Below, piece after piece: positions 1 to 64,000 of a stretch of 64,000 nt of DNA. The notes beneath the pieces are model-generated. The model had not been told where the DNA came from, searched no databases, and saw only the letters and a list, made by a program, of their open reading frames with translations. How positions within the stretch are numbered: position 1 is the first letter of the stretch; each line of letters opens with the position of its first letter. Both the position numbers and the translations under genes were made by a program. Source of the DNA: a virus (lineage: Duplodnaviria; Heunggongvirae; Uroviricota; Caudoviricetes); IMG/VR virus record IMGVR_UViG_3300042892_003817; one strand, given 5' to 3'.

Positions 1-165
1 TCTACGGTATAACAATACTTCTCCTTTATATCGAGTATTGCTGATTGCTCTTTTGCCAATCTTCTCTTTAGACTTAGCAGCAGCTGTAGCTACCTGTTTA
101 CCTAATTCACCCCCGGCTGCATAACCTAAATAATCGTATAACGATATTAATCCTGCTTCTTCCAT
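1..165 (-). CDS. Hypothetical protein, truncated at window edge (MEEAGLISLYDYLGYAAGGELGKQV...)
   Basis: Manually translated; ATG at 163-165, open to position 1; downstream of promoter 184-214. Confidence 0.6.
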   Translation of the reverse strand, partial: MEEAGLISLYDYLGYAAGGELGKQVATAAAKSKEKIGKRAISNTRYKGEVLLYRR

Positions 166-296
166 AATGATTTTATTTTATACTTAATATATGAAATACT
201 TCCTCCGAAGGCAACAGAAAATGCAGAAATATTTAATAAATTAGGGTGCCAATGCTCTCCACATAGTCCCATCGCATGTCTAAATGTCTCTACCAT
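147..296 (-). CDS. Small hypothetical membrane protein, 49 aa (MVETFRHAMGLCGEHWHPNLLNISAFSVAFGGSISYIKYK...)
   Basis: Manually translated, below ORF-track cutoff; fills gap; hydrophobic stretch then basic tail. Confidence 0.5.
   Translation of the reverse strand: MVETFRHAMGLCGEHWHPNLLNISAFSVAFGGSISYIKYKIKSLWKKQD
184..214 (-). promoter_or_regulatory. Bacteroidota sigma70-type promoter TTG-N20-TATATTAA
   Basis: Minus strand TTG ccttcggaggaagtatttca TATATTAA; same spacing at six other sites. Confidence 0.65.
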
Positions 297-306
297 ATTC
301 TCTTTC

Positions 307-615
307 TTATCCGATAGTAGTCATTGTCTTCATACTTTGCTCAATAGAGTCCCAAGTTTCAATATATTCCTTTATTGTCTTAAAGTGCTTGTTACTATTA
401 AAACTTAATAGCTCTTTTGAAACAGCTCTCAATGCATAATTGAATGTGGCTGGATAGCATACAGTTCTCAGATATGCTTTATCATCTTTACCTCTGTTTA
501 CTCTTTCGTAAACTGTATATCCTCCTGATGAAGAATGCGTAATGAAGAATGGCTCCATGATTGGATCCTCGATAACTGTATCACCTGCTGGTATTGTGTT
601 TGGATTACGTAACAT
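307..615 (-). CDS. Hypothetical protein
   Basis: 102-aa ORF co-oriented in tight gene string. Confidence 0.7.
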   Translation of the reverse strand: MLRNPNTIPAGDTVIEDPIMEPFFITHSSSGGYTVYERVNRGKDDKAYLRTVCYPATFNYALRAVSKELLSFNSNKHFKTIKEYIETWDSIEQSMKTMTTIG

Positions 616-627
616 TTGTTTTAGTTT

Positions 628-894
628 TTAGTTTAAAATAAATTCTTTTAATTCTTCTACTCCTAGTCTTCCGGATGCAGCTTTTGGTTCTACTCCCTCT
701 TGTACAACTACCGTATGAGGAATTCCTCTTACTCCGTATTCACCTGCTAAATTTTCAGGATCATTTTCAACATTAATTTCTAAGAAAGTAATCTCATCAC
801 TTTCTAATTCTTCTCTCACTTGAGTAAAAGATGGTCCGTAGATCTTACAAGGTCCACACCAATCGGCGAAAAATTTAATTACCTGCTTTGCCAT
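628..894 (-). CDS. trxA: Thioredoxin
   Basis: WCGPC active site, GIP cis-Pro motif, 88 aa. Confidence 0.93.
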   Translation of the reverse strand: MAKQVIKFFADWCGPCKIYGPSFTQVREELESDEITFLEINVENDPENLAGEYGVRGIPHTVVVQEGVEPKAASGRLGVEELKEFILN

Positions 895-1030
895 ATGCTC
901 CTTTTGATTTGTAGTGATCAGCTTTGCTGAATTTAGTTGATGATTGTTCTACGGCTTGTTTTGGACGGTTCAGTGTAGGAATCCATTCCATTAGTTGAGT
1001 ATAGATACTCTTTGCTGAATTTTTAGACAT
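875..1030 (-). CDS. Small hypothetical protein, 51 aa (MSKNSAKSIYTQLMEWIPTLNRPK...)
   Basis: Manually translated; fills gap, directly downstream of promoter 1053-1083. Confidence 0.55.
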   Translation of the reverse strand: MSKNSAKSIYTQLMEWIPTLNRPKQAVEQSSTKFSKADHYKSKGAYGKAGN

Positions 1031-1048
1031 AAATTTGATTTTTGATTA

Positions 1049-1252
1049 TTATTTAATATACGAAATTTCTTCCAGGTATCCAAGCATTATCTGATTATTT
1101 ATTCTATTTTCCATAGTAACATAATCACCTACTTTGTCTACATATTTGAATTGCTGTATCTGAAAAACTTTAGAATCATTCACACAGGTTTCCTCCCACT
1201 TGTCTGTAAGTCGGTATGTCTTTCCTCTAAATTTAAAAGTGAATTCTTCCAT
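1049..1252 (-). CDS. Hypothetical protein
   Basis: 67-aa ORF; ATG only 4 nt after promoter -7 box. Confidence 0.6.
   Translation of the reverse strand: MEEFTFKFRGKTYRLTDKWEETCVNDSKVFQIQQFKYVDKVGDYVTMENRINNQIMLGYLEEISYIK
1053..1083 (-). promoter_or_regulatory. Bacteroidota sigma70-type promoter TTG-N20-TATATTAA
   Basis: TTG gatacctggaagaaatttcg TATATTAA. Confidence 0.65.
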
Positions 1253-1256
1253 ATCT

Positions 1257-1287
1257 TAAAGATACGAAATTTTTTACATTTCTCCAA
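1257..1287 (-). promoter_or_regulatory. Bacteroidota sigma70-type promoter TTG-N20-TATCTTTA
   Basis: TTG gagaaatgtaaaaaatttcg TATCTTTA. Confidence 0.65.
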
Positions 1288-1729
1288 CAGCTTCTACTAA
1301 AGCTTTTTTAACTGCTCCTGAGAATGCAGTCTTGTTAAATGGTAAGTTATCGTCGTTCAAATCTAAGAATGTTGATTGAACTGTTACGTTTGCTTCTCCT
1401 TGACCCCAGTATTCCTCTTTTCCTATTATAAGTCTTAATTTTACAATAGTAATTTTTTTAGTTTTAGAGAATGGACCTAAAGATGTATTTGTGGAAGGTG
1501 CTTCAACTGATAGTACTTCTACTTCTACTGGAGTTCCATCTTCACATATGTCATGCTTTTCAGATAGAATTTCTTCTGTCATTTGTTTAATTCCGAATAC
1601 AACTCTTTCTTTTTTCATTTCAGGTGCTTCAACTTGTGAAGACACTTTTGTTACTTTATAACATTCCTTAGTAGTTGTATCAGCTGATACTAAAAATACT
1701 AATGCTAATAATAAAAATAATTTTTTCAT
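1274..1729 (-). CDS. Exported protein, short CsgG-like paralogue
   Basis: Signal peptide MKKLFLLLALVFLVSA; C-terminus GQGEA..LD..DD..FN....KKAL aligns by eye with GSGEA..LD..DD.KFN....KKSL of 3245-3958. Confidence 0.6.
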   Translation of the reverse strand: MKKLFLLLALVFLVSADTTTKECYKVTKVSSQVEAPEMKKERVVFGIKQMTEEILSEKHDICEDGTPVEVEVLSVEAPSTNTSLGPFSKTKKITIVKLRLIIGKEEYWGQGEANVTVQSTFLDLNDDNLPFNKTAFSGAVKKALVEAVGEM

Positions 1730-1814
1730 AATACTAAACTGTTTTATCTTCCAAAAAGGAAATTTGATACCTTATCGTAAAACCTTTCAAATAATTGATT
1801 TAATTTTTTCATAA

Positions 1815-3245
1815 TTAAAATGTCAATTTACCACCTGTTAATATTTGGTAATTTAAAAATTCTTTACCTGCTTCGTATACTCCTGTAAAACTTACATTAA
1901 ACTTAAATGTCTTAGTTATTTTTAAATCCCATGAATTAAATGGTACTACTATTATGCCAGCATCCCACCATTTACCTTCGTAGAACTGAGTGAATGGAGA
2001 GTATACTCCTAATACAAGTACGCTAGTACTAACTCTATCGCTTAGTTTAAAACTACTATGTGCTCCACCTACAGCTGATAGATTCAATAAAGCTCTTTCT
2101 CCCATTTTACCTGCTGTAAAATTGACACCAAACATTCCTGTTAGTTTGTTACTTACTTTATATGATTCTAATACTGTCGTTGTACTAAAGAAATTTTTAT
2201 CAAAATCCATCATAATGGATTGAGCTCCTACTGTGTTTAATTTTTTAGATTTATTAATCCAGGATTTATAAAAAGTAACATTTAAGTTATTAACTCCTGA
2301 GGTATAATTGAATAATACTCCTTTGATTCTAGTTCCTCTAGTATTGGCATGAGTTATACTTCCTACAAATCTAAAGTTCTGAGTTTGATCAGTATTGGCA
2401 ATAGCTACTATATCTCCTGAGGCAATTAAACTTCCTACACTTTTAGCTGCATTATTAGATTTTTTACCACCGCCTGATGTTCCTCCACCGCCTGAACTTC
2501 CTCCGTCAGATGATCCTCCATCTACAGAGTTGGATAAAGAGTTAGCTAAATTACTTCCTCCACCGCTTGAACCTTCTACAGACGACTCAGACGATGAACC
2601 TCCTGTTGAAGCTGGTTGATTTGGACTTGTAGTTTCTCCTCCTTGTTGAGGTGTTCCTGTTGAAGATCCTGTAGGTGTTCCTCCAGAAGGGTTAGAAGTG
2701 GTTTGGCCTCCTTGACTTTGGTTACCTGTTGGGCTTGTTCCAGTAGTTCCTGTATTTGTTCCTGAATTGGTATTTGAATCGGATTTTTTTTCATCTTTTG
2801 AGTTTTGGTTAGTACTACCTCCTTCACTTTGTGAAGAGTTTGTTACGCCTCCGGCTGTAGCTGTCATAGAGCTTCCCATAGATCCTCCTATGGTCGCTAT
2901 GGATTGAGCTACGTTTGTTACTGATATTACATTTGTAACAACAGTTAATGTGTTAGCAACTGTTACATTGGTTATACTATTTACAATAGCTGTAGTTACT
3001 GATTCACAAGGTGAGTTTGAATTTTGTTGAGATACTAGAGTTATCCAGTTATCGAAGACTCCTGAGGAGAAGTCATTTGCAGAAAATGTATTATGGTTAT
3101 CAAAGTAGTTTACCATTACATTTCCCCCAGCAGGTACGAATACGCTCTTGGATTGTAGTGTACACGGATCTGTATAGGTGTAGCTGTACTGGGCTGAAGC
3201 CTGTAGGAAAGCAAAGAATATAAATAAAGAAATCCATTTTTTCAT
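1815..3245 (-). CDS. Exported protein with long S/G/T/N/Q low-complexity linker and C-terminal outer-membrane beta-barrel-like domain
   Basis: Signal peptide; about 140-aa Ser/Gly/Thr-rich tract; alternating hydrophobic strands; terminal Phe (GGKLTF). Confidence 0.65.
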   Translation of the reverse strand: MKKWISLFIFFAFLQASAQYSYTYTDPCTLQSKSVFVPAGGNVMVNYFDNHNTFSANDFSSGVFDNWITLVSQQNSNSPCESVTTAIVNSITNVTVANTLTVVTNVISVTNVAQSIATIGGSMGSSMTATAGGVTNSSQSEGGSTNQNSKDEKKSDSNTNSGTNTGTTGTSPTGNQSQGGQTTSNPSGGTPTGSSTGTPQQGGETTSPNQPASTGGSSSESSVEGSSGGGSNLANSLSNSVDGGSSDGGSSGGGGTSGGGKKSNNAAKSVGSLIASGDIVAIANTDQTQNFRFVGSITHANTRGTRIKGVLFNYTSGVNNLNVTFYKSWINKSKKLNTVGAQSIMMDFDKNFFSTTTVLESYKVSNKLTGMFGVNFTAGKMGERALLNLSAVGGAHSSFKLSDRVSTSVLVLGVYSPFTQFYEGKWWDAGIIVVPFNSWDLKITKTFKFNVSFTGVYEAGKEFLNYQILTGGKLTF

Positions 3246-3958
3246 TAGTTCGGAAATATCCCCTTTTTAATCATTTTTGATACTACTCTTGAAGAGGCAG
3301 TTTCTAATGACTTTTTGGTAGATACTCCGATTGTTGATTGATTAAATTTAATATCGTCGAGTCCATCTAATAAGCTTGCCTTCTTCACTGTAACTGCTTC
3401 ACCGGATCCTGATCCAGTAATTATTTCACCGCTCTGTGCATCCACAAATCTTACTTGTAACCCTAATATTGTTTTTTGTCTTATCTCAGCTCCAGAGGTT
3501 GAAACTTCTTCATCCTCACCTATGCTGAAATCATAGACTTCTATATAAACAAAATACTTTGCTAATATAACATTTCCTTTAACTTCTATTTTATTTTCTG
3601 ATATACCCTTAGCTGAAGCTATGTGTTGAGCAATCATTTTTTGTTTTATTTCTTCTCTGTCTTCTGTAAACTTAAATCTATTTGTGGACTCTAAATACTC
3701 TAATACTATATTTGATACTCCTAAACCAACTCTTTTATCTTTTAGTTCAGGGTACATTTCATATAATTCCTCATTGATACCAATCTTAAGGATCTGAATA
3801 GGGATGACTATGTCTCCGCTATAATCAGATACAACCTCTAATGATTGCTTCTTTTCAAAATCGGCTTGGTAGACTTCAGTTTTAACAGACCCTACTTTTT
3901 GAGCAGAGCCTATTATGCTTGCTAATAAAAATAGTATAAATATTAATTTTCTTACCAT
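3245..3958 (-). CDS. csgG: CsgG/HfaB-family outer-membrane secretion channel protein
   Basis: Signal peptide; G.G.SN.....L..TNRF...E.RE and LQVRFVD..SGEI..GSG.GE patterns typical of CsgG family; ATG at 3958 in TAATG overlap with upstream stop. Confidence 0.75.
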   Translation of the reverse strand: MVRKLIFILFLLASIIGSAQKVGSVKTEVYQADFEKKQSLEVVSDYSGDIVIPIQILKIGINEELYEMYPELKDKRVGLGVSNIVLEYLESTNRFKFTEDREEIKQKMIAQHIASAKGISENKIEVKGNVILAKYFVYIEVYDFSIGEDEEVSTSGAEIRQKTILGLQVRFVDAQSGEIITGSGSGEAVTVKKASLLDGLDDIKFNQSTIGVSTKKSLETASSRVVSKMIKKGIFPN

Positions 3959-4941
3959 TAGAACCAATTTCTTGGATTAGCTTTACTTTTTTCTATTGCT
4001 TTACCTGCATTATTAAGTGCATCTTGAGCTTCTCTTGCTTTTCTATCAAGTACGTCTTGAGCTTCTCTTGCTTGTCTTTCTAATTCTCTTTGAGCTGCTG
4101 CTGCTTCTTCAGCTAATCTTCTCTCAGTTGCTGCAGCTTGTTCTGCTAATACTCTAGCTGCTTCATCTGCTACACGTTTTGTTTCTGCTGCTGTTTCTTC
4201 TGCTACACGTTGTGCTTCAGCTGCTTCTTGAGATGCTAATAAATCTGCTGCTGCTTTAGCCGCTTCTTCTGCCGCTGCTTTAGCTGCTTCTACTTCATCC
4301 GATACATCTATAGTTACTGATGCGTCTACATCTACACCAACTAAAAGTGCTAATTCACCTTCAACTCCTAATGTGATAGCTCCATCATCGTAAGTAGCTC
4401 CACCTCCAACTTCTGCTCCTGCTTGTACCCCTACAGATACTCCTGCATTTGCTTCTGCTGATACATCACCTGATTGTGCTGTTACTCCTGCTTCTACTCC
4501 TACTGATGTTCCCACTGATGCTCCTGCGTTAGCTTCAGCTCCATGTTCTCCTATTGAAGCATTTGCTTCTACTCCTGCATGTGCTTCTGCATATGCTCCG
4601 GCATGTACTCCTGCTGTTCCGTAATCAGTTTCTACTTCTGTTGAAGCTTCTACCTCTACTTTTACTTCAGCTGTTACTCCAGCTGATGCTGAAGCGTCAT
4701 GTCCATCCCATCCTGCTTGTGCTTGTGCTTCTACTGATGCTTCTGCTGTAGCGTGTGCTTCTGAATTAATATCTACTCCTTCTACAACTTCGGTTGTATT
4801 TTCTACATTGGCATGAGCCTCGGCTGATACTCCGGCATTTGCTGATACTGATGTATCTGTTACTTCTGTTCCCGCGTGTGCTTCTGCTGATGCACCTGCT
4901 TGTTCGTTACCTACTACAACTCCGATTGTTTCGTCTGCCAT
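3958..4941 (-). CDS. Ala/Gly/Val/Glu-rich beta-repeat protein with C-terminal coiled coil
   Basis: Repeats such as AGVSAEAHA, AGAYAEAHAG, AGVSVGVQAG; then A/E/R heptads. Confidence 0.7.
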   Translation of the reverse strand: MADETIGVVVGNEQAGASAEAHAGTEVTDTSVSANAGVSAEAHANVENTTEVVEGVDINSEAHATAEASVEAQAQAGWDGHDASASAGVTAEVKVEVEASTEVETDYGTAGVHAGAYAEAHAGVEANASIGEHGAEANAGASVGTSVGVEAGVTAQSGDVSAEANAGVSVGVQAGAEVGGGATYDDGAITLGVEGELALLVGVDVDASVTIDVSDEVEAAKAAAEEAAKAAADLLASQEAAEAQRVAEETAAETKRVADEAARVLAEQAAATERRLAEEAAAAQRELERQAREAQDVLDRKAREAQDALNNAGKAIEKSKANPRNWF

Positions 4942-4943
4942 TT

Positions 4944-5213
4944 TTATTTATTTTTTTGTATTAATAAATCTTCTATATACTTTTCTCTTTGATCTGTTAA
5001 ATCTTTTACTCTTTCTAATAAAATTGCTTTATCTTCTTTAGTAGTTTCCTCAATATAAGCCTTTTGAGCCTCATAGAGTTTTTGCCAATAGGCAACTCTT
5101 TCTTCCATCATCACTCCCTGGTACCAGATTATTCCTACCATAACTATTATAGTAAAAGACTGTTCCTTTAGTTTAGACAGGAATGTATCCATGAACCCTT
5201 TTGTCTCTTCCAT
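4944..5213 (-). CDS. Small single-pass membrane protein with coiled coil
   Basis: FTIIVMVGIIWYQG hydrophobic segment then charged heptads. Confidence 0.65.
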   Translation of the reverse strand: MEETKGFMDTFLSKLKEQSFTIIVMVGIIWYQGVMMEERVAYWQKLYEAQKAYIEETTKEDKAILLERVKDLTDQREKYIEDLLIQKNK

Positions 5214-5216
5214 CTA

Positions 5217-5540
5217 TTACCAAGATTCTTTTTGAGCAGGAGCTGGTGCTGGTGCTGCTTGTTGAACTGGAGCAGGAGCGGCTTTAGCTGAATTAGAGTT
5301 GTTTGATTGTTGTTTTTGTTGGTTGGTGTTGTTGTTCTCCAAATTAACATTAATGACAGGTGCTGCTGCTGGTGCTGGTGCTACTTGTTCTGTTTTCACT
5401 TCTTCTTTATCTTCTGAGTGACCTCCGAATAAAGTTGTTGATACCCAAATACCTGCTCCACCGATTACTGTAGTTAGAGTTCCGATTAAGGTTTTTTTCA
5501 ATCCTGATAATCCACCTTCGTTGTTTGTTTCTTCTGACAT
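5217..5540 (-). CDS. Membrane-anchored low-complexity protein
   Basis: TLIGTLTTVIGGAGIWVSTTLFGG segment then N/Q/P/A-rich tail. Confidence 0.65.
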   Translation of the reverse strand: MSEETNNEGGLSGLKKTLIGTLTTVIGGAGIWVSTTLFGGHSEDKEEVKTEQVAPAPAAAPVINVNLENNNTNQQKQQSNNSNSAKAAPAPVQQAAPAPAPAQKESW

Positions 5541-5543
5541 AGC

Positions 5544-6275
5544 TTATTTTTTTATTACTTTAAATGTTTTTGCGAAGTTCTTACTTCTTATATTTAATAA
5601 ATAGTTACCACTTGGGTAAGCAGTTAGATCTCCATAAGTAGTATTCGGTCCTTTTGCAAAACGTTCTTTCTTTATACTTAGTTGATTTCCTCCCATGTCG
5701 TAAACTGCAATTTCATAATCTCCACTCACTGGTAAAGACATCTCCATTGTTATAATTCCATCTGTAGGTACTGGATATACTTTTCCGTGAATTCCATCTT
5801 CATCTAAAGGAGCTGCATACCTATTATAGTTGATATAACCATCTGTATTAGTTACAGCGATATCCCACCCTTGTACATTTCCAGCTGTCTTTCTTCCTAC
5901 GGTTATAGGAGTTGTAGTCCAGTTAGGATTAAGTACTGTAAATTTTAATATGAATAATTCTGTTGGAGCTGTTACAGTATGCTGTCCATGTGTTCTATCA
6001 TATCCTCCCCATCTTACTTTTCCACTTCCGGTATCCATTGTATAGGTTAACCAGGTTTGTGCTTTTTCAGATAAAATTATTTCTGAGAATTGTAAAATGC
6101 TTTGATCGTAATTTAAAGCAAATTCTAAACTCCCTACTGCATTTCCATTTGTTAGAATAGCTACAGGTAGATCTATGGTATTAGACGGAGACACTGTAAT
6201 CCCAGGCACTTGAAATTGTACCTGGGAATAGAGTGAATTTATTGATAACAGTGCTATGATTATATAGCGTAGCAT
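5544..6275 (-). CDS. Cohesin-domain protein with type IX secretion (Por) C-terminal sorting domain
   Basis: Signal peptide; cohesin-like V..PV...GSLEF.LNYD..IL; CTD KVYPVP...IAVYDMGG...G.YLL.I......KVIKK. Confidence 0.85.
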   Translation of the reverse strand: MLRYIIIALLSINSLYSQVQFQVPGITVSPSNTIDLPVAILTNGNAVGSLEFALNYDQSILQFSEIILSEKAQTWLTYTMDTGSGKVRWGGYDRTHGQHTVTAPTELFILKFTVLNPNWTTTPITVGRKTAGNVQGWDIAVTNTDGYINYNRYAAPLDEDGIHGKVYPVPTDGIITMEMSLPVSGDYEIAVYDMGGNQLSIKKERFAKGPNTTYGDLTAYPSGNYLLNIRSKNFAKTFKVIKK

Positions 6276-6276
6276 A

Positions 6277-7368
6277 TTAGTTGCGTCCTGTTCCGTTTGC
6301 GTCTCCTAATACTAGAAGATAGTAATTGGCTGCTGTTGTATTGTTAATGTTAGCTGATAAGAATGTTGCTACCCCTGGAATTGTTGCTGACTGATCTGTT
6401 GTAGCTGCTGCAATAGTGTTGTATTGAGCTTCTGTAAAGAATAGTAAATCAGGTGTGTTTGGGTAAACTGATAAACCTTGAGCCAATCTAGAGAATACTG
6501 TATATGAATCTGAAATTGTTATTCCATTTGCTTGGTTAGGGTTAGCAGTATAGAATTGAGTTCCAGTTGGAGCTTGTATTCCTGTAGCGATTTGAGCAAT
6601 CATATTTGCATCTGCTGCTGCTAATGCTCCTGGTGCTGTTAATCCTGGTGCTACTTTTACTCTAATTTGCCAGTAGTTTTGATCTAAGTTAGTTGTGAAT
6701 GATGCTACTCCTGTTGTAGTTGCTGTATTAACTGTCATTACATCTACCCAAGTTGTTCCGTTTGAAGATTTTTGTAATATTACTGGAACGTCTGAAGCTG
6801 GGTTGGTTGGATCATTTAAGAATGTAGCAGCATAGTTAAATACTGGTTCTGTGAACGCTCCTCCGTAATTATGTAATCCTAGTGTAGTATCAGTTCCATT
6901 TGCTAGAGTACCGTAAGCCGGGTAAGCTGTCGCTCCTGTAAACGCCATTGCTGTTACTGCACCGTTTGTATAACCTGCTTTAAATGGTAAAGCTACGTTG
7001 AACATTGCTCCGTCAGCAATATTGAAAGCAGCATCTGCTCCTGTGTAAACCCATGTAACTGTTACATTTCCTTCAGTAGCATTTACTAATGTTTGGAAAT
7101 AATTGTTTGCTTCAGTTCCAGTGTAAGTCACTGTAGGAGAAGCAAATACGTTTTTGTCGTACCAAAATCTGTACTGTACTGCTTTGATAGCTGTAGAACC
7201 AGCATTATCATAATAAATTGCAACGTTTGTAGGTGTTGCTCCAAGTGGTGCCAGGTTGTAACTAGCGTCAAATATTAAGTAAGGCTTAGTAGCATCAGGT
7301 GCGATAGTTTGTGCAAATCCTGTTAATGATACTAAAACTAAACTCAATACTAAAAGTAATTTTTTCAT
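6277..7368 (-). CDS. Exported cohesin-like + Ig-like + dockerin-like protein
   Basis: Signal peptide; AVQYRFWYDKNV cohesin-like strand; ANPNQANGITISDSY dockerin-like loop; C-terminal half paralogous to 7447-8445. Confidence 0.7.
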   Translation of the reverse strand: MKKLLLVLSLVLVSLTGFAQTIAPDATKPYLIFDASYNLAPLGATPTNVAIYYDNAGSTAIKAVQYRFWYDKNVFASPTVTYTGTEANNYFQTLVNATEGNVTVTWVYTGADAAFNIADGAMFNVALPFKAGYTNGAVTAMAFTGATAYPAYGTLANGTDTTLGLHNYGGAFTEPVFNYAATFLNDPTNPASDVPVILQKSSNGTTWVDVMTVNTATTTGVASFTTNLDQNYWQIRVKVAPGLTAPGALAAADANMIAQIATGIQAPTGTQFYTANPNQANGITISDSYTVFSRLAQGLSVYPNTPDLLFFTEAQYNTIAAATTDQSATIPGVATFLSANINNTTAANYYLLVLGDANGTGRN

Positions 7369-7429
7369 TTCTTTTGTTTTTAAGTTATTTTTATTTCACA
7401 ACCGGGTGCTTATGCACTCTCATACCTTT

Positions 7430-7437
7430 TATAAATA
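7430..7437 (-). promoter_or_regulatory. TATTTATA motif (putative phage late promoter), representative copy
   Basis: Same octamer upstream of many operon starts (see findings). Confidence 0.55.
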
Positions 7438-7446
7438 GTACTGATT

Positions 7447-8445
7447 TTAGTTGCTATACCCTAGTCTAGTAATATAGTAAGAAGAAACTCCACCCGATAC
7501 AGGTGTATTAATTGTAATTGTCTGTACCCCTGGAAATGTTGCTTTCAGGTTTGTTGTACTTGCATTAATTGTACTCCATTGAGTTGTTGTAAATATTCTA
7601 CTGTCTGGAGGGGATGCTGGAAAGGATGTAAATATTCCGTTTCTTCTAGCAAATATTGAATAAGTATCTGATATTGTTACTCTACCATCATTATTAACAT
7701 CAAATCTAAAATAGTCTCTACTCTTTAAAGCCAGTGATCCTAGAGTTACAGTGTTTGAAATCTGTGCATCACTTATTTGCAATGTAGGTAGGGTTGGAGG
7801 AGTAAAAGTTATGTAATATTCTACAGAAGGATTTGTTGGTGTTGAAAATACATATCTCCCTGTTACATCTGTTGTTGCTGTTGTTACCAAAGTCCAGGGT
7901 GTAAAAGTCACTATATAGTCAAATTCTAATACATACGGTAAAGATGTATTTGGTAAATCATTCCATTTACCGTTTCCTACAAATTGAGTATAATCTTCAT
8001 TATTTGAATTATTAGGTTCTCCTGAGTTCCAGTTTCCCCAAGTGTACGGCTCTCCTGTTACCCATCTCCATTGGCCTTCTACTACTTCATCTGTTAATCC
8101 TATCCATCCATCAGACCATAAGTTAAATATAAAGTTATTTTCAGCTGCTGTAGTTACAGTTACTAAATATCCTCCCATATTAGCACAAGCCTGTCTTGCA
8201 GCTGTCCATGTCATTGAACTTGTTGATCTATAATAGGAATGTCCGTTATAATTTTGCTGGTTTGTAAATCCTGTTAAAGTAGGTGTTGTTCTACTATATA
8301 ACTGCACCTGTACTCCTTGTATACCTGTAGCGTTTGATCCATAGATATAACCAGAGTGCGTAAAGGTTTGACCGTACGTAGATAAAATACCCCCTAGTAT
8401 TAGTAGAGGGTATAACATTTTTACTATTTTGGCTAATATATTCAT
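7447..8445 (-). CDS. Exported C-type lectin domain protein with dockerin-like domain
   Basis: TW..A...C...GGYLV, WIGL, W.W..G, EPN and WND motifs of CTLD; DVNNDGRVTISD dockerin-type Ca2+ loop. Confidence 0.88.
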   Translation of the reverse strand: MNILAKIVKMLYPLLILGGILSTYGQTFTHSGYIYGSNATGIQGVQVQLYSRTTPTLTGFTNQQNYNGHSYYRSTSSMTWTAARQACANMGGYLVTVTTAAENNFIFNLWSDGWIGLTDEVVEGQWRWVTGEPYTWGNWNSGEPNNSNNEDYTQFVGNGKWNDLPNTSLPYVLEFDYIVTFTPWTLVTTATTDVTGRYVFSTPTNPSVEYYITFTPPTLPTLQISDAQISNTVTLGSLALKSRDYFRFDVNNDGRVTISDTYSIFARRNGIFTSFPASPPDSRIFTTTQWSTINASTTNLKATFPGVQTITINTPVSGGVSSYYITRLGYSN

Positions 8446-8458
8446 TTCATATAAATAG

Positions 8459-8914
8459 CTATTCTTCCGTGATCTCTACTCGGTTTCCATCTACTGCAAT
8501 TTCATGCCAGTGAACTCTTCCTTCTTGAATTGCTTTTTTAATATTCTTTTGTTTTCCCATTAAAAATGCATTTCCTGATTTTACTTCAATGAAATGTACC
8601 TCACATTTGGTTTTACTCTCTGTGTTAGTAAACCCTACATAGTCGATTGGCATTCCTAGGAATACTACATCTTCTGCCGGTATAGGGAACTTTGTCATAA
8701 ACGGAACAAAGTGTTCAATTGTTTTACCCCAGTTAACTGCTGAAGATCTAAATGTTGAATCTTTTTTTACTTTTGCTTTCTCAATTATATGAGCTGCAGC
8801 TGTTTCTTCAATTTGTTTTCTCAATTGCGCTACTTCTTCTACATAGTCTTTTAGCTTTACTGTTAGTAGAAAAATTACAACTGCTAGAAATAGTGAAATA
8901 ATTAATAGTGTCAT
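8459..8914 (-). CDS. Membrane-anchored Holliday-junction-resolvase-like PD-(D/E)xK endonuclease
   Basis: N-terminal TM helix; G...EH..PF, FLG.PIDY..F, FIEVKSG motifs. Confidence 0.75.
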   Translation of the reverse strand: MTLLIISLFLAVVIFLLTVKLKDYVEEVAQLRKQIEETAAAHIIEKAKVKKDSTFRSSAVNWGKTIEHFVPFMTKFPIPAEDVVFLGMPIDYVGFTNTESKTKCEVHFIEVKSGNAFLMGKQKNIKKAIQEGRVHWHEIAVDGNRVEITEE

Positions 8915-8925
8915 ATTTTTATTTT

Positions 8926-10635
8926 TTATCCATCACAGCTTAAACAGTCTTCAGAAGTTCTACTTCCAATATCTCCGTTTATGACAGAATCGGTTCTTAG
9001 ATAATATAACGTTTTTAATCCAAGTTTCCAAGCTGTCTGGTGAACAAGGTTTATAAATTTAGGACTATCTCCCGGATCGAATGCTAAGTTTAATGATTGA
9101 GCCTGGTCAACATACTTCTGTCTTACTGAAGCCTGTTCTACTAAAGCCAATTGATTTATTTCTGCAAATGTTAAGAATACTTCTTTATCGTCAAACGGCA
9201 TAATGTCTTCAGGTAGATTTGCAATTGATCCTCTATCTTTTAAAATTTGTTGCCATACCTCTTCTGTATTATGTCCTTTGTCTTCTAAATACTTTTCTAA
9301 TACTGGATTCTTTCTAATAAAAGTTCCTTTAGATGAATTAAAAGTATAAACGTTTGCTGGAATTGGTTCAATACCTGCTGATACTCCTCCTGAGATTGTT
9401 GAATTGGATACTGTTGGAGCAATAGCAATTAAATGCGTATTTCTCATTCCTGTTCCTTTACACCAGATTGGTTCACCATACTCTTCAGCTAATTTTCTAG
9501 AAGCTGCTTCTGCTTGTGTTTTAATCTGTGCAAATATTCTATTTGTCCAAGAAGTAGATGCGATTGAATTAAATGGTAATCCTTTTGATTGTAAGAATGA
9601 ATGCCATCCTAATACTCCTAATCCTAATGCTCTTCCTTTTTTAGCAGAACGGTGTGCTCTAATCATAGAATCTTTACCATTTGTCTTAACTAAAAATTCT
9701 TCTAATACTCCGTCTAAGAAATAGATTGCTGTTTCAACTAAGTCAGTATCTTTCCACTCATCGTATCTTGTAATATTCAAAGAAGATAAACAACAAACAA
9801 ATGAATGCTCTTCGTCAGTATGTAATGCAATCTCTGAACAGATATTAGTCATTGTTACATCTAAGTTGTTTTTTACGTATGCCTGTGGATTAGCGTTGTT
9901 AACGTTATCCTTAAACATAAGATAAGGCTCTCCTGTCTCAACTCTTGACTTTAAAATCTCAACCCATAATTCCATTGCCTCTGGATCTCTATGCTCTAAT
10001 CTCTGCATAAACTTATCATCAATAGAAACACATTGGTGTAAATTTAAACACTGACGGTTTGGATCTCCTTGAGGTCTTCTAATACGTAAAAACTCTTTTA
10101 TGTCTTCGTGATTAATATCTAAGTTTACAGAAGCTGCTCCTCTACGAACTGATCCTTGATTTGTAGCAATGATAGTTGAATCATAGATCTTAGCCCAAGG
10201 CACAATTCCTTCTGAGTTACCTGTATCGCCATTTGCGATCTTCTTTCCTCTTCCTCTAACTCTTCCTAATCCAATTCCAACTCCTCCTCCTAAAGAAGTA
10301 AGTCTCATTAGTTCTGCATTAGTTAATCCTATACCTCTGATTGAATCAGGAGTATCTATACCGAAACATGAGATTGGAAGTCCTTTGTCAGTTCCAGTGT
10401 TTGATAATACAGGTGAAGCTAGGTTTAACCAACCCTTCCACATGTACTTGTAAAATTTATTTGCTAGATCAGGACGATCTAATCTCTTAGCTACTGCATC
10501 AGCAACTCTTTTGTAAGCTTTCTTTGGATTTTCATCAGGTAATAAATAACCATTTGAAATTGTAGCCAAAGATACTTCATTCATCCATTCCGGATAATCT
10601 ACACCTGGTTTCCAGGTACTGTAATCTACTCCCAT
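8926..10635 (-). CDS. nrdA: Class I ribonucleotide reductase alpha subunit (no ATP cone)
   Basis: SPVLSN, SCF, GGGVG, TNICSEI, IAPT.S, KTLYY, C-terminal CLSC. Confidence 0.96.
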   Translation of the reverse strand: MGVDYSTWKPGVDYPEWMNEVSLATISNGYLLPDENPKKAYKRVADAVAKRLDRPDLANKFYKYMWKGWLNLASPVLSNTGTDKGLPISCFGIDTPDSIRGIGLTNAELMRLTSLGGGVGIGLGRVRGRGKKIANGDTGNSEGIVPWAKIYDSTIIATNQGSVRRGAASVNLDINHEDIKEFLRIRRPQGDPNRQCLNLHQCVSIDDKFMQRLEHRDPEAMELWVEILKSRVETGEPYLMFKDNVNNANPQAYVKNNLDVTMTNICSEIALHTDEEHSFVCCLSSLNITRYDEWKDTDLVETAIYFLDGVLEEFLVKTNGKDSMIRAHRSAKKGRALGLGVLGWHSFLQSKGLPFNSIASTSWTNRIFAQIKTQAEAASRKLAEEYGEPIWCKGTGMRNTHLIAIAPTVSNSTISGGVSAGIEPIPANVYTFNSSKGTFIRKNPVLEKYLEDKGHNTEEVWQQILKDRGSIANLPEDIMPFDDKEVFLTFAEINQLALVEQASVRQKYVDQAQSLNLAFDPGDSPKFINLVHQTAWKLGLKTLYYLRTDSVINGDIGSRTSEDCLSCDG

Positions 10636-10644
10636 AAAATTAAA

Positions 10645-11622
10645 TTAAAATGCGTTGTCCCAATCCATATGCCCTTTAGCATAATTTGTTACTCTTGATG
10701 CGAAAAAATCTGTATGCTGTTTTCCTGCTACTACAGCATCAAACCATAACATTTGTTTTAAAGCTCCTTTATCGATTTGATCTGAAGGTATTAATGGTTT
10801 TAATCCTAAATCTCCCATCTTAGTATTTACTCTGTGTTTAATAAAGTTTTTTAGTTCGTTTTTAGATAAGTTTTCTAAATCTCCCATTTCAAATACTTTA
10901 TCAATAAAATTGAATTCTAATTCTAAAGCAAGCGTTGCCGCTTCTCTAATATCGTTGATAAGTCTTTCTGTTTTTAATTCTGGATATTCTTCCATTAAAG
11001 TTCTGAATAACCAACATCCTGCTTCTGAGTGAAGTGATTCATCTCTTACAGACCATTCAACTATCTGCCCTACTCCTTTTAGCTTGTTTCTCATTTTAAA
11101 TGATAACAATACTGCAAAAGAAGAGAATAAATTTACTCCTTCAGTAAATGCTGAGAATATTGCTAGAGATCTAGCTGCTTCATGCCAATCTGTTTCTCCT
11201 GCATTTCCATCTCTAACATCCATTAAAGATTGAATTTTAGCTGCAGTTGATTCGTCTTCTAAGAATTCTGCAAAATTATCTAATCCTAATTGTTCGTTTA
11301 GTAAAGCATATGCTTCAGCATGGATTGTTTCGAAAGCTCCAAAAGTAACTGCCATCATAATAACTTCTGGTTTTCTAAACCATTTTGTTACTAAAGATGT
11401 CCAGTAATCATTTACAACTGTTTCTGTTTGAGCAAAGCCTTTTAGGATTCCTCCTATAAGGTTTTTTTCGTGCGGTTTAAGGTTTGAATTCCAATCTGTT
11501 ACGTCTTGTGACATTGGAACTTCTGTATGTAACCAGTGCGCTTGGTGCGCTTTAAGCCAGTAATCGTGTGCTTGTGGGTATTCAAATGGTTTATAAACTA
11601 TGCGTTCGTCTTTTAGACTCAT
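10645..11622 (-). CDS. nrdB: Class I ribonucleotide reductase beta subunit
   Basis: W...EV...D, ETIH..AY, TEG..LF.SF, RDE.LH di-metal ligands. Confidence 0.96.
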   Translation of the reverse strand: MSLKDERIVYKPFEYPQAHDYWLKAHQAHWLHTEVPMSQDVTDWNSNLKPHEKNLIGGILKGFAQTETVVNDYWTSLVTKWFRKPEVIMMAVTFGAFETIHAEAYALLNEQLGLDNFAEFLEDESTAAKIQSLMDVRDGNAGETDWHEAARSLAIFSAFTEGVNLFSSFAVLLSFKMRNKLKGVGQIVEWSVRDESLHSEAGCWLFRTLMEEYPELKTERLINDIREAATLALELEFNFIDKVFEMGDLENLSKNELKNFIKHRVNTKMGDLGLKPLIPSDQIDKGALKQMLWFDAVVAGKQHTDFFASRVTNYAKGHMDWDNAF

Positions 11623-11676
11623 ATCGGCTTTTTTTAATATTTGTTATAGATTATGGCTGTAGAAATAAATAGGCTT

Positions 11677-13029
11677 TTATCCTGGAACTTGAGATTCTAA
11701 TTCGAAGAACTTATTGGCAATATCTTTGTAACTCCCTCTTGGTTTGTCACCTGATTCGTCGATTAACATGTGCCCTAAGATCTCAATATGTCCATTATTT
11801 GTATCAACTTTAGCATCCCAAGTCATACCGTCCATTCCATATCTGTTCTTCATTACGTGAATTCTTCCTGTTCCTAAAACTTTATCTTCTTTCATTCTCG
11901 ATAGAGATAAACAAACATCTGCTACCATCATCTTGTCGTAAGAACCTGCTGCTTTGTCTCCTTCAATAACAGAATCCTTAGCACCCATTCTATTAACTTG
12001 AGATGGTGTTAGAATAGGTATTTGAAGTTCCTTAGCTAATCCTTTCGTTGCAATGAATACGTCATCTATTTCATCTTTTCTCTCTGTGAAACGAGATTTC
12101 GAAGGTGCTTTTAAATAATCGACATAGTCAATAACAATCATATCTGGTTTGTGATCCATATCCATACATTTCTGAATATGAGATTTAATTGTATTAATTG
12201 AAGCTCCTTTTGGTGGATATTCCTTTACGATAAGTTTTCCTTTTAACTTACCTACAATTTTTTCTACTTCTCCTCTATGCTTATTTACTTCTTCAATTCC
12301 GTAACCTGTAAAGTAGCAGTCAAAGCGTTTACCTACATAATCCTCTCCAAGTTCTAAAGTATAGTAATTTACATTATAACCCATTAGTACTGCATGTGCT
12401 GCTGCTGCAACCATCGTCCAAGACTTTCCTCCTCCAGGGTTACCAAACATAATAATTAAATCTCCAGGTCCGAATCCTCCTCCAATAGTCTCATTCATAA
12501 TCGGCCAAGGTGTTGGAATAGTTGGTCTGTAGTTCTCTCTATAACGGCTCTCTACATCCTTATTATACTCATGACCCATATTCTTATCCATACCAGCTCT
12601 CATAGCTCTTTCAATCAATCCTCTGATTCCATCAAAGTCTCCTTGGTTTAAAAGATCTGCTGAGTTTAATAATGCTGCTTTAAGTTCTTGGTTCTTGGCA
12701 AAGGTAGTAAATTCTTCTACAACGTATGCTAAATCTTCCTGAGTTGCTTCATAACAATTTCTCAATTCTGATTTAACTGCTACTTGTAGAATATCATTCT
12801 CTACTTTCTGTAATTCGATTTTTAATGCCTCTAAAGAAATTGTAGTATGATACTTATCATAATACTTAATAGTAGTTTCTAGAATCCATTTGTGAGCATC
12901 TGAATCAAAATAATCTGGTCGTAATAAATCTCTTGTGTTAAGCAAGAATTTTTTGTCTGTTAATAATGCTCCCAATACTTTTAATTGGAACCCTTTTCCG
13001 TAAGAAGATAATTTTGCTAATGATGTCAT
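11677..13029 (-). CDS. DnaB/gp41-like replicative helicase
   Basis: Walker A GNPGGGKS, VIDYVD, SQVNR, KNRYG. Confidence 0.92.
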   Translation of the reverse strand: MTSLAKLSSYGKGFQLKVLGALLTDKKFLLNTRDLLRPDYFDSDAHKWILETTIKYYDKYHTTISLEALKIELQKVENDILQVAVKSELRNCYEATQEDLAYVVEEFTTFAKNQELKAALLNSADLLNQGDFDGIRGLIERAMRAGMDKNMGHEYNKDVESRYRENYRPTIPTPWPIMNETIGGGFGPGDLIIMFGNPGGGKSWTMVAAAAHAVLMGYNVNYYTLELGEDYVGKRFDCYFTGYGIEEVNKHRGEVEKIVGKLKGKLIVKEYPPKGASINTIKSHIQKCMDMDHKPDMIVIDYVDYLKAPSKSRFTERKDEIDDVFIATKGLAKELQIPILTPSQVNRMGAKDSVIEGDKAAGSYDKMMVADVCLSLSRMKEDKVLGTGRIHVMKNRYGMDGMTWDAKVDTNNGHIEILGHMLIDESGDKPRGSYKDIANKFFELESQVPG

Positions 13030-13049
13030 GTAACTTATTTTATTATAAC

Positions 13050-14072
13050 TTATTTTTTATATGTTGAAAGCGGTCTAAATATTTCAAGCCATCCTTCAAC
13101 GTTTTTGTTTAGAGCTTCGATTTGATCCGCCTCTAACATGTTTAAAAAAGTAACAACCTGTAGAGCAGGTATTGGCTCTCTTATCTTATCTAATATATGA
13201 ACTATTTCGTAATCTCCCAACCTTGGCTCTAAAAGATTCATTAATTCATAGTTAGTTTTTACTTTATTCCAATCATACAGTATTTGTGCAAATATTTTCT
13301 TAGTCTGTAATTTTTCTGTACAAATTTTATGAATATCTTTTAATTCAAATAAAGGATGCTTTACTAGTCCTGGAAATTCTTTTAGTAATGTCTTAGGTCC
13401 TAACCCTTTTATACCTGTCAGGTTGTCTGAGTTATCTCCTAGAAGTGCTTTCATGATTAAATAATTCGCAGGAAGTACTCCTACTTCTTCCTGTACCTCT
13501 TTTTTTCCATAGGTTTTTTTCTTAATAGGGGAATAAACTTCTATATTTTCGTCCACTATCTGTAAAAAATCTTTATCAGAAGAAACAATTGTTACCTTTT
13601 TACCATTAGCTCCAAATTTCTGAGCTAGATAGGATATAGTATCATCTGCTTCTATCTTATCAATAGAGATTAGAGTAAGAGGTAAACATTGTAGGTACTC
13701 AACCAATCGTCCCATTTGCATTGTCATGCTCTGGAATTCATCATCTTTATCATCGAATATTTCCCAATTGGTAATCCTCTTAATATTTCTATTTGCTTTG
13801 TATTCAGGATCAATACTCTTTCTACTTGAAGAGGAAGCTTGTCCGTCAAATACGCAAATGATTCTAGTAGGGTCAATTGTTCTATTTAGAAAACCCAGTG
13901 ACCTTAAAAAACCAACAAGACCACCAGTGTGATGGCCTTGTGGATTCATAGACTGTAGCATTGCAAAAGACCTTATAAAGGTATTCATACTATCTACAAT
14001 CAAAACATGGTCGTTTAGTTTCCTGTCTGGTTTTTTTTCGATTTTATTTAGGATGTCTAAATAATTACTCAT
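13050..14072 (-). CDS. 5'-3' exonuclease / T4 RNase H-like flap nuclease
   Basis: VDSMN, FDG, EADD, SSDKDFLQ, GDNSDN..G..G.GPKT. Confidence 0.92.
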   Translation of the reverse strand: MSNYLDILNKIEKKPDRKLNDHVLIVDSMNTFIRSFAMLQSMNPQGHHTGGLVGFLRSLGFLNRTIDPTRIICVFDGQASSSSRKSIDPEYKANRNIKRITNWEIFDDKDDEFQSMTMQMGRLVEYLQCLPLTLISIDKIEADDTISYLAQKFGANGKKVTIVSSDKDFLQIVDENIEVYSPIKKKTYGKKEVQEEVGVLPANYLIMKALLGDNSDNLTGIKGLGPKTLLKEFPGLVKHPLFELKDIHKICTEKLQTKKIFAQILYDWNKVKTNYELMNLLEPRLGDYEIVHILDKIREPIPALQVVTFLNMLEADQIEALNKNVEGWLEIFRPLSTYKK

Positions 14073-15144
14073 CGAGCATTTCCATATCGGTTCTTACATC
14101 TTCTCCTACTTCGGCTTCTATTGTTACTGTAAAGTCTGTTGACCCTAAAGTATTAGCCCAAGATCCTTTATGTGCGTCTTTATATGCATCAATTGCTTTC
14201 TTATCGTCTGCAATAAATCCATGACTTGTCATAATGATAGCTCCTCTTGACTGTACTCCATCGATATGATTCTTCTCTATCTGAACTTTTGTTCTTTTAG
14301 CAAATTCATATTCCTTTCCTTTGTTTACAGCTTTAATTTTAGAAGTACCTGAGTTGGTAATGTTTCCAAATGTAATGATGACTGTTGCGTCATACCACAT
14401 TGTCTTTCCTCCTTTATTCTCCAATCGAGGTTGACCCATTGGATGTTCAGGTTTTGCAGTCCAGACTTTGTTAATTGCTACTAGAGTATTTGTATACTTA
14501 CTTGCTTCTTTTCTTGATAACATAATCTTTTGATTTACGTTATTTCCAAATTGAGTAGACATTGCTCCGGCATTCCATTCATTATTATTCTTATTCGACC
14601 TTACTGATAAATCACTTGGAACTGATCCAACTGAATCCCATAAGAATAGTAGATCATAAGGAAGATTTCCTTTCTTCTGTTCATCGATTAAGTCTAATAT
14701 GTAAACTGCTACGTCTTCTATCGTGTTTAGAGTTCCTCTATCTGCGTATAAGAAAAATCCTTTGTAGTCAGTTATTTCTCCTGTCTCTTGATCAACTACT
14801 TCTTCAACTTGAAGACCCATCATTTGAGCATGAGGCCATGACCATTTCATCTCAGTAATAATGAATACTGGAAGTATCTGTTGCTTTTGTGCTTCAACGG
14901 CTGCTTCTAGTAATAGAGTAGTTTTACCTGTATCAGAATGTCCTCTTAAGAGAGTAATATGTCCCATAGGAATTCCTTTGAGAGATGTTACTTCAGTAAA
15001 AGCATCTGAGACTTTAATCCAGTCTTGTTCTTTAAATTTTACAGAAGAATTACTAAATCCTTTGTTTTTCTTAAAGTTATCAAGACTGAAACCGCCTTTG
15101 ATTATCTCGCTAGCGGTTTTAGGGGCTGTTTTTTTAACTGCCAT
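14065..15144 (-). CDS. uvsX: RecA/UvsX-like recombinase
   Basis: Walker A GHSDTGKT, LWDSVG, GGK..WY. Confidence 0.88.
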   Translation of the reverse strand: MAVKKTAPKTASEIIKGGFSLDNFKKNKGFSNSSVKFKEQDWIKVSDAFTEVTSLKGIPMGHITLLRGHSDTGKTTLLLEAAVEAQKQQILPVFIITEMKWSWPHAQMMGLQVEEVVDQETGEITDYKGFFLYADRGTLNTIEDVAVYILDLIDEQKKGNLPYDLLFLWDSVGSVPSDLSVRSNKNNNEWNAGAMSTQFGNNVNQKIMLSRKEASKYTNTLVAINKVWTAKPEHPMGQPRLENKGGKTMWYDATVIITFGNITNSGTSKIKAVNKGKEYEFAKRTKVQIEKNHIDGVQSRGAIIMTSHGFIADDKKAIDAYKDAHKGSWANTLGSTDFTVTIEAEVGEDVRTDMEMLDE

Positions 15145-15146
15145 TA

Positions 15147-15998
15147 TTAGTTAAATAATTCGTCAAATTTATTTACTGTACTTTTGTTACCCTCTACTGC
15201 AGTCTCTAAAGTGAAATCTGTTTTATGATTTCCTAAAGTTGCTGATAGATCAGTTTCTTCTGCCACTACTGCAACCGGAGTTGCTGGTGCAATTGATTCT
15301 GCTGGAATGTTTGCTGGTGTAGCAACTTCTTCTCCTGGGTTAAGGTACTCTTGTAATTTTTTCTTGATGTATTCGTAGTCGTACTGAGTTTGTACTTCTA
15401 AAGCATTTGGTTGTTCTTTTAACCACAAGTCAACTTTAGTATTATCATCTGACAATGTTGTTTGTTTAGGTTTAATACGAACTGTAGTTGTTGGGAATTG
15501 ACCTGGTCCTGCTGCTGGTGTATTTTCTACAACCATATCCCATCCGCTCATTACGTCTGTAAAATCTCCAATGTCTTCATCTTCTGCTAAAGCAAGTAAT
15601 GCTTTGTAGATGTTTACTCCGAATGACCAAAGACGAACTCCTTTTTCTTCTTCACCTCTTACAATAACAGGAGCAAAAAATCTTGACTTAGGAGATAACT
15701 TTCCAGATAATGACCAGTTGTCTTTATCAGAAGTCTTTCTTAACTCTTTTACAAATTCTTCGATTGGATCTTGTTTGCCGTAATTCGACAATGACATCAT
15801 AGGGAACTTCCCAATGTTGTAGTGCAGTTTCAATTCTGTGAAAGGATCTGCAGCATTAAAAGCTGAAGGAACGATTCTAATTGTTGATTTTCCGTTTGCA
15901 GGTCTCCAATAGATTTTGTCGAAGTCTACTTTTTCACGGTCTTGATTTCCGGTGCTGTTTAAAGCGGCCAGTTTAGCTTTGATAGCATTAATGTCCAT
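15147..15998 (-). CDS. gp32-like single-stranded DNA-binding protein
   Basis: YW.P..G...IRIVP, DP..E, acidic tail KFDELFN; position in replication cluster. Confidence 0.8.
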   Translation of the reverse strand: MDINAIKAKLAALNSTGNQDREKVDFDKIYWRPANGKSTIRIVPSAFNAADPFTELKLHYNIGKFPMMSLSNYGKQDPIEEFVKELRKTSDKDNWSLSGKLSPKSRFFAPVIVRGEEEKGVRLWSFGVNIYKALLALAEDEDIGDFTDVMSGWDMVVENTPAAGPGQFPTTTVRIKPKQTTLSDDNTKVDLWLKEQPNALEVQTQYDYEYIKKKLQEYLNPGEEVATPANIPAESIAPATPVAVVAEETDLSATLGNHKTDFTLETAVEGNKSTVNKFDELFN

Positions 15999-16033
15999 AA
16001 TGTAACTGATTTTTAATTAAAACTTTTATCTAT

Positions 16034-16064
16034 ATAATATAAGAAATATAATTGGATATTCCAA
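16034..16064 (-). promoter_or_regulatory. Bacteroidota sigma70-type promoter TTG-N20-TATATTAT
   Basis: TTG gaatatccaattatatttct TATATTAT upstream of SSB. Confidence 0.6.
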
Positions 16065-16520
16065 CTATAGTTCTATAATTCTAAATAATTTTGTGTTGAC
16101 TCTTTTTAGTTCTGCACCTTTTGTTAATAGTATGCAGTTTTGATAGTCATTCCAATCTACTTTAAAGCTTGTATCTAATACTCCTCCGTTTAAAGACTCT
16201 ATTAGACGATTTAGTGAATTGATTGTGTATAGGGTGTTTGATTCTTTTTTTCTATGTACTAAGATAGTATTTTCTAAGAAATTAGAAACGTTTCCAAATT
16301 CTACATTATATGTACAGATATATTCATCTTGGCTCTTTGAATAAAGAACGAAAATTTTGTTATAAATGATCTTGTATTTGGTCTGTATTGTACTTAATAT
16401 ACCTTCTAGTTGTTGTTCAGAAGAAAAAGTACAAAATAACTTATTGCTCATGTCGGCTGCATTAAAATTATACTCGATGTCATAATCGAATATTGTTGGC
16501 GCTACATTATTTTGTATCAT
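16065..16520 (-). CDS. Hypothetical protein in replication cluster
   Basis: 151-aa ORF; real start could be internal Met (MSNKLFCTF). Confidence 0.75.
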   Translation of the reverse strand: MIQNNVAPTIFDYDIEYNFNAADMSNKLFCTFSSEQQLEGILSTIQTKYKIIYNKIFVLYSKSQDEYICTYNVEFGNVSNFLENTILVHRKKESNTLYTINSLNRLIESLNGGVLDTSFKVDWNDYQNCILLTKGAELKRVNTKLFRIIEL

Positions 16521-16539
16521 TTATAAATAGGTTTTTATT

Positions 16540-17865
16540 TTATAAAACTAAGTTACTACTGTATTTGAACTTTATAGGGTATTTTCCTCCCTGGTTCATT
16601 ATTTTTTCTAAAGATTCTAGTGTTTCCTTGCTGTCTGATTTATCAAAGTCAAATACAAAAGCATCATAAGTATAGAGTGCTAAACTGCTCTTCTTATCTT
16701 GAAGAAACATAAGCACATCTTTTAATATAAGAATATTTCTTGAGGTTTCCAAGCTCTGCATCATATAGTTCATAAGCTTCTGCGGATGCATCTCTGGAAG
16801 ATCTTGTGTAAATCTTTTTCCTGATATTGGATCTTCTACATATCCTTGTTCTTTAAATTGCTTCCAAAGACCGTTTATATAATTCTGAATCTTATCGAAG
16901 ATTTCTAAGAAAGCATACTCAGGTGGAATCTTTCCGTAAATGGCATGGAAGTTAATTTGTTTTGCTTTCGCATATTCATCTTCAGCTATTTCATCTTTAC
17001 CGAAGTACAGTCTAGCCAATTGAACGTGTGCGGATTCATCTGTTAATTCATAACCTATTTGTTCGCATAATAGTCTTAAATGATATCCATCAAAGTCCAT
17101 TTCTACAAATACATCGTTCTGAGGAATAATTGCTTTTCTAAATTCAGGTGCTTTTGGTATTGCAGCAAAATTTACTGAATTAAAAGCATTTGTTGGACGA
17201 GAAGTTGTATTATATAAATTATACGAAGTATATATAATATTGTTATCAATACTATATACAGGATTGTTTGGTTTAAACAATTCTAGAAAAGATTGATAGG
17301 TTATTCTCAGTCCAGCTCTCTCAATCATAAAGAAAACAGACGTTGCAGTTTTATTATAGAAATCAAAGCCATTGGGTATTGCAATCTGCAATATCTTTTG
17401 TAATGACTTATAATTCTCCTCACATTTTTCAAATAGCTTTGATATTGGAATTATAGCATTTATTTCTTTAAAATCATGAAAGCGATTGTAATACCAATTG
17501 CAAGTTGAATTAGATCTTGGAAGTTCAAGTCTATTGTAAGAAGTCATTGAATAAAGTAGGGAAAGATCTATAACATCCTTTAATATAAAGTGGTACATCA
17601 ATTCTTTCTTATCAAACGTATAAAGGGTTGTGTATTCTTTTAGTATGTCAGAGACACAATCTTTTGATAAGTTTAATCCTTCGTCATGGCTTATTGGAAT
17701 AATGTATCCTTCTGGATGATCTAAGGGTCTTAAGTAGATTGCTACAGTAGTTGTAAGAAGTGGATGGTAGTTATCATTTGAAGAAATGACTTCTACATAC
17801 CCTCCTTTCCTTCCTAAATTTTTTAGAAGCTGTATTTGCTCCTCTGTCTCTACTATATAAAACAT
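16540..17865 (-). CDS. polA: Compact, atypical family-A DNA polymerase
   Basis: TTSRPTN, motif A DFDGYHLR, motif B AKQINF..IYG, motif C TYDAF. Confidence 0.8.
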   Translation of the reverse strand: MFYIVETEEQIQLLKNLGRKGGYVEVISSNDNYHPLLTTTVAIYLRPLDHPEGYIIPISHDEGLNLSKDCVSDILKEYTTLYTFDKKELMYHFILKDVIDLSLLYSMTSYNRLELPRSNSTCNWYYNRFHDFKEINAIIPISKLFEKCEENYKSLQKILQIAIPNGFDFYNKTATSVFFMIERAGLRITYQSFLELFKPNNPVYSIDNNIIYTSYNLYNTTSRPTNAFNSVNFAAIPKAPEFRKAIIPQNDVFVEMDFDGYHLRLLCEQIGYELTDESAHVQLARLYFGKDEIAEDEYAKAKQINFHAIYGKIPPEYAFLEIFDKIQNYINGLWKQFKEQGYVEDPISGKRFTQDLPEMHPQKLMNYMMQSLETSRNILILKDVLMFLQDKKSSLALYTYDAFVFDFDKSDSKETLESLEKIMNQGGKYPIKFKYSSNLVL

Positions 17866-17882
17866 TTTCTATAACCTTTTCT

Positions 17883-17913
17883 TTAATATAAGAAAAAAGG
17901 CCTGCAAAAGCAA
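17883..17913 (-). promoter_or_regulatory. Bacteroidota sigma70-type promoter TTG-N20-TATATTAA overlapping a terminator
   Basis: TTG cttttgcaggccttttttct TATATTAA upstream of polA. Confidence 0.6.
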
Positions 17914-17918
17914 GCCTT
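17893..17918 (-). terminator. Intrinsic terminator ending the tail/baseplate operon
   Basis: AGGCTTGC-TTTT-GCAGGCCT hairpin then T-tract. Confidence 0.75.
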
Positions 17919-17922
17919 ATTT

Positions 17923-18897
17923 TTATTCTTTTGTATCGAAATTTGCTTTTCGGTAATTTTCTAATTCTATCAGAGGATCTTTTACTGTTGCTGAAAGTGT
18001 GTCTGGTATGAATAGTTGACTTGGACGTGTTGGCGGTACAAGGTATGCAAAGTCTCTTACAACTCTAGTAATTCCTGGCATTTGTTTTTCCAGTGCTACT
18101 ATAGTATTTAGATTCTTAGTTGCTGCTCCTTCGTATTTATAATTTCCAAACATTATATCTTCTGCAGGACCTTGTATCTTCCAATTCACTTCTGCATATT
18201 TCCTATTTGGTAATTGTTTTTTAAGCTCTACATAATCCGGTTTTGTTAATTCTACAATTTTATTTGTTACCGGATCTTGTGTAAAGTATCTTTTTACCTC
18301 TCCTAATACTACTTCACTTGTGGTTGGTTTTTTTCTAATTACTCCTCCTTTCAGTGCCTTGAGTAGTAATGGACTTAGGGTTGCAAAAGCTTCCCCCAAT
18401 AAGTCAAAATCTCCTCTATCTCTTACCTTTTCTAACTCCTCACCCATTTGCTCTGGAGAGCTCCCTGCATAGTATTTTTTCTTGAAAGTCTCTATATAAC
18501 TCCCTGTGTATGGTTCTTTTGTAGATTTAATAACAAATTCTCCTCCGTTAGTTGATTTAGGTTTTCTATATCTAGATTTTGGTAAGTACCAAGATCCTTT
18601 CTTTTTTCTATCCGGTGCTGGTGGTGGCTCCGGTGGTGGTGGTGGTGGTACTATTTCCGGTGTTGGAGGCGGAGGTGGTGGTGGTGCTAATTTATAAAAA
18701 TTTACATTACCTTTTCCTAATGCTCCAAAATTTTCTACTGTTCTAGAAACATGTCCTTTTGCGGAATCTATATTAAAATTTACTCCTGACCATACTTCTT
18801 TTCTTACAAATGCCCCATCTGCGTACACCTCTATAACAGGGTCCATACCTTCAAGGTATGTTCTGTATGTAAAGCTTTTTACTTCTATGTTTGCCAT
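17923..18897 (-). CDS. Hypothetical protein with polyproline linker, baseplate-adjacent
   Basis: APPPPPPPTPEIVPPPPPPEPPPAP between two globular-looking parts. Confidence 0.75.
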   Translation of the reverse strand: MANIEVKSFTYRTYLEGMDPVIEVYADGAFVRKEVWSGVNFNIDSAKGHVSRTVENFGALGKGNVNFYKLAPPPPPPPTPEIVPPPPPPEPPPAPDRKKKGSWYLPKSRYRKPKSTNGGEFVIKSTKEPYTGSYIETFKKKYYAGSSPEQMGEELEKVRDRGDFDLLGEAFATLSPLLLKALKGGVIRKKPTTSEVVLGEVKRYFTQDPVTNKIVELTKPDYVELKKQLPNRKYAEVNWKIQGPAEDIMFGNYKYEGAATKNLNTIVALEKQMPGITRVVRDFAYLVPPTRPSQLFIPDTLSATVKDPLIELENYRKANFDTKE

Positions 18898-18909
18898 TGT
18901 GGTATATTA

Positions 18910-21717
18910 TTAAGCTGGTCCCCAGTATTCAAAATGCCATAATTCATCTGTACCTGATACGTCTGATAATCTCCAAGGATTATACCATCCGTGTTTAGCA
19001 CCCAGTGTTGCCATTTGTTTATAGATAGGAGTTTTTCTTCCTTCTTGATTTCTCTTTGGATCACCGCTTCCATTCACAATTCCATGAAGGTTTCCAAAGT
19101 CTAATGCTCCTCCCCATCCATGTGGTGATGATCCTGGGCTTGCTACAGTGCTGCCTGGTTTTAATCCTCCTTGGTGTACCTTACTTCTATATGCACTGGA
19201 CATTCTGTAGGAAATTCCTGCAGCTTTCATATCTGCTTTCCAGGCTTTCCATGCTTTAGCAGCTGCTGGATGTAACATGTATTCTGGTGCTTTTGTAGCA
19301 GGGTTTTTGTAATAAGTACTTGCTCCGCTAGTTTCCCCTATAAATACAAGTAGTTTAGGATTTGTTTGACTTAGTAAACCATTCTGTCCTCCATTTGTTT
19401 TTGAGTTTGCAACAAGTGGTGATGCATTATAACCTACTGCTCCTACTTTCTTAGGATTAATAATAGGTGCTGGGTCCTCTCCTGGTTGTACTGGTCCTGG
19501 TGGTGTATAATTTGCTGCTCCAACTGCTTTTGGTGAAGGTGGCGGTGTTGGGTTAATTACTTGTGGTTGTCTTGCTTCTTGTTTTAACTGTTCTAATAAA
19601 TAAAACTGAGTTGTTACTGAGGTTTCCCATACACTATTGGTACCGATTGTGTGTTCTACCCCTGTTATGATATATCCGAACTTACCGTTATACTTGTCAG
19701 GTAAAAGTCCTGGAGATATTCTAAAGGTTGATGCTATTCTAAGTCCTCCAATACCGTCTAGTTTTAGAGTAAGTTCAACAGGTATTGGAGATGGTCCTGC
19801 ATCTGTTCCTGAAGCCGGTCTTCTTGTTACGTTTTCTACAGTATAGTGAGCGTGTTCTGTTTTTACAGCTTCTAACTCGTCTTTATCATATCCTCCTCCT
19901 GTAAAATCTGTAAAGAATGTTTTTATAGAGTCTTTCCAATCCTGTAGAATTTCTTCTTGATCTGCTTTTACTGCCTCTTCTCCGTCTTTATTTTTAGCTT
20001 GAACATCTTTAGTTACTACAACCCTATCTACAATACCTGGATTCCATTTTAACATGTTCTCCACATTTTCAGAATAGTTCTGTGTTGTCCCTTGTGCAGC
20101 AATAGCAATTTGAGAGGAAGTCTCGTTACTAATTTTACTACTAATACTTATTTCTTTATAGATACTGTTAACCCCTACTAGTGTTAATTCTGCAGGTGGT
20201 TTGGTTTCTGGTGTTAAGTTTCTATCAATTACGTAAAAAGTTCCTCCTTGATCTTCATCATCGTATGCTATATCAAAATCATTTATACCTCCCAGTGCTG
20301 TAGATACTCCATCTAGAATACTCTTCAATACATCGGACATACTTTTGTTAAACTTTCCATCTGTATCCAAAGCTTCATCAAACTTGCTTTTTAGGTATAG
20401 AGAGTTAATATATATATTAAGTACATCACTAGTTATTTCCGCTGGCAGACCTTGGGTAGCTCCGTGTATAAAAGGCAGTACGCCTAACCCTTCGTCGTTT
20501 GGAGCCAGTATTACACATACCAACGGATCCGGTGAAAAGTGCTTAGGACCTGTTATAAACTTTGTGGATTTCTTAATATCTGTATTAAACTTACACATAG
20601 TAGCATTTGGAGTACCCGGTGTTTTTGTAAGATCTTTTATCGCTACAAAATTATTGTATATATCTAAGATAAGTGCCAGCGGTACCCAATGCATCGGTGC
20701 CTCTGTATCCCAAAGCCAACTATCATCTATTTCAACAGCTGCCCAAAATACTATAAAGTCTTGTAGCGGGGCAGCTAATGATGGTGCTTCGCTGGCAAGG
20801 GTTTCTTTACCGACTACACCTTGTTTTAGTAATGCTAGTTTTTGTAAGAAGTAGTGGAAGATACTTTTTCTCTGTTCCTTACCTTCATCACTAGTTGCAG
20901 AATCCATTTCATCTTTAGGTATTAAATTACCTGGGGAGAGTTTTACCGGTGCTGATTCTAGTATCTCTCCTGTTGATATTATACTTACACTACAGTCGTA
21001 CCCTCCGTTTGAGTTATAATTCCAAGAAAAGTTTTTACAATACCCAATCATTCCTTCGTAATTGTAATCACTCTCTTGTCTTATTTTTTTTATTTCATCT
21101 GTAATTTTAGACATTTCTAAACCTTTCTTAAAAAATAAGTCTGGGCTTATTGTCTTAATTGTTTTCTCTAATGTAGTATCATTATTAATATAAAGAGAAT
21201 GTCCCCATTCAAGTAGCATTGTAAATCCTGGTCGTAGATAAAGTCTTTCCATTACTTCAAACTCTTCTAAAGACCATACAGAAAATTTAACATCTGCTTC
21301 TCTTAAGGTACCGTAAGTATTCTTTGACTTTACTGTCATGGATGTTATACCTCCCATAGGTCTAAATCCCATACTAGGTCTTAGTAAGTATGCACTATTT
21401 GTGTTTACATTTCCTGAGGTGTCTATCCCTTGTCGTAGACCTCCCCCTGGTTTCATTATACCTCCAAAAAGCACATTTTCTTTTGCTAATGTATCGTCTC
21501 CTTTTATTGTAAGTCTGCCTTTCTGTATTCTAAGTTGAGCTACTTCATCATCAGTTAATGTATTAACACCGGAAGATAATTTTACCCATCCAGTCTTACT
21601 GTTCATGTACATTAAGTCGTCATTGGTTCTATCTTTTGTTTTACCTATGACTTTTTTTCTTGCTTCGAGCTGTTCTGCGATTCCTGGGCTTATGCCTGTT
21701 CCTACTTCTAATCCCAT
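18910..21717 (-). CDS. Baseplate hub-like protein with C-terminal M15 (VanY-like) peptidase
   Basis: SAYRS, SPHGWGGALD (SxHxxxxAxD) and ELWH (ExxH); position after LysM-like wedge gene. Confidence 0.75.
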   Translation of the reverse strand: MGLEVGTGISPGIAEQLEARKKVIGKTKDRTNDDLMYMNSKTGWVKLSSGVNTLTDDEVAQLRIQKGRLTIKGDDTLAKENVLFGGIMKPGGGLRQGIDTSGNVNTNSAYLLRPSMGFRPMGGITSMTVKSKNTYGTLREADVKFSVWSLEEFEVMERLYLRPGFTMLLEWGHSLYINNDTTLEKTIKTISPDLFFKKGLEMSKITDEIKKIRQESDYNYEGMIGYCKNFSWNYNSNGGYDCSVSIISTGEILESAPVKLSPGNLIPKDEMDSATSDEGKEQRKSIFHYFLQKLALLKQGVVGKETLASEAPSLAAPLQDFIVFWAAVEIDDSWLWDTEAPMHWVPLALILDIYNNFVAIKDLTKTPGTPNATMCKFNTDIKKSTKFITGPKHFSPDPLVCVILAPNDEGLGVLPFIHGATQGLPAEITSDVLNIYINSLYLKSKFDEALDTDGKFNKSMSDVLKSILDGVSTALGGINDFDIAYDDEDQGGTFYVIDRNLTPETKPPAELTLVGVNSIYKEISISSKISNETSSQIAIAAQGTTQNYSENVENMLKWNPGIVDRVVVTKDVQAKNKDGEEAVKADQEEILQDWKDSIKTFFTDFTGGGYDKDELEAVKTEHAHYTVENVTRRPASGTDAGPSPIPVELTLKLDGIGGLRIASTFRISPGLLPDKYNGKFGYIITGVEHTIGTNSVWETSVTTQFYLLEQLKQEARQPQVINPTPPPSPKAVGAANYTPPGPVQPGEDPAPIINPKKVGAVGYNASPLVANSKTNGGQNGLLSQTNPKLLVFIGETSGASTYYKNPATKAPEYMLHPAAAKAWKAWKADMKAAGISYRMSSAYRSKVHQGGLKPGSTVASPGSSPHGWGGALDFGNLHGIVNGSGDPKRNQEGRKTPIYKQMATLGAKHGWYNPWRLSDVSGTDELWHFEYWGPA

Positions 21718-22022
21718 TACCTTGATTTATTTACCTCACTATATAATTGTAATATATATTCTTTATTAGCGGGAATTCGTAACTGTACGCCTGGCTCTAC
21801 TATTAGAGAGGCTCTTTCTGAATTATTTGCAGATGCAATTATCCACCATAGAGTATGGTCTTTGTAAAATTGCTGAGCTAGTGTATCATACCTGTCACCT
21901 CCTGTGGAGATAACATAATAGTCATCTTGAGATAAAGGTATTTCAGGGTATATAGCATTTAACCTATACCTTACGTTATCTGAAGTTATTACCTCTTTTA
22001 TATTTTTATATCTATCTGCCAT
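21717..22022 (-). CDS. LysM-like baseplate wedge/tail protein
   Basis: GDRYDTLAQQFY.D..LWWIIA.AN...PG.QLRIP. Confidence 0.8.
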   Translation of the reverse strand: MADRYKNIKEVITSDNVRYRLNAIYPEIPLSQDDYYVISTGGDRYDTLAQQFYKDHTLWWIIASANNSERASLIVEPGVQLRIPANKEYILQLYSEVNKSR

Positions 22023-22031
22023 TTATTTTTT

Positions 22032-24182
22032 TTAAAAAAACGGTTTTGATCCGTTTAATGGTGCTGGACTTGTAAAGTAATGATGTAATCCTGTTTGTGG
22101 AGCAAAATTGTGAATTGGTTTAAATGAAATGCTACAGTCTAAAGTCATTGGTAACTCTTGCTGATCATCATCTACTCCGCCTTCTGGGTTTTGCATTGCT
22201 ATTTCCCACATATAGTCTGGATTCCATGTATACTTAACAGAGGTTATTATCCCCGGTATTTGACTAAAATACGAACCAATTGACAATTTAACAAGCGTAC
22301 CCCTCATAAATTTTGACCCACCTCCATAAGTTGGTGCTGTAGCTGAGGCTAGGTATACCATTTTTCTGTAAAGAGGTTTCATCTCTGCTCTAGATTGAGC
22401 TGATATTTTAAACCCTACTGATATATCTCTTTTAAATCCTTTGTATGTAAAGAACTCTTCTGCTCTACCTACATATTGATGTGAATCCCAGTCTCCTGAG
22501 TAACTATCATCTATACTGTCAATATGTGCTCTAAAGTGTAGAAAGGTACCATCACCGTCATCTACATTGTCTGGTGTTATTATTTCAAAGTAGAATTTAG
22601 CTAAATCTCTTGCTGCGCTTGTTCCATCTATTCTAGTTTCACTCTCCTGTAAAGCATTTAATTGATCTACTTTATCTGGATCTATATTACTGTAGCTAAC
22701 TTTTCCTATATTCTTACCTTGGTTACCTAAATTAACTCTTGTTTCTTTATTGATAGTAGGACTGCCGTATGCAAAAGAAGTTGGACCTGTTCTAAAGTCA
22801 CTTACATTTCTATTAACACTATTCTCATCAACAACTTTATTATCTTCTTTTCCTGATAGAGGTATACTTCCTTCTACTTTATAAGTCTGTTCAGTATTTA
22901 CTTTATCAGTTACTGTAATAAAACCGCCTTCATTTGCACTGTTAATATTACTCTGTGTATTTGTTCCGGTATAAGTTGCTCCGTCTGTATACTTACTTGA
23001 GGAAGGTACTGTGGTTTCAGCAATTGGTGCGGCATATTCTCCTGAGTTAATTAAACTACCCCCTGGCATACTTCCTGATGCTAGAGTTGTATTTCTTATA
23101 CCTGCTTGTTTACTTACTTTTATTGGAGTACCTGCTGCTACACTATTTACATTGTCTTGAGTGTTTACACCTGTGAAAGTTGATCTATCTTTATACTTAT
23201 TTCCTAACTGTAATGCCGAAGCTGCAATACTCTGTATTGTATCTTTTGAAGCAATAAGGTCTGTGTAGTCTACTGAGTTTGGTAGACTGTTTAAGGAACC
23301 TGTCTGTGCTGTTGTTTGATTTTGCTGTGGATTTCCATTTGCAAATTTCTGAACAGGACCTACTGGTACTGGTTTTCCTTCTTCTGCTAAATATCTTGAT
23401 TGCTTATCTCTGTCTTTAGTATCGTCAGAATCGTATTTACTATCTTTTAATAGTTTTGTATCGTCTCTAGAAACTAGACTTGATGTTACTGAAAGTGATG
23501 ACCAAGGTTTCCAGCCTTCTTGACCTTCGTTATCTTGTATAATAATTCCATCCCCTTGTGAATATGTTCTATTTTCACCTTGAGGAATTGGTTTGTTTAT
23601 TTTTTCATCATATCCAAATTTACTACCTGTAATTAACTCTCCTGTCTTTTGGTCGTATATATCTGAATTGATATACATAGGAACCTCTTTCCCACTAAGT
23701 GCGTAAGGTGCTCCTTCTACTCCTCCTGCTCCAAAAAATTGAGCAAAGCCTGATGGTTTTACTCCTTCTGGATCTGGTCTTAAGTATGTATCTGTTCTAA
23801 ATCCTTTTAAGAAATGCGTACCTGTTCCATTTACTGGAACTTGTGCAAGAGTTGAACCTGCAATTTTAACTGTATTTACTAAAGTATTTCCAGCTTGCTG
23901 TAAAACAGCCCCTACTGTACTCTTACCTTTATCTTTTGCTTTTCTTATTTTATCTCCAACATTTACCTGTTGAAGTAAAGCTTCGTTTCCTAGGTACTTT
24001 AATCCAGGACGGTCAATAAGCATTTGGGCAATACGGGAAGTGTCATCTATACGCTTAGTTATTTGCATACCCGTTTGATTACTAGAAGGAGGGTTGTTTA
24101 TATCCTTAGTAATGTAGGGTTTATCGCTTCCATAACGGAGACTTTTAAGGTCTGTCTGGAGATTTAATAGTCCGTTTGCCAT
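22032..24182 (-). CDS. Putative tail-tube initiator/baseplate protein
   Basis: C-terminal FRA.I....D.Y...W....Y.GR.E....Y.GF.R.I...F tube-like domain; follows tape measure. Confidence 0.6.
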   Translation of the reverse strand: MANGLLNLQTDLKSLRYGSDKPYITKDINNPPSSNQTGMQITKRIDDTSRIAQMLIDRPGLKYLGNEALLQQVNVGDKIRKAKDKGKSTVGAVLQQAGNTLVNTVKIAGSTLAQVPVNGTGTHFLKGFRTDTYLRPDPEGVKPSGFAQFFGAGGVEGAPYALSGKEVPMYINSDIYDQKTGELITGSKFGYDEKINKPIPQGENRTYSQGDGIIIQDNEGQEGWKPWSSLSVTSSLVSRDDTKLLKDSKYDSDDTKDRDKQSRYLAEEGKPVPVGPVQKFANGNPQQNQTTAQTGSLNSLPNSVDYTDLIASKDTIQSIAASALQLGNKYKDRSTFTGVNTQDNVNSVAAGTPIKVSKQAGIRNTTLASGSMPGGSLINSGEYAAPIAETTVPSSSKYTDGATYTGTNTQSNINSANEGGFITVTDKVNTEQTYKVEGSIPLSGKEDNKVVDENSVNRNVSDFRTGPTSFAYGSPTINKETRVNLGNQGKNIGKVSYSNIDPDKVDQLNALQESETRIDGTSAARDLAKFYFEIITPDNVDDGDGTFLHFRAHIDSIDDSYSGDWDSHQYVGRAEEFFTYKGFKRDISVGFKISAQSRAEMKPLYRKMVYLASATAPTYGGGSKFMRGTLVKLSIGSYFSQIPGIITSVKYTWNPDYMWEIAMQNPEGGVDDDQQELPMTLDCSISFKPIHNFAPQTGLHHYFTSPAPLNGSKPFF

Positions 24183-24189
24183 TTAATTT

Positions 24190-24414
24190 TTATCCTGGTA
24201 GGTTACTCATGTAAGGAAGTCCTTGTCCTGATGGAGACACTACTGGTATTTGTCCGTCTAAGTCTAAAGCAGAAGGAGATTGATCAATCGCTGGTGTGTT
24301 ATTGATTGATGATTGATTGTGTAGTGTTGAATTTGGATTAGCACTTGCAATTGTTGCTGGTGTAGATCCCTGTAATCCTAAGTTTGACGATGGTAATAAG
24401 TCTAATAGTCCCAT
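24190..24414 (-). CDS. Small hypothetical tail-region protein
   Basis: 74-aa ORF preceded by TATTTATA motif (24434-24441). Confidence 0.6.
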   Translation of the reverse strand: MGLLDLLPSSNLGLQGSTPATIASANPNSTLHNQSSINNTPAIDQSPSALDLDGQIPVVSPSGQGLPYMSNLPG

Positions 24415-24447
24415 ATTAATTGTTTTAATTTATTATAAATAGTTTAT

Positions 24448-27400
24448 TTATGAAGATTTATAACTTCCGAGTACTTGTGCTCTACCGACTTTGTTAGAAT
24501 CTAAGTATACATTTCCTCCTGCTTTTACTACTGCTATAAGTTCTGTTAATTTAGCTTCTACTACTGCCATAGATCCTTCCTCTGATTTTCCTTTAGCTTC
24601 TCCTGCACTATCTCCTCCCATTCCAAAAGCTTCTGCTAAAGATACTAATGCTGGTGATACTGCTGCAAGCATTACTGCTCCTCCGATTGCCGGTATTGCC
24701 AGAACTCCTGCTAGGGCTACTGCTCCTAATCCTGCTGCTATACTAAATAAAGCCATTCCAACTCCTAATAATCCTGGTGCTGCGGCTGCTATTTGCATTA
24801 AGGTTGTTGCTAGTATTGGAAGTACTCCGGCTGATGCGACTGCGCTTAGTAGTGTTAGTGGTATAATCATCGCACTCATTGCGACTGCTGCTAATAACAT
24901 TCCTGGGAATGCAAGGAATCCTGCTGCTCCTAGTAGCCCCATCCCTATTCCTGTTGCTCCTAATCCTAGTCCTGCTGCTACTCCTTTGTCTGCCATAGTA
25001 TCTAGTAACTGGTTGAATAGGCCAAAGCCTGCTTGTCCAGCTGTTAACACCATAAACCCTGCTCCTACTGCCATTAATCCAACTCCTAAAGCTGCTAATG
25101 CTAATGCTCCCATAGCAATTGGCGTTAGTAAGAATCCTAAACCTGCTGCTGCAAGAGCTAATAAAGGTACTGCTATTGAGAATGCTATAATCTTATCTGT
25201 ATCTACATCTTTTAATAAACTGAATGCATATGCTGCTGGTATTAAAGCTAGAGCGACTATTCCTAAAGCTAAGGCTCCTTGTATAACGTTACCTCCTATC
25301 TTACCCATAATGGCTAAAGTAAGCCCTAACATAGCTATTGATCCTGTAAATGCTAACATCTTAGCGGGATCAACATCTTTAATAATCATCATAGCAATTG
25401 CTAATCCTCCTGCTATTGCAACTCCTGCAATTCCTAATGCTATTGCTCCTTTTATTATATCGCCCATTTGTTTACCCATACTGGCTAAACCATCTCCTAG
25501 TCCTTTTAAAAATCCTTTTATTCCTCCACCTTTCTTTGCGTCTGCTCCTCCGGCATCTCCTGCAAGACTTTTCGTCTTATCAGCTGCTGGACCCATTATC
25601 TTATCTTTTAAGCCTCCAGCTCCTCCTTTAAATCCTCCTGTTAAATTATCTTTAAGGCCTCCTAAAGCGGATTTTAATCCTCCACTTTTAAATAAACTTG
25701 TTATACCTGTTAGAGCTTTTGCTCCTAACTGGTACATTGATCCAAAAGCTTTCCCTACTCCCGATACTGCTACTCCTAAGAAATTAGCTGCTACTACTGC
25801 TAGAAGTATTGCTTTTCCTATAGGGTTTCCTACTACCATTGCAATAAGCTTTGCTACAGGTGTTATTACAAACATCAATGCATCTACTAAATTAACAACT
25901 ACATCCAAGACTGGGGCAAATGCTTCTGCTAATTTTTGCATACCTACTTGCATCTTTTCTTGAACATCCATTGCTTTTGACTGCTCTAAAGTAACTCCTC
26001 TTGCTTTTGCTATTTGCTCGTCAGTCATGTTCTTCATTGCTTCTTGCGTTAGTACGCTTTTAGCAAGTTGATCTCTGGACATTCCTAATGCTTTAGCTAA
26101 ACTTTCTTGTTCAAGACGGTTCATACCAGCGTACTCTGCTGCTGATGCTCCGTTCTTCTTTAGTTCATTAGCTACTCCTTCTAGGTCGTTATTCAATGCA
26201 AGTTCTCTTGCTTTAGATAGGTTTAAGTTTTTCCCGGTAAGTAATTGTGCTTCTAATTCTGCAGATATAGAATCTTCAAAATTAAGAAAGCTTCCTGCAA
26301 TTTCATCTACTTCGCTTAGACTTAATCCTAATCCTCTTGCCGCTACTGCTGCAGCTCCTATCTTCTTCTCACTATTTCCTAAAGAAGCTGTTATACTATC
26401 TGAAGCACCTAGTACATCCTGTAACACTACTCCGTGCGCTATTCCTGCTCGATTTGCTCCATTATACGCATTTACTGTATCGTAAATTCCTTGTCCTACT
26501 TGATCTGCAGACTTTCCGGTAGTCTTCATTAAGATTCCCATTCTACCTGCTTGTTCGGCTGAAAGTCCTAATAAATTTTTAGCTTCTGCTAATTGTGCTA
26601 TTTGATCTGGTGCAAATACTAGAGTTGCGGATACTCCTAACTGTTTTGTTAGTTCTGCTGCGGTTTGTAAAAATTGTGCTGATGTTGCTAATCTATCATT
26701 AACTCCTGCAATAGATGTTTCGTATTGACCTGTTAACTGTTGTACTTCTACAGATGCTTTATTTACTCGGAAGAATCCGTCTAATATTGCTGTAATTATT
26801 GTTAATGGATCTAAAAGAGCTTTTCCAAAGCCGGAAGCTAAGGGACCTAAGCCTTTCATCATGATAGCGGTCTTACTTATATGCTCTCCATTTCTTGCTG
26901 CTGCTTCTGCAGCCTCTTGCATTGCTTTCTTAGATTCTTCTATAGAGTCTTTGAATATTCCTGAGTTCATTCCCAGTTTACTCATTATCCCATCTATACC
27001 ACCTATGATTGCTCCACTAACTCCTAATGAGTTACTTACTTGCTTTTCAAATGCCAGTCTTTTTTTATACTGATCTTCTACCTCTGCTGTAAGTGATTTT
27101 TCAATTTCAAAATGATCAGCTGCTGCTCGTAAGATTGCCTCTTCCTGTATTGATAACTTATCTAGGTACTTTAACCTTTCTATAGTTTCTGCAGTTATTT
27201 TTCCTTCAAACCCTAAACCTATCTTTTGTCTAGCTAGTCTTTCAGCTTGGTACTGTAACTCCTTTATATGGTTTTGGTTTTTTGATCTAAGTTTGTCTAA
27301 CTCTTCAGAAGTCAGATTACTTATCCCCATAGAAGTGTCCTGAAGGTTCCTTGCAATACTATCCATTTTTCTATACTCTGCTGCTGATTCAGCTTGTATA

Positions 27401-27486
27401 GTTCTCTGTTTAGAAAGTTCCCCTGTTATGGACTTAAGAATGTCTCTTAATTCCCCGGCATTTTTATTTTCGTATTGATCTGACAT
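24448..27486 (-). CDS. Tape measure protein
   Basis: 1012 aa, Ala/Gly/Leu-rich helical, hydrophobic C-terminal third; directly after tube and chaperone genes. Confidence 0.88.
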   Translation of the reverse strand: MSDQYENKNAGELRDILKSITGELSKQRTIQAESAAEYRKMDSIARNLQDTSMGISNLTSEELDKLRSKNQNHIKELQYQAERLARQKIGLGFEGKITAETIERLKYLDKLSIQEEAILRAAADHFEIEKSLTAEVEDQYKKRLAFEKQVSNSLGVSGAIIGGIDGIMSKLGMNSGIFKDSIEESKKAMQEAAEAAARNGEHISKTAIMMKGLGPLASGFGKALLDPLTIITAILDGFFRVNKASVEVQQLTGQYETSIAGVNDRLATSAQFLQTAAELTKQLGVSATLVFAPDQIAQLAEAKNLLGLSAEQAGRMGILMKTTGKSADQVGQGIYDTVNAYNGANRAGIAHGVVLQDVLGASDSITASLGNSEKKIGAAAVAARGLGLSLSEVDEIAGSFLNFEDSISAELEAQLLTGKNLNLSKARELALNNDLEGVANELKKNGASAAEYAGMNRLEQESLAKALGMSRDQLAKSVLTQEAMKNMTDEQIAKARGVTLEQSKAMDVQEKMQVGMQKLAEAFAPVLDVVVNLVDALMFVITPVAKLIAMVVGNPIGKAILLAVVAANFLGVAVSGVGKAFGSMYQLGAKALTGITSLFKSGGLKSALGGLKDNLTGGFKGGAGGLKDKIMGPAADKTKSLAGDAGGADAKKGGGIKGFLKGLGDGLASMGKQMGDIIKGAIALGIAGVAIAGGLAIAMMIIKDVDPAKMLAFTGSIAMLGLTLAIMGKIGGNVIQGALALGIVALALIPAAYAFSLLKDVDTDKIIAFSIAVPLLALAAAGLGFLLTPIAMGALALAALGVGLMAVGAGFMVLTAGQAGFGLFNQLLDTMADKGVAAGLGLGATGIGMGLLGAAGFLAFPGMLLAAVAMSAMIIPLTLLSAVASAGVLPILATTLMQIAAAAPGLLGVGMALFSIAAGLGAVALAGVLAIPAIGGAVMLAAVSPALVSLAEAFGMGGDSAGEAKGKSEEGSMAVVEAKLTELIAVVKAGGNVYLDSNKVGRAQVLGSYKSS

Positions 27487-27523
27487 TCAATAAAGATTTT
27501 AATATAAATAGCTAAAGCTTCTA

Positions 27524-27790
27524 TTATCTAGAAGCTTTTGTACTATAATCCGGTGCTTTTATATGTCCGTTTTGCAATACCGATGCCTTACCGGATTGCT
27601 GCTGCTGTTCCTTATTCTGTTTTTGATAATGTTCTACCATAGTTCTATGAATATACTTTCTTAACCATATCGGAAACTCGTATACTGTATCGAAAGAGTA
27701 CCCTCCTTGTCCGTTAAAAACTATGTCATGTAGTTGAGCAAATAACCCGGCTCTATATTCCGGCGTCAGGCCAAAGAAAGCTAACCCCAA
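27524..27790 (-). CDS. Tail assembly chaperone C-terminal extension (GT-like), probably reached by frameshift
   Basis: Only a TTG start; overlaps 3' end of 27753-28493 in +1 frame; precedes tape measure. Confidence 0.65.
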   Translation of the reverse strand: MGLAFFGLTPEYRAGLFAQLHDIVFNGQGGYSFDTVYEFPIWLRKYIHRTMVEHYQKQNKEQQQQSGKASVLQNGHIKAPDYSTKASR

Positions 27791-28493
27791 TTGGGATATC
27801 TACCCCTCCTTCAGGTCCATCTTCTGGGAAGAATTTTAAGTCAACATCCGGTTGTACCTGTCTAATGTGTTCTCTAAATGCTCTAGAGTCTCTTGCTAAT
27901 AAGTAATTATCGACAAAATCTCTAATTGCTTTAGGTGTTGAATCTCCTTCTACAGAAGTAATTATTCTTTTCAATCTTGTAGATAATTCCGGAGAAGCAT
28001 CTTTTGTTAATTTTTTTAATCCTTTTACTTCTTGATCGATAAATTGCTCATCTGCGTGAGTAAGTAATTTGAAAGTAACATTGGTACTTGAAGATGGCAT
28101 TATATATGCAAATTCATTTTTACCTCCCTTAAGAGCATCGTAATTAATTTCTTTAGTTTTTAATTCTGCAAGATCAACTACTTCTTTTCGTCCTTTGTAT
28201 TCAAATTCATAATCTTTACCGTACCCTAATACCCTAGAAGCAACTAGAATTGCATTCTTATCTCCTAATAAAAGATCTCCGTAGTTGATTGGAGTTACAA
28301 TAAGAGATTGTAGTAATTTATCAATAACTACTCCTTGTTGTATGTAGTTTTGATTTGTTAGAATATCTTCCTCACGAGCTGTCATGTATTTCATCTCGAT
28401 TTTACCTTCTGCTAATGCAGAATCTTTAGGATAGAGTAACCCTCTTGATGGTAATTCTACCATTTCGGTAGGAAATTTTTGCTTTTGTTCCAT
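27753..28493 (-). CDS. Tail assembly chaperone / T4 gp26-like baseplate hub assembly protein
   Basis: ELPSRG..Y, MTAREEDIL, GD..AIL.A.R..GYG; between tube and tape measure. Confidence 0.75.
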   Translation of the reverse strand: MEQKQKFPTEMVELPSRGLLYPKDSALAEGKIEMKYMTAREEDILTNQNYIQQGVVIDKLLQSLIVTPINYGDLLLGDKNAILVASRVLGYGKDYEFEYKGRKEVVDLAELKTKEINYDALKGGKNEFAYIMPSSSTNVTFKLLTHADEQFIDQEVKGLKKLTKDASPELSTRLKRIITSVEGDSTPKAIRDFVDNYLLARDSRAFREHIRQVQPDVDLKFFPEDGPEGGVDIPIGVSFLWPDAGI

Positions 28494-28525
28494 AAATTTT
28501 ATTTGTTAGTAACTTTTTCTATATA

Positions 28526-28556
28526 TAAATATATGAAAAAAACTTTTTTAAAACAA
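28526..28556 (-). promoter_or_regulatory. Bacteroidota sigma70-type promoter TTG-N20-TATATTTA overlapping TATTTATA
   Basis: Exact 20-nt spacing; upstream of chaperone gene. Confidence 0.55.
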
Positions 28557-28582
28557 CAAAGCCCGGCTACTGCCAGGCTTGT
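28551..28582 (-). terminator. Intrinsic terminator after tail tube gene
   Basis: AGCCTGGC-AGTA-GCCGGGCT hairpin then TTGTTGTTTT. Confidence 0.7.
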
Positions 28583-28602
28583 TAATTTTATTTGAGTGGT
28601 TA

Positions 28603-29091
28603 TTAGTAATTTAATACACAATAATCCATTGCAATTGAAATTCCTATCTCTACTACTCCGTCAGCAGAAGTCCAGTCAAATTGTCCAAAATCTCCTTTTG
28701 TTAAGAAAGCTCCTTTGATAATCCATTCCCCTACGATATCTCCTACAGGACCTAGAATGTTTAAAGTTAAATCTTTCTTATAGAAATCTGAATATCCAGC
28801 TCTACCTGTTACTGATTCATATCCTAAACGAGCCCATTCCATTACTGCTTGAGCCCCTGAAGGTGTGATTGGTGAGTATAAAGTCATATCCATATCCTGC
28901 CACTCTCTTTTTCCTCTTATTTTTCTGTAAGAGTTAATGTGATCAAGTTTGATCATAGAATCTTGAAAGTTAGGAGCTTTCACGTTTTTAATCATGAATG
29001 CTGGGATATTGTCTATGTACATTACGAACCTGTGCTGAACCATTGGTTCGAAGGCTCTGAACATTATTTCGTTTGGATCTAATACTGCCAT
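28603..29091 (-). CDS. Tail tube protein (gp19-like)
   Basis: 162 aa, RF..YI, G..EW, W...GA...  pattern; follows sheath. Confidence 0.85.
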   Translation of the reverse strand: MAVLDPNEIMFRAFEPMVQHRFVMYIDNIPAFMIKNVKAPNFQDSMIKLDHINSYRKIRGKREWQDMDMTLYSPITPSGAQAVMEWARLGYESVTGRAGYSDFYKKDLTLNILGPVGDIVGEWIIKGAFLTKGDFGQFDWTSADGVVEIGISIAMDYCVLNY

Positions 29092-29136
29092 TTTATTGTT
29101 TACTTATTTAATTATAAATATCTGTGTTTCTAAATA

Positions 29137-31260
29137 TTATACAAACGTTGCTCCTGTTGGTTCAATTGTGAAGTCTAATACTACGAATTCAATTGTTTTA
29201 GCTGGTTGAATGTAGATTTGTCCTACTAATTGATTTCTATCAACTACATCTGCTGAGTTGTTAGATTCGTCCATTACTACTCTGTATGCATAAAGACCTT
29301 GTCTTTGTACTACTGATTCTAAGTAAGGATTAACCGTCGCTAAGAATTTATTTCTTGTTGCAATAGTATTTTGTTCGAATACTAAGTTTTTAGCTTGGTC
29401 ACCAATGAACTTCTTAAGTTCTATTAACAAACGTCTAACGTTTACTCTATCTAAAGCTGAAGCTTTTGTTTGTAATGTTTTTTGTCCGAATACTGATATA
29501 CCTGTTCCTGGGAAAGAAGCAATTGGATTTACTTTTCCTGAGTATAAAGTATCTCTTTCTCCTTTTGTTAATCTTCTTTGTGCTTGAATTACTCCTGGAA
29601 TACCTCCTCTTACAAGTCCTGCTGGTGCAAACCATGGTGCTGAAGCTGCATCTGTGAATGTATAAACTCCTGGTATTACAACTGAAGCTGGTATCCATTC
29701 ATTCTTACCTGTAGCTGATTTAGTTTGTAACCAAGGCCAGTAAGATGCTGCGTAAGAACTATTTAATACTGCTGCTTCATCTGTTACTTGAGAAAGTGTA
29801 GATTCATATCCTACTAAGTCTACTACTGCAATACAATCTCCTCTATTTTCTGCTAAAGAGATAAGTGCGTCTGTTACTGTTGAGTGATCTGCTGTAGTTA
29901 CTCCTGGTGCTGTTATTACATTGAATTGATAATCATCTCTATTCTCTAATAATGCAATTGCATCTGTATAATCTCCTGCTATTAATCCCTGTGTTTGAGC
30001 GTCTATGTTTTTAAAGAAGTTAGCTCCTGCTATAATTGTACCTCCTGCACTATGAAATGCTCCAGAAACTGCTTGCGGTAAAGATGCTGAGTAAGAAAGT
30101 CCTGCTGCATCTGCATTAACTGATACTCCGTCGTTTCCTAGGTAGTTAATTGTAGGTAAATTTACTGCACTTACTCTAATAAAGTTTGATCTATTTGGAT
30201 AATCTCCTACTAGTCTTAAAAATGTTGAACTTCCGTCTGTACCAATTGTTGTATATTGACTACCGATTCTTTTCTCGATATAATCATCTGAAGCTGGATC
30301 TAATGAAAGGTTGTTAAACGTTTCTAAGATTACTTTAGTATTTGTACTATCGTCTCCTCTTCTTATTGATAATGTAAAAGTACCTCTAGAGTTATTTACA
30401 TTTGTGATTTCCCATCTTAAGTTATCTTCTGAACCTGATACTAAAGATCCGTCAGAGTTTTGAGCTCCTGCATCTGTTGCTAGAGGAGAGTTGTTGTAAA
30501 TAGCTCCTTTACCTATTGTATTAATTGAGAATGGGAAAGAAGAAGCTGCTGCGTCTGTACCTCCTGCTATTGTGAATAAGCTTGATGATACGGTAGAGTC
30601 TGTAATAGATCCTGTAAAGAATGTAATTCCATTTCTTAAAGTACCAGCTACTGATCCGCTTAAAAGTAAATTTGCTCCTGATCCTGTTGCTTGTAATACT
30701 CCTGGGATTGCATTGTTAATTTCTGCTGCTAAGCTAGTTACTGTTGCTGCAATTGTTGAACCTGATTGGAAGAAGTATACATTACCTGTTCCACTATCTG
30801 CTGGAAGTGGGGTACCTGCTGGAATAAATCTATAAGCTGCTGTTCCGTACTGTACTTTAAACTCTTGATTGACTGCAATGTCATTTGTTAAAGTTCCTGA
30901 TCCAGTTGCTCTATTTACTCCTGTTACTTTGTTAGAAGCAATGTTTGTACTTTGTGCTTCTGAGTAATCAGGGCCAATGTGGTCTACGACTCTAGTGATT
31001 AAGGCTGTATTACCTCCTTGAGAGAAGTAATTCTTAACGGCTAATGAAGTTAAATATTCGAATTTGTCTGAACCTGAGGCGAAAGTTACTCCGAACTTTC
31101 TTACATAATCATTATAAGAAGTTACTACTGTAGGCATTTCTACAGGCCCTTTAACTGTTGGTCCAATAAATGCTGCTCCTACCGCTACCGGTGCTGGTTG
31201 TATAAAAGAAAGGTCGTTTTCTCTTGTAAATACTCCTGGAGAGATAATTGATTCTGCCAT
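29137..31260 (-). CDS. Tail sheath protein (gp18-like)
   Basis: SPGVF.RE.D, PWFAPAG..RG, VNPI..F.G.G...FGQKT, RVNVRRL, FEQN. Confidence 0.95.
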   Translation of the reverse strand: MAESIISPGVFTRENDLSFIQPAPVAVGAAFIGPTVKGPVEMPTVVTSYNDYVRKFGVTFASGSDKFEYLTSLAVKNYFSQGGNTALITRVVDHIGPDYSEAQSTNIASNKVTGVNRATGSGTLTNDIAVNQEFKVQYGTAAYRFIPAGTPLPADSGTGNVYFFQSGSTIAATVTSLAAEINNAIPGVLQATGSGANLLLSGSVAGTLRNGITFFTGSITDSTVSSSLFTIAGGTDAAASSFPFSINTIGKGAIYNNSPLATDAGAQNSDGSLVSGSEDNLRWEITNVNNSRGTFTLSIRRGDDSTNTKVILETFNNLSLDPASDDYIEKRIGSQYTTIGTDGSSTFLRLVGDYPNRSNFIRVSAVNLPTINYLGNDGVSVNADAAGLSYSASLPQAVSGAFHSAGGTIIAGANFFKNIDAQTQGLIAGDYTDAIALLENRDDYQFNVITAPGVTTADHSTVTDALISLAENRGDCIAVVDLVGYESTLSQVTDEAAVLNSSYAASYWPWLQTKSATGKNEWIPASVVIPGVYTFTDAASAPWFAPAGLVRGGIPGVIQAQRRLTKGERDTLYSGKVNPIASFPGTGISVFGQKTLQTKASALDRVNVRRLLIELKKFIGDQAKNLVFEQNTIATRNKFLATVNPYLESVVQRQGLYAYRVVMDESNNSADVVDRNQLVGQIYIQPAKTIEFVVLDFTIEPTGATFV

Positions 31261-31354
31261 GTTTATTTAATTTGTTTTAATTTATTATAAATATCTTGGG
31301 ATTTCGATAACCATCTTATATGATTAGAGGTTCTATATTCTCTAATAAATAGGA

Positions 31355-31376
31355 AAGGAGAGTCAAAACCCTCCTT
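31355..31376 (-). terminator. Terminator-like hairpin between fibre block and sheath
   Basis: AAGGAGGGT-TTTG-ACTCTCCTT. Confidence 0.55.
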
Positions 31377-31401
31377 ATATTCCTCTTACTTTTTACAGTA
31401 A

Positions 31402-31674
31402 TTATTCTGCTACTTCTACTTCTTCTACTAGAGGTGTGAATTCTCCTTTTTCAAGATCAATTGAACCTTTTCCGTAAGCAGTTTCTAATGCTTCAGCCAA
31501 TGCTTTTTCTTCTTGTTTTAATTCTTCTAAAAAAGCAAGTACACTTTCTCTTCTACTCTTTAGATTTAATTTTAATAATTCAATCTGACCTAATTCTTGT
31601 ACAACTGCTTGGCTTTTTTGTTTTACTGCTTCAATTTGTTGTAACTCTTCTTGTGTTAATTTTTTGTTTTCCAT
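31402..31674 (-). CDS. Small coiled-coil protein (paralogue of 33494-33745)
   Basis: KLTQEEL...LGQIEL...YGKGSID..KG. Confidence 0.75.
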   Translation of the reverse strand: MENKKLTQEELQQIEAVKQKSQAVVQELGQIELLKLNLKSRRESVLAFLEELKQEEKALAEALETAYGKGSIDLEKGEFTPLVEEVEVAE

Positions 31675-31706
31675 GAAACTTATTTTTATGTTAATCGATT
31701 AATACT

Positions 31707-31737
31707 ATAATATAGTAATTTATTCTTGAGTATCCAA
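31707..31737 (-). promoter_or_regulatory. Bacteroidota sigma70-type promoter TTG-N20-TATATTAT
   Basis: TTG gatactcaagaataaattac TATATTAT. Confidence 0.55.
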
Positions 31738-32136
31738 CACTACTTCTTCTCCTACTACTCCCTCTACAACTGGTGCGCTATATAAAGGACCTGTAATTGT
31801 TTTAGGTGCAACAAGTAGTGCAATTTGTGCTTCGATATTTGCTTGTAGTCTCTCTAACGTAGTAGGGCTTGTCTCTGCTCCTTCTGGCATTAGCGCCGGT
31901 GTTGTATTCATTATATCCTCTAACCATCCAATTGCTACTGGGTCTGATACTTCTTCCCAAGGTGTGAAGCTTTCGGGGTTTGGATTTCCAATAGCGGTTG
32001 CTCCATAAGTTTCAGCTGTTACACCGTTTTCGTCTGTACCTTTGTACCTCCAGTGAATTGTTTTAATTACGTTTTCTAAACCGTCTAGGTTTACTTCTCT
32101 CTCTACTGCAGAGATTGTCCAATTAAATGTTGTCAT
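31720..32136 (-). CDS. Tail-fibre-associated protein (paralogue of 33149-33472)
   Basis: FNW.I...IHW.Y.GTDENG...GAT...F.PW.E.....GW. Confidence 0.75.
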   Translation of the reverse strand: MTTFNWTISAVEREVNLDGLENVIKTIHWRYKGTDENGVTAETYGATAIGNPNPESFTPWEEVSDPVAIGWLEDIMNTTPALMPEGAETSPTTLERLQANIEAQIALLVAPKTITGPLYSAPVVEGVVGEEVVLDTQE

Positions 32137-32158
32137 TTGTTTTTATTTGTTTTTATTA

Positions 32159-32710
32159 TTACTCTTCACAAACGTCTAGGAATTCCTGATCAAAACCATC
32201 TCCTTTCCAGTACCTGATTATTGAATCGCCGGCGATATATACTGCATCTTTTACTCCCATAGTCATACCTTCGTCTTCGGCCAGTAGAGTAGCAAGACTG
32301 AAGTCTTCATTATCTATATAAAATACTTTTGTTTTTCCATTAATGAAATTCATACAAGCTTCTTTTGAATCACCATAAGATATTCCTACCATAATAGCAG
32401 TCGAACTTGATCTTTTTACTACATCTGTTCTCTCTCTAAATACTATATTTGATGCAAATGTTGCATCTGCTCCAATAGCGGCACGATCATCTCCTGTAAC
32501 TGTTATTTTTTGATAAGATAGTATTTTATAAGGTAGAGTAAGTATTTCACCTGTGGTGAGTACGCGTACAGTACTTGTCTGAGTTTTATCTCTTAAATCG
32601 TAGTAGATTACTGCTTTGTCTTGTGTTGTAAACCGACTTTGTATTTCAACTAAAGCTTCTGTAGCTACTCCTTGACCTTCAATTGTATATGGCTCTATTT
32701 TCTCTTTCAT
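32159..32710 (-). CDS. Hypothetical tail-region protein
   Basis: 183-aa ORF in tight operon. Confidence 0.7.
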   Translation of the reverse strand: MKEKIEPYTIEGQGVATEALVEIQSRFTTQDKAVIYYDLRDKTQTSTVRVLTTGEILTLPYKILSYQKITVTGDDRAAIGADATFASNIVFRERTDVVKRSSSTAIMVGISYGDSKEACMNFINGKTKVFYIDNEDFSLATLLAEDEGMTMGVKDAVYIAGDSIIRYWKGDGFDQEFLDVCEE

Positions 32711-32716
32711 CTTTAC

Positions 32717-33124
32717 TTAAAAACAGTTAACTGCTACATTTCCATTACTTGTCAATACTGTTGAGGCTGAATTAATCTCCCATTCTTGGTATATATCAGC
32801 AGGAAATAATGGTTCATAATATAGGTATTCGTACCAGAGGTCTGTATAATTATACATTGGGTCGTAATATGCTCCATCAAACCTGTAGTATATCCCATCA
32901 CTTCCTAAATAGATCTCCCAATAGTCATAGTTACAAGGATCTCCTGCAGCATAGTTATTAAGGTATGTATAAGTCACAGCACCGTATCCATAAAACTCAC
33001 TTACAGCATCAGGAGTAGAAAATCCTGCTATTGAAGACATACTTCTTAGAGAGAATGGCGGGGCTGTTGCTAACTCTGTTGCTATTGTTGAGAAGCTTAA
33101 TACTCCACTAGCTGGTAATGCCAT
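32717..33124 (-). CDS. Putative distal fibre/adhesin-like small protein
   Basis: MALPASGVLSFSTI..E...SL....FYGY N-terminus typical of small fibre-tip proteins; Tyr/Trp-rich C-terminus. Confidence 0.6.
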   Translation of the reverse strand: MALPASGVLSFSTIATELATAPPFSLRSMSSIAGFSTPDAVSEFYGYGAVTYTYLNNYAAGDPCNYDYWEIYLGSDGIYYRFDGAYYDPMYNYTDLWYEYLYYEPLFPADIYQEWEINSASTVLTSNGNVAVNCF

Positions 33125-33148
33125 TTACTTTACTTTTAATTTATTAGT

Positions 33149-33472
33149 TTATTCAGATGCCCAAGGAAGTCCTGGTGTTTTAATAGCCTTAGCGTCAATT
33201 TGTTTTTGTATTTGATCATTTACGTGTTCTTCGTAAGAACCTACAACAACAGCTTGAATCCATCCTAGTACAATTTCTTCTGTTAATTCTGTATATGGTA
33301 CAAACGTTTCTGAATTAATTGTAGATTGCGGAAATGGTGTTGCTCCTGTAAATGTTGCTTCATTTCCGTTTTCATCAGTTCCTGTTTTTTCCCAATAGGT
33401 CTGTATAACTGCGTCTGTTACATCTCCTGTATCTACTGTTTTAACTCCTGTTACTTTCCAAGTATAAGTCAT
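33149..33472 (-). CDS. Tail-fibre-associated protein (paralogue of 31720-32136)
   Basis: YTWKV...YWEK.GTDENG...GAT...FVPY.ELTEE..LGW. Confidence 0.75.
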   Translation of the reverse strand: MTYTWKVTGVKTVDTGDVTDAVIQTYWEKTGTDENGNEATFTGATPFPQSTINSETFVPYTELTEEIVLGWIQAVVVGSYEEHVNDQIQKQIDAKAIKTPGLPWASE

Positions 33473-33493
33473 AATTTACTCTATTAGCTGTTT

Positions 33494-33745
33494 CTATTTT
33501 TTTATATAGTATCCTGTAGCTGAATCAATAGATCCTATTCCATATCTTTCAGTTAGTAATTCTTTAAACTGAATTTCTCTTGTGTTTAACTCCAGTAGGT
33601 TAAAGTAAGTCTCTTCAGTAATTTTTTCATTAGTAATTTCTGCAAGTTTCACTTCACCTAGCTTAATCAAATATTCAATTCTTTTTTTATAAAGAGTACT
33701 ACTTACTCCTATTTCTTCTTCTGATAACCTAATTTGTTCATTCAT
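33494..33745 (-). CDS. Small coiled-coil protein (paralogue of 31402-31674)
   Basis: RLSEEEI...LGEVKL...YGIGSID..TG; ATGA overlap with upstream gene. Confidence 0.7.
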   Translation of the reverse strand: MNEQIRLSEEEIGVSSTLYKKRIEYLIKLGEVKLAEITNEKITEETYFNLLELNTREIQFKELLTERYGIGSIDSATGYYIKK

Positions 33746-34962
33746 GGTTTTGTATTCAATAATTTTTTTAAATTTCTACTGTCTAGTAAAGGTATTTTTG
33801 TTATTACATTACCTAATATGTTATAGTAGTATATTACATAGTTAAATTTATCTTTAATAAAATTATGCATTTCTTCTAAAATATCATACTGCATAGTCTC
33901 TCCTCTAATTTCCTTGTAGTTCCTAATATCTGAGTATTTGTTACAAGTTTCTTTTATACTCCTCTTTATAATTTCTATATTACTGAGGTTATATAATTTG
34001 CTTGGTACTTCCTTATGAGTTTCAGTATAGTAGATAACTAATATTTTATCATACTGTTTACTTAGTATTTCATAATTCAGATACTTACTATAATGTGTAA
34101 CTAGGCATTTTAAAGTACCTGTTGAGTTTTTTATATTCTCTAAATACTTTAATGTAAGTCCTACTGGTTCACCTGATTGATCTAAATGCTCAGCTATAAC
34201 AGATGGAACTATGGATATTATTTTACCTAATCTTCTAATTCGTCTACATATTATAAAATCCGGTGGTGCTATATCATCTCCATCCTCATGCCACTTAGGT
34301 AGGGGTATTATTTTTTTTACATCACTACCTGATAACAACATGCATCCATTTCCTACAAATCCTACATCTTGATAATTTTCAATTGCTAAATCATCAATAG
34401 AACATCCTTTCCAAGTCTCTTTCTTAAAACTTCCTACTATTCTTCTAGATGTTTCTACTTTCCGTACTGCTATTGTAGGCTCTACCCAAGTCTTATTAAA
34501 ATAAATACCACTTGCTATTCCGCAATTATTAATACTCTGATAAGATTTTAATAAATCTTCTAAAGCATTAACTGGCGGTATTGTATCGTCATCTACAAAA
34601 TGAACGTATGTTTCATTTTTTGCAGCATCTAATCCTATCTCAATATTCTCTAATGCAGCTCTATGTTTTTTTTCTGGGTCTTGTTGTCTTGTAAATGTTT
34701 CCCATTCATTCCAACTCAAATCAGAATAGCATTTTGAAACTCCTTTTATATAAGAAATGTTATTATATTTACTACTTAATTCTAACTCTTTAATTCTATC
34801 TTTTACCAATATTTCAAAGTCTGCATCGCATCCTAATACTATATACAGATTCACATCTATATTCTCAGGTACTTCTACATTTTTAAAATAACTTAGTAGA
34901 GGTGTTAATGAAAATTCTCTACCTATAATAACCGTTGCTATCCCGCAAGATGCATTACTCAT
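33742..34962 (-). CDS. GT-A fold (family 2-like) glycosyltransferase
   Basis: YVHFVDDDTIPP DxD motif, VGFVGNGCMLL, PDF..C.R....G......V...H. Confidence 0.8.
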   Translation of the reverse strand: MSNASCGIATVIIGREFSLTPLLSYFKNVEVPENIDVNLYIVLGCDADFEILVKDRIKELELSSKYNNISYIKGVSKCYSDLSWNEWETFTRQQDPEKKHRAALENIEIGLDAAKNETYVHFVDDDTIPPVNALEDLLKSYQSINNCGIASGIYFNKTWVEPTIAVRKVETSRRIVGSFKKETWKGCSIDDLAIENYQDVGFVGNGCMLLSGSDVKKIIPLPKWHEDGDDIAPPDFIICRRIRRLGKIISIVPSVIAEHLDQSGEPVGLTLKYLENIKNSTGTLKCLVTHYSKYLNYEILSKQYDKILVIYYTETHKEVPSKLYNLSNIEIIKRSIKETCNKYSDIRNYKEIRGETMQYDILEEMHNFIKDKFNYVIYYYNILGNVITKIPLLDSRNLKKLLNTKP

Positions 34963-34974
34963 AACATTTATTTT

Positions 34975-37131
34975 TTATTTTTTTAATTCTTTAATTTCTT
35001 TTTGCAATTCTTTTATAGCTTCAATTAATAAAGGTATAATTTTATCATATTGAACAGCTTTCATTCCACTTTCTCTAGTTTGAACTGCTTCTGGTATTAC
35101 TAGTTCAATTTCTTGAGCAATAACTCCAACATCATGTCCTTTATTACCATGGAATGGTTCATCTTCTATCCAATCAAATTCAACTCCACTAATTTGAGAT
35201 ATTTTTTCTAATGGAGAATCTATTTTTACAATATTATTTTTCCATCTTTTATCTGAAGTAGAATAAGCTACTATATCATTTGAGGCTTCAAATCTACCGG
35301 CAGTATTGGTAGGTGTTATACCTAATCCCATAGCGCCACCAGCAGTAATCCAAACTCTATTTTGATCGTTTGTTCTAAGTATTAACGGAAAGTTCTGATA
35401 GTTACCAAAAAATGAATATTGTCCTGCTACATTCCAGCCAAGTATAGTATCATTTTTAAAAGTAGCTCCCTCAAGCATACGAAATGTTGTATTATATGAT
35501 GTAACTGATGCATTATTATTTACTGAGAATTGCCCTAATGTATTATCAGTATTATTTACAGATACTTTTCCGTTGTCATGAATTGCCATTCTAGCAGTTC
35601 CAGCTGTTGAGAATCCTAATACATCTGCTGATATGTTATACATACCTGTATTGGTATCTCCTGTGAATGTGAATGTTGGCTCTCCTGCATAACCGTTCCC
35701 AGCTCGAACTTTTTCATATACTTCCAACTGAAATAATCTAGATGTACTTGCTGGATCTACATAATATGATGTGGTGCCAGTCTCGTAGAATATTGGTGCA
35801 GTGATTTGAGTTGTTGCTGCTAAAGTAGTTGCGTTTAATGTACCTGTGCTAGATTGAATAGTAACTGCTGCTGCAGAATACGCCTGAGTAGTTGTAGATC
35901 CAGCTCCCCATAAAACTGGGTATGCTGTTCCATCTGTTCTGTTAGGTGAGTATGCAATTACACCTGCAGTAGTAGCTGTACCTGCATTTCCTGTTATATT
36001 AATACCCCAGTTACCTGATGCTCCTGTTCCTGTTAGAGTCGGTGCGTATGAGTTATAGTTAGCACTGTTTAAGTAATATACCCAAGATCCAAAAGAACCT
36101 CCGGTTATATTTCTTGTTGCTAATTTATTTGCGTTATCCTCCCAACCCCATGCTACTTGTGTTCCCCAATAGTTTGACGCATTACTATGTCTCATATTTT
36201 GGTAGAACCACCAAGTATTTCCTGGACTGTTAGTTAAACTAGCTTGATCTCCTTGGTACCTAAAAGTATTTGCTGGTGTATTGTTAAAGTCTGTGTTTAA
36301 GTTTCCTGAGCTTCCTGCACTTAGAGCTGGTGCACTGAATTGTGTTCCAAATAATGTAGTTCCATCAAATGTTAAATTAGATGATCCTGCTGCAACGTTT
36401 GAACTATTTTTGTATACTACTTGGTTTGCTGATCCTGCTGCTGGCCCTGTTGCACCGGTTACCCCTACTGTTCCAGTAGCTCCACTTACACCTATTACCC
36501 CAGTTGCCCCAGATACCCCGACTACTCCTGTTGCTCCACTTACACCTATTACTCCAGTAGCTCCACTTACACCTACTACTCCGGTTGCACCACTTACTCC
36601 TATTACGCCTGTTGCTCCAGATACTCCTATTACGCCTGTTGCTCCAGATACTCCTATTACTCCAGTAGCTCCGCTTACTCCAATTGGTCCGGTTGCTCCT
36701 GTTACACCTATCGGTCCTGTAGCTCCGCTTACTCCGATTACTCCTGTTGCTCCTGTTACTGTTGGTGTTTGTGCAAAAGTCGCATAAGAAGCTGTACCGA
36801 ATAATGAACCTGTTATGAAGGCTCGTGATCCTGATACTCTAATAGCTTCTGCTCCGTACTGTCCTATGTTTACTCTATTATCGGCAAAAGCTTCTATTAC
36901 TGGAAGTCCTGCTATAGTATTTACTGAGAATAAAGAATCAGATAAGTCGTCAGATACTGTAAATAATCTTCCGTTAGTTCCGTTTACTGCCAATAAGTCT
37001 GTTCTTCCGGTAGAACCTGAACCTTGTAAGATTAATGATCCTGAGGCATCTTGAGTTAATGTTTCTTTAAAGTTCAAAGAACTTGTAAAGGACATTACAC
37101 TGGATGCTGGTGTTATTCTAATATCTGCCAT
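34975..37131 (-). CDS. Collagen-like tail fibre with C-terminal peptidase S74 intramolecular chaperone
   Basis: About 104-aa Gly-X-Y block; SDKRWKNNI...G.IAQE....PEAV...[13 protein letters not shown]. Confidence 0.9.
36442..36753 (-). repeat. Collagen-like tandem repeat, mostly 27-bp units (GATGVIGVS)
   Basis: Directly visible imperfect tandem repeats. Confidence 0.95.
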
Positions 37132-37132
37132 A

Positions 37133-37474
37133 CTATTGTGTTAATTCTGCTAATGGTTTTGACCACTCCTCTGTTGATAATATAGTAAGAATTTCTTCAT
37201 GAGTGTACTCTGTATCTCCTTCTTGGTAGATACTCGGTCTTCCGTACACCCCTGCAAGAGTTGTATGACTTGTTTCTTCCTGTGTTTCAGGATTAATACC
37301 GGTATGTACTATATCCTCTAGTATTTCATTTATTTCATACTTAATAAAAGTCTTAGTACCATCTACCGATAGTCTTAAACTCTCTGGTGATGATTCTAAT
37401 ATCTGATTGAAATCAATCGATCCTGTTGCTGTGGTTGGTATTATTAACCATCTTCTATTCTCAAATGTACTCAT
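37133..37474 (-). CDS. Hypothetical tail-region protein
   Basis: 113-aa ORF (..SL..S.DGTKT..KY...Y.HEEIL..L...EW); no homing-endonuclease motif. Confidence 0.75.
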
Positions 37475-37504
37475 ATTCTTTGAATATTAATTTAAAACTA
37501 TTAC

Positions 37505-37775
37505 GGGTTTCCCCTAAGTGTTTATCCTATGCAACGAGCACACACTTTTGTTAACTATGTATTTCTACACAGGTCGGACTATATCATCATGCTTTATAAG
37601 CATGTTGGGCGCTCTAGCTGGTTATTAAGGAAACTTTATTCCTCCAGTAGTCTCTGAACCTTCTTGAGATGTATCTCAAGCTTGGCTGCTGATTTTCCAA
37701 TCTTTAACATTGTTACACTTCGGTAGTTAAAGCTCTAAGGACGTTCCAGCAATTCACCCAATTTAAACAGGACAT
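37505..37775 (-). ncRNA. Free-standing group I intron-type ribozyme core (IA-like, with P7.1)
   Basis: P AAUUGCUGGAA (37744-37754), Q AAUCAGCAGC (37685-37694), R GUUCAGAGACUA (37648-37659), S UGAUAUAGUCC (37576-37586); P3, P4, P6, P7, P7.1, P8, P9 all pair. Confidence 0.9.
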
Positions 37776-37798
37776 ATATAAATAGCACTAAAAATTAT

Positions 37799-39268
37799 CT
37801 AAGACACATAAGGTGCTACTATTGTTTTATAAAACTCTTCTCCGTATGTTGATGTTCCTCCATTTGGAAATTCAAAACGAAGTGGACCACCTCTTTTACC
37901 TTTATATACAGTAACTGATGTAAACCATTTTCCATTCTTATAAGAAGTCTGTACTCCATATTCAGTAAGCCTAGTAGGTGTTCCAATATCGTCTCTAGCT
38001 ACTTCTATGTAATTGTCTGGGGATTGAAAACTTGCATCTGGTTTTTGGTATATAGTATAGGCTGGTGTTGTGGTAGCCATGTTTTCGCCACTTATATCTC
38101 CTTCTGTTCCGTCTGCTTCCCACCTTCTATTATACCTAGTAGCTCTATTACTTACTGCAAAGTAATACGTATCATACTCTATTCCAAATCTTGCATTATA
38201 GAAATCAAAATTCTGTTTTACTTCTGCTGCCGTTAGTGCTCTGTTGTATATTTTTGCTACTGGTATTTCTCCTCCTTGGAAATATGACCAACTCCTACCT
38301 ACTTGTATGTTAGTAGTTCCTATAAAAGATGCAATATTACTTGATCCTTGAAGTACTCCGTTTTTATAAATAAAAGCAGTTGTTCCATCATATACCCACA
38401 GTACGTGTACCATTTCGTTTAACGCAACTGATCCTGCAGCGTAATCAGCACTATAATGAGCGAAGTATATGTTCCCATTCCTAAGACCATTATGCATTCC
38501 TTGACGATATGCAGTTTGATCAGTTCCAAAAACCATATTATCCCCACTTATTGTATTAGTTACTTTAAATACGGCTTCCATTGTATATGGAGCATCATAA
38601 ATACCTAAAGCAGTAGCTGTCTTAGTAGTATTTATGTAATCATCGGTACCATCAAATACCATTTGAGCATTTGAATTAAAAGATACATTTGATAAATCTA
38701 ATGTACTGTTTCCTACTAATGGTAAAAGTCCTTGTGTTGCTGAACGAGTACCTGCTACGAATGGTGTTGTGTAAGATTTTAATTCTACTTGAGGATCATA
38801 TAGAGTAACAGCTCCACCAGTATCGAAATTTATATCTAAGAAGTAGTAAGGTGCAGCGTAAGAACCTCTACTACTATACCCTGCTAACCTCCCTGATGTT
38901 GCTGTGGAATAGTTGAGGCCTGTAATACCTACATCACACCAATCAATTGATAACCCTCCTATTAGGTTTTCAAAATACACACTACTGTTATATGTCGCTC
39001 CATCTATTAAATCAGGTTGGTTTGGATACAACCTAACGGTGCTCACTCCTGTACCATTATTTACAAATCTAAATTTACCATTTCCTAAATCTGTTTTGGT
39101 ACATCTTCCGTAGATATCTCCTCCGCCGTTTATAAGGTTTGTAGCTCCAGCGCTGTATAGTAGGTTTACTGTAGGTTGTCCTATATACGAATTTCTAGTA
39201 TCTCCTGTATCGTAAGCAAACACCGATCCTGATGTGACTGTTTTTCCGTATCCTTGTGCTACTGCCAT
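37799..39268 (-). CDS. LamG/concanavalin-A-like lectin domain tail protein (paralogue 2)
   Basis: FDGTDDYI...YTMEAVFK...H...VYDG....IY.NG...IYNRALT..EV.QNF. Confidence 0.85.
   Translation of the reverse strand: MAVAQGYGKTVTSGSVFAYDTGDTRNSYIGQPTVNLLYSAGATNLINGGGDIYGRCTKTDLGNGKFRFVNNGTGVSTVRLYPNQPDLIDGATYNSSVYFENLIGGLSIDWCDVGITGLNYSTATSGRLAGYSSRGSYAAPYYFLDINFDTGGAVTLYDPQVELKSYTTPFVAGTRSATQGLLPLVGNSTLDLSNVSFNSNAQMVFDGTDDYINTTKTATALGIYDAPYTMEAVFKVTNTISGDNMVFGTDQTAYRQGMHNGLRNGNIYFAHYSADYAAGSVALNEMVHVLWVYDGTTAFIYKNGVLQGSSNIASFIGTTNIQVGRSWSYFQGGEIPVAKIYNRALTAAEVKQNFDFYNARFGIEYDTYYFAVSNRATRYNRRWEADGTEGDISGENMATTTPAYTIYQKPDASFQSPDNYIEVARDDIGTPTRLTEYGVQTSYKNGKWFTSVTVYKGKRGGPLRFEFPNGGTSTYGEEFYKTIVAPYVS
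38646..38691. repeat. 46-bp exact direct repeat, copy A (copy B 39778-39823)
   Basis: gtaccatcaaataccatttgagcatttgaattaaaagatacatttg. Confidence 0.9.
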
Positions 39269-39269
39269 A

Positions 39270-40841
39270 TTAACTTAAATTAAAACGTGTTTTGTATTGT
39301 TGGTAGTTTTGTTTTATTTCTTGTGCTGTTAATGCTCTATTGTAAATTTTTGCTACCGGTATTTCTCCGTTTATGTTTGCTGCTGCTCCTTGGTCCTGTG
39401 CTCCTATTATAAGACTTGGATCTGAGTCTGATGTCCAGGTTCCTGCTGTGACAGTATCTGTGCTATCTAAAACTCCATTTATGTAGTATGTTAGTACTGT
39501 GTTGTTTAAGGTAGCTACTATGTGATGGTACCCTGGTGTTGTGCCAATATCTCCGTTACTGTAGTAGTCGTAATAGCTTCCATTAATTATGAAAGCTAAA
39601 TGTATTTTCGTAGTAGGGTATCTTCCGAACCACCATACAGTCCCTATACTGTTACTCCACCTAGTTATTACTGCTTCTACTCCTGAAGTATCGTTGAATT
39701 TTACAACTGCTTCCCATGTTACATTTCGTGCAGATAGGTCAAATGGTTGTATTGCTCCACAATCTACATAATCATTCGTACCATCAAATACCATTTGAGC
39801 ATTTGAATTAAAAGATACATTTGTTAAATCTATTGTACTATTTCCTATTACTGGAAGAAGTCCTTGTGTTGCTGACCGAGTACCTGCTATAAACTGGGTA
39901 GCATGGTTTTTTTGCTCTACTTGTATATTAGCTAAATCAAGATCATAAACTGCTCCACCATCTGGGAACCAGTATGATATCAACGTATTATGGGTTGGTG
40001 TAAAAGTTATAGTATATGCTCTCCACTCTCCCACCGCACCTAAAGCACCTCCTCCGTAAAATACAGTAGCTCCTCCTGGTCCTCCGTAGTTGTAGTGTTG
40101 GAATGAAACATACTTTCCTACTGCTGCGGCATTTACAGCTCGAAGCCAAAACGTAGTTGTAACGGATTGTCCTATTGTTACAGAAGCGTCGGATCCATAC
40201 GCCATTCCATCTACTCCGTCAACTCTAGGTACATGTAACCTAATACAGTCTGTTAATTTCCCTGTATATGGATTCCTATACCCATTTGGTATAATCTCTT
40301 TTACAAGCCCTGAGTTAGGTTGGTGAGGGTTTCCAAACCATTTTGTTGGAAAGCTTGAAGCATTAATTGATATTCTTTGATCTAATGCTATACTATCGTG
40401 TACTTTAAAAGCTCCTGTTGCAAGGCTTATATATCCTTGAGACCCATCTTGAGATCCGTTATAAGCATGTAAAGTAAATTGAGTAGATGATATAGCTTTT
40501 ACAAAATACTGAGTACCTGATGTAACTCCTCCTCCTGTTGTTTCAGGATTTATTACATCAAATGTTCTTAATCCATGAGCAGTTGAAGTTGTAACGATAT
40601 TGCTTGAAATTCCTGATACAGTTGCTAAATTCCAATAAACACCACATCCGTTATTCCCACAGTACTGATTTGTATTGTAAGTCCCCCAACTATTTCCAAA
40701 AGTAGGTAGAGCGTTTAATCCTGGTGATGGTATAAGGTTTGCTGTAGGTTCTCCTATGTAAGAATTACTCACATCACCTGTATCGTAAGCGAATACTAAA
40801 TTATTTTCTCCTAATGTATTTGGTCCTCCTGCTACTGGCAT
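39270..40841 (-). CDS. LamG/concanavalin-A-like lectin domain tail protein (paralogue 1)
   Basis: FDGTNDYV...TWEAVVK...HHIVAT.....YYING...IYNRALT.QEI.QNY. Confidence 0.85.
   Translation of the reverse strand: MPVAGGPNTLGENNLVFAYDTGDVSNSYIGEPTANLIPSPGLNALPTFGNSWGTYNTNQYCGNNGCGVYWNLATVSGISSNIVTTSTAHGLRTFDVINPETTGGGVTSGTQYFVKAISSTQFTLHAYNGSQDGSQGYISLATGAFKVHDSIALDQRISINASSFPTKWFGNPHQPNSGLVKEIIPNGYRNPYTGKLTDCIRLHVPRVDGVDGMAYGSDASVTIGQSVTTTFWLRAVNAAAVGKYVSFQHYNYGGPGGATVFYGGGALGAVGEWRAYTITFTPTHNTLISYWFPDGGAVYDLDLANIQVEQKNHATQFIAGTRSATQGLLPVIGNSTIDLTNVSFNSNAQMVFDGTNDYVDCGAIQPFDLSARNVTWEAVVKFNDTSGVEAVITRWSNSIGTVWWFGRYPTTKIHLAFIINGSYYDYYSNGDIGTTPGYHHIVATLNNTVLTYYINGVLDSTDTVTAGTWTSDSDPSLIIGAQDQGAAANINGEIPVAKIYNRALTAQEIKQNYQQYKTRFNLS
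39778..39823. repeat. 46-bp exact direct repeat, copy B
   Basis: Identical to 38646-38691. Confidence 0.9.
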
Positions 40842-40842
40842 A

Positions 40843-41064
40843 TTATATAAATCTTTCTACTTCTACTATATTCCAGAATGGTAATCCTCTTAACTGAGCT
40901 TCCCATCCGTCGAAGTATTCTTTATTAGTATTTTCTTCAGATAAGATCAATCCTCTTTGTTCAAAGATTATATTTCCTTCTAAATCTGTAATTACCTTAT
41001 CCCATGTACCCTCTCCTTGAGTGAGTATTAATTTCATAGGTTTTAATTGTGTATTTGCTGGCAT
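40843..41064 (-). CDS. Small hypothetical protein
   Basis: 73-aa ORF in tight operon. Confidence 0.6.
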   Translation of the reverse strand: MPANTQLKPMKLILTQGEGTWDKVITDLEGNIIFEQRGLILSEENTNKEYFDGWEAQLRGLPFWNIVEVERFI

Positions 41065-41066
41065 AA

Positions 41067-41800
41067 TTATTTTATATAAACTGCTCCGTAATTATGATAA
41101 TCTCCTCCTGAACTATCCCAGTATGGTGCATCTTGGTATCCTCCTCCTGCAAACCAGTTTCCTGACCAACATCCCCCGTACCAGAATGGATTGTTATTGT
41201 AGAAGGTTGAACAGTTACCACTTCCGTACGCATCTTGATCATTGTCGTATGTTGTTAAGTTAAATCCATTAAGAGCATGGTAAGAGTACATACCTGGTGT
41301 TCCTGTCGATGTCTCATCACTTACAGCTGCTGCACCACTAAATGCATATGTCGAAGTAAAGTTATTAAATCTCCATCTATACCTTTTTGTATGTAATCCA
41401 GTTGATCCTAATGCCGCACCTGTTGTTGTTGATACAAAATTTACTACTGTTACATAGCTTGAATTTGCTCTTTTTCCTAATAATTCCCAATACTTAGTTC
41501 CTATCCAAATATTATAATTTGATAATCCTGATAGAGGTGAATACGGGTCTACTACCGGTCCTGCTGTATTTGTAGAACCTCCAGTTCTATAGTTACTTGT
41601 ATTTACAGCATTTGAGTATGTTAAATTTGACATACCTCCTGTATTAATTCTATTGGCTAAAACACATATCCAACCACCGCCATCATACTCCTGGTCTACA
41701 TATACAGTAACGTATTCCCCTCCAAGTTTTATTGAATAAAAACCTGAAGGACCTCTTACGTCTGAAACTTTATTATGTCTTGGTCCATGAATCTCAGCCA

Positions 41801-41801
<1 letters not shown>
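41067..41801 (-). CDS. Fibrinogen C-terminal (FReD)-like domain protein
   Basis: SGFYSI...VYVD..YDGGGW; TTYDNDQD....NC......WY..C..GN. Confidence 0.8.
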
Positions 41802-46786
<4,985 letters not shown>

Positions 46787-46864
46787 ATTAAGTATTATTA
46801 CGATTGGTTACCGGATTGCCGGCCCACTTCCTTCTTCAGGTCTATAATATATAATATAAATATC

Positions 46865-47089
46865 TTATAGTTCTGCTTTAGCAGCTTTTTCTATCTTTAG
46901 AATACCTGCTTGCTTTTTTTTCTCTTCTTCCTCAATCATAGTACGGATTTGAGAAATCTCTTGATCTAGTTTTACTTGAAGAGTAGCTACAAAGATAGCC
47001 GAAGCCCCTTTTATTTCGATTACGTTAAGTGATTGTCTTAGGAGGTTTATTTCTTCTAAGGATAAGTTATCTATGCTAAATAAGTTCAT
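46865..47089 (-). CDS. Small hypothetical helical protein
   Basis: 74-aa ORF. Confidence 0.65.
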   Translation of the reverse strand: MNLFSIDNLSLEEINLLRQSLNVIEIKGASAIFVATLQVKLDQEISQIRTMIEEEEKKKQAGILKIEKAAKAEL

Positions 47090-47137
47090 ATGTTTTTCTT
47101 TTTAAGTTATGAGATTTTTTTTAAAGAATCAACTAAC

Positions 47138-47159
47138 AAAAAAGAGCCCTAAGGCTCTT
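47138..47159 (-). terminator. Intrinsic terminator
   Basis: AAGAGCC-TTAG-GGCTCTT then TTTT. Confidence 0.75.
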
Positions 47160-47161
47160 GT

Positions 47162-47344
47162 TTATTTTTCTAATCTTTCTAATTCTTTTGTTACCTTAAC
47201 CCATATATTGTAAAACGTCTCAAATTCATGTCCTGTGTAGGTTGCCGATCTCAATTTTAAGAGTAAAAACTTTAACTCTTCTGCTGTAAAACTTTCAGTC
47301 TCTTCTTGTTTTAGTTGAGGCCTAATCTTGTCTATTAATCCCAT
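47162..47344 (-). CDS. Small hypothetical helical protein
   Basis: 60-aa ORF. Confidence 0.6.
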   Translation of the reverse strand: MGLIDKIRPQLKQEETESFTAEELKFLLLKLRSATYTGHEFETFYNIWVKVTKELERLEK

Positions 47345-47369
47345 TATAACTTTTTTTATTTAATAACTA

Positions 47370-48440
47370 TTATGAATATATAAAAATATCTCCTGATGTT
47401 GCTGTGTATATTGCTCCTGCTGCTACAAATTCTCCTGTTGTTGGTGCTGATACGTGAGCTGCTTCTGTGAATACATATCCTACAAATGCACTATTACCGT
47501 TTGTACCGATTGTAATAGCATTTTGTGTATCTGTTAATCCGTTTTGGAATCCCCATCTATCTGTATCTACATCGTATCCAAAAGCAATATTTCCTGCTGC
47601 ATCTGATCCTCTATCAATAATAATACCTGCATCTCCTGCTGAAGCTGATCCTGATGCTAAGATAATGAATTTATCTTCTACATACAAGTCAGTTGTGTTT
47701 ACCTGAGTAGTTGTACCATTTACAAATAAATCTCCTGTTACTGTTAAATTATTTCCAATTGTAACATCACTTGGTAAACCAATTGTAAGAGTTTGACCTG
47801 ACATTGATGTCTCAACCTCTAGAGAGGTACCTGCAATAGTAAACGTTTGAGTTTTTAGGTCAACTGCTCCATTACCTGCTGAGCCAGATACGTTTAGAGT
47901 AGAAACTAATCCTGTTAAGTTTGCTCCATCTCCTGAGAATGATCCTGAAAAAGATCCAGAAAGATTTGAAGCACCTCCTGTTAACTGAATTGAAGTAACA
48001 CCTGTAATTTCAATACCATTATCAAGTAAAGAAGAAGTTTGAAACTTACCTGCATCGTTATCCCATTTTGTAATAGCGTTATCTGTTAAATCTATTGCTC
48101 CAGATACTGCTACTGAAACTGGTGCTATATTTGTATAGCTAAATGGTGCAATACCTTCTCCGCTTGCTATAGCGTTTTGTAAAGATGTACCTGTTGCTAC
48201 AATTCCTGTTAGGTTTGCTCCATTCCCTTGAAAAGATCCAGAGAATGATCCTGAGAATCCTGCTGCTTGTACTTGAGCAGTTCCTAGGTTTAATAAAGTT
48301 CCATTGTAGGTAAGTCCGCTGCTTTCTAATGCTCCTCCTGCACCTGCTATTACTAAGTTGTCATCTGTTAAGTTAGAAGCTGTTACACTTAGTAAGTGCG
48401 CTGACGAGCCGCTGACAATGACTTTTTTCCAATTTGCCAT
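47370..48440 (-). CDS. Virion fibre-like structural protein
   Basis: SGSFSGSF.G.G.NLTG repeats, GNLTV.G.L.V.GTTT; N-terminus shared with 41801-46786. Confidence 0.7.
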   Translation of the reverse strand: MANWKKVIVSGSSAHLLSVTASNLTDDNLVIAGAGGALESSGLTYNGTLLNLGTAQVQAAGFSGSFSGSFQGNGANLTGIVATGTSLQNAIASGEGIAPFSYTNIAPVSVAVSGAIDLTDNAITKWDNDAGKFQTSSLLDNGIEITGVTSIQLTGGASNLSGSFSGSFSGDGANLTGLVSTLNVSGSAGNGAVDLKTQTFTIAGTSLEVETSMSGQTLTIGLPSDVTIGNNLTVTGDLFVNGTTTQVNTTDLYVEDKFIILASGSASAGDAGIIIDRGSDAAGNIAFGYDVDTDRWGFQNGLTDTQNAITIGTNGNSAFVGYVFTEAAHVSAPTTGEFVAAGAIYTATSGDIFIYS

Positions 48441-48472
48441 GTTTTATTGTTTTATTTTATTAATAAATATCT

Positions 48473-48838
48473 CTAATTATTGAACCCTAAGAAGAAAGCA
48501 TCACTTGAACTATAAAAGATACCCCCTGTTACTGCTGTCGGTGTTACGCTCTGTGGTGCTAATTGCAAAGTTCCTTCTGTATTCACTTTTATCTTTTCAT
48601 TTCCTCCAACTGATATTGCAAAATACTGACCTACTTCACTAAGATTAAGTTGAAAAGATCCTGTTATTCCTATATTTCTTGTTGTATTCCAATAGGACCC
48701 TGTTTGTCTAAAAATACTTTGATTGATAGATAAATCAATTCCGTTCAGTACAATAGATCCAGATATCTGGAGTGATCCGGTAAATACAGGTGCTCCGTTT
48801 AAGTCACCTGTTAACTGTTTCCATCGTATTAATGCCAT
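48473..48838 (-). CDS. Small virion-associated protein
   Basis: TGS-type beta repeats; between neck and fibre genes. Confidence 0.6.
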   Translation of the reverse strand: MALIRWKQLTGDLNGAPVFTGSLQISGSIVLNGIDLSINQSIFRQTGSYWNTTRNIGITGSFQLNLSEVGQYFAISVGGNEKIKVNTEGTLQLAPQSVTPTAVTGGIFYSSSDAFFLGFNN

Positions 48839-48843
48839 TTCTT

Positions 48844-50070
48844 CTAATTAAATTTTCCTACTATCACTATTTCGTCTGCTCCTGAAAGAGTATACTTGAT
48901 GCTAGCGGTATCGAATACTACCACTATATCCCCACTTTCTTGAGAAACTGTTCTCTGACTATTTGGAATATAGGTACTGTTTATATAAATAGCAAAAGAT
49001 TCCTGAGTTATTGTGAAGCCAGGTGGAGGTATTGCAAATGCTTTACCTGAAAATACTGCTGTATCCCCACTTACAATACTTGTACCGGTTACTACTTCAG
49101 TGTTGTTAAGTGAGATAAATTCTATCTGTGCTGTTGTCATACTATTATCCTGTACTATAGTTACTGGGAGTTGATCATAAAACCTTGTTGAACCTGCTTT
49201 AGTTGAGGTTGTAGCTTGTCTCTGTAGGGAGGTGCTACTAGTTGCTGTTTCTATTCCAAAACTTACTGCAGCTTTGGAGAAAAACTTATTTGGATTACCT
49301 ACATTTGTATTAATTGCATCCGATACAATATACCCTGCTATTTTAATTTGAAAAGAAGTCTTTACTGTTCTGTCTCCTCCTTCAACTAATTCAGTTGTTG
49401 TTGAATAGTTATCAATTGCTGCTCTAAACTTAAATCTTTCTGGATCTCCCCAGTATGAATCTGATGCAAAGTTCACTGACTCTACTATCTTATTCATTTG
49501 CTCTACGTATTCTGTAAAAATAACACATGAGTAAACCAGGTTTACATAGTCCGGCATAATAACTCCGTAATATTCTTTAACAGGTTCTCTATTATTTAAA
49601 GTAGAAAATCTATCGTATACATTTTTTTGTGAATATTTTTTTTGAAATACTCCAAAATGTACAGGATTATTTGCATCCATTTTATTTCCAAGTGATCTAT
49701 TCTTTTCAATAGAATCTCTTTTAACCATTATAAGAGGTGTTTGAATCTTACCGTTTTTATCTCTGTAAAATCCATCTTTTTGCATTGCTGCCCATCTTTC
49801 TGGTGATCCATAAATAACCGGAACGTTTACTTTTATGCTGTTCTGAATTACTGATGGTCTAATTATATTGTTGAAGTAGTAGAATATAGATTCATCTACA
49901 TCTTTTAATCCTACTTGAAACTGCTTTACATCATCTCCTTTTACAGTTCTTTGATTCTCTCTTTTTTTATTAGCAGGTACAAGAGATTTACCTTGACTTA
50001 AGTAAGGTTGAATAGTCTCTTGAGACAATTCGACTTGTGATTTCGGTACAGGTTTTCTTGTTAATGCCAT
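48844..50070 (-). CDS. Tail terminator/sheath stabiliser (gp15-like) with C-terminal extension
   Basis: VPVIYGSPERW...P.I...R; position after neck genes. Confidence 0.65.
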   Translation of the reverse strand: MALTRKPVPKSQVELSQETIQPYLSQGKSLVPANKKRENQRTVKGDDVKQFQVGLKDVDESIFYYFNNIIRPSVIQNSIKVNVPVIYGSPERWAAMQKDGFYRDKNGKIQTPLIMVKRDSIEKNRSLGNKMDANNPVHFGVFQKKYSQKNVYDRFSTLNNREPVKEYYGVIMPDYVNLVYSCVIFTEYVEQMNKIVESVNFASDSYWGDPERFKFRAAIDNYSTTTELVEGGDRTVKTSFQIKIAGYIVSDAINTNVGNPNKFFSKAAVSFGIETATSSTSLQRQATTSTKAGSTRFYDQLPVTIVQDNSMTTAQIEFISLNNTEVVTGTSIVSGDTAVFSGKAFAIPPPGFTITQESFAIYINSTYIPNSQRTVSQESGDIVVVFDTASIKYTLSGADEIVIVGKFN

Positions 50071-50618
50071 TATAATATTGTATTTGCTTGTGTAGTTGCC
50101 GTTGTAATTGAATTAGAGTCTATTGGTGTTGCTTCATATCTTGAAACTATTCCAACTTTATCTGCTCTTGTTAAATGGCATACACATATAATAGAAAGTG
50201 TTCCTGCATAGTCTGGTCCGTAGTCAGTTAGGTTATAATTCTCGTCTCTACCTACAAATAGCTGGTTCTCTACAGTGTTATCTACTTCGTAGTAATCTTC
50301 TTGCCACTGTATAATATCCCCTACTTCAGGTACAGTATTTACATCTTTTAAATCTTCTCTTAAAAATTTAAAACTTGTAGATCTTCCTCTATCAGGTCCA
50401 AAATCATCTACAGACATTCCTGGCTCTCCTCTATCAATAAGACAATTAACTTTTACTGGTGACCAATAAACTTTTTCCTGAGCTTCTCCGTATATGTTTG
50501 CTTGAGTTTCTTCCAAAGACATTTTGTAATAGAGAATTTCTTGTTCTATTACATCTGATAATAACTCTCTGTTTATCTTTATAAGTAGATTAAAATCTCT
50601 TTGGCTTCCGAATATCAT
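50070..50618 (-). CDS. Neck protein (gp14-like head closure)
   Basis: N.YGE...K, P..GD.I.W....YEV; position. Confidence 0.65.
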   Translation of the reverse strand: MIFGSQRDFNLLIKINRELLSDVIEQEILYYKMSLEETQANIYGEAQEKVYWSPVKVNCLIDRGEPGMSVDDFGPDRGRSTSFKFLREDLKDVNTVPEVGDIIQWQEDYYEVDNTVENQLFVGRDENYNLTDYGPDYAGTLSIICVCHLTRADKVGIVSRYEATPIDSNSITTATTQANTIL

Positions 50619-50917
50619 TATTCTATTTTTTCAATTGATTTTAAAGACAAGTCTACCTTTTTAATATTAGGTACTAACTTAAATGTATCTTTTTTTAACT
50701 TTTCAAATACAACTGGACCTGGTTTGGCAGTTAATATTTTTACTTTTAGTACAACTATATTTCTATCTTCATCTGAATCAATAGCTGTAACTCTTGTAAC
50801 ACCTGGCATAGCTCTAACGAAATCTGCAACCTCTGAAGCTGTAATTTCATCTTTGTGACCAACCCTGATAAGGCCTTGGTATATTCCAAAAGTTACTTCG
50901 TTTATTAGTTTTCTCAT
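50618..50917 (-). CDS. Hypothetical protein
   Basis: 99-aa ORF with TAATG overlaps on both sides. Confidence 0.7.
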   Translation of the reverse strand: MRKLINEVTFGIYQGLIRVGHKDEITASEVADFVRAMPGVTRVTAIDSDEDRNIVVLKVKILTAKPGPVVFEKLKKDTFKLVPNIKKVDLSLKSIEKIE

Positions 50918-52119
50918 TATCCTACGTATATTAACATTGGTACTTTAGATAAAGCATCATTGATATATTGTGTTTGTGTTGCTTGTAAGGAAAGCTGGTT
51001 TGTTAGAGATGCTGTTTGCATTGTTGCTTTTAAAGATTCTACCAAAGTAGCTTTCTCTGTTCTTGCATCTGCTAATAAATCTGCTGCATTTAACCTAACT
51101 TCTGATCCTGGTACTGGTACTGTTTCGTACTTACCTCTAACGTATGCTAATATCTCTTTACAGGTAGCTGCTGCATACTTGAATATCCACTGACGTCCTA
51201 TTGCGTTTATTTCAGAGTATACTAAATTTTGTGCATTAGCATTTGACATATTGGTTGTTACACCTGTTGTTGAACTACTTCCTCCTGTTCCTGTTATTGC
51301 TCCAGAAGAATTTGCAGAAGCTGCAAATGAAATAGTATCACTTATGTATTGACCTGTTTTTTCACTGAGTATATAATACTGTACTTTTAATTTACCGGCT
51401 TTTGCTGGTACTGGAAATAAAGTTAATATATTATTATGAATCTCAAAAGAGTAAGTTGATTTTCTTATTTGATCGTTAAACTCAATTGCTTGTGTTTTTA
51501 ATACATCATAAGATGCTGGCATCAATAAGAAGTTTACCCCTGGTGAGAATGATCCAAAATCAAATGCATCCATAAGAGACTGAATACCTGTTCCTGTTCC
51601 TGCATATGGGTCAAAGTATCTCATAATAGCAGGAGGTGCTTCGTAAAATACTTTTCGTATTTCAATTGCTCCTTGTCCTATTAGAGTTGTAAGGTTATAG
51701 TCTTGTTGGTTTGCTACAAGATCAATCATTGCTGTTCTTAGGGTAACTGGTCCTCCTACTCCTGCTTCTGTTCCGTATTGTGCACTTGTTAGAATTACAT
51801 TCTGTAAACTAGGTCTAAATATAGTTTGATTTACAGCTGAACCTCCAGCACTTCCTCCTAATTGGGAAGATAATGTCTCTGCAGTTATAGCTTCTATTAC
51901 TTCTTTTCCGTAAGCAGTAACTGCTTCTTCAAAAGCTGCGTAAAGTTGTCTTTCGTGTAATTCTATATCTAGTACCGGCCATCCTAATTTCTCAGCACAA
52001 TAACGTGCTACCTTAGGTGCATCTTCTTGGAAAGATAAGTCATCATCATAAAAGCCAAAGGGAGTTGATTCCCCTGCTATGAAGTTTGTACTACCATCCC
52101 AGATTTGAATATTTGCCAT
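50917..52119 (-). CDS. Neck protein (gp13-like head-tail adaptor)
   Basis: LG.PV.DIEL...Q......EA; W...Y..A..KE.L..VRGKY...P..G..V.LN...L. Confidence 0.8.
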   Translation of the reverse strand: MANIQIWDGSTNFIAGESTPFGFYDDDLSFQEDAPKVARYCAEKLGWPVLDIELHERQLYAAFEEAVTAYGKEVIEAITAETLSSQLGGSAGGSAVNQTIFRPSLQNVILTSAQYGTEAGVGGPVTLRTAMIDLVANQQDYNLTTLIGQGAIEIRKVFYEAPPAIMRYFDPYAGTGTGIQSLMDAFDFGSFSPGVNFLLMPASYDVLKTQAIEFNDQIRKSTYSFEIHNNILTLFPVPAKAGKLKVQYYILSEKTGQYISDTISFAASANSSGAITGTGGSSSTTGVTTNMSNANAQNLVYSEINAIGRQWIFKYAAATCKEILAYVRGKYETVPVPGSEVRLNAADLLADARTEKATLVESLKATMQTASLTNQLSLQATQTQYINDALSKVPMLIYVG

Positions 52120-52131
52120 GTTTTAAAAAGT

Positions 52132-52551
52132 TTAAGTAGTTACTACTAAGTATCCAATAGTAGCTTCTGAGTCAACTGGAGAAGCTTTTACTGATCTTAA
52201 ATCTCCATATGTAAAGTTATTAAACTGACCGCTTACGTATTCTGAATTAAATATAAAGCTACCGCTTCCTCGAAGTAGGAAGTTGAATTGATGTGTTGAA
52301 CCAGATAGTTGTAAATTAACAGATCCTGTTGAAAGATTTGAAATTCTAGCATACCTTACACTGCTTGATACAAAAGTACCTGCTCCTGGAAGTGCTGCTA
52401 AGTTAATAATCTCAGTCATTGATCCTGAAGGTACTGACATTACTCTGCTATCTGCATAGTTAACACCTGTTATAGATGTTTCAAAGTTTGTACCTCTTTC
52501 AACTCCGTTTAATTTAAGTCTTTCTCGTATAAAGTATGTAAATTTTGCCAT
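52132..52551 (-). CDS. Hypothetical protein
   Basis: ATG at 52551 preferred over TTG at 52557; TATTTATA at 52568-52575. Confidence 0.7.
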   Translation of the reverse strand: MAKFTYFIRERLKLNGVERGTNFETSITGVNYADSRVMSVPSGSMTEIINLAALPGAGTFVSSSVRYARISNLSTGSVNLQLSGSTHQFNFLLRGSGSFIFNSEYVSGQFNNFTYGDLRSVKASPVDSEATIGYLVVTT

Positions 52552-52585
52552 TACCAAATAGTTTATTTATAAATAGCGACTTACT

Positions 52586-53272
52586 TTAATCCCTAAAATC
52601 TTGATATACCTTTAGTATAGGTGCTACAATCTCATGTCTGTGATTAGCTTTTAAAGCAAATACTCTAAAACCTTTTACTTGCTCTTCAATTCTTGTAAGA
52701 AAAGAAAATCCTGTTTCTTTCTTTACTTTTAAATCTATTTGAGCTAAATCCCCGCAGATTACCATTTTAGAATTTTTACCAAGTCTCCCCAATACTGTTT
52801 CCATTTGATCTTGAGTAACGTTTTGTGCCTCATCTACAATTACAAAAGAGTTAACAAATGTTCTACCTCTCATAAATGCAAATGGTACAATTTCAATATT
52901 TCCGTATTCCAATTCTTTATCTACTTTATCTTTTCCGTATAGCATATAAAGGTTGTGGTATATTGGTGCTAACCACGGATCCATCTTTTCTTTAAGATCG
53001 CCTGGTAAAAAGCCTAATTCTTCCTTAGCCACTGTAGGTCTTGTGATAACAATCTTCTCTACCTCTTTACAGAATAACATATCTAGAGCTGCTTGTACTG
53101 CTACTAAAGTCTTTCCTGAACCTGCCATTCCTTTTAGAACGACTACTGGATTTTCTACGATAAGTGCTTTTGCTAATTTTTGTTCGTCATTAAGTTGGAG
53201 TTGAAACTTAATTGGGTTTTTTGGTTTTCTCTTTGGAGTAAAAACCTCATCGGTGTGATGGTTAGAAGCCAT
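52586..53272 (-). CDS. phoH: PhoH-family ATPase
   Basis: GMAGSGKT, ITRP, GFLPG...EKM.P, MRGRTF, DEAQN, GD..Q.D. Confidence 0.95.
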   Translation of the reverse strand: MASNHHTDEVFTPKRKPKNPIKFQLQLNDEQKLAKALIVENPVVVLKGMAGSGKTLVAVQAALDMLFCKEVEKIVITRPTVAKEELGFLPGDLKEKMDPWLAPIYHNLYMLYGKDKVDKELEYGNIEIVPFAFMRGRTFVNSFVIVDEAQNVTQDQMETVLGRLGKNSKMVICGDLAQIDLKVKKETGFSFLTRIEEQVKGFRVFALKANHRHEIVAPILKVYQDFRD

Positions 53273-53307
53273 AAATATAAACTGTATTTGTTTACAATAA
53301 ATATACG

Positions 53308-53332
53308 AAAAAAGCCTAGTAAAAACTAGGCT
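53308..53332 (-). terminator. Intrinsic terminator
   Basis: AGCCTAGT-TTTT-ACTAGGCT then T-tract. Confidence 0.75.
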
Positions 53333-53341
53333 CTCTGTTGT

Positions 53342-53602
53342 TTATTTCTTTTCTCCTAATCCGCAGACTGTATCTGCAATTGGATTTGGAATTACTGTGT
53401 TAAAGTAATTAAACTTATCTTCTATAAATTTATCTATTAATTCAATAGACAATCCTTCTTGTTTTTCAATATCGTAACTAATATATGTTTGATTATTTAG
53501 TGTAAATATTTCTTTGACCATCATTCTAGTTCCTTCTACATTAAATATGTCTCCTAGATTGATTGTACGGTTTTCTAAAGTGTATGATGCTTGTCTTCCC
53601 AT
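53342..53602 (-). CDS. Hypothetical protein
   Basis: 86-aa ORF. Confidence 0.6.
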   Translation of the reverse strand: MGRQASYTLENRTINLGDIFNVEGTRMMVKEIFTLNNQTYISYDIEKQEGLSIELIDKFIEDKFNYFNTVIPNPIADTVCGLGEKK

Positions 53603-53606
53603 ATTA

Positions 53607-54206
53607 CTATATTACTACTCCTGTACAAGGATTTATTGTTAAAAAGTTATTTTCTGGACATCCGCTGTAGACCTCTGTTCCGTCTAGTTTTAATGTAACC
53701 CATGTTACATTAGAGTGACATCCTCCTAATCCCCATCCATAGTCTACATCAATAGGGGTAGCACATATTAGAGATAGAGATATGTTACTGTCTTCTGATG
53801 TTGTTGCTATTTCTTGAACTTGCTCTGGTGTTAGTGTTAGTACGTTATATCGATTAGGTCCAGATGTTTCTCCTGGCGGGTAGTTAAATTGATCTGTTAC
53901 TCCACCTGTATTACTTAAATAGACTGTACCTACTGTTGTTGTATTTGCTCTTAAGTAAAAAGTTGCTGCATCACAGCTGTGCCCTCCCGGGCATTCTCCC
54001 AATTCATCATTATACTGTACTATAAACTCCAAAGAACTTAAGCAATTAGATATTGCTGAAGGTATAGGACCTTTATTTTGATGAATAGTCCATTCGTTAA
54101 GTGATACCAGGTATTCATGGTAATGCTGCATTTGCCTGTTTTCGTCTAAGTTTCTTATTGAATCTAAAGACCTAAATTGCTGCCAGGTTAATTCTCCTAC
54201 AATCAT
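53607..54206 (-). CDS. Hypothetical Cys-containing protein, possibly capsid accessory
   Basis: 199-aa ORF after MCP with own TATTTATA motif (54220-54227). Confidence 0.6.
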   Translation of the reverse strand: MIVGELTWQQFRSLDSIRNLDENRQMQHYHEYLVSLNEWTIHQNKGPIPSAISNCLSSLEFIVQYNDELGECPGGHSCDAATFYLRANTTTVGTVYLSNTGGVTDQFNYPPGETSGPNRYNVLTLTPEQVQEIATTSEDSNISLSLICATPIDVDYGWGLGGCHSNVTWVTLKLDGTEVYSGCPENNFLTINPCTGVVI

Positions 54207-54243
54207 ATTATCTATTTTATATAAATATACGAAATTATCTTAT

Positions 54244-54272
54244 AAAAAAAAAGAGAGCTTTTAGCTCTCTTT
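54244..54272 (-). terminator. Intrinsic terminator after major capsid gene
   Basis: AAGAGAGCT-AAA-AGCTCTCTT then long T-tract. Confidence 0.85.
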
Positions 54273-54293
54273 AATTTATTATTCTGTAGTAAA

Positions 54294-55919
54294 TTATACA
54301 GTAGCGATATCGCTAACGAAGATTTTACCGTAGAATTCTGGTCTGATCATTTTCTTAGCGTAACGAGTCATGATACCTTTTACTGGTGTAAAGGTTTCTG
54401 GATTGTACACTAATGGAGTCATGATTAATGGAATATATGGAGCATAAACTGCACCAGTTTCCAAGAATTGAGATCCTCTGTAACCTAATAAGATTACGTT
54501 TTCAGTCATGTAAGGGTTTTTGTAAACTCTGAAACGAGAATTCAAGTTACCTACTTTCTGAACTCCCATTGCAAAGTCCATTTTGTCACCGTTTGTATCT
54601 GCTGCATATCCTGGAATTGATTCTAAGATTGTAGCTACAGTTGGAGAACATACTAAGAAGTTAGCTCCACCTCTTAAAGTTTTTTGGTGAATTTTGTTAG
54701 ATACTTTTTGTACTTTAGTACCTAAAGTTCCGAACCATTGACCTTGAGTGTTGTAGAAACTAGTTCCTGCATTGAATGTACCTGTTTCCCAAGCATTAGT
54801 TGATGGGTTCCAGTTTTTGTTGTTAACTGCTGACCATCTTTCAGTTGTAGCTGCATCTTGGATTAACATATCCATTAACTCTAAGTCAATCTCCATAGAG
54901 ATGTACTCTGATAATAATGAAGTTAATTCTGCTTCAGCATCAATTGAATGGTAAGAGTTAAGATCTTGTGCGAACTCTGGAGTCCATTGTGCTTTTAATT
55001 TTCTTGTTTTAGCAACGATAGCTTCAGAAGCTAATGATACGTTGATTTCAGGAATTTTAATAGTTCCGTTGTTGTTTCCTGCTGGGTTAGTTCCTCCGTC
55101 TTCGAAGTCACCTCTTGATCTGTCAGTTGGTTGCATTTGGTATTTTACAGTAGCTGTGAAAGATCCTGTAGTGATTCCTGATGCTAATCCTACGAATTTC
55201 ACATATTCTCCTGCTGCAGAAGAAGATAAGAAAGTAAGTTCTGGGTTAGAAGTTACATCTACTGAAGCAGAGTAAAGTCTGAATGCTCTAACACCTTTAG
55301 GATCGAATCCTGCGATACTTCCTGTTCCGAATGCTAATGTAAAATAGTTTGAAGGATTTATTCCATCTTGGTATGCGATAGAAGAAGATACTGCTGATCC
55401 AGTAGTACTGTAAACTCCTGCAGAAGATGCAGAGTTGATTGAGTAACCAAATTGACCTGCTCCGTATAAACCTCCTGATGGATCAACATCTACTCCAATT
55501 TTAGAGTTAGCTGTAGAAACGTTACCGTAAAGGTTATCCCCGTCTGTTCTACCTACTGCGTTTGTACCGTATTTAAAGTCTAAGTAAAATACAAGTCCTG
55601 AAGGTAAGTTCATTGGTTGTACAGAAACGAAATCTTTAGCTGCGATTTGAGCGAATACTTTACGTACTAATGGTAAAGCTACTCCAGCCCATTGCTCAGC
55701 ACCACCTGTAGAAGTACCCATTGCACCTGTACCTGTAGTATTTTCTGATACGATTTGTTTTGCTTGATTCTCAAGAATCATAGCCATGTTGTTTCTTTCG
55801 ATTTCGTTAGAAATTCCTTCTAACAAACCTGATTTGGCCCATTTACCAGACAAACGAGCTGCATCAGCTTGTAAAGTCTTATAGTTGTTCGCCCCTTCGA
55901 ATAATTGATTTAATTCCAT
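54294..55919 (-). CDS. Major capsid protein (T4 gp23-like)
   Basis: VSVQPM..PSG.VF..DF.Y, AKTRKLKA.WT.E.AQDL, GY.G.....G..YAPY.P, F.P..G..TRY. Confidence 0.97.
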   Translation of the reverse strand: MELNQLFEGANNYKTLQADAARLSGKWAKSGLLEGISNEIERNNMAMILENQAKQIVSENTTGTGAMGTSTGGAEQWAGVALPLVRKVFAQIAAKDFVSVQPMNLPSGLVFYLDFKYGTNAVGRTDGDNLYGNVSTANSKIGVDVDPSGGLYGAGQFGYSINSASSAGVYSTTGSAVSSSIAYQDGINPSNYFTLAFGTGSIAGFDPKGVRAFRLYSASVDVTSNPELTFLSSSAAGEYVKFVGLASGITTGSFTATVKYQMQPTDRSRGDFEDGGTNPAGNNNGTIKIPEINVSLASEAIVAKTRKLKAQWTPEFAQDLNSYHSIDAEAELTSLLSEYISMEIDLELMDMLIQDAATTERWSAVNNKNWNPSTNAWETGTFNAGTSFYNTQGQWFGTLGTKVQKVSNKIHQKTLRGGANFLVCSPTVATILESIPGYAADTNGDKMDFAMGVQKVGNLNSRFRVYKNPYMTENVILLGYRGSQFLETGAVYAPYIPLIMTPLVYNPETFTPVKGIMTRYAKKMIRPEFYGKIFVSDIATV

Positions 55920-55945
55920 TGTGGTTTTTTGTGTTTTTTATTTTT

Positions 55946-57334
55946 TTATTTAATAATTCCTGCTAACTTCTGCCATCTTGATACTTGCTCAGATACTTCT
56001 GATAAGATTTCTTTTGGTGCAGTTGTGTTTGCGTTACCTGTTGCTTTAGAAGCAAAAGATCTGTGCTCTTTTAATGCGGCTGGTTTAGTAACTACATTTT
56101 TAGAAACTGTTTCGAAAACTAATTTTACTTCCTTAACTGTTTCGGCTTTGTCAAATGCTGCGATAACATTTACTTTTTGACCTTCAGATAAGTTAGTTGA
56201 TTTGAATACTTTATTTACATAAAGTAATTTTGCATTTAGAAGATTAACTTCTTGAAGTTGGTTTCTTAAGATTTTAACTGTCTTTAAAGCTTCGTTTAAT
56301 TCTTCAGACTCTTCAGATACGTTTCTTGCTCCTGCTGCTGCACTACCAACATCGGATAATTTATCTCCGATTTGTTTTCCTTTTTCACCAAAAACTCCGT
56401 TTTTAGCCATTTCGTGTACTTTAGCCATGATAGCAGATAATCCTGTAAGACCTGCTGCTCCTAAAGCTCCAACTACTAATTGTGCAGTTTGGTTAGTTAA
56501 GAATGGGAAAGCATCAATAAGTTGATAGATAATATCGATATTTTCATCTATATTTTCTTCTTCATTTACTGCTTCAACACCTTCTCTGTTTTGGGTAACT
56601 TTGGCTGCTGCACCACCTGCTGCTTGTAATTTTTCAGCAAAAGCTTTACCTGTTGTTCCAAATTTACCTGCTAGGGCCATATCCATTACTTTAGCAGCAA
56701 TTGCAGAAAATCCTGCTAGACCTGCTGCACCAAGTGCTCCTATAACTAATGATGCGGTTTGCATAGTTAAGAATGGAAACATTTCAACAAGCTGTGCTGC
56801 TCCTTCGATATACTCCGGTCCCATTTCGTTTATGTTCTCTTCTTTAACCTCTTCCTTGTCCATTTCGTCCAATTCTGCTAATAATTCGTTAATATCGATC
56901 TCTTCTGAATCACCATCCATACTTACCATATCTTCTTCTCCTGCTGGAGCTTCTTCGCCTGGTAATTCTTCTTCTGATTCGTCATGACCTACTTCTTGTG
57001 CAACGATATCTCTAATTAGATCTTTCAAGTCTTCAACAGACATATCTTCGATTTCTAATTCTTCTTCTTCGTTACCTTCTTCTTCTTCACCAGCTTCTTC
57101 TTCAGCTCCTTCTTCTCCTTCTCCTGCTTCTACCTCTTCTTCTTCAGCTTCATAGATGTTTTCTTCAACTACCTCATCTTCTTTATCTTCCATTTCTTGC
57201 AACTTTTGAGCAAGCATTTCTTTTAAGTGTGGAGTTAATGTTTCTTCTAAAGCTTCTTTAGCGTTGGCAATTGCAGCTTCACGAATAGTTTTCGCTTCAG
57301 CAATAGCTTGCTTTAATAAATCTTTGTTTGACAT
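55946..57334 (-). CDS. Prohead scaffolding protein (gp22-like) with duplicated hydrophobic insert
   Basis: Very acidic N-half, coiled-coil C-half (L.EVNLLNAKLLY.NK); directly upstream of MCP. Confidence 0.8.
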   Translation of the reverse strand: MSNKDLLKQAIAEAKTIREAAIANAKEALEETLTPHLKEMLAQKLQEMEDKEDEVVEENIYEAEEEEVEAGEGEEGAEEEAGEEEEGNEEEELEIEDMSVEDLKDLIRDIVAQEVGHDESEEELPGEEAPAGEEDMVSMDGDSEEIDINELLAELDEMDKEEVKEENINEMGPEYIEGAAQLVEMFPFLTMQTASLVIGALGAAGLAGFSAIAAKVMDMALAGKFGTTGKAFAEKLQAAGGAAAKVTQNREGVEAVNEEENIDENIDIIYQLIDAFPFLTNQTAQLVVGALGAAGLTGLSAIMAKVHEMAKNGVFGEKGKQIGDKLSDVGSAAAGARNVSEESEELNEALKTVKILRNQLQEVNLLNAKLLYVNKVFKSTNLSEGQKVNVIAAFDKAETVKEVKLVFETVSKNVVTKPAALKEHRSFASKATGNANTTAPKEILSEVSEQVSRWQKLAGIIK

Positions 57335-57459
57335 TTTAATTTGTGTTTGTTTGTCGTACGCTTATTAAGTAGTAGCGTAATAATGTTTTACTTTGTAGTA
57401 GATATCACATAAGGATCGTGATATATTCTTAAATAAATATACATATATTTTTAAAACAT

Positions 57460-57486
57460 AAAAAACCCACCTTTATGGGGTGGGCT
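57460..57486 (-). terminator. Intrinsic terminator (twin of 63889-63916)
   Basis: AGCCCACC-CCATAAA-GGTGGGTTTTTT. Confidence 0.75.
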
Positions 57487-57492
57487 GTGTTT

Positions 57493-57732
57493 TTATTTTA
57501 AAAGACTTACTATGTAGTCTAATATGTCTTGCTTTGCTTGAGGAATATCTTCTGGCTCTGTCATAGGTCCGTTTTTCCATTCTTCCCAAGCTAATTGTAT
57601 TGCTTCTATTGCTTCATCAAAACGAGGTCCCATCACTTCTACGTATCCTCCTCCTTCTTGCACTGTATTTTCTTTTAGTAATTTTGTCAAGTGTTTAGCT
57701 TGCCAATTGTGTATGTCGAAATTATTTTCCAT
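57493..57732 (-). CDS. Small head-region hypothetical protein
   Basis: 79-aa ORF overlapping protease stop. Confidence 0.65.
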   Translation of the reverse strand: MENNFDIHNWQAKHLTKLLKENTVQEGGGYVEVMGPRFDEAIEAIQLAWEEWKNGPMTEPEDIPQAKQDILDYIVSLLK

Positions 57733-58310
57733 TATGCTCTTAATATATTGTTAATAATAGAATCTAATCTATCGTATTTTCCTACTGATTGTTTTCCTTC
57801 GTTTAGTGAAATTGGATTCATAAAAGCTCCTTGTGTTGATGGATTAGAAACGAAATCCCAACATACTAATTCAAAATCATCCTGTACCATTAAAGTTCCT
57901 TCATTGGTTTGTGATACTGATCCTGTTCCTCTTGAAGAGATTCCAATTGTATGTCCTCCTCTTAATATTTCTTTTACGATATTTCCTGAGGGTGTATTTA
58001 GTAATTCAACTTTACCCATCAAGTCATCTCCATCCCACCATAAGTCTTTTACAACGTGTGATGCGTTTTTTAAAGAGACAATTGCTGATTCTGGATGATC
58101 TAATTCTCCGTATGCATTTCCTATCTTAACAAAATTCTCTACATAATTTTTTACTTCTTCTTCAAGAATTTCTCTTTTGTAGATTCTTCCGTTTTGATTC
58201 TTAGCTCCTGCTCTCTGCATAATGCCTGTTACTTCGAATACTCCGGGTTTAGCCTTTGATTCGGTAAGCATTCCTTTGAAAGGAGTTACATTTACTAATA
58301 AATTGTTCAT
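57732..58310 (-). CDS. Prohead core protease (gp21-like)
   Basis: N.NGR.Y, GELDHP, GISSRG.GS, CWD.VS.PST..A. Confidence 0.95.
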   Translation of the reverse strand: MNNLLVNVTPFKGMLTESKAKPGVFEVTGIMQRAGAKNQNGRIYKREILEEEVKNYVENFVKIGNAYGELDHPESAIVSLKNASHVVKDLWWDGDDLMGKVELLNTPSGNIVKEILRGGHTIGISSRGTGSVSQTNEGTLMVQDDFELVCWDFVSNPSTQGAFMNPISLNEGKQSVGKYDRLDSIINNILRA

Positions 58311-58315
58311 CTTTC

Positions 58316-59293
58316 TTATTTTAATAATTCAGATAACGATTTTTTTCCTTTGTAAAGATCTTCATCCATTCCTTCACTATCAGCTTGTGCTTTATCTTGA
58401 TTAGATAAACTCTGTAAAGCTCCTGCTTTAGCTCTATCAATTAGAGATAATAAATGTTTAAATTTAATATCTTTAGAAGTAGATGCTTGAGTTTGTGCTT
58501 GCTTGTGTAATTTTTCAAATTTAGAAGGCTCTGTTTCGTACATGGTCATTAATTTACGAACCATATCTTTGTCAGCTTCAGTATCTGTTGATTCAAATTG
58601 AAAATCTGGGTCATCAATGAAAGGATCTGAGAAGTTTTCGTCATCGTAGTCGATTTCGTCTTGGTCTTCGTATCCTCTTGGATGTGGAATGTCATCTGCT
58701 TCATCTTCTCCGTACATTTCGTATACTTCGTCTTCTTTATAGCTTTCAACATCCATTACCTCTTCAGATAATACTTTTTTAATTAGTTTTTTAAAGCCTT
58801 CTTTTAATTCAGCTTTTTTCATACCGTTAAAAACATCTACAGTGTTTTTTGCTGTTACAGGTACCATTTTATCATGAAGATCCACTTTTGGATTAACTCC
58901 TGCTAACTGGTTTGTATAGAATATAGAATCTTTTGCTAAGTTTTTAGATACTTTTACTAATGCTTTTGAATATTCTTCTGCTGTTGGTGTTCCAAGAACC
59001 CCTGCTACCTCTAACTCAACTCTGATTCCTCTAAGAATCTGTTCGTATGGATACTTATCCATTTCGTTAGTTGGTTTGAATCTGTAATCTGTTAGATTGT
59101 TTTTAGTAAGTCTAGCTTCTTCTACTCTAGCTTCCTGAATCATTCCTCTGTTCTTTAAAATCTGAACAGCATCATCGTATCCATTGAAACGAGTTATTAA
59201 GTTTGGAAGTTGCATTCTAGCTTCAGCTAAGAAATGTTCTTTAGAGAATTTTCCCTCTTGAATTCCGTTATATTTTTCTTGTAAAGTTCTCAT
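58316..59293 (-). CDS. Head-region hypothetical protein, possibly internal/core
   Basis: Acidic, many L/I-x-E motifs; between portal and protease. Confidence 0.65.
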   Translation of the reverse strand: MRTLQEKYNGIQEGKFSKEHFLAEARMQLPNLITRFNGYDDAVQILKNRGMIQEARVEEARLTKNNLTDYRFKPTNEMDKYPYEQILRGIRVELEVAGVLGTPTAEEYSKALVKVSKNLAKDSIFYTNQLAGVNPKVDLHDKMVPVTAKNTVDVFNGMKKAELKEGFKKLIKKVLSEEVMDVESYKEDEVYEMYGEDEADDIPHPRGYEDQDEIDYDDENFSDPFIDDPDFQFESTDTEADKDMVRKLMTMYETEPSKFEKLHKQAQTQASTSKDIKFKHLLSLIDRAKAGALQSLSNQDKAQADSEGMDEDLYKGKKSLSELLK

Positions 59294-59294
59294 A

Positions 59295-59516
59295 TTATTT
59301 ATTTTCGTCTAAGTAATCAAACATTTTTGTGTGTGAAGGACGTTTAGGTCTTTCAACTGTTTTATAACCTAATTTTTCAGCTGTTTTAGTAGCTGTATTT
59401 TTACCTTGTCCTTTTTTAGAAAAAGCAAATGGAGTTGATGGTACTGCCATACCTGCTGTTGTTGACATTTCTGCCAATACTTCCTGTATTGCTTTTAGTA
59501 CTTCTGATCTTTTCAT
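59295..59516 (-). CDS. Small head-region hypothetical protein
   Basis: 73-aa ORF, TP.AF motif, ATGA overlap. Confidence 0.65.
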   Translation of the reverse strand: MKRSEVLKAIQEVLAEMSTTAGMAVPSTPFAFSKKGQGKNTATKTAEKLGYKTVERPKRPSHTKMFDYLDENK

Positions 59517-60367
59517 AGATTTCTTAATTCATTTACTAATTCATAGTACTGCATTAATGAAACTAAATGATTATCATCTACTTTTTGTGTATTTTTTATA
59601 GGAATAATTACTTTTTGAATCTCTTCTAATTTAATTTTTACTACTTTATCAGTAATATTCTTTTTTAATTTAGAAATCTCTACTTGTAATTTAGTCATTT
59701 CTTCATTTACTACGTTTCTTAGTCTTGTAGAAGAGTTAACTGATACTATAAATTCCTTCAAGATGTTTTTCTGTTCTGGAAGTAAATCTTTATATTGGTG
59801 ATTAAATTTCTCTAGTAATATTTTATATGTTAAAAGTCTTAAATCTTTATCATATTTAGAATACTCTTCAATTAAAGCATTTTTTACTTGACCGGCTGCT
59901 GTTTTACTTTGAGTTAAGTGCTCAAGTATTGTAGTTTTATTGTCAACAAATACATCTAGGTCTACAAGTTCTGCTGCATTTTGTGCTTCCATTAAACAAT
60001 ATAAAGCTGCTAGAGGCTTATATGCTTCTACCTTAATAGAAAAGAACTCCTCTAAATCGTAATGACTCTTAAGTTCTTTTATAAGCTCATATTTTTGCTT
60101 ACTAAGAGATTTTGCATCTAGTTTTCTAGAAATCTCTACAATGGTGCTTAGTATTGATTCTGCTTTTTTAGGGCCAATGCCTTTATTTTTTAGTACAAAA
60201 TCGTATAATTTAAACTCTCTTACTAGTGTTGTGTTTCCTGTATAAAATTTTCTTAGTACTGTCAATGCCGGGGAATCTCTTTTAGATAAGGTATCCGCTG
60301 CTATTTGCTTTACTAATAGTTCAAATATTAAGCCTGTGTTTTTATACTTACTGTGTTTAATACGCAT
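59513..60367 (-). CDS. Conserved-looking helical head-region protein
   Basis: 284-aa ORF (IKHSKYKNTGLIFELL) after portal; TATTTATA upstream. Confidence 0.75.
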   Translation of the reverse strand: MRIKHSKYKNTGLIFELLVKQIAADTLSKRDSPALTVLRKFYTGNTTLVREFKLYDFVLKNKGIGPKKAESILSTIVEISRKLDAKSLSKQKYELIKELKSHYDLEEFFSIKVEAYKPLAALYCLMEAQNAAELVDLDVFVDNKTTILEHLTQSKTAAGQVKNALIEEYSKYDKDLRLLTYKILLEKFNHQYKDLLPEQKNILKEFIVSVNSSTRLRNVVNEEMTKLQVEISKLKKNITDKVVKIKLEEIQKVIIPIKNTQKVDDNHLVSLMQYYELVNELRNL

Positions 60368-60396
60368 CTTAGGTATGTCTTTGTTATAAATAGTGC

Positions 60397-62250
60397 TTAA
60401 TTATCTAAATCTTTAATATTCTCTTCATTTAAGAGATCCGATTCTTTCTCTGCTTCTTCTTCAAAGATATTTTGCTTTTTAGGAATAAATATATTCTTGT
60501 TTCTAAGAAAAACTGACATTGTATTGTTTATGTTTTCTTTTACATTTTCATTATCACTTGGAAAGCCGCCTTTCATTCCTTGAACTCCTAGTCTATCTCT
60601 TCCTCCTACAGGGTCTGCATTTGTGCCTAGTATAGACATTTTCTCTCTAGGTCTTCCAGGTTTAGTTTCGTCATACCCTGCTGGTAATTCTCCTTGTTCT
60701 CTTCCGTATATTGAAGCTAAATCGTGAGGTGTTCCAAAAGACTGTCCTGTAGCTACTGGATCATTTCCTTCGTTTTCAATTTGAGATATTCTAAACTCTC
60801 TTTTAGCATCCTCTCTAATAAGTTCTCTCATTTCGTTATACTTATCTTCTGAGATATCAAATAACATATCGTAGATATAGTCTGAAGAGAATAGTTTGGT
60901 TGCTTGCATTTGAGTTGCTAAGTCAACTTTCTCTTTCCAAAGAGCTACTTTTTCTTGTTCATAAATGATAGAAGGAGTAGTTAATTTAATTTCAAAGTTT
61001 ACTAAAGACTCTTTGTCGAATCCTTGCGAGTATAAATGTACTAAACCAATTTTAGTTAATTCACTTTCTACAATTCTTTGAATTCTTTCTACTGTTCTAG
61101 CAAAACGAATATCTTCTGCTGCAAGAGTTGCTTTACCTGTAAGGTCTTTTTCAAATCCAAAATATGCTTTTGGCACTTTTAGTGCTGCAAACATCTTATC
61201 TCTTAAGTATTCGATATCGTTTGTACCATCATACTCCAATCCTTTAGTAGTCTCAATTCTTGTAGATGTATCTCCTCCTCTAACCGGTAAGTAGAAATCC
61301 TCCATCATGTTTTGCATGTTGAATTTCAAGTTATATTGACCTGTTTGTGGATCTACATATGGAGTTTTCTTAATATTGTTAATTGTTTTTTGCATGAACT
61401 GCTCAACTTCGTTTGGTGGAATAGATCCTACGTTAATGTAGAACATTCTCTTCTCAGGAGCTCTCATGATTCTGTGAATCAACATTGCATCCTCCATTAA
61501 AGTCAATTGCTTGTAAATTTTTCTAGCTGGTTCAATATAAGCTCTACCATAAGGAAGGTAGTTTGTATCTGATAGTAATCTGAAATGGGCTACTTCGTAA
61601 TTATCTAAAGCGATAACTGACTTACTATTATTTGGAATATAGTTTGGATCTGATGAAGAAGCTAATCCGTCTGGATCGATTGAGAATGTTACTTTAGTTG
61701 GATCTTCTTTATCCATCCCTTCATGTCTTACCATATGGTAAACTGTATAAGGAAGAACATTATAAACACCAAATTTTTCTGATATTTCTAATTTTAAAAA
61801 GAAGTCCCCGTACTTACACATATTTCTAACCCATGACCATAGGTTAAATTCGATGTTCAATACATCGTAATATAAATTATAAAGGACTCTTTGTATGTTT
61901 TCGTCTGTAGATTTAATAGAAAGAACCTCTCCCATTGCACTCTTTAGTGTAGACTCATCTGCTAGTATATCTAGAGTGGAAGCAATAAGTGGATCTGAAT
62001 CCATTGCTTCATAGTCTGAGTAAAGTTGTATCCTTAATGTCTGGTAATTAAGGTTTGGGTTAAATATATTTTTATTATTGTAAATATATAGACGAGAGAA
62101 TCTATCCAATAGTGAATTGGTTTGATATTTCCCTGTTGATTGTATGTGATTAATATCAGCAATCTTCAACTCATCCCCTCCTACGTTTCTAACTAATATA
62201 TCAGTCGAGAATAATCTCTGGAGAGAGTTAAATAAATTTCTTTCTGCCAT
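60397..62250 (-). CDS. Portal protein (gp20-like)
   Basis: MEDA.LI.RI.RAPE.R.FYI.VG..P, MEDF.LP.R.G....I.T..G, D..Y...K.F.AL.VP. Confidence 0.96.
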   Translation of the reverse strand: MAERNLFNSLQRLFSTDILVRNVGGDELKIADINHIQSTGKYQTNSLLDRFSRLYIYNNKNIFNPNLNYQTLRIQLYSDYEAMDSDPLIASTLDILADESTLKSAMGEVLSIKSTDENIQRVLYNLYYDVLNIEFNLWSWVRNMCKYGDFFLKLEISEKFGVYNVLPYTVYHMVRHEGMDKEDPTKVTFSIDPDGLASSSDPNYIPNNSKSVIALDNYEVAHFRLLSDTNYLPYGRAYIEPARKIYKQLTLMEDAMLIHRIMRAPEKRMFYINVGSIPPNEVEQFMQKTINNIKKTPYVDPQTGQYNLKFNMQNMMEDFYLPVRGGDTSTRIETTKGLEYDGTNDIEYLRDKMFAALKVPKAYFGFEKDLTGKATLAAEDIRFARTVERIQRIVESELTKIGLVHLYSQGFDKESLVNFEIKLTTPSIIYEQEKVALWKEKVDLATQMQATKLFSSDYIYDMLFDISEDKYNEMRELIREDAKREFRISQIENEGNDPVATGQSFGTPHDLASIYGREQGELPAGYDETKPGRPREKMSILGTNADPVGGRDRLGVQGMKGGFPSDNENVKENINNTMSVFLRNKNIFIPKKQNIFEEEAEKESDLLNEENIKDLDN

Positions 62251-62279
62251 TTTAAAATGTTTTATTTATAAATAGTAAC

Positions 62280-63854
62280 TTATCTTATTAGCCAGGTTAA
62301 GTCCTCTTGACCATATGGCGTTTCCATAAGATAAGGATTATTCTGCATAGGAGCAACGTTATATACGCCAGGATCTCTTTGATTCAATCCAACAAAAGCA
62401 TTCATTGTAGCTCTTGAAAGATCCATTCCTTGTTGTCTCATACGAATAGCTGTATCTCTAACATATAAAGCTGTTGCAAAAGCCATAATTAAATCGTCGT
62501 TATACCCCGATTGTGCCTGTGCTTTACCATTTCTCCATATGAATACTCTCATTTCGGCTAATAACCTCTTAGATTGCACTATAACCGATCTTTCCCGTAT
62601 GTATTCAGTCATTTTAGCTATTACCAGAGGTCTTGTTTTAAGAGACATTGTGAATCCAGGTACTAATTTATCTCTTTCGTACTTAGCCATATACGATTCA
62701 ACTGTCTCATTATCTGATCTTGATGAATAGTATAGGTTTTTATACTCTCTGGATAGTACTTGTTCAATGGTTGACCATCCAATATTGGCATTCTCTATTA
62801 CTAGAAGTGCATCACAGTACTCTGTTGCTATTCCTACCAATACGTTTCCGTATTCTTTAGGTGATATCTTACCTTTATATTCTGCCACTTGTGTACAGCT
62901 TTCGATATCAAAGACATGGAAGCCAGAGTAGTCAGTAGAGTCCCCTCTAGCGACATCGGCAACAACCATATAAGACTTTTGATAGTCAGGTGATTCCCAT
63001 ATCCAAAGATTTCCATCTACGCCTCTCTTTTCCATCGGCTCTTTTACATATGTCTCTTCGTAAAAAGCCATATTTTCAACCTCAATTACTGAATCTCCAG
63101 ATGATAGGAAGTCACAGTCACACTCTTGAGCGGCATGTTTCTCTCCTAATTGTCTTGATTGTTCATCTCTCCAGTCTTGTGCTCTTTCAGGATGCACATC
63201 CCATTTTAATTTAACTGGTACAAACCCATTCTCTCCTGCTTCAGCTTTTTCCCATGTTTTATGGAACCAGTTTCCTACACCATTTGGAGTAGAAAGAGCC
63301 ATACATTGACCCCCTGTAGCAAGTGTTTGTTGTGCTGCAGTAAATGTTTCTTCAATATTATCAATGAAAGCAGCCTCATCTATTAGCAGTAACGATACCG
63401 CTTCTGAACGAGCAGCATCTGCATTAGATGATTTAGCTGTGATTTTAGAACCGTTTTTAAGTCTAAGAGATAATTTATTCTTCTCTGTAAAGGGCAACTG
63501 TAACCATTTTGGTAGATTCTCATACATGAAAATCGTCTTAGTTACAAGGTTTCTAGCTGTTGCTTGAGTAATTGCTAATGCCAGTACGTTCTTATCTTTA
63601 TGAAAGATCATTAACCATAAAGCGTAGGCCGAGGCTAATGTAGAGATTCCTAACTGTCTTGATTTTAGAGTTATCAACATCTTTTCATCTCTGAATAAAT
63701 GTAATACTCCTTCCTGGAATGGGTAGAGGTTAAATAAGATTCTACCTCTTGTTGGATGCTGTATGTAGCAATACTTCTTCATGAAGTAAGCCGGATCTTT
63801 TGCACACTTTATGTACTCCTGTGCTACTATTTGTTTTATATCTGCTTGTGACAT
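62280..63854 (-). CDS. terL: Terminase large subunit (gp17-like)
   Basis: LYPFQ, KSRQLGIS, LIDEAAF, STPNG, QE..C.F, D.ARG, DD...A. Confidence 0.97.
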   Translation of the reverse strand: MSQADIKQIVAQEYIKCAKDPAYFMKKYCYIQHPTRGRILFNLYPFQEGVLHLFRDEKMLITLKSRQLGISTLASAYALWLMIFHKDKNVLALAITQATARNLVTKTIFMYENLPKWLQLPFTEKNKLSLRLKNGSKITAKSSNADAARSEAVSLLLIDEAAFIDNIEETFTAAQQTLATGGQCMALSTPNGVGNWFHKTWEKAEAGENGFVPVKLKWDVHPERAQDWRDEQSRQLGEKHAAQECDCDFLSSGDSVIEVENMAFYEETYVKEPMEKRGVDGNLWIWESPDYQKSYMVVADVARGDSTDYSGFHVFDIESCTQVAEYKGKISPKEYGNVLVGIATEYCDALLVIENANIGWSTIEQVLSREYKNLYYSSRSDNETVESYMAKYERDKLVPGFTMSLKTRPLVIAKMTEYIRERSVIVQSKRLLAEMRVFIWRNGKAQAQSGYNDDLIMAFATALYVRDTAIRMRQQGMDLSRATMNAFVGLNQRDPGVYNVAPMQNNPYLMETPYGQEDLTWLIR

Positions 63855-63888
63855 ATTATATACTTATATATTATAAATATGTGTATAT

Positions 63889-63916
63889 AAAAAAACCCAC
63901 CTTTAAGGAGTGGGCT
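63889..63916 (-). terminator. Intrinsic terminator (twin of 57460-57486)
   Basis: AGCCCACTCC-TTAA-AGGTGGGTTTTTTT. Confidence 0.75.
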
Positions 63917-63935
63917 TGTTTACTATTGAGTAATC

Positions 63936-64000
63936 TTATTTTCTGTTTTCTGCTAAGAATTTTCTTAAGTTGAATCCTTCTTGTAAAGCTTCTACTGCTT
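63936..64000 (-). CDS. 3' end of a gene entering from the right (...ALQEGFNLRKFLAENRK*)
   Basis: Open frame to window edge, stop at 63936-63938, terminator follows. Confidence 0.6.
   Translation of the reverse strand, partial: AVEALQEGFNLRKFLAENRK

Follow-up and report, generated by a model that had tools for sequence, protein, structure and literature searches.

A conserved phage cassette predicted to place lectin, cohesin-T9SS and outer-membrane barrel proteins in the envelope of Flavobacterium-like hosts

T4-like pelagimyophages of the HTVC008M group and the Methylophilales phage Melnitz carry a partial curli operon comprising CsgG and CsgF, whose proposed functions are 'sibling capture' and lysis timing (PMC7029224, PMC9004378). 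[quoted passage not shown] Given these published cases, the claim in a preliminary description of the locus analysed here, that no comparable module was known from a lytic T4-like phage, is overstated.

Our locus lies in a stretch of 64,000 nucleotides (the window) from the Caudoviricetes record IMGVR_UViG_3300042892_003817. Nine minus-strand open reading frames, g1 to g9, occupy positions 8445 down to 1274 between the RNR and thioredoxin genes (all features below are on this strand), and successive genes from g1 to g9 are spaced by 78, 1, 3, 3, 2, -1, -1 and 85 nt. Their coordinates confirm the tight packing, common strand and TAATG joins described previously, the joins being the two -1 overlaps, g6/g7 and g7/g8. 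Co-orientation itself carries little weight, since the window is almost entirely minus-strand coding. Immuto, a cultured Flavobacterium phage with a complete genome, carries the block at the matching RNR-thioredoxin locus, with 84.6% nucleotide identity, and among 80 related, independent viral contigs 66 keep a collinear core of g2, g3, g4, g7, g8 and g9. The synteny search suggested at the outset thus finds a locus shared with immuto and dozens of other viruses, and where close homologues occur in contigs assigned to MAGs, their neighbours are phage genes. We conclude that the nine genes are real and phage-owned, coding for a set of proteins predicted to be targeted to the envelope; the virus is one of Flavobacterium-like water bacteria. 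As for the proposed nine-gene module, what stands is the six-gene core: the conserved unit is g2/g3, g4, g7, g8 and g9 plus a swappable glycan binder, with g5 and g6 (7/80 and 6/80 loci, respectively) as accessory genes.

A heuristic reading of the sequences agrees with the six signal peptides and two membrane anchors originally listed. Sec-like signal peptides begin g1, g2, g3, g7, g8 and g9, a single hydrophobic segment lies near the N-terminus of both g4 and g5, and on the same reading g6 has neither a signal peptide nor a hydrophobic N-terminal segment. In five of the six signal-peptide products Gln directly follows the likely cleavage site, again read heuristically; this is the Q-rule of Bacteroidetes (PMC5837995), and phage proteins that obey it have been noted earlier (PMC10367356).

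Two gene starts had been said to follow a motif of the phage's own, and the late-promoter-like TATTTATA is indeed found at 8450..8457, 4 nt upstream of the g1 ATG, and at 7430..7437, 61 nt upstream of g2. Where 11.25 copies would be expected in the window there are 23, a count reached by none of 100 shuffles, and the motif precedes the terminase, portal, tail-fibre, sheath and baseplate-hub genes by 13-30 nt, which suggests that it is the phage's late-type promoter motif. The g1 copy is closer to its ATG than are the copies at other genes. Across 73 related loci, TATTTATA occurs within 120 nt upstream of g2, or of a g2-g3 fusion, in 30, and upstream of g7, g8 or g9 in none. The copy at 7430-7437 is likely to head an operon running from g2 to g9, and the cassette is probably expressed late. 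Metatranscriptome libraries of four studies contain contigs that span the core genes, though carried-over DNA is possible in such libraries.

The g3 product (5544..6275, 243 aa) has a signal peptide, a cohesin domain (residues 19-127, window 5895-6221; Pfam Cohesin, E 6e-8, above cut-off) and a T9SS type A C-terminal sorting domain (residues 166-243, window 5547-5780; Por_Secre_tail, E 1.4e-9, above cut-off; TIGR04183, E 4.7e-10), and its earlier labelling as a cohesin-T9SS protein holds. Profile searches of the PDB return both cohesins (6kg8, 6kgc) and T9SS sorting domains (5jvk, 8glk). With this combination of domains, g3 is predicted to be cargo of the host type IX secretion system; it is the only product in the 126-kb record with a T9SS sorting domain, g1 and g2 being without one.

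The g1 product (7447..8445, 332 aa) consists of a signal peptide, a beta-sandwich with a C-type lectin domain bearing EPN and WND motifs (residues 77-168, window 7942-8217), a dockerin-like segment at about residues 226-270 (window 7636-7770), with DVNNDGRVTISD as its Ca-loop, and a C-terminal region that it has in common with g2. Its description as a lectin-dockerin protein is secure in the first half (Pfam Lectin_C, E 2.6e-17, 63.9 bits against a cut-off of 22.6); the dockerin is under the Pfam cut-off (Dockerin_1, 13.7 bits) and is backed instead by a complex model. Modelled together, the g1 dockerin and g3 cohesin give an ipSAE of 0.83 in each of three runs, against 0.18 for the best control, a score that may reflect memory of solved cohesin-dockerin pairs; this ipSAE mark was attained by 51 of 78 solved complexes and, among mismatched pairs, by 2 of 108. 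Between the runs at least 95% of contacts coincide, partner pLDDT is at least 83, and the modelled interface (g1 residues 228-237 and 251-276) lies on two dockerin helices. The model supports binding of the g1 dockerin by the g3 cohesin. Among relatives, the g1 slot holds Lectin_C, Lectin_C+LamG, PA14 or Ig_7 domains, so that the lectin appears to be exchanged for other carbohydrate-binding modules.

For g2 (6277..7368, 363 aa) we recognise a signal peptide, an N-terminal domain, a CarboxypepD_reg/transthyretin-like beta-sandwich, a dockerin-like segment with a degenerate Ca-loop, and the shared C-terminal region. While g2 itself has no Pfam match, 12 of 39 homologues match Dockerin_1 (best E 7.8e-5) and three match CarboxypepD_reg, and its language-model neighbours carry Cohesin and Dockerin domains; that g2 is a second dockerin-type protein is strongly supported at the sequence level. 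The cohesin half of its former designation, cohesin-dockerin, fares less well: the N-terminal domain is probably cohesin-like, its matches to the g3 cohesin (hhalign, E 0.013) and to its best PDB hit, also a cohesin (E 0.35), both being weak. In distant relatives g2 and g3 are fused into a single protein, indicating a functional link between the two. The general cohesin/dockerin/lectin logic put forward initially is thus backed by Pfam, by relatives and by a controlled complex model.

The most conserved gene of the cassette is g7 (3245..3958, 237 aa; 66-99% identity across 80 loci), for which we take the ATG at 3958 as start, following 237-aa database homologues, rather than the TTG at 3967. 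It codes for an SPI-type signal peptide and a CsgG-fold domain. The best Foldseek matches of its AF2 model (pLDDT 83.4) are CsgG structures 4uv2, 4uv3 and 6l7c (E about 2e-8), and VIA-align gives Z 13-13.9 (rmsd 2.3-3.2 over 168-194 residues) against CsgG, compared with Z 10.6 for the next fold. A g7 profile that includes distant homologues matches E. coli CsgG (E 9.5e-5), and Pfam CsgG is matched by 21 of 42 g7 homologues, though not by g7 itself. The model thus points to a CsgG fold, and this part of the proposed 'CsgG-family pore' is sustained; the pore is not. The protein has no lipobox Cys or lipid anchor, the hairpin equivalent to TM1 is acidic, the TM2 region falls about 11 residues short of that in CsgG and is unaligned with it, and none of the amphipathic hairpins of curli CsgG is present, so a curli-type pore is unsupported. 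The product of g9 (1274..1729, 151 aa) has a signal peptide, one invariant Cys and a second, well-conserved Cys. Its profile aligns to that of g7 (hhalign probability 97.3%, E 1.8e-11), and g9 is a truncated paralogue of g7, consistent with its description as CsgG-like. Cellular loci likewise pair a g7-like gene with a g9-like gene.

The g8 product (1815..3245, 476 aa) begins with a signal peptide and a small Cys-containing N-terminal domain (residues 20-72), followed by a long helix (residues 79-121, window 2883-3011), a hypervariable, disordered linker rich in Ser, Gly, Thr and Asn (residues 122-268) and a 12-stranded beta-barrel ending in Phe (residues 272-475, window 1821-2432). In the AF2 model pLDDT is about 80 in the barrel and below 50 in the linker; placement of the helix in the barrel comes from this single model, at moderate confidence. 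VIA-align matches model residues 78-476 to the NalP translocator (Z 25.8, rmsd 2.6, 229 residues), with EspP, EstA, Hbp and AIDA-I at Z 20-23, and the barrel to KdgM/NanC porins at about 19 and the amyloid exporter FapF at 18.8, these last spanning Z 18.8-19.5. Foldseek and AFDB matches are outer-membrane barrels and autotransporters, while sequence-family searches, Pfam autotransporter included, give no match. The suggestion of an outer-membrane beta-barrel is upheld by the model, whose closest structural matches are autotransporter translocators.

Between these genes and g3 lie g4 to g6. The g4 product (5217..5540, 107 aa) has a short acidic N-terminus and one membrane segment, then a tail rich in Pro, Ala, Asn and Gln; its acidic C-terminus is invariant and ends in Trp. 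It is kept in 76 of 80 loci (41-86% identity), and Pfam, PHROG and TIGR-type profile searches assign it to no family. In the g5 product (4944..5213, 89 aa) a charged helical region follows a single membrane segment. Wherever both are present g5 adjoins g6, and in two loci (L031 and L038) the pair sits elsewhere within the locus. In g6 (3958..4941, 327 aa) an Ala/Glu/Val/Gly-rich repetitive region precedes an Ala/Glu/Arg-rich helical tail of 11-residue repeats. The gene has 33-nt tandem repeats, and its G+C (0.43-0.44) exceeds that of the flanks (about 0.33); the same profile searches find no family match. Of the 'beta-repeat protein' announced for g6, the repeats are real, and beta structure is a putative feature.

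We consider the best explanation, with a probability of about one half, to be a phage cassette, probably late, that places proteins in the infected Flavobacterium-type envelope, its main output being display of sugar-binding proteins at the surface. The g3 protein would reach the cell surface or its vicinity and retain g1 (and g2) there. The displayed lectins would bind glycans on neighbouring host cells or particles, and the infected cell might thereby stick to fresh hosts shortly before lysis. Such sticking would resemble that of the host T9SS lectin adhesin RemA, overexpression of which is reported to lead to autoaggregation through binding of EPS on neighbouring cells (PMC8481357). The co-transcribed g4, g7, g8 and g9 may form an envelope complex in which g4 would be an inner-membrane tether, g7 and g9 a CsgG-fold pair, and g8 an autotransporter-like barrel bearing a small passenger at the surface; such a complex might aid export of the dockerin proteins that have no sorting domain, or be a second displayed structure. 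Its role is the least certain step of the explanation. If the explanation is true, the virus re-coats the cell it infects, and aggregation, receptor masking and particle attachment are candidate roles of the lectin display.

Masking could also be the whole purpose. With the same machinery, the lectins might bind glycans of their own cell in cis and hide the phage receptor, guarding against superinfection and sparing the loss of progeny on cell debris. Fast turnover of the glycan-binding module is expected if it tracks hypervariable host glycans as receptor-binding proteins do, a late-type promoter suits a role near release, and avoidance of co-infection has been proposed for variable envelope genes of pelagimyophages and Cryophage (PMC7029224, PMC7468147). 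However, known exclusion proteins are usually early and small, simple masking needs neither an elaborate scaffold nor outer-membrane proteins, and host glycans are a putative target of the lectins. We regard this alternative as possible but unlikely.

We are just as doubtful that the operon joins two unrelated functions, with g1-g3 as secreted glycan binders and g4 and g7-g9 as a trans-envelope device that would permeabilise or disrupt the outer membrane, either to time lysis or in the manner of spanins for release. Here too the late-type promoter fits, as do an inner-membrane-anchored g4 alongside outer-membrane and periplasmic g7-g9, conservation of g7 far above that of g2/g3, a related phage contig (L086) whose GH19 endolysin gene lies about 750 bp from the cassette, and the lysis role speculated for Melnitz CsgG/CsgF (PMC9004378). 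On the other hand, the annotated endolysin-holin pair of immuto is about 28 kb from the cassette, both parts are collinear in all 66 loci with the whole core, a host-assembled barrel is an odd choice for a last-minute lysis device, and the cassette has no spanin-like lipoprotein, g7 being without a lipobox.

That the products are instead virion parts or decorations (capsid or tail adhesins) is very improbable: they share a promoter motif with structural genes, and lectin, Ig-like and PA14 modules are frequent in phage receptor-binding and decoration proteins, but all relatives keep cleavable Sec signal peptides, the T9SS sorting domain and the outer-membrane barrel, export signals that would take the proteins out of the cytoplasm where virions assemble, and there are no PHROG structural matches. 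An assembly chimera or misjoined host DNA, which six consecutive exported proteins with cell-type domains (unusual in a lytic phage) and the local G+C rise over g6 might suggest, is ruled out by the immuto locus and the 66 collinear viral contigs, together with the phage surroundings of the 'MAG' homologues.

The separate parts of the cassette have precedents in other phages, whereas their combination is without known precedent. This virus resembles the pelagimyophages and Melnitz in being a lytic myophage of marine or aquatic habitats and in having a CsgG-type gene within a small envelope-gene operon devoid of curli fibre genes. Their CsgG and CsgF are however recognisable and close to proteobacterial homologues, while g7 escapes Pfam CsgG and, by tblastn, matches no deposited phage other than immuto; here CsgF is missing, and the partners are a truncated paralogue, an autotransporter-like barrel and the T9SS/cohesin-dockerin set. 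With E. coli CsgG (4uv3, 4uv2, 6l7c), g7 shares the overall fold, profile-level homology through intermediates and a conserved YP motif at the position of the constriction loop; it differs in the anchor and hairpin features given above, and CsgA, B, E and F are all absent. The modelled g8 resembles type Va autotransporters (NalP 1uyn, EspP, EstA, Hbp, AIDA-I) in its C-terminal 12-stranded barrel, a helix aligned to the pore helix and an extra N-terminal domain, but its helix and barrel lie about 150 disordered residues apart, and its 'passenger', of about 55 residues, is short. Flavobacterium johnsoniae RemA, our working model for a T9SS-displayed surface lectin, is a single large protein that carries a sorting domain of its own and is propelled by the gliding motor; it has no sequence relation to the cassette (cited in PMC8481357). 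Cryophage likewise encodes T9SS cargo, in its case single enzymes or PA14 proteins, each with its own sorting domain, whereas here one cohesin cargo is proposed to hold dockerin-tagged partners, with outer-membrane proteins in addition. Finally, cellulosomal and non-cellulosomal cohesin-dockerin pairs share with g1 and g3 a Pfam-level cohesin, an EF-hand-like loop in the dockerin and a (modelled) interface formed by the dockerin helices; in this locus, by contrast, a T9SS sorting domain serves as anchor in place of an S-layer or sortase module, lectins replace enzymes as cargo, and the encoder is a lytic phage.

The window comes from a 126-kb IMG/VR viral record (~78% complete), and its first 12 kb share 84.6% nucleotide identity with Flavobacterium phage vB_FspM_immuto, an Immutovirus from the Baltic Sea with a 160-kb genome and Flavobacterium sp. 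LMO8 as its host. Nine minus-strand open reading frames, here g1 to g9, occupy positions 1274-8445 and are as tightly packed as the preliminary description had it: from g1 to g9 the intergenic gaps are 78, 1, 3, 3, 2, -1, -1 and 85 nt, both overlaps being TAATG. The same genes are present in immuto as gp013-gp019, placed between RNR/endonuclease genes and thioredoxin, where they are annotated just as 'lectin C-type domain', 'cohesin domain' and hypothetical proteins. This shared block, together with synteny across relatives, rules out the assembly chimerism that had been raised as an alternative origin of the arrangement. At one edge of the block, immuto has a NUC1-type nuclease gene (gp012, L002:9148-9726) between a Holliday-junction-resolvase-like endonuclease gene and the lectin gene; there is no counterpart at window positions 8446-8458.

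Six of the nine products (g1, g2, g3, g7, g8 and g9) have N-termini that run from basic to hydrophobic to small residues and are predicted signal peptides, and g4 and g5 have one predicted membrane segment apiece, with none in g6, in agreement with the six signal peptides and two membrane anchors originally proposed. In five of these six products Gln comes after the likely cleavage site, in keeping with the Q-rule of Bacteroidetes (PMC5837995), a rule already noted to apply to proteins of P. gingivalis phages (PMC10367356).

When viral contigs were scanned with g7, 137 relatives emerged, from which 80 loci were retained. Synteny is borne out by these loci, 66 of which carry g2, g3, g4, g7, g8 and g9 in an invariant order, with median identities of 78% for g7, 64% for g4, 48% for g9, 42% for g8, 36% for g2 and 30% for g3. 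A database search with g7 returned >4000 homologues, the majority >90% identical, which indicates that the phage group is abundant; when g7 was searched by tblastn against 50,697 deposited phage genomes, immuto alone had a detectable homologue. Contigs labelled as Flavobacterium, Bacteroidetes and Sediminibacterium MAGs were considered as candidates for a host version of the cassette, and were rejected as carrying the phage-type cassette; for the single contig whose flank was examined (L086), the flanking genes are those of a phage. L086 (CAIWBA010000291.1, 254 kb, labelled uncultured Bacteroidetes MAG) has a complete phage-type cassette neighboured by genes for PRPP synthase, a GH19/PG-binding endolysin, a DUF481 barrel protein, a metallophosphatase and the anti-Thoeris protein Tad6, and probably represents a large phage that was assigned to a bacterial bin.

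The first three genes code for putative glycan-binding and anchoring proteins. As first proposed, g1 (7447-8445) contains a C-type lectin domain (PF00059, 63.9 bits against a cut-off of 22.6, E = 2.6e-17), and the Ca/sugar-binding motifs EPN and WND are present, so that sugar binding is predicted. Its designation as a dockerin protein survives only in part. Dockerins were recognised by a duplicated Ca-binding loop, D-x-N-x-D-G-x(5)-D, each copy being followed by a helix; the second segment of g1 has a canonical loop (DVNNDGRVTISD) but the first has none, and the score against Dockerin type I (PF00404) is below the cut-off (13.7 against 22.9 bits). The Ca loop of g2 (6277-7368) is degenerate (N-P-N-Q-A-N) and g2 itself has no Pfam match, PF00404 included, while 12 of 39 g2 homologues match Dockerin_1 (best E = 7.8e-5) and CarboxypepD_reg is also matched among them. 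Language-model neighbours of g2 bear cohesin and dockerin domains, and its N-terminal domain shows a weak cohesin resemblance; because these signals are weak, we regard this domain as a probable cohesin. For g3 (5544-6275), both parts of the earlier assignment hold: the cohesin domain scores 33.4 bits against PF00963 (cut-off 24.1, E = 6e-8), with the g3 profile matching the solved cohesins 6kg8 and 6kgc, and the T9SS type A sorting domain scores 38.6 bits against PF18962 (cut-off 27, E = 1.4e-9) and 39.3 bits against TIGR04183 (cut-off 23, E = 4.7e-10). With a C-terminal sorting domain and an N-terminal Sec signal, g3 is a predicted T9SS type A cargo. Its sorting domain is the sole T9SS one in the 126-kb record; g1 and g2 have none.

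In more distant relatives (L027-L082), one protein of ~630 aa takes the place of g2 and g3 (for example at L046:7696-9597 and L033:1665-3569, as against 5544-7368 in the window), ordered as signal peptide, cohesin-like domain, beta-sandwich, dockerin, linker, cohesin and sorting domain. In the immuto-like clade the fusion gene has been split exactly at the linker, and g3 has gained a new signal peptide of its own.

Can the g3 cohesin hold the g1 dockerin segment? A complex of the g3 cohesin (residues 18-160), the C-terminal region of g1 (residues 210-332) and Ca was modelled with a score of 0.83 against 0.18 for the best control, a result which may reflect memory of solved pairs; the mark applied to such scores was attained by 51 of 78 solved complexes and by 2 of 108 mismatched pairs. 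Contacts agreed by at least 95% between runs, partner pLDDT was at least 83, and the modelled contacts lie on both dockerin helices. Binding of the g1 dockerin segment to the g3 cohesin is thus supported by modelling, though not proven. In related loci the g1 position is taken by Lectin_C, Lectin_C plus a ConA-like/LamG domain, PA14 or Ig_7, and the gene itself lies ahead of g2 in 19 loci and behind g9 in 33. This variety of domains points to an exchangeable glycan-binding head.

The preliminary description also named a CsgG-family pore. The AF2 model of g7 (3245-3958; pLDDT 83.4) does have the CsgG fold: all of its best structural matches are curli CsgG (Foldseek E ~2e-8 to 4uv2, 4uv3 and 6l7c; VIA-align Z 13-13.9, rmsd 2.3-3.2 over 168-194 residues), the next fold having a Z of 10.6. 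At the sequence level the relationship is more distant. No match was found between g7 and the Pfam CsgG/HfaB family PF03783 at E up to 1, nor was g7 matched when PF03783 was run against all six frames of the record at E up to 10, and a profile built from phage g7 sequences only found nothing in the PDB, distant homologues being required. The representative search with g7 returned 240 relatives; PF03783 was matched by 21 of 42 aligned g7 homologues (best E = 1.9e-17), and a joint profile of g7 homologues matches E. coli CsgG (E = 9.5e-5). Membership of the CsgG family at this level is therefore transitive, via intermediates only.

The pore itself is another matter. Curli CsgG is a lipoprotein with an N-terminal lipobox Cys, in contrast to g7, which has no Cys at all and whose signal peptide ends ...GSA, followed by Q; a G-C lipobox is present in distant g7 homologues and in the phage homologue L076. 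In curli CsgG two amphipathic hairpins (TM1 and TM2) build a 36-stranded barrel, whereas the TM1-equivalent hairpin of g7, as judged from the sequence and one monomer model, appears charged or acidic on both faces, with conserved Glu residues, and the TM2 region, from the last core strand to the C-terminal helix, is unaligned and falls short of its E. coli CsgG counterpart by ~11 residues. Given the absence of the lipobox, the acidic hairpin and the short TM2 region, we class g7 as a distant family member with a CsgG fold rather than as a demonstrated pore. The partners of curli (type VIII) secretion, csgA and csgB for the fibre and csgE and csgF, are absent, none being found when the nine products were searched against the curli families at E up to 1.

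That g9 (1274-1729) is a CsgG-like paralogue is upheld: hhalign (97.3%) identifies it as a shortened paralogue of g7, with one invariant Cys and another that is well conserved. Genes like g7 and g9 also adjoin one another in cellular loci, from MAGs of Ignavibacteriales, Rhodothermales, KSB1, Chitinivibrionales and unclassified Bacteroidota (L091, L092, L093, L094 and L096), where the g7-type member is a lipoprotein; the pair therefore predates the phage cassette, and in these MAGs constitutes an uncharacterised system. In L093 a caspase-domain protein follows the CsgG-fold pair, and in L095 (Cloacimonadota) a lone g7-like gene lies downstream of a gene for an 840-aa T9SS cargo. The contigs of two distant g7 homologues are too short for gene context.

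An outer-membrane barrel was likewise proposed, and g8 (1815-3245) is indeed modelled with a 12-stranded barrel, preceded by a small N-terminal domain, a long helix (residues 79-121) and a disordered linker of ~150 residues. The best matches of this model are autotransporter translocators, their pore helix included: NalP (Z 25.8 over model residues 78-476), then EspP, EstA, Hbp and AIDA-I (Z 20-23), with the KdgM/NanC porins and the amyloid exporter FapF at Z ~19. In a type Va autotransporter a helix lies in the pore of the C-terminal 12-stranded barrel, but the g8 helix has a pLDDT of only ~65-73 and is separated from the barrel by the disordered linker. Neither g8 nor any of 26 homologues matched Pfam, NCBIfam or PDB sequences, autotransporter beta-domain families included, and the Pfam Phage_OMP model found no match in the whole record. 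The linker (window 2442-2882) is rich in Ser, Gly, Thr, Asn and Gln and varies several-fold in length among relatives, whose total protein length ranges from 377 to 737 aa, and the helix ahead of it has a repeated V-x-x-N-T/V-like spacing that recalls the Asn-layer coiled coils of trimeric adhesins. The conserved single-pass protein g4 (5217-5540) has a tail rich in Pro, Ala, Asn and Gln; in all homologues it ends in an acidic stretch and an invariant terminal Trp (EESW or EDPW, for example). This C-terminus could serve for docking to a partner in the periplasm or outer membrane.

The remaining two genes are accessory. Found in 7 (g5) and 6 (g6) of the 80 loci, they are adjacent wherever both are present (window 3958-5213), and may be located outside the core, downstream of a g1-like gene (L031:15336-16513 and L038:15624-16921). 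The pair looks mobile, and its G+C content is higher. The g5 product (4944-5213) combines its membrane segment with a charged helix, and g6 (3958-4941) has acidic Ala/Gly/Val/Glu repeats and then an 11-residue-repeat tail with a Trp-Phe end.

When would these genes be expressed? The motif TATTTATA is twice as common as expected in this phage, and nearly all of its copies are on the coding strand. Often as CTATTTATA, it stands ahead of the genes for terminase, portal, tail fibre, tail sheath and baseplate hub, at a distance of 13-30 nt (window 16522-63879; examples at 63872-63879, 62267-62274, 46855-46862, 31286-31293 and 28524-28531). This placement resembles that of the T4 late promoter TATAAATA, and by this analogy TATTTATA looks like the late promoter of the phage group. 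It does precede two cassette starts, those of g1 (8450-8457) and g2 (7430-7437), as initially noted, and in 30 of 73 related loci it lies ahead of g2 or of its fusion with g3, and in none ahead of g7-g9. Its presence before g1, g2 and the structural genes, and never before g7-g9, suggests that the cassette is probably one late operon amid replication genes. A scan for generic sigma-70 promoters and terminators found sites no commoner than in shuffled sequence. Metatranscriptome contigs from four studies cover the core genes, though, as carried-over DNA is possible and such contigs say nothing of transcription, strand or level, expression is simply not contradicted.

Taken together, these observations are best fitted by a late-made coat on the host surface, in which g3 would be a T9SS-exported cohesin anchor gripping glycan binders that carry dockerin tags, together with an envelope complex. 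The displayed lectins may attach to neighbouring cells, to receptors of the infected cell itself or to particles. A more elaborate reading, which we consider rather unlikely, is that of a self-contained, virus-built display, with g4 and g7-g9 as an export route, cohesin docking and the capture of siblings before lysis. The g7/g9 pair and the g8 barrel, tethered by g4, would form an outer-membrane route for Sec-exported dockerin lectins that have no sorting domain; these lectins would snap onto the T9SS-anchored cohesin outside the cell, and the infected cell would catch sibling hosts shortly before lysis, so that progeny reach new hosts. A lysis role for g4 and g7-g9 may also be considered; in immuto, however, the genes annotated as endolysin and holin are ~28 kb from the cassette, which leaves it a minor rival.

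Lytic phages are mostly viewed as altering host metabolism, not the host outer surface. Here a six-gene envelope cassette is retained in a large, very abundant freshwater and brackish clade of Flavobacteriia myophages, and would present swappable sugar binders via host type IX secretion and a cellulosome-style plug and socket. If the display is real, it would offer a mechanism by which 'sibling capture' or receptor masking, hitherto speculation for phage curli genes, could be tested. It would also identify, for Bacteroidota, a natural and compact display system built on cohesin and dockerin, and would draw attention to paired CsgG-fold proteins as an uncharacterised family in cells of the FCB group. 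Since the cultured pair of immuto and Flavobacterium sp. LMO8 has the same genes, experiments are feasible.

The claim that no such module had been described needs narrowing. Partial curli operons (CsgG/CsgF) have been published for T4-like pelagimyophages and phage Melnitz (PMC7029224, PMC9004378), as has a phage-encoded T9SS cargo (PMC7468147); in the literature we found no description of cohesin-dockerin coupling or an exchangeable lectin head, nor of any autotransporter-like barrel alongside a divergent pair of CsgG-fold proteins, or a late-promoter operon of this kind. For a surface-displayed lectin there is a working precedent in the host genus, the T9SS lectin adhesin RemA, overexpression of which leads to cell aggregation (PMC8481357).

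Follow-up and report, generated by a model that had tools for sequence, protein, structure and literature searches.

[quoted passage not shown] Large marine and brackish phages of Flavobacteriia, which are widespread, appear to join the two. In the window (the whole stretch of 64,000 nucleotides of viral DNA analysed here, IMGVR_UViG_3300042892_003817), three adjacent ORFs on the minus strand encode a head (P0001), an adaptor (P0002) and a base (P0003). On balance we regard it as probable that they form a phage-encoded, three-part cohesin-dockerin scaffold bound for the envelope of the host cell.

The arrangement resembles the anchoring chain of the cellulosomes of Clostridium (Acetivibrio) thermocellum and A. 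cellulolyticus, in which three tiers follow one another: a cargo with dockerin, an adaptor composed of cohesin, beta-sandwich and dockerin, and a cohesin base with a surface address. Indeed, the best structural matches of P0002 are entries from cellulosome anchoring chains (e.g. PDB 4fl4, 3kcp and 3l8q). The differences are nevertheless considerable. The phage cargo is a lectin, each protein contains one cohesin at most, so that there is no multi-cohesin scaffoldin, and of the Ca loops of the dockerin-like module only one is intact, the module being followed by some 55 aa of conserved extension. Where monoderm hosts use SLH or sortase, the phage trio would address the surface of a diderm host through a T9SS type A C-terminal sorting domain (CTD), and the scaffold is encoded by a lytic-type phage. 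The label "cellulosome-like", given to the locus by the sequence-only reading, therefore fits the assembly logic and not the enzymatic content: GH, PL, CE and CBM domains were absent from P0001, P0002 and P0003 and from 31 representative heads.

Phage-encoded T9SS cargo as such is not new. "Cryophage" genes contain type A sorting domains, from which a hijack of the host T9SS was predicted (Bellas 2020, Nat Commun; PMC7468147). They resemble our locus in the type A sorting domains and in the strong variation between phage variants, and one of them encodes a PA14 protein. However, every Cryophage cargo bears a CTD of its own, and neither cohesins nor dockerins were reported, whereas here one CTD-bearing socket would serve interchangeable CTD-less heads. 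Our literature search turned up no published cohesin-dockerin scaffold of viral origin. In the host clade, the closest functional analogue is RemA of F. johnsoniae, a cell-surface lectin adhesin with a T9SS type A CTD (Shrivastava 2012, via PMC12618676), i.e. a lectin exported by T9SS and present on the surface or shed from it. As far as it is portrayed there, RemA differs from the phage trio in being a single large polypeptide with its own CTD, which takes part in gliding and is not modular in the cohesin-dockerin sense. Finally, pelagimyophages and the methylophage Melnitz encode curli-like CsgG/CsgF clusters, for which "sibling capture" by aggregation was proposed (PMC7029224, PMC9004378). 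These too are lytic marine phages with a conserved outer-membrane secretion-type operon of unassigned role. The cassette described here always includes a CsgG/LpoB-like candidate, but its likeness to CsgG is weak while that in pelagimyophages and Melnitz is clear by sequence, and it adds the cohesin-dockerin-T9SS chain.

Domain composition of the gene trio

Features of the trio and of its neighbours are listed in Table 1. The sequence-only reading had placed the trio at 5544-8445, which was correct, and had described it as lectin plus dockerin-like module, cohesin plus dockerin-like module and cohesin plus T9SS CTD; profile scores and fold models bear out these assignments. Judged by sequence scores, the domain and paralogy matches are far above chance. 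In phage immuto, the orthologues of P0001 and P0003 are annotated as "lectin C-type domain-containing protein" and "cohesin domain-containing protein", respectively; the counterparts of the trio in an immuto phage are immuto35A_13 to _15. No PHROGs family was matched by any of the three proteins.

Table 1. Positions of the head, adaptor and base genes, their putative domains and the neighbouring genes in the window
Feature	Position	Strand	Evidence or composition
P0001, head, 332 aa	7447..8445	-	signal peptide, C-type lectin domain within beta-sandwich, dockerin-like module, C-terminal extension
P0001 Sec signal peptide, residues 1-25	8371..8445	-	read from sequence; cleavage between STYG and QTF
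P0001 predicted C-type lectin domain, residues 77-168	7942..8217	-	Lectin_C; EPN 143-145, WND 161-163
P0001 dockerin-like module, residues 221-277	7615..7785	-	helix, degenerate first loop, canonical Ca loop D249-D260, helix
P0001 conserved C-terminal extension, residues 278-332	7450..7614	-	ends with YYITRLGYSN
P0002, adaptor, 363 aa	6277..7368	-	signal peptide, cohesin, beta-sandwich, dockerin-like module with decayed Ca loop, extension
P0002 modelled cohesin domain, residues 20-175	6844..7311	-	AF2 pLDDT 82-97; Foldseek; homologues match PF00963
P0002 beta-sandwich spacer, residues 176-240, prealbumin/Big_1-like	6649..6843	-	AF2 pLDDT ~90
P0002 dockerin-like module and extension, residues 248-363	6280..6627	-	paralogous to P0001 tail (BLASTP E 4e-11; per-column comparison)
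P0003, base, 243 aa	5544..6275	-	signal peptide, cohesin, T9SS type A C-terminal sorting domain
P0003 cohesin domain, residues 19-150	5826..6221	-	PF00963
P0003 predicted T9SS type A CTD, residues 166-243	5547..5780	-	PF18962, TIGR04183
Co-inherited downstream genes	1274..5540	-	synteny in 47 viral loci and fused-scaffold lineage
107-aa single-pass membrane protein	5217-5540	-	co-inherited neighbour
89-aa and 327-aa insert	3958-5213	-	present in some relatives only
240-aa CsgG/LpoB-like candidate	3245-3967	-	language-model features
476-aa protein ending with KLTF	1815-3245	-	co-inherited neighbour
151-aa protein	1274-1729	-	co-inherited neighbour

The head is predicted to be a Ca-type sugar-binding C-type lectin. 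Lectin_C (PF00059) matched the domain with an E-value of 2.6e-17 (63.9 bits, cut-off 22.6), and both motifs of the Ca/sugar site, EPN and WND, are present. The disulfides of C-type lectins are missing, as P0001 contains one Cys only; a weak Pfam match to SdrD_B was also observed. Among relatives, the head genes encode C-type lectin, PA14, GEVED, LamG or legume lectin domains. Lectin diversification of the DGR type was rejected, because neither a reverse transcriptase nor a template repeat was present in the 126-kb record (78% complete).

The head continues with a module that is probably dockerin in fold and homologous to true dockerins, as judged from model and profile comparisons, while being weak by curated sequence criteria. 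Its second loop (DVNNDGRVTISD, residues 249-260) is canonical, with ligands D249, N251, D253 and D260, and its positions 1, 3 and 12 (D, N and D) are invariant in 26 heads. In the first repeat the helix is kept and the loop ligands are absent. Two tandem F-hand Ca-binding repeats, which define type I dockerins, are thus reduced to one intact loop. Dockerin_1 (PF00404) matched P0001 with an E-value of 0.075 and 13.7 bits, below the Pfam cut-off of 22.9, and relatives of P0001 with E-values of 0.002-0.005; P0002 was not matched. When the module was modelled by AF2 (one of five models was confident), the top 18 PDB matches were all dockerins (TM by target 0.60-0.68), and most of the AFDB matches were dockerin domains as well. 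A profile of the tail module, run against 1.84 billion proteins, retrieved proteins with 4-10 Dockerin_1 repeats (E 4e-26 to 1e-9); against PDB sequences, it reached a dockerin at a non-significant E-value of 0.13 only. A T9SS type B CTD was rejected as identity of the shared tail, since CHU_C/TIGR04131 did not match and its model consists of helices instead of beta-sheet. In the extension that follows, Y324, G329 and N332 are invariant over heads and adaptors. The extension of P0001 lies outside the predicted cohesin interface and gave no structural match in PDB or AFDB searches.

The tail of the adaptor is paralogous to that of the head. BLASTP aligned P0001 233-332 with P0002 260-358 (32% identity over 100 aa), and in relatives the head-to-adaptor match spans 157-186 aa, beta-sandwich included, so the paralogy of about 170 aa proposed earlier for the 332-aa and 363-aa proteins is a reasonable figure. 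In the loop of P0002 (NPNQANGITISD), the Ca ligands are altered at positions 1 and 5 (N and A), and the module has low pLDDT in the full-length AF2 model.

As for the cohesins, the N-terminal domain of P0002 folds, according to its model, as a cohesin, i.e. as a jelly-roll of nine strands. A Pfam search with its own sequence gave no match, but 11 of 36 homologues matched Cohesin PF00963 (best E 1.5e-5). The AF2 model of residues 20-240 has pLDDT mostly of 80-97, and its best PDB matches in Foldseek were all cohesins (E 2e-8 to 1e-4, TM by target 0.6-0.74). Weak matches to Transthyretin, Big_1 and SdrD_B in P0002 homologues correspond to the spacer. The cohesin of P0003 matched PF00963 directly (E 6e-8, 33.4 bits, gathering cut-off 24.1) and is the sole match of this profile in the 126-kb record. 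Neither BLASTP nor hhalign detected similarity between the two cohesins, and interface residues are therefore not transferable from one to the other.

Predicted pairing of head, adaptor and base

The sequence-only reading had proposed a plug-and-socket link, and for head and adaptor complex modelling supports it. The P0001 module and the P0002 cohesin scored ipSAE 0.85, 0.83 and 0.85 in three runs, compared with 0.00 for the best of three controls. Among solved complexes, 58 of 80 attain this mark, and among mismatched pairs 2 of 110, a calibration that is only rough here, as custom alignments were supplied for the complex model. The high score may also partly reflect memory of solved cohesin-dockerin complexes, which are well represented among structures. 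The runs agreed in at least 98% of contacts, with partner pLDDT of 79-81. In the model, P0001 makes contact through dockerin loop positions 10, 11, 13 and 14 (I258, S259, T261 and Y262) together with helix 1, and P0002 through residues 62-65, 90-94, 103-113 and 150-160 in strands 3, 5, 6 and 8. The module is thus predicted to dock on the canonical cohesin face (8-3-6-5), and both this face and the four dockerin positions are those used in cellulosomes.

The adaptor's own dockerin-like module may have its partner in the base. In a distant lineage, adaptor and base are fused into one protein of 628-641 aa with the order Coh-X-Doc-Coh-CTD, while the neighbouring genes are unchanged. From this fusion, and by elimination, we infer that the adaptor pairs with the base cohesin. 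The sequence-only reading had further proposed that the extender could self-polymerise into a filament with a lectin at its tip. For this, the dockerin-like module of one adaptor would bind the cohesin of the next, and P0003 would serve as the base of the filament. The core motif T-[IV]-S-D-x-Y is common to the adaptor module and to the head module, the latter being modelled on the adaptor cohesin, so the adaptor might cross-bind to its own cohesin. However, numerous interface residues differ between the two modules (in helix 1, at G270, which is Q in the adaptor, and among the Ca ligands), and the fusion in relatives indicates the base cohesin as partner. Such a filament appears very unlikely to us.

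It might also be objected that the modules resemble cohesins and dockerins in fold only and do not bind at all, the trio being three independent secreted adhesin-like proteins that share common domains of bacterial surface proteins. Cohesin-like and dockerin-like modules are widespread outside cellulosomes, often without a known partner, and the dockerin match is below threshold both in Pfam and in the PDB profile search (see above). Strict co-inheritance of the genes, fusion of adaptor with base, the complex score relative to controls and conservation of the recognition positions across very divergent heads all speak against this objection, which we rate as the least probable of the alternatives considered.

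Export signals and the proposed route to the surface

Sec signal peptides, read by eye, are present on all three proteins, each with Gln at +1, which fits the Q-rule of Bacteroidetes, i.e. Gln at +1 of Sec signal peptides (PMC5837995). The +1 Gln is invariant or nearly so within each of the three protein families; in P0003 (MLRYIIIALLSINSLYS followed by QVQ), the hydrophobic core is conserved as well. A role in the virion was rejected, as three Sec signal peptides and a T9SS CTD do not fit particle assembly in the cytoplasm.

P0003 is predicted to be T9SS type A cargo. Its C-terminus matched Por_Secre_tail (PF18962; E 1.4e-9, 38.6 bits, cut-off 27) and TIGR04183 (39.3 bits, cut-off 23). It contains YPVP at 167-170 and KVIKK at 239-243; the motifs of the sorting domain are conserved in 25 relatives, and no other such domain occurs in the 126-kb record. 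Export of folded passengers by the T9SS of F. johnsoniae requires a type A CTD, which also suffices for it; in Flavobacterium these CTDs act as a secretion signal, and the cargo may be released or held at the surface (PMC12618676). Of the "T9SS-anchored base" assumed earlier, the type A CTD stands, while the anchoring is uncertain, as type A cargo can also be released. A CTD is missing from both head and adaptor, a point that had been overlooked in the sequence-only reading. Consequently, surface display of the whole chain would require an additional, hypothetical step.

Our model of the assembly runs as follows. Sec would export head, adaptor and base to the periplasm, where the single-loop dockerin-like module of the head would plug into the adaptor cohesin and the paralogous module of the adaptor into the base cohesin. 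The type A CTD of the base would then pass the assembly to the host T9SS (SprA/PorV route), and the swappable glycan-binding head would reach the surface of the infected Flavobacterium or be shed from there. As the head is exchanged among phages while the sockets are constant, the scaffold would represent a universal adaptor for variable lectins. Its purpose might be to bind host-type or environmental glycans, either retaining possible hosts or particles close to the infected cell or hiding receptors, both those of that cell and those of its debris. Should the model be true, interchangeable sugar-binding proteins would be placed on, or released from, infected cells, a concrete case of a lytic phage rebuilding the surface of its host. 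The split and fused scaffolds would be a natural means of asking whether T9SS carries non-covalent passengers, and small orthogonal Ca-type plug-and-socket pairs of diderm origin would become available for protein engineering.

The CTD-less head and adaptor might dock in the periplasm on the CTD-bearing cohesin protein and cross the outer membrane folded, so that one tag recognised by the host displays any swappable lectin, which would capture neighbouring hosts or mask receptors. We hold such passage to be conceivable yet rather doubtful; if true, both the way in which T9SS recruits substrates and the class of host-surface remodelling by phages would be new.

The same assembly could also act away from the cell. 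The CTD would be removed after T9SS export, and the base with its plugged partners would be released as a soluble lectin complex; in the medium, it would link cells to one another or coat glycans or particles. Many type A CTD cargos of F. johnsoniae occur in the medium, and even the lectin adhesin RemA is reported from spent medium as well as from the cell itself (PMC12618676). Moreover, P0003 has no lipobox and no membrane segment besides its signal peptide. The sequence itself favours neither release nor retention, though, and with one cohesin per base there would be no multivalency unless the adaptor polymerised. Outer-membrane-type genes co-inherited with the trio (see below) suggest a cell-bound structure instead. 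We regard a shed complex as unlikely.

Less likely again is action inside the envelope. The distribution of export signals, with Sec signals on all three proteins and the CTD on one of them, would agree with CTD-less head and adaptor that stay in the periplasm and hold the base there. In that case, the T9SS (SprA/PorV) would be occupied or jammed, or envelope glycans would be bound from the inner side; the cell could then cease to secrete the gliding adhesins used as phage receptors, resulting in superinfection exclusion. In the fused lineage, however, adaptor and CTD-bearing base are parts of one polypeptide, so the adaptor should be exported. Furthermore, an EPN/WND lectin and the rapid exchange of heads better suit variable external glycans.

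Conservation and neighbouring genes in related phages

The trio does not stand alone. Together with four envelope-type genes it is conserved in 47 viral contigs, and the order of head, adaptor, base, small membrane protein, 240-aa protein and 476-aa protein is kept in 47 IMG/VR loci. A scan for sigma-70 promoters and terminators in the locus remained at chance level and is uninformative for a Bacteroidota host.

As for the 240-aa neighbour, its language-model features scored 0.94 against clusters of CsgG, HfaB and LpoB. Pfam CsgG (PF03783) matched one of seven homologues weakly (E 0.011), hhalign against CsgG domains of Flavobacteriaceae gave a probability of 6.8% (E 0.005), and the profile had no match in PDB. 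Its identity with CsgG is only a lead.

We also scanned 185,579 species genomes for the adaptor family with a pattern-based method, which may miss distant members. The family appeared in two MAG contigs only, and in both of them it was part of the phage cassette beside a ribonucleotide reductase gene; a bacterial counterpart was thus not found in these genomes. The cultured relatives are the immuto phages, with 75% nucleotide identity, which infect Flavobacterium sp. LMO8. From this host it can be inferred that the virus studied here probably infects Flavobacterium as well, and the same genes are thereby at hand in a cultured phage-host pair.

Genomic setting and domains of the trio

The 126-kb IMG/VR viral contig that contains the window is 78% complete, and the window stretch shows ~75% nucleotide identity to vB_FspM_immuto, myophages that infect Flavobacterium sp. 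LMO8. The genes of the head protein P0001, the adaptor P0002 and the base protein P0003 are tightly packed, with DnaB, ribonucleotide reductase and Holliday-junction-resolvase-like genes upstream. In immuto, their orthologues are annotated as 'lectin C-type domain-containing protein', 'hypothetical protein' and 'cohesin domain-containing protein', respectively. Between the resolvase-like and lectin genes, the immuto phages carry an extra gene for a NUC1-type DNA/RNA endonuclease G, which is absent in the window. A sigma-70 promoter scan of the window stayed at chance level, such a scan being uninformative for a Bacteroidota host.

Coordinates of the trio and neighbouring features in the window
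Feature	Position	Strand	Remark
151-aa protein	1274-1729	-	
476-aa exported protein	1815-3245	-	
240-aa exported protein	3245-3967	-	always accompanies the trio
Insert in cassette	3958-5213	-	89-aa and 327-aa proteins
P0003 (base)	5544-6275	-	243 aa
P0002 (adaptor)	6277-7368	-	363 aa
P0001 (head)	7447-8445	-	332 aa
C-type lectin domain of P0001	7942-8217	-	
Holliday-junction-resolvase-like endonuclease gene	8459-8914	-	PF10107, E 4e-22; immediately upstream of the trio

In P0001, Pfam detected a C-type lectin domain (E 2.6e-17) with the sugar/Ca motifs EPN at 143-145 and WND at 161-163. An SdrD_B/CarboxypepD-like beta-sandwich was matched weakly, and Dockerin_1 was matched below threshold (Pfam, E 0.075) around DVNNDGRVTISD at 249-260. 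The lectin domain appears to be placed within a loop of the beta-sandwich; since the entire protein has one cysteine, the disulfides usual in animal C-type lectins are absent. P0003 matched cohesin (Pfam, 33.4 bits against a cut-off of 24.1) and the T9SS type A sorting domain, both as PF18962 (38.6 bits against 27) and as TIGR04183 (39.3 bits against 23). This cohesin and this C-terminal sorting domain (CTD) were the only Pfam-detectable ones in the entire 126-kb record. P0002 itself had no Pfam match, and 11 of its 36 homologues matched Cohesin. The AF2 model of P0002, with the 36 homologues as input, was confident at residues 20-240, with a second beta-sandwich at 176-240, and of low confidence at 245-363. 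Its best PDB matches were all cohesins, headed by the C. thermocellum CipA cohesin-X-dockerin (4fl4, 3kcp; E 2e-8). The succession of lectin + dockerin-like, cohesin + dockerin-like and cohesin + T9SS CTD in three adjacent genes, as proposed by the sequence-only reading, was confirmed, and the interpretation given there is supported in part.

The shared tail module and its predicted partner

P0001 233-332 and P0002 260-358 are 32% identical (BLASTP, E 4e-11), and in relatives the similarity between head and adaptor spans 157-186 aa, beta-sandwich included. Tails of 26 heads and 10 adaptors were aligned. Among five AF2 models of the 112-aa module, the best (pLDDT 84.9; the other four 39-47) had three helices and, after them, a small strand-helix-strand extension. 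Dockerins accounted for each of its top 18 PDB matches (rmsd 2.3-3.5 A, TM by target 0.60-0.68, Foldseek probability up to 0.99), with E values no better than 0.06-3 owing to the small size of the domain; the AFDB cluster matches were likewise dockerin domains. Against PDB sequences, the module profile reached a dockerin at E 0.13 only. Among 1.84 billion proteins it retrieved 162 clusters and, beyond its own family, proteins with 4-10 true Dockerin_1 repeats (E 4e-26 to 1e-9). Judging by this retrieval and by the dockerin-fold matches of the model, the shared module is a diverged dockerin. In the head module, the second Ca loop alone is intact, with D249, N251 and D260 unchanged in all 26 heads, and the first repeat has kept its helix and lost its loop. 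In the adaptor module, loop positions 1 and 5 are changed to N and A. Both paralogues continue into a conserved extension of ~55 aa, in which Y..G..N, at the C-terminus or close to it, is invariant and for which nothing known was matched. One of 31 representative tail-module proteins matched Mtd_N (the Bordetella phage tropism determinant N-domain) and DUF4815; the 126-kb record holds neither a reverse transcriptase nor a template repeat.

Complex prediction for the adaptor cohesin (P0002 20-178) and the head module (P0001 221-332), run with custom alignments, gave ipSAE of 0.85, 0.83 and 0.85 in three runs, against 0.00 for the best of 3 controls. Of 80 solved complexes 58 attained the same mark, as did 2 of 110 mismatched pairs, counts that are rough with custom alignments. 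Contacts agreed by at least 98% across runs and partner pLDDT was 79-81. The dockerin side of the modelled interface is formed by helix 1 (224-237) together with the loop-helix 251-276, with the closest contacts at T257, I258, S259, T261, Y262 and F265, i.e. loop positions 9-11 and 13-14, the sites of the recognition residues in classical type I dockerins. The cohesin side (62-65, 90-94, 103-113 and 150-160, in strands 3, 5, 6 and 8) is the canonical dockerin-binding face, and the C-terminal extension lies outside the interface. As solved structures are rich in cohesin-dockerin complexes, passing the mark signifies likeness to a binding-competent pair rather than actual binding; the model shows that the predicted partners closely resemble such a pair. 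To this extent, the plug-and-socket joining of head and adaptor that had been suggested stands. We infer that the adaptor would bind the base. The T-[IV]-S-D-x-Y core is common to the adaptor and head modules, and the adaptor module might conceivably bind the adaptor's own cohesin, giving a filament.

Head swapping, fusion and proposed export route

The adaptor-family scan of IMG/VR yielded 47 loci, and nearly all sufficiently long ones kept the gene order head, adaptor, base, small membrane protein, 240-aa, 476-aa and 151-aa protein. It is the head gene that varies in this cassette, with N-terminal types C-type lectin, GEVED, PA14, C-type lectin + LamG, legume lectin + LamG, or none assigned. 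Between phages with ~90% identical adaptors, the head module is only 36-52% identical; its core (N251, T/S257, V/I258, S/A259, D260, Y262, G270) is kept. When 185,579 species genomes were scanned by pattern, the adaptor turned up in only two MAG contigs, both with the same phage cassette, and the base family is seemingly phage-only among the best 120 matches.

In a distant lineage (L053-L058; proteins P0158, P0172, P0178 and P0180), adaptor and base are united in a single Coh-X-Doc-Coh-CTD protein of 628-641 aa. Residues 20-372 of P0158 matched P0002 (36% identity, E 2e-56) and its residues 391-617 matched P0003 (32% identity, E 3e-31); at the C-terminal end of P0158, Pfam detected Cohesin and Por_Secre_tail. 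Next to the fused protein come the small membrane protein, homologues of the 240-aa and 476-aa proteins, a head of lectin type bearing the shared tail, and a homologue of the 151-aa protein. No other finding speaks as strongly as this fusion for joint action of adaptor and base on one and the same side of the membrane, and for an adaptor destined to exit by the T9SS. This lineage has an intact Ca loop in the internal dockerin (DVNGSNNITIAD), and its head gene has been relocated to after the 476-aa homologue.

All three proteins begin with a hydrophobic signal peptide, as read from the sequence, followed by Gln (P0001 G↓QTF, P0002 A↓QTI, P0003 S↓QVQ). Within each family this Gln is invariant or close to it; a Gln in this place is what the Bacteroidetes Q-rule describes for substrates of signal peptidase I (PMC5837995). 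The T9SS CTD is found in P0003 only, P0001 and P0002 having none. Passengers are exported by T9SS in the folded state, sfGFP needing no more than a type A CTD (PMC12618676); the CTD-less head and adaptor might leave the cell as riders on the base. Other possible fates are passage by way of the co-inherited envelope proteins and retention in the periplasm. Type A cargo in Flavobacterium can be either surface-held or shed, RemA doing both (PMC12618676). Most likely, the phage encodes with this trio a cohesin-dockerin scaffold that is routed through Sec and T9SS and presents swappable lectin heads at the envelope of infected Flavobacteriia. We regard the cohesin-dockerin assembly itself as moderately probable, and any particular biological role of the scaffold as less so. 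This reading can be put to a direct test, as a phage-host pair is in culture.

Known systems and co-inherited genes

The assembly logic of the trio matches the anchoring end of the cellulosome, and in this sense the label 'cellulosome-like' was apt. Unlike the cellulosome, however, the trio lacks enzymes and CBMs, has one cohesin per protein and a single-loop dockerin, and carries a T9SS tag, in a diderm, as its surface address. Phage-encoded T9SS type A cargo, including a PA14 protein, highly variable between variants, was published for 'Cryophage' (PMC7468147), so that phage use of the host T9SS, also put forward by the sequence-only reading, is not new. Dockerin domains were seen on one putative archaeal virus contig (PMC13452462), and CsgG/CsgF operons of pelagimyophages and a methylophage gave rise to a 'sibling capture' hypothesis (PMC7029224). 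Our literature search found no paper on a viral cohesin-dockerin pair or on a T9SS-tagged cohesin serving CTD-less partners.

The 240-aa protein was CsgG/HfaB/LpoB-like at 0.94 by language-model features, other tests being weak: one of 7 homologues matched Pfam CsgG (E 0.011), hhalign against Flavobacteriaceae CsgG domains gave a probability of 6.8%, and its profile found no match in the PDB. The 151-aa protein has a 36-aa C-terminal motif in common with it (BLASTP E 8e-4). The 476-aa protein, conserved in every cassette, has a long, low-complexity, Ser/Gly/Thr-rich middle and a C-terminal half ending in ...KLTF, as typical for outer-membrane beta-barrels; it gave weak leads only (Phage_OMP and BcsS clusters at 0.88). 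In the insert, the 89-aa protein is a single-pass membrane/coiled-coil protein and the 327-aa protein has Ala/Glu/Gly/Val repeats and no signal peptide. Absent from the immuto phages and most loci, the insert is present in the window and a few relatives (L009, L018, L019 and L044).

Follow-up and report, generated by a model that had tools for sequence, protein, structure and literature searches.

The untranslated gap between two co-oriented tail genes of a phage of the Caudoviricetes holds a genuine, conserved group I ribozyme (37505-37784, minus strand), and we judge the chances to be somewhat better than even that it is a naturally circularly permuted one, in which P1 is formed back to front. 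Group I ribozymes are textbook selfish introns that remove themselves from genes, but this element probably cuts the message of the tail genes in two instead of splicing a gene, and it may furthermore release a 19-nt RNA circle by back-splicing. The case for the permuted order of its parts is strong on the structural side, built as it is on comparison of related sequences, and from this order we infer the chemical steps as well as the separation of cistrons as their biological point. The window, i.e. the whole stretch of 64,000 nucleotides that was analysed, is part of a 126-kb IMG/VR virus record (IMGVR_UViG_3300042892_003817) with one group I match, and a megablast search with the locus against GenBank phages gave no match.

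The Rfam family RF00028 (Intron_gpI) matches positions 37555-37803 of the minus strand along the full model (model positions 1-253) with 89.8 bits and an E-value of 1.2e-21, the cut-off being 50 bits, and it is the sole Rfam family in 37300-37950 even at E<=10. All the helices listed in the initial annotation, which had described an intact group I core, can indeed be read in the sequence, namely P3 (UUGGGUG/CGCCCAA), P4, P5, P6/P6a, P7, P7.1, P8 and P9 with its GAAA loop; P7 is GAGACUA/UAGUCC with a bulged A and the guanosine-binding site, and J8/7 has the canonical sequence AUGAUGAUAUAGUCC. As a whole the core is of canonical build and resembles subgroup IA, with P7.1. In an alignment of 16 sequences (A3) compensatory changes are found in P3, P4, P5, P6a, P7.1, P8 and P9, and the J4/5 and J5/4 adenines are invariant. 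Since every core helix is kept by way of compensatory changes across the members, the RNA is under selection and not decaying, and the decay without covariation that the initial annotation had named as evidence against itself is not what the relatives display. The same observations bear on the notion that the RNA is catalytically inert, being either a decaying intron relic or a 3'-UTR structure that shields the upstream mRNA from exonucleases. An intergenic placement brings no need to splice, the element is found at the 3' end of a gene in every member, and one relative (L069) is altered at two key positions, all of which would suit an inert RNA; the core, the G-site, the J4/5 adenines, the G.U wobble, omega-G and P9.0 are however kept across lineages with many compensatory changes, and a mere stabiliser would not need catalytic features, so that we give this notion hardly any credence. 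The coordinates of the element and its surroundings are collected in Table 1.

Table 1. Features of the ribozyme locus, in the order of transcription
Feature	Position	Strand	Remarks
Upstream gene, 489 aa, LamG-type tail protein	37799..39268	-	Laminin_G_3 at aa 206-351
TATTTATA, late-promoter-like motif	37777..37784	-	3-4 nt upstream of the guide/G1; 15 nt before P3
Guide strand U-GUCCUGU (internal-guide position)	37767..37774	-	G37773 is the G of the G.U; U37774 pairs with A37523
Catalytic core	37555..37766	-	J/UUAAA, P3, P4, P5, P6/P6a, P7, P7.1, P3', P8, P7', J7/9, P9; Rfam 89.8 bits
J7/9 and P9	G37575 A37574 C37573 (J7/9); 37572-37555 (P9)	-	Parts of the catalytic core
J9 segment UUAACAAAAGU and invariant G37543 (proposed omega-G)	37543..37554	-	G37545-U37544 pair with A37574-C37573 (P9.0)
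Mini-exon, 19 nt, UGUGCUCGUUGCAUAGGAU	37524..37542	-	Small hairpin, then 5'-exon-like AUAGGAU (37530-37524)
Predicted 5' splice site; predicted 3' splice site	U37524/A37523; G37543/U37542	-	From helix statistics
AA and ACACUU, strand past the predicted cut	37516..37523	-	Pairs with AAGUGU (37547-37542); outer stem, covaries
GGGGAAACCC hairpin	37505..37514	-	Would sit near the 5' end of the downstream product; window, L024a and L062 only
Downstream gene, 113 aa	37133..37474	-	83% identity to immuto gp222

The placement between genes, with no reading frame interrupted, is as the initial annotation had stated. The upstream ORF, whose protein ends ...EEFYKTIVAPYVS*, is closed by a TAG at 37801-37799, and the ATG of the downstream gene lies 325 nt past it, with an in-frame TAA five codons before; exons of an interrupted gene that splicing could join are thereby not seen, as the upstream gene ends at 37799 and the downstream gene starts at 37474. 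The endonuclease of a mobile intron, also denied by the initial annotation, is likewise not seen, there being no ORF of at least 40 aa on the ribozyme strand within 37505-37784 and no nuclease domain in the flanking proteins according to Pfam and PHROGs. That the 489-aa and 113-aa ORFs might be two exons of a single split gene can be ruled out, since their homologues are separate genes with a 12-nt spacer in Flavobacterium phage immuto, the nearest named relative of the window, and in five related contigs, the first gene ending ...RFNLS*. In ribozyme-free relatives the sequence TATTTAT(T/A)ATAT is found immediately before the ATG of the downstream gene. A marine metatranscriptome (X19), with a loose end at 37476, contains such a ribozyme-free allele, in which ...RFNLS* is followed by TATTTATTAAT abutting the ATG of the 113-aa gene.

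The upstream protein carries a C-terminal module of 125 aa (aa 365-489, about 37802-38176 on the minus strand), which is lacking in its immuto homologue gp221, a protein ending at aa ~364. In another relative (L006) the module has its counterpart at the C-terminal end of a stand-alone 220-aa gene (5300-5962, alignment E 4e-4), and this gene too has a ribozyme of the same family after it. Neither Pfam nor PHROGs gave a function for the module or for the 113-aa protein. In 15 relatives an ORF that likewise ends ...FY..IV.PYV* has the ribozyme after it without exception, an association suggesting joint movement of module and ribozyme.

More than 150 loci were gathered by pattern scans, two of them on viral contigs and one on metagenome contigs. 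The initial annotation had proposed to check whether the intergenic placement recurs in related phages, and it does: the ribozyme lies 6-59 nt past the stop codon of a long ORF in all 27 of the 27 members checked, and in the lineage of the window the distance is 9-25 nt and the ORF ends ...FY.(T/N)(I/L)(V/I).P(Y/W/F)(V/L)(P/S)*. The genes after the ribozyme differ between members, and the next ATG is in most of them found 24-70 nt past the predicted cut, which is the normal leader length in these phages; in the window the distance is 49 nt. One 8.3-kb contig (L024, identical to L100) has two diverged permuted ribozymes, at 7136-7411 and ~3560-3830, both on the minus strand, one of them after a fused LamG gene as in the window and the other after a separate FY-ending gene as in L006.

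In place of a P1 made by an upstream 5' exon and the guide, the element has a P1-like helix with a G.U wobble whose exon strand is found downstream of the core, GUCCUGU (37773-37767) being complementary to AUAGGAU (37530-37524). The pairing was counted in Python, both in the 16-sequence alignment and in a larger set of 25 distinct sequences from uncultured phages and immuto. In the alignment 15 of 16 sequences retain the G.U and the remaining one has A-U; the three pairs after it do not vary, and the fifth occurs as all four Watson-Crick pair types and as nothing else. Across the wobble from these, the position of U37774-A37523 is paired in 15/16, three pair types being represented. None of 20,000 shuffles reached the observed pairing, and the true register has 111 of 128 cells paired, against at most 52 when one strand is slid along the other. 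The larger set gives the same picture, with the G.U in 24/25 (A-U in L069), the next three pairs never broken, the fifth pair Watson-Crick in 25/25 (4 pair types) and the g-1/+1 pair present in 22/25 (5 pair types), and in other lineages the whole helix has changed in concert to GCC/GGU, GCCC/GGGU or GGCCGCA/UGCGGCU. A conserved wobble amid freely covarying pairs is the cleavage-site signature of group I ribozymes and reflects recognition of P1 by J4/5.

The initial annotation had noted that there is no room for a normal 5' exon, P1 and P2, and this holds, as only 13 nt separate G1 from P3. The guide is invariantly 14 nt from the GGGUG of P3 in the 16 sequences, the P2 hairpin is absent from the permuted members, and the G of GUCC is at a short and invariant distance from P3. 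The P1 proposed by the Rfam alignment (UAGAUAAU|...GCUAUUUA, with a 5' splice site 7 nt past the stop codon) contains many non-pairs, is not conserved in L028 and has no room in L033, L035 and L037, and the start of the model shifted from 37803 to 37841 between two runs. A P1 of UAUUUAUAU with GUUUAAA was also rejected, since it is without a G.U in L035 and L037 and since the UAAA acts as the usual J2/3. Furthermore, no conserved NGGAU was found upstream of the guide, and complements of GUCCN at distant upstream sites or in trans were at chance level and non-homologous only, and a 5' exon of either kind was discarded. The description of the element as exon-less, by contrast, cannot be upheld, since the guide has a conserved and covarying partner downstream, and omega-G and P9.0 are found between the core and this partner.

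These findings also weigh on the reading of the element as an ordinary cis-splicing intron in an untranslated spacer, where a cryptic AU-rich P1 would use the TATTTAT region as 5' exon, the 3' splice site would be the G at position -4 of the ATG, and splicing would leave a short spacer similar to the TAA-TATTTATAATAT-ATG of ribozyme-free relatives. It draws on the presence of TATTTAT(T/A)ATAT right before the same ATG in those relatives, on a G at -4 in the window, L024a and L023, and on the weak Rfam P1 near the stop codon. It is nevertheless a very improbable reading, because the only strand at the guide position is taken by a covarying downstream partner, because the AU-rich candidates for P1 vary between members and offer no G.U in L035 and L037, and because immuto has a terminator after the element. 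The G four bases before the ATG is moreover absent in L079, and nothing is conserved past the outer stem described below, for which reasons it was discarded as a 3' splice site. Ordinary cis-splicing had also been named by the initial annotation as an outcome that would speak against it, and assembled metatranscriptome contigs contain no spliced joints.

Returning to the permuted reading, the segment between P9 and the exon strand contains the proposed omega-G. The dinucleotide UG (U37544, G37543) is invariant in the 16-sequence alignment and is found nine to twelve bases past P9. J7/9 of the permuted members reads G-A-(C/A/U) and the bases before the invariant G read (G/U/A)-U; the P9.0 pair x2-y3 is A-U in 25/25 and x3-y2 is paired in 24/25, as C-G, A-U, U-A or U.G. 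P9.0 thus places G37543 as it places the omega-G of group I introns, and it does so upstream of the exon strand of P1. The mini-exon that lies between the two predicted sites measures 17-22 nt among members of the close lineage; in other lineages, as in L237, L171, L176 and L055, its length is 46-79 nt. In the outer stem the partner z of y2 is C/A/U in step with y2 (G/U/A) and with x3 of J7/9, and since y2 covaries both with J7/9 and with the outer stem, two mutually exclusive pairings are maintained, as expected of a two-step switch. No consistent P10-type pairing was found between the first bases of the mini-exon and the bases 5' of G1, and conserved sequence stops at the outer stem.

Along the RNA the order is accordingly 37773 (guide), 37543 (omega-G), 37542-37524 (mini-exon) and 37524|37523 (5' splice site), and it is the same in 25 distinct relatives, which is the permuted order of intron and exon. 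Because the partner of the guide is downstream of the core and omega-G with P9.0 lies between them, the element reads as a circularly permuted intron with an internal mini-exon of 19 nt.

The assignment of omega-G is aided by close relatives of canonical build (L025, L044, L045, L061, L103, L109 and L030), which are inserted in tRNA-Leu-like genes of uncultured phages that ARAGORN does not call in their split form; the insertion point in L030 is between D arm and anticodon stem. At the corresponding guide position these relatives have a strand that pairs with a true exon lying upstream (GGGAU|...GUCCC in L025, GACAU|...GUGUC in L030), and P2 comes after it. Their 3' splice site is ...AACA(A)CAUG|, with P9.0 being AUG/CAU in the same place as that of the proposed omega-G, and in L044 P9.0 covaries to CAC/GUG. 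As judged from this correspondence G37543 is homologous to the omega-G of the canonical relatives.

If the element works as its order implies, the first step would be an attack by free guanosine or GTP after U37524 of the G.U wobble, which would cut the polycistronic message 49 nt before the next ATG and give the new 5' end a G that is not templated. The strand past the cut, which until then would have held omega-G in the outer stem, would leave, whereupon P9.0 could form and omega-G could dock. In the second step the 3'-OH of U37524 would attack after G37543. The predicted products are an upstream mRNA with the folded ribozyme as its 3' end, a 19-nt circle, and a downstream mRNA with the added 5' G. 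In immuto and L037 a terminator hairpin is found ~12 nt past the cut site, and freeing the mRNA of the next gene is therefore not the universal role of these elements.

Several observations count against the permuted reading. A circle of 17-22 nt is very small, the covariation of P9.0 amounts to perhaps 2-3 independent changes, GGAU/GUCC itself is invariant beyond what the function of P1 explains, the ground state as predicted has omega-G37543 in a pair with C37520, and some contigs of relatives in the RNA assemblies run unbroken across both predicted sites (37445-37588 and 37424-37574). A rival reading is that the element only carries out the first step, i.e. that it is a self-cleaver that makes the GTP-dependent cut after U37524 with no back-splicing, and that omega-G and P9.0 serve in folding or in hydrolysis at G37543. 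Such a self-cleaver has the same evidence from the helix and the wobble in its favour, it avoids the sterically demanding 19-nt circle and fits with the missing P10, and it agrees with all conservation ending at the outer stem. It is however hard to explain why P9.0 and the invariant G are kept with covariation if there is no omega-G-dependent step, and the 46-79-nt mini-exons of other lineages would circularise unstrained; we therefore consider a function limited to the first step rather unlikely, though worth keeping in mind.

The assembled metatranscriptomes in which the element occurs (X19-X24) are of freshwater and marine origin, and they contain a contig that runs contiguously from the upstream gene through the TATTTATA motif into the ribozyme. 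Spliced or back-spliced joints were not found in the assembled Logan contigs, whose assembly word length exceeds the 19 nt of the predicted circle. What looked like the 5' end of an RNA at 37794 (marine X19) was dismissed, since a 30-nt de Bruijn overlap joins contigs with two different upstream genes to the ribozyme, and the end is thus a branch of the assembly and not an RNA end.

The TATTTATA motif looks like a late-promoter signal of the window phage. TATTTAT occurs 33 times on the coding (minus) strand of the window as against 8 times on the other, mostly in intergenic positions, ~21-33 nt before ATGs and often after terminator hairpins; copies of the form (C/A)TATTTATA start on the minus strand at, for example, 62274, 60392, 54227, 52575, 31293, 29120, 27510 and 24441, and no conserved element was found upstream of the copies in the window. 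The motif is kept 4-26 nt upstream of G1 in FY-type and L050-type relatives, even where the next gene has a copy of its own. A transcription start at the usual distance from the motif would fall inside the guide.

The motif could nonetheless be taken to mean that the ribozyme is a stand-alone non-coding RNA transcribed from TATTTATA, acting by trans cleavage or trans-splicing through GUCCUGU or by sensing guanosine, which comes near to the thinking of the initial annotation. The motif is promoter-like elsewhere in the window, it is retained before the ribozyme even where, as in L028 and L035, the next gene is provided with a copy as well, and in immuto the unit consists of motif, ribozyme and terminator. 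We nevertheless find a stand-alone RNA quite improbable in view of the facts that only 3-4 nt separate the motif from G1, so that the usual start would land in the guide, that the metatranscriptome contig reads through from the upstream gene, and that the guide partner is internal and covarying and no conserved external target was found. Of the new tasks that the initial annotation had envisaged for a domesticated ribozyme, mRNA processing is indeed the best fit, but trans-splicing is unsupported, as there is no conserved target of the guide elsewhere, and guanosine-responsive control finds no support beyond the ordinary need for G. Its observation is hence confirmed, and its interpretation as a whole is supported in part.

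Among known systems the element has most of its parts in common with canonical ORF-less IA introns of phages (T4 td, nrdB and nrdD, Twort orf142, and the relatives L025, L045, L061, L103, L109 and L030), with which it shares the core with P7.1, the G-site, J8/7, the GNRA loop of P9, the guide position and the UG after P9.0. In the canonical introns the 5' exon and the P1 loop are however upstream, P2 is present and splicing restores a gene, whereas the window element has its exon strand past omega-G, has no P2 and restores no gene. Engineered permuted intron-exon (PIE) constructs, derived from the T4 td and Anabaena tRNA-Leu introns, are used to make circular RNA. They have the same order of parts, with the 3' part of the intron and its omega-G first, then the exon and then the 5' splice site, and they are expected to yield the exon as a circle together with two linear pieces of intron; the window element differs in being natural and conserved, in having the break in loop L1 with nearly the whole ribozyme on one side, and in having a non-coding exon of 17-79 nt.

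A natural group I intron with a permuted precursor, as proposed for the window element, is the giant ND5-717 intron of mushroom-coral mitochondria, which is reported to be removed by back-splicing via a circular exon-containing RNA (Chi et al. 2019, PMC6545197). The permutation of the coral intron stems from transcription of a circular mitochondrial genome and involves real ND5 exons, whereas in the window the order is encoded in the DNA itself, the phage genome being linear, and a mere small hairpin serves as exon. Bacterial permuted group II introns (Roth et al. 2021, PMC8637638) likewise combine natural domain permutation with back-splicing and RNA circles, but they are ribozymes of another class and differ in their chemistry. 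GIR1 (PMC2219692) is derived from group I, lacks an upstream 5' exon, pairs a guide remnant internally in a P1-like helix with a G.U and processes RNA just upstream of an ORF, as is also proposed here; its core is however remodelled, with the P15 double pseudoknot and an altered J8/7, and it performs branching, whereas the core in the window is canonical, also in J8/7, and the Rfam search at E<=10 did not return the GIR1 family (RF01807). In Clostridioides difficile a c-di-GMP-II riboswitch and a group I ribozyme occupy an untranslated region and control the downstream ORF through a splice site near its start codon (Lee et al. 2010; PMC9481103), but in that system the parts are in normal order, an aptamer precedes the ribozyme and true splicing takes place. 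The window element has no aptamer, and no riboswitch family was found in 37300-37950 at E<=10 or in the whole window at gathering score. A literature search found no natural permuted group I ribozyme for phages or bacteria.

We tentatively extend the permuted reading to the relatives as a group, although we would sooner doubt than assert it at this breadth: they may form a phage family of natural permuted group I ribozymes that act as GTP-dependent intercistronic cutters of late polycistronic messages, just before the next structural gene, adding a guanosine (possibly GTP) to its 5' end and each releasing a circle of 17-79 nt. If true, these would be the first group I ribozymes of phages or bacteria selected for processing RNA or making circles and not for removing themselves from a gene. 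They would moreover represent a new natural reaction topology for the group I class, a natural counterpart of the PIE constructs for manufacture of circular RNA, and an addition, large and GTP-dependent, to the set of ribozymes found between structural genes of phages.

A few further observations concern individual loci. In the genome of the cultured phage immuto (MW353176) the predicted cut is at 145216|145217, and no intron or ncRNA feature is annotated at the ribozyme. The annotated CDS immuto35A_225 (L001 11043-11177), a 44-aa 'hypothetical protein', is located wholly inside the ribozyme at 144995-145223 and is probably not a gene. In L069 (473-743) an A replaces the wobble G and a U replaces the C partner of the proposed omega-G, and this copy may be decaying, or it may serve as a natural test for the permuted model. 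The GGGGAAACCC hairpin past the outer stem is absent from L023, L028 and L033. A further relative with P2, represented by L022, L029, L038 and L039, interrupts an apparent 3'-5' exonuclease domain of a DNA polymerase (...FILHNAKFDLKF).

Follow-up and report, generated by a model that had tools for sequence, protein, structure and literature searches.

Group I introns are textbook selfish elements, and their ribozyme is thought to matter only for the removal of the intron. What, then, does a group I ribozyme do between two genes, where there is nothing to splice? The locus that raises this question lies in a stretch of 64,000 nucleotides (the window) from a 126-kb phage record in IMG/VR, a distant relative of Flavobacterium phage immuto. 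Megablast of the ribozyme locus against GenBank phages gave no match. A first-pass annotation had proposed that the only good P1 partner of the ribozyme is located downstream of its core, that the pairing has 5'-splice-site geometry with a G-U wobble, and that there is no matching upstream exon. The sequence comparisons reported here support this interpretation. We consider it probable, at roughly 0.6, that the element is a natural self-targeting (P1-loop-permuted) group I ribozyme, derived from a canonical IA-type phage intron by opening of the P1 loop.

The ribozyme is intergenic, with a LamG-type adhesin gene on its upstream side and a conserved 113-aa gene on its downstream side (Table 1). 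The 489-aa upstream ORF contains a Laminin_G_3 lectin domain (Pfam PF13385, residues 206–351), and its stop codon is separated from the guide sequence by 25 nt. The 113-aa gene has its own ATG at 37474, 49 nt past the predicted cut, with an in-frame TAA 12 nt upstream of it. This gene is complete, 18 homologues aligning from residues 1–4, and the window contains no downstream exon that would continue any reading frame. Neither the 113-aa gene nor most of the neighbors of the related elements described below fall into a PHROG or Pfam family; the gene after the 113-aa ORF encodes a collagen-like tail fibre. Scanning 37000–38200 for sigma-70 promoters and terminators returned nothing near the ribozyme, and the GGGG-AAA-CCC hairpin was not scored as a terminator. 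This hairpin had been thought to protect a new 5' end of the downstream mRNA. It is indeed present in the window, but among the relatives it is kept only in L010-A, the closest one.

Table 1 Coordinates of the features discussed in the text. Positions refer to the window unless a contig is named; the arrow marks the predicted cut.
Feature	Position	Strand	Remark
Upstream gene, 489 aa	37799..39268	-	ORF list
Domain X	window 37802-38176 (-); L040:692-1096; L010:3727-4395; L173:746-1531 (-)
Internal guide sequence U-GUCCUGU	37767..37774	-	G37773 wobble with U37524; U37774 pairs with A37523
Group I catalytic core	37555..37766	-	Rfam RF00028 and RNAalifold
P3	37761-55/37611-05	-
P4	37751-46/37692-87	-
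P5 and P5a	within core 37555..37766	-
P6 and P6a	37686-37658	-
P7	37652-48/37581-77	-
P7.1/7.2	37647-37618	-
P8	37604-37588	-
P9	37572-37555	-
Invariant UAACA (37553-37549), then putative omega-G	37543..37553	-	Homology with canonical introns
Closing helix, 5' strand AAGUGU	37542..37547	-	Contains putative omega-G; MFE fold
Inner hairpin GUGC-UCGUU-GCAU	37529..37541	-	Between omega-G and target
P1 target AUAGGAU↓A	37523..37530	-	Predicted guanosine attack between U37524 and A37523
Closing helix, 3' strand ACACUU	37516..37521	-	Starts 2 nt past predicted cut
GGGG-AAA-CCC hairpin	37505..37514	-	9 nt past predicted new 5' end
Downstream gene, 113 aa	37133..37474	-	Homologue of immuto gp223
Paralogous ribozymes of L010	L010:871-1160 and L010:4408-4660
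Immuto member	L002:5920-6190 (MW353175, about 145,040-145,310)

RF00028 is the sole Rfam family matched in the window, and the match on the minus strand (37803–37555) is full-length (model positions 1–253) and scores 89.8 bits against a gathering score of 50. RNAalifold analysis with 13 relatives assigned 54 pairs to P3–P9, of which 23 show compensatory changes. The segment UGAUGAUAUAGUCCGA is invariant in the family alignment of the core, and throughout the core, J8/7 and P7 included, the bases are either invariant or compensated across the family. Every base from the guide motif GUCC onward is conserved or compensated in this alignment, and the sequence further upstream is unalignable; the conserved RNA thus begins exactly at the guide sequence. 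Together with the 23 compensatory pairs, this conservation from GUCC onward indicates that the ribozyme is under selection. By its predicted fold, the element belongs to the group I ribozyme family, yet it interrupts no gene and has no upstream 5' exon.

The guide segment UGUCCUGU (37774–37767) lies directly 5' of J/P3, five bases before P3, and forms eight antiparallel pairs with AUAGGAUA (37530–37523). Two of these are G-U pairs, one of them being U37524-G37773. Taken by itself, the match between guide and target in the window is weak. Partners of 7 bp for the guide occur 1.3 times per kb on the minus strand of the window, the chance of finding such a partner within the 74-nt tail is ~9%, and the local fold is no better than that of shuffled sequences (z = −0.59). 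The case therefore has to be made from the relatives.

Protein-anchored and pattern searches of IMG/VR and metagenomes yielded a family of 24 distinct elements sharing the same core. Beyond these, a diverged copy in the cultured phage immuto and an element in contig L209 were recognized as further relatives. Scans of metagenome and genome contigs with J8/7-P7 words contributed only L173, L178 and L209 and were too broad, as the word is common to many group I introns. The immuto copy scores 76.9 bits, and its Rfam hit was missed by a larger search with default filters; in the immuto record, a "hypothetical protein" CDS (immuto26A_226) is annotated over the ribozyme. All elements are intergenic and the arrangement is found in at least five genomic contexts, with the upstream ORF ending 9–81 nt before the guide and the downstream ORFs, in tail or structural gene clusters, starting 24–115 nt past the target. 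An 8-kb contig, L010, carries two paralogous ribozymes of types A and B, 3.5 kb apart, both of which begin with the guide. Their guides are GUCCUGU and GUCCAGA, and each target fits its own guide.

For each member, a 6-nt partner was predicted from its own guide, consisting of the complement of guide position 5, GGAU, and the complement of the base 5' of the guide G. None of the 24 members has this partner within 300 nt upstream, while 23 of them have exactly one copy in the tail; in the next 300 nt of coding sequence it was found in 2/24. The tetranucleotide GGAU itself is present in each of the 24 tails (47–139 nt, roughly 88 nt), nearly always once. Both the downstream position of the only P1 partner and the lack of a matching upstream exon thus hold for the family. 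The first-pass annotation had also suggested that guide and target be compared in homologues, and the two pairs flanking GGAU/GUCC covary. Across the predicted cut (guide position −1 with target position +1), A-U, U-A, C-G and G-C all occur, and 14 of 15 distinct combinations pair, a value reached by 2.7e-5 of guide shuffles. On the 5' side of GGAU (guide position 5 with target position −5), all 15 distinct combinations pair as U-A, A-U or G-C, which was reached by 0 of 300,000 guide shuffles. These shuffles among members ignore relatedness, yet three pair types occur within the context of the MSIVLR gene alone.

The GGAU/GUCC core is invariant, and its U-G wobble, represented in the window by U37524-G37773 as the annotation had it, is kept in 26/26 members. 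Guide positions 6 and 7 pair no better than chance, and the conserved P1 is therefore a helix of 6 bp with an internal U-G wobble and not one of 8 bp. Of the eight pairs originally described, all are present in the window, but only six are conserved in the family. A predicted 6-bp helix with an internal wobble corresponds to the classic P1 geometry, and its U strand here lies 3' of the core.

Among the hits of the pattern searches were also canonical introns that share the guide motif (L102, L110, L134, L135, L164 and others). In these sister introns, GUCCNNN pairs 7/7 with NNNGGAU located 7–59 nt upstream to give an ordinary P1 hairpin, and the 3' splice site is a G 4–6 nt past a conserved UAACA. 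Open frames are restored once the base following GGAU is joined to the one following that G, and the spliced-frame junction CYI..GY(T/S)LD↓CR..STGG is conserved in three contigs. As the sister introns pair and splice with the same guide, the helix of the element is very likely to be a genuine P1, with GGAU↓ as a genuine splice site. The canonical introns (with P7.1/P7.2, of the T4 td/nrdB type) have RF00028, the core helices, GUCCNNN, the GGAU↓ wobble and UAACA-N-G in common with the element. They differ in that their P1 exon strand is upstream, P10 is visible (UGUAGAA/UUCUAUA in L102) and splicing restores a protein frame, whereas the element has its P1 strand downstream of the putative omega-G, shows no conserved sequence upstream of its guide, interrupts no gene and carries a new helix. 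In a tree of the cores, the elements that begin with the guide form one clade (98/95) nested among the canonical introns, with three nested exceptions (L209, L042 and L066). The nested position indicates that the layout is derived and that a P1 loop was opened. L209 (minus strand) has both a 6-bp upstream candidate, UUGGAU (GGUUGGAU↓), 25 nt before the guide and three codons before a stop, and a downstream CGGAU target 40 nt after P9 with a closing helix; in its layout, L209 may be intermediate between canonical and permuted elements.

The pentanucleotide UAACA is unchanged in the 24 members, and all of them have a G at +4 to +6 after it, as do the spliced sister introns. By this homology, omega-G of the window would be G37545 (+4) or G37543 (+6), which are 21 and 19 nt before the predicted cut, respectively. 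One of the 3' ends considered earlier, AAAAG(UG), agrees with this homologous 3' end of the canonical introns. The predicted order is thus guide sequence, catalytic core, omega-G, short "exon" and 5'-splice-site strand on one RNA, which is the permuted or self-targeting order. The insert between omega-G and target measures 19–21 nt in the window and 41–79 nt in most relatives, and its sequence is not conserved among them. The first-pass annotation had suspected that the exon may be too short to circularise.

The target had been described as lying in a 20-nt stretch closed by AAGUGU/ACACUU and followed by a hairpin and the next ATG, and it was found exactly so. A closing helix is located at the same place in 24/24 members, where the bases right after UAACA pair with bases 0–6 nt past the predicted cut. 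It has 5–8 bp, or 4 bp in two type B copies, and its forms compensate one another (GUAAUG/CAUUAC, AAUGGUG/UACCAUU, AAGUGA/UCACUU, UUGG/CCAA and others). The helix was found by a local search; a naive search for the longest helix was noisy. It encloses a variable hairpin of 13–80 nt and displays the target in an internal loop, and the target is partly sequestered in local hairpins. The 3' strand of the inner hairpin of the window overlaps the two outermost, non-conserved P1 pairs; L010-A keeps this hairpin with a U-A to C-G change, and the other relatives have a variable hairpin of 40–80 nt in its place. Nothing equivalent to the closing helix is found in the canonical relatives. The putative omega-G is also a paired base of the closing helix, which may act as an ordering lock on it. 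The helix would bring the two splice sites next to each other, as homology arms do in engineered circularising constructs. As for P10, the bases after G37545 or G37543, or their equivalents in the relatives, pair inconsistently with the 5' flank of the guide, and the candidate UGUGUG/UAUAUA of the window is missing in L010-A and L040.

The upstream side of the locus bears on whether an exon has been overlooked. The C-terminal 125 residues of the 489-aa ORF (residues 365–489) constitute a beta-rich extension that we call domain X. The homologue of the LamG ORF in L011 ends at residue 364 of the window ORF, and in ribozyme-less relatives only 13 nt separate the end of the LamG gene from the 113-aa gene. 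Compared with these relatives, the extra block of the window consists of domain X, the ribozyme and the tail. Domain X matches a stand-alone 135-aa ORF before the ribozyme in L040 (47% identity, E 2e-31) and the C-terminus of the ORF upstream of the L010-B ribozyme (E 3e-5); a protein-atlas look-up of the domain gave nothing informative. The motif FYxTIVxP(Y/F/W)V-stop occurs in the window, L010, L040 and L173, which have different downstream genes, and the ORF upstream in L209 shares only the FPNGGT part of the domain. Types A and B without exception have domain X immediately in front of the ribozyme, as part of a LamG adhesin or as an ORF of its own. Since domain X is kept before the ribozyme and the downstream genes differ, the ribozyme travels with the upstream gene, and the two look like one movable cassette in host-recognition genes.

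Such a cassette would also be expected of an ordinary self-splicing intron with its 5' exon far upstream, so that domain X would sit within an enlarged P1 loop, or with its exon in trans. Intron ORFs are commonly fused in frame to the upstream exon, domain X and ribozyme look like a single insertion relative to L011, and the upstream candidate of L209 would fit as well. We nevertheless regard this explanation as very unlikely, given that neither the window nor L040 has a complementary site at the boundary of domain X and that the 300 nt upstream of the 24 members contain no partner. The matches further upstream, at 38437 and 38884, agree with the 1.3 per kb expected by chance, and both fall within the conserved LamG domain. 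In addition, the sequence upstream of GUCC is not conserved and no downstream exon continues any frame.

Another origin of the layout would be decay. Several uncultured phages (L103, L124, L127 and L129) carry arrays of canonical group I introns with cores 100–300 nt apart, and a deletion between two neighboring introns of such an array is one way in which the permuted layout could have arisen. On this basis the element might be a decaying intron remnant in a spacer, its downstream match being a coincidence or a leftover of the splice site of a second, deleted intron. The tandem arrays with their short exons and the ~9% chance of the window match agree with such a history. Compensatory changes, which affect 23 pairs of the core as well as the closing helix and the two P1 flanks and span at least five genomic contexts, speak strongly against it; they argue for continuing selection on the exact arrangement, and we give the remnant hardly any credence.

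For the self-targeting ribozyme, which we prefer, both chemical steps and the biological role can be proposed as follows. The adhesin gene, the ribozyme and the 113-aa gene would be transcribed together. GUCCU and U37774 would pair with AGGAU↓A, which would be displayed in the internal loop between the small hairpin and the closing helix. Free guanosine or GTP bound in P7 would attack after U37524 and sever the transcript, such that the upstream mRNA would end in a compact ribozyme and the downstream mRNA would start with an added G at A37523. The closing helix would hold omega-G paired until the downstream piece leaves. The 3' hydroxyl of U37524 may then attack after omega-G and yield a ring of 19–21 nt, or 41–79 nt in most relatives, and closure of the ring would make the cut irreversible. 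The proposed role of the element is a self-contained processing of the late polycistronic message. What the family would share as an output is a severed transcript whose upstream mRNA ends in a compact ribozyme. A strong terminator directly follows the target in L173 and in immuto, and a new 5' end of the next mRNA is therefore not a universal role. Likewise, the lack of conservation among the insert sequences argues against a sequence-specific function of the ring. The second step may not occur at all, because omega-G is assigned by homology and is paired in the ground state and no P10 is visible. The missing P10 would be no obstacle, as an engineered Tetrahymena construct consisting of ribozyme, insert and target U circularises by P1 alone and does not need P10 (PMC10457212).

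Conversely, the pairing might be real and no reaction follow from it. The downstream target would then be a decoy in cis or a structural lock, and the ribozyme would serve as a stable 3'-UTR structure of the upstream gene or, after displacement of the decoy, as a trans-cutter of other RNAs containing NGGAU. Several features would suit this role, including the constant position of types A and B after domain X in front of differing downstream genes, the terminators right after the target in L173 and immuto, the partial sequestration of the target in local hairpins and the pairing of omega-G. Against this, the U-G wobble is the hallmark of a cleavable 5' splice site and is retained by 26/26 members, although a G-C pair would lock better. 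The whole catalytic core, with J8/7 and P7, is invariant or compensated, and there would be no reason to keep UAACA and the G at +4 to +6 if no reaction took place. We thus judge a purely structural or trans-acting role to be improbable.

More tentatively, an aquatic phage clade that includes immuto may have turned an intron into a back-splicing device, in which a cut by GTP would sever the late polycistronic mRNA and leave a triphosphate 5' end on the next message, the closing helix would serve as a lock that frees omega-G only once the first step is over, and the segment of 19–80 nt would be closed into a circle. We hold this possible but would not expect it. If true, the device would represent for group I what circularly permuted introns are for group II. 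Contigs from four metatranscriptomes, marine and freshwater, are 85–99% identical to the ribozyme core; relatives are thus represented in RNA libraries, with DNA carry-over possible. The contigs of the four runs show neither joints nor common ends between 37350 and 37950; a ring of 19–21 nt would escape such libraries. Some metatranscriptome contigs of relatives bridge 37524/37523, which as contigs may again reflect DNA carry-over.

The closest known design is artificial. The STS/PIE circularising ribozymes (Lee et al. 2023, PMC10457212) have the same order of guide and ribozyme, insert and target uridine. They are laboratory constructs on the Tetrahymena intron with kilobase inserts, whereas the present element is natural and of IA type, and has inserts of 19–80 nt, a downstream mRNA and a helix that sequesters omega-G. 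Among natural systems, the mushroom-coral mitochondrial intron ND5-717, as summarized in PMC8637638 (citing Chi et al. 2019, PMC6545197), is a group I intron that back-splices from a permuted exon order and gives a circular product. It is a giant intron of an organelle and its splicing restores a coding gene, in contrast to a small intergenic phage element with no coding exon. Bacterial circularly permuted group II introns stand alone, interrupt no ORF and form small RNA circles (Roth et al. 2021, PMC8637638). They belong to another ribozyme class with branching chemistry and are chromosomal, whereas our element lies in a phage late operon.

The c-di-GMP-dependent allosteric group I ribozyme of Clostridioides difficile is a domesticated ribozyme located in non-coding mRNA, and it sets downstream expression through the choice of the GTP attack site (reviewed in PMC3984707). 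In that system a riboswitch aptamer lies upstream and the 5' splice site is in its normal upstream position, unlike in the element, whose sole splice-site strand is downstream. A riboswitch-ribozyme of the c-di-GMP-II kind, in which a ligand aptamer directly upstream governs the choice of splice site, was rejected for the window, where the Rfam scan detected no riboswitch family and the 25 nt that precede the guide lack conservation across the family. The GIR1 or lariat-capping ribozyme, mentioned in PMC8637638, is derived from group I and lies upstream of an mRNA whose 5' end it creates. GIR1 has lost P1 and the guanosine chemistry and forms a 3-nt lariat, whereas the element keeps P1, the U-G wobble and a G-binding P7. 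An assignment to GIR1, which branches at an internal processing site and is located in a twin-ribozyme intron ahead of a homing-endonuclease gene, was dismissed, RF00028 being the sole Rfam match, P1 and guide being present and no endonuclease gene being nearby. An IStron, in which the 3' end of a group I intron is fused to an IS transposase gene, was dismissed as well; no ORF is found within or directly after the ribozyme, and the next gene encodes the conserved 113-aa phage protein. A literature search of incomplete coverage brought up no description of such a layout for natural group I ribozymes of phages or bacteria.

At a site that offers nothing to splice, this ribozyme has been conserved through compensatory changes, and its substrate helix has been rewired to a downstream site, a design that RNA engineers reached independently in STS/PIE. 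If active, it would represent a natural, protein-independent module for RNA processing or circularisation in phage late operons, and would place a group I case, from bacterial viruses and not organelles, beside the natural permuted group II ribozymes. A further question would then be what purpose GTP-dependent cutting between structural genes serves in a phage. Because one copy is found in a cultured phage, immuto, the element can be tested directly.

A further feature was observed in the canonical sister introns. L102, L103, L110, L134 and others possess an extra hairpin between P9 and UAACA, and its conserved loop GGAUAAAGAGCC includes the GGAU also found at the splice site. A 7-mer in this hairpin is identical, in L103, L124 and L129, to the end of their own 5' exon (AGUGGAU).

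Follow-up and report, generated by a model that had tools for sequence, protein, structure and literature searches.

Guide-first group I ribozymes of phages, predicted to pair with and possibly cleave their own 3′ domain beside tail-fibre genes

The window, that is, the whole 64,000-nt stretch of caudoviricete virus DNA analysed here, contains a tail-fibre module at 34975–37131 and 37799–40841. Within this region, a 324-nt spacer between the stop codon of a 489-aa ORF and the ATG of a 113-aa ORF houses a group I ribozyme, which starts 24 nt past the stop codon (Table 1). The 489-aa product matches a PHROG family of the type 'virion structural protein' and ends in FYKTIVAPYVS. The adjacent ORFs of 489 and 523 aa have PHROG 8510/24074 segments in common, and the Peptidase_S74 domain of the 718-aa fibre is an intramolecular chaperone. 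The ORFs on both sides of the ribozyme are complete without splicing. In phages without the ribozyme, the 113-aa gene sits 12 nt past a different gene. An identical 113-aa protein is found in 55 blocks of public assemblies, suggesting that the phage is common in the environment. A microdiversity check showed the ribozyme region to be identical in all ten near-identical environmental copies of the window phage; the contig of one environmental copy terminates within P9, not at the cleavage site predicted below.

The ribozyme is matched by Rfam model RF00028 at 37803–37555 on the minus strand (89.8 bits, E 1.2e-21, gathering score 50), which is the sole Rfam match at the gathering score both in the window and in the 126-kb phage record. 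The core contains the P7.1/P7.2 insertion between P7 and the 3′ strand of P3, a hallmark of subgroup IA2, and this insertion displays compensatory changes in relatives (GGAAU/UUUCC, GAGGU/CCCUC and GGGAA/UUCCC). The P2 hairpin that subgroup IA2 has between P1 and P3 is absent from the window element, where guide to P3 is only 8 nt. J9/9.1, the P9.1 stem and the GGGGAAACCC hairpin all lie outside the span of the Rfam model, and the P9.1 stem is also subject to compensatory changes in relatives (AAGUGA/UCACUU, AAGUGC/GCACU and AAAUGC/GCAUUU). P7, J8/7 and J6/7 are invariant among relatives, and P9 retains a GNRA loop. J8/7 (GAUGAU or GAUGAG) and the 3′ strand of P7 (AUAGUCC) are kept in 57 of 57 relatives that were picked by their 5′ half alone, and the invariance of these strands implies selection for chemistry. 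Judged by its sequence, the window element is a complete group I ribozyme with a phage IA2-type core, predicted to be catalytically intact.

Table 1. Features of the ribozyme locus in the window.
Feature	Position	Strand	Basis or remark
Upstream ORF, 489 aa, Laminin_G_3 domain, virion structural protein	37799..39268	-	stop TAG 37801-37799
TATTTATA intergenic motif, strand-specific, abuts guide	37777..37784	-	over-representation in window
Examples of other TATTTATA copies	8457-8450, 16529-16522, 27510-27503, 29120-29113, 54227-54220, 63879-63872	-	
Putative internal guide sequence 5′-UGUCCUGU-3′	37767..37774	-	homology to P1 guide strand of canonical relatives
Catalytic core	37576..37761	-	Rfam alignment; core invariants in relatives
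P3	37761-37755 with 37611-37605	-	
P4-P6	between P3 and P7	-	
P7	AGACUA 37653-37648 with UAGUCC 37581-37576	-	
P7.1/P7.2 insert, typical of phage IA2 introns	37647-37618	-	CUGG-AGGAA..UUCCU-..CCAG
P8	37603-37589	-	
J8/7 GAUGAUA	37588-37582	-	
P9 hairpin, GAAA tetraloop	37555..37572	-	Rfam alignment, relatives
J9/9.1 UUAACAA	37548..37554	-	conserved motif UAAYA
P9.1 domain, AAGUGU 37547-37542 with ACACUU 37521-37516	37516..37547	-	compensatory changes
Small hairpin within P9.1, UGC-UCGUU-GCA	37540-37530	-	
Putative substrate strand of cis P1 helix 5′-AUAGGAUA-3′	37523..37530	-	pairing, covariation
GGGGAAACCC hairpin, P9.2-like, GAAA loop	37505..37514	-	only in window, L014a, L242
Next cistron, 113 aa, without family assignment	37133..37474	-	ATG at 37474
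Tail fibre gene, 718 aa, Collagen and Peptidase_S74 domains	37131-34975	-	directly after 113-aa cistron

The putative guide UGUCCUGU and its target AUAGGAUA form eight antiparallel pairs, including the G.U wobbles G37773.U37524 and G37768.U37529. The target is placed within a 20-nt loop (37541–37522) closed by the P9.1 stem. The original prediction, made from the letters of the window, had described this pairing, the loop and the hairpin that follows, all of which proved exact on the minus strand; its permuted layout, with the guide as the first functional element and the target downstream of the core, likewise holds. The length of the helix had to be trimmed, as only the central 6 bp (37774–37769 with 37528–37523) are conserved across the family and the outer 2 bp are specific to the lineage of the window. 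The conserved part of the guide is N-GUCC-N, with G37773 as the wobble G, and that of the target is N′-GGAU-N′, with U37524 as the wobble U; the predicted scissile bond is U37524|A37523.

By itself, the guide/target match in the window sequence is no better than chance. An equally good duplex within 233 nt downstream is reached by 16.5% of shuffled guides, and in the window alone a rival 8-bp match, AACAGGAU at 37427–37420, outscores the internal target. This rival lies on the minus strand inside the 113-aa ORF, also pairs with a G.U, and is present in one relative (L014); the energy of its complement is at chance level and its conservation is accounted for by coding. Duplex energies calculated for the guide against downstream, upstream and shuffled sequence did not discriminate between them in most members of the family, and the MFE fold of a single sequence is unable to display a pseudoknot.

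To collect relatives, a first scan was keyed on the P7.1/P7.2 region, which gathered ∼100 group I ribozymes. This set splits cleanly into canonical ribozymes, with P1 and P2 hairpins 5′ of P3, and ribozymes without foldable structure there; the region 5′ of P3 folds at −8 to −18 kcal/mol in the canonical relatives, compared to more than −5 kcal/mol for the 46 nt upstream in the window. A second pattern drew on three elements, the guide core, P3 and the P7 5′ strand, so that nothing about the 3′ partner entered the search; it matched 74 metagenome and 28 viral stretches, giving 67 non-redundant members after removal of duplicates, and had no match in 185,579 bacterial and archaeal genomes. All 67 members have N-GUCC-N beside P3, with the guide G constant at 14 nt ahead of the GGG of P3, and N′-GGAU-N′ on the 3′ side of P9.1, where GGAU immediately precedes the P9.1 3′ strand (67/67). 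The family thus comprises at least 67 distinct members, as well as at least two sister subfamilies, and is widespread in freshwater and marine phages. It includes a cultured representative, Flavobacterium phage vB_FspM_immuto, in which the same element follows a stop codon and the helix (GGUCCU/AGGAUC) differs from that of the window by an exchange of U-A for G-C at one flank.

Covariation of the two strands was evaluated by choosing the partner GGAU according to its proximity to the P9.1 stem, without reference to the guide, which yielded 38 distinct strand combinations from the 67 members. A few members whose P9.1 has large inserts received the wrong partner when it was picked by the P9.1 3′ strand alone, and these errors were left in the statistics. 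The −1:+1 pair, flanking the wobble G on its 5′ side, is formed in 32 of the 38 combinations and the N5:N5′ pair, which follows GUCC, in 33, where ∼16 are expected on shuffling of partners (P<1e-4 each); pairing at the next two positions past the 6-bp helix is not significant in these combinations. Pairs were also counted in a MAFFT alignment of 25 members with short P9.1. There, 89% of the helix cells are paired, compared to 30–42% when the partner is slid by 1–3 columns, and the observed covariation was reached by none of 500 shuffles. The G.U is present in 25/25 sequences, while the flanking pairs are distributed as UA15/UG5/CG3/GC2 (−1:+1) and UA13/AU8/GC3/CG1 (N5:N5′). The two flanking pairs therefore covary via four pair types, and the G.U is never replaced by G-C.

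Across the family, the base opposite the guide G is U in 67/67 members and never C, while the neighbouring pairs vary freely; the wobble U was absent from every search pattern used to gather the relatives. In a sister subfamily with N-GCCC/GGGU-N′, 10 of 11 −1:+1 pairs form, using three pair types, and the G.U is always kept; here the partner is located 2–15 nt ahead of the next ATG. Covariation of guide and target in homologues, which the original prediction had named as a check, is evident in the 25-sequence alignment. As judged by comparison across relatives, which settles the question, the pairing is a real helix. Since the flanks of the guide covary with the internal site, it is this site, rather than a target in trans, that appears to be the selected partner.

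The identity of the helix can be derived from canonical relatives. Two of these, L029 (∼1370–2370) and L034 (∼6029–7010), lack P2 and interrupt a ribonucleotide reductase gene (..GQSGRR|GALM..HPD..) as group I introns. In introns of this type the 5′ exon ends in ..IGQSGRR (AAGACGU), ∼805 nt upstream, and a LAGLIDADG endonuclease ORF occupies the P1 loop and runs in frame into the ribozyme core. GCGUCUU beside P3 pairs perfectly with the exon end AAGACGU, with a U.G at the splice site and one +1 pair, while AAUGCGC, located 5′ of GCGUCUU, forms P10 with the first letters of exon 2 (G|GGCGCAUU..). With the true 5′ exon found, P1 is therefore assigned to the strand beside P3, and P10 to the one located 5′ of that strand. 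An assignment of the helix as P10, based on the pairing of the 5′ segment with exon 2 in the ribonucleotide reductase relatives, was considered and is ruled out by this exon. The segment beside P3 in the window is homologous to the canonical P1 strand, in agreement with its original designation as a guide sequence, and the 5′-splice-site geometry proposed at the target is reflected in the conserved U.G wobble downstream of the core.

A conventional P1 could not be located upstream. P1 and P2 hairpins, like a matching upstream exon, are missing from all 67 members, and no conserved hairpin occurs between the stop codon and the guide in the relatives, where the spacer is A/U-rich and often without G. 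N′GGAU is present within 200 nt upstream in only 14 of 62 members, always at least 108 nt off, and exact upstream 6-mers within 3 kb number 28, compared to 28.7 expected. The earlier failure to find an upstream exon partner in the window is thus matched by upstream complementarity at chance frequency only. The P1 proposed by Rfam, whose match extends to 37803, is a weak and unconserved pseudo-P1. On account of its position, its homology, the invariant wobble and the lack of any other P1, the guide/target helix is, so far as sequence comparison can identify it, a P1 built from a strand after the core instead of before. The layout of a guide-first, self-targeting ribozyme is strongly supported by these comparisons, while cleavage and its purpose are plausible.

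In the mechanism that we propose, the cis P1 helix would dock into the active site, and guanosine or GTP bound in the intact P7 site would attack the bond after the wobble U (U37524|A37523). The reaction would halt after this one step, because there is no conserved omega-G or P10 for a second. The upstream product would be an RNA ending in the folded ribozyme (...GGAU-3′OH). The downstream product would start with the added G and, in the window, carry the small ORF and the tail-fibre cistrons. The ribozyme would then be a cis-acting processing module for a polycistronic message, not a splicing element. We give an even chance to such single-step, guanosine-dependent self-cleavage after U37524, parting the upstream RNA from the tail-fibre message. 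The next ATG is 20–35 nt beyond the predicted site in ∼40 of 62 members (49 nt in the window, at the 113-aa ORF), and the gene most often found downstream (MSI[IV]LR..) has matches among tail fibre and tail collar families; this spacing and the nature of the downstream genes would fit a cut that frees a tail-fibre message and gives it a new 5′ end.

Several observations weigh against cleavage. An intrinsic terminator-like hairpin and U-run directly follow P9.1 in five relatives (immuto, L002 3640–3680; L087; L289; L291; L292), which would release no message, and downstream release, as originally envisaged, is thus not a general trait. The downstream RNA would stay held by the 6-bp P9.1 stem after the cut, and a conserved wobble can act as a tertiary-contact site that is left uncut. 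[quoted passage not shown] 2007, cited in PMC8637638). The GGGGAAACCC hairpin, which the original prediction had protecting the new 5′ end, is restricted to the window and two close relatives, so such protection is not shared by the family. The more general proposal, that these elements are rearranged group I ribozymes forming a natural, phage-confined class in which splicing has been abandoned, direct the ancestral first step (guanosine or GTP attack on P1) at a strand of their own 3′ domain and cut late polycistronic or stand-alone transcripts beside tail-fibre genes, is tentative, with a likelihood slightly short of even.

Alternatively, the P1-like helix could remain uncut, as a pseudo-substrate or a structural clamp that replaces P1–P2 and locks the fold; the RNA would then be a stable structured 3′ UTR, a 5′ leader, or a stand-alone RNA that does something else, perhaps in trans. 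The shortness of the helix and the stable P9.1 stem at its flank are consistent with a clamp, and so is the TATTTATA motif that abuts the guide in the window. This motif is found in 23 copies in the window, compared to 11.3 expected, a number reached by 0 of 100 shuffles; 20 of the 23 copies are on the coding strand, mostly 2–31 nt ahead of ORF starts. A phage promoter is one possible function, an initiation-region motif another. Related motifs precede the ribozyme in many relatives. Were TATTTATA to act as a promoter, transcription could in part start at or within the guide, and the helix cannot form in those transcripts that start inside it. The five terminator-bearing relatives also have a promoter-like motif directly ahead of the guide. 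The motif before and the terminator after the ribozyme suggest that these may be self-contained, stand-alone RNA genes, which favours an uncut or stand-alone RNA. On the other hand, a structural helix should tolerate G-C in place of the wobble, which is observed in none of the 67 members nor in the GCCC subfamily, and the catalytic J8/7 and P7 strands are invariant. An activity in trans is disfavoured by guide flanks that track the internal site, not a fixed external target. Overall, a helix that is never cut seems unlikely, yet it is a serious contender.

The arrangement could also represent a circularly permuted intron that undergoes back-splicing, with a G between P9 and the target serving as omega-G. 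G attack at U37524 would be followed by attack of the freed 3′-OH at the omega-G site, and the resulting circle would be ∼19–30 nt here and at most ∼90 nt in members with a large P9.1. The order of core, linker and 5′-splice-site-like U.G is that expected of a permuted intron, in which the 5′-splice-site element is 3′ of the core as it is here, and the circles of 15–86 nt that natural permuted group II RNAs yield (PMC8637638) count in favour of this reading. Gs do precede the target in the window, and a UG in the P9.1 5′ strand is nearly invariant. However, this UG is paired with CA in P9.1, and no alignment position ahead of the target is a conserved unpaired G, nor is there a conserved G after it; the candidate omega-G positions that had been listed ahead of the target are not conserved either. 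A P10 complement 5′ of the guide is not conserved, the region being A/U-rich and not complementary, and the strand between the candidate G and the U is mostly engaged in P1. We regard back-splicing as improbable.

An ordinary cis-splicing intron would use either the Rfam P1 (GAUAAU 37799–37794 with GCUAUU 37786–37781) and a 3′ splice site after G37504, or a far-upstream 5′ splice site with the upstream gene in the P1 loop. The Rfam model aligns from 37803, and the canonical relatives do have an 800-nt ORF in the P1 loop. However, the Rfam P1 has 4 non-canonical pairs out of 9, with an A.C beside the U.G, and is absent in relatives, while the guide matches upstream sequence only at chance frequency and the upstream ORFs encode structural proteins, not endonucleases. 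Some members, e.g. L121, have no G whatever between the target and the next ATG, making a downstream 3′ splice site impossible and excluding two-step splicing in these members. In all 62 members with enough upstream sequence, the ribozyme lies 5–87 nt (median 24) after an ORF stop; the window element is likewise intergenic and interrupts no gene, which leaves none for it to restore as a group I intron would, and the flanking ORFs are complete unspliced. Cis-splicing is thus very improbable. Chance complementarity in a decaying intron remnant, to which the single-sequence shuffle (p ∼0.17) and the better match in the next ORF might have pointed, is refuted by the comparative data, namely the covariation, the positional conservation in 67/67 members and the intact core, and its likelihood is negligible.

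Group I ribozymes are textbook self-splicing introns and, to our knowledge, non-splicing natural derivatives are almost unknown, the eukaryotic lariat-capping ribozyme (GIR1) aside. The window element shares with canonical IA2 phage introns (T4 td/nrdB/nrdD, Twort and S-PM2 psbA, as well as L029 and L034) the P3–P9 core, P7.1/P7.2, the G-binding P7, the guide position beside P3, and the U.G wobble with one +1 pair; a GNRA loop on P9 is common to both where P9 is present, the P2-less ribonucleotide reductase introns being without it. The two differ in substrate. The canonical introns act on the upstream exon end, use omega-G and P10, and restore a gene, whereas in the window element the substrate follows the core, omega-G and P10 are not conserved, and the location is intergenic.

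In function, GIR1 is the closest analogue. It too is derived from a group I ribozyme, has no upstream P1, pairs its 5′ strand with a strand 3′ of the core and, by a single cut, gives a downstream mRNA a new 5′ end. GIR1 acts by 2′-OH branching next to omega-G, has a remodelled core with a P15 pseudoknot and a P2-P2.1-P10 junction, and resides in twin-ribozyme introns of eukaryotic nuclear rDNA. In contrast, the window element has a canonical core and its helix keeps the P1 wobble; the GIR1 family model had no match in the window at the Rfam gathering score. Lee et al. 2010 and Chen et al. 2011 are said to have described a c-di-GMP-controlled group I ribozyme in an untranslated region of Clostridioides difficile, in which GTP reportedly attacks an alternative site near the 3′ end to give a processed, not spliced, RNA. 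Unlike the window element, the Clostridioides difficile ribozyme retains an upstream P1 and can splice, the alternative attack being its off state.

In topology, the closest analogues are engineered guide-first ribozymes, permuted group II ribozymes and the coral ND5-717 intron. Engineered ribozymes (Tetrahymena L-21 endonucleases, trans-splicing ribozymes and permuted intron-exon constructs) likewise have the guide at the 5′ edge of the RNA and pair with a U.G, but they are laboratory products that act in trans or circularise an inserted exon, whereas the window element is natural, targets its own 3′ domain and has no second splice site. Bacterial circularly permuted group II ribozymes (PMC8637638) and the back-spliced ND5-717 group I intron of coral mitochondria (Chi et al. 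2019, as cited in PMC8637638) resemble it in having a splice site on the unexpected side of the core. Both differ in having two splice sites and in making circles, while the window family conserves only a 5′-splice-site-like element; back-splicing of ND5-717 reportedly restores the order of coding exons. Natural topological rearrangements are on record among group II RNAs and in a single mitochondrial group I intron. We found no published natural group I ribozyme of bacteria or phages that is permuted, intergenic, P1-less or self-targeting in the open-access literature.

If these elements are indeed a class of rearranged ribozymes that cut at their own 3′ domain, they would be the first family of natural group I ribozymes in bacteria or phages that is guide-first and self-targeting, paralleling the lariat-capping ribozyme and permuted group II ribozymes; the G added to the 5′ end of the downstream message would be non-templated and might be triphosphorylated. 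If these ribozymes cleave, they would extend the group I active site to a new role in phage gene expression, within host-range (tail-fibre) gene clusters, and set a natural precedent for guide-first ribozyme designs. They would also call for caution in annotation, as a group I match is not always an intron. In immuto, a 'hypothetical protein' (immuto26A_226; L002 3466–3600, equivalent to MW353175.1 145086–145220) is called inside the ribozyme core, from P4 to the 3′ strand of P3, and is probably a spurious gene call; the ribozyme copy of this phage was missed by Rfam at the gathering score.

The proteins encoded just upstream of the ribozyme share a C-terminal motif, [FY]Y-x-x-[IL][IV]-x-P-[YFW]-[LV]-[PS]. 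It is found in the window (37835–37802) and in L242, L014, L245, L030, L268, L260 and L292, and also in the upstream ORFs of L002, L087, L069, L011, L256, L291 and L232. The possibility that the ribozyme travels with a homologous upstream gene was rejected, as a BLASTP comparison of the 489-aa protein with immuto gp225 revealed no significant overall similarity; the ribozyme seems to be tied to a short conserved C-terminal module of the upstream protein.

One phage contig, represented by L014, L271 and L287 (identical or nearly so), has two family ribozymes ∼3.5 kb apart. Each has a guide and target of its own, UGUCCU/AGGAUA in one and CGUCCAGA/UCUGGAUG in the other. On the minus strand of L023, the 6-bp wobble helix is replaced by 16 bp of long-range pairing that joins the 5′ edge to the 3′ domain, in which the 5′ segment UUCUUUCUAAUUACGAG pairs with a site 119 nt past P7 (shuffle p 0.005).
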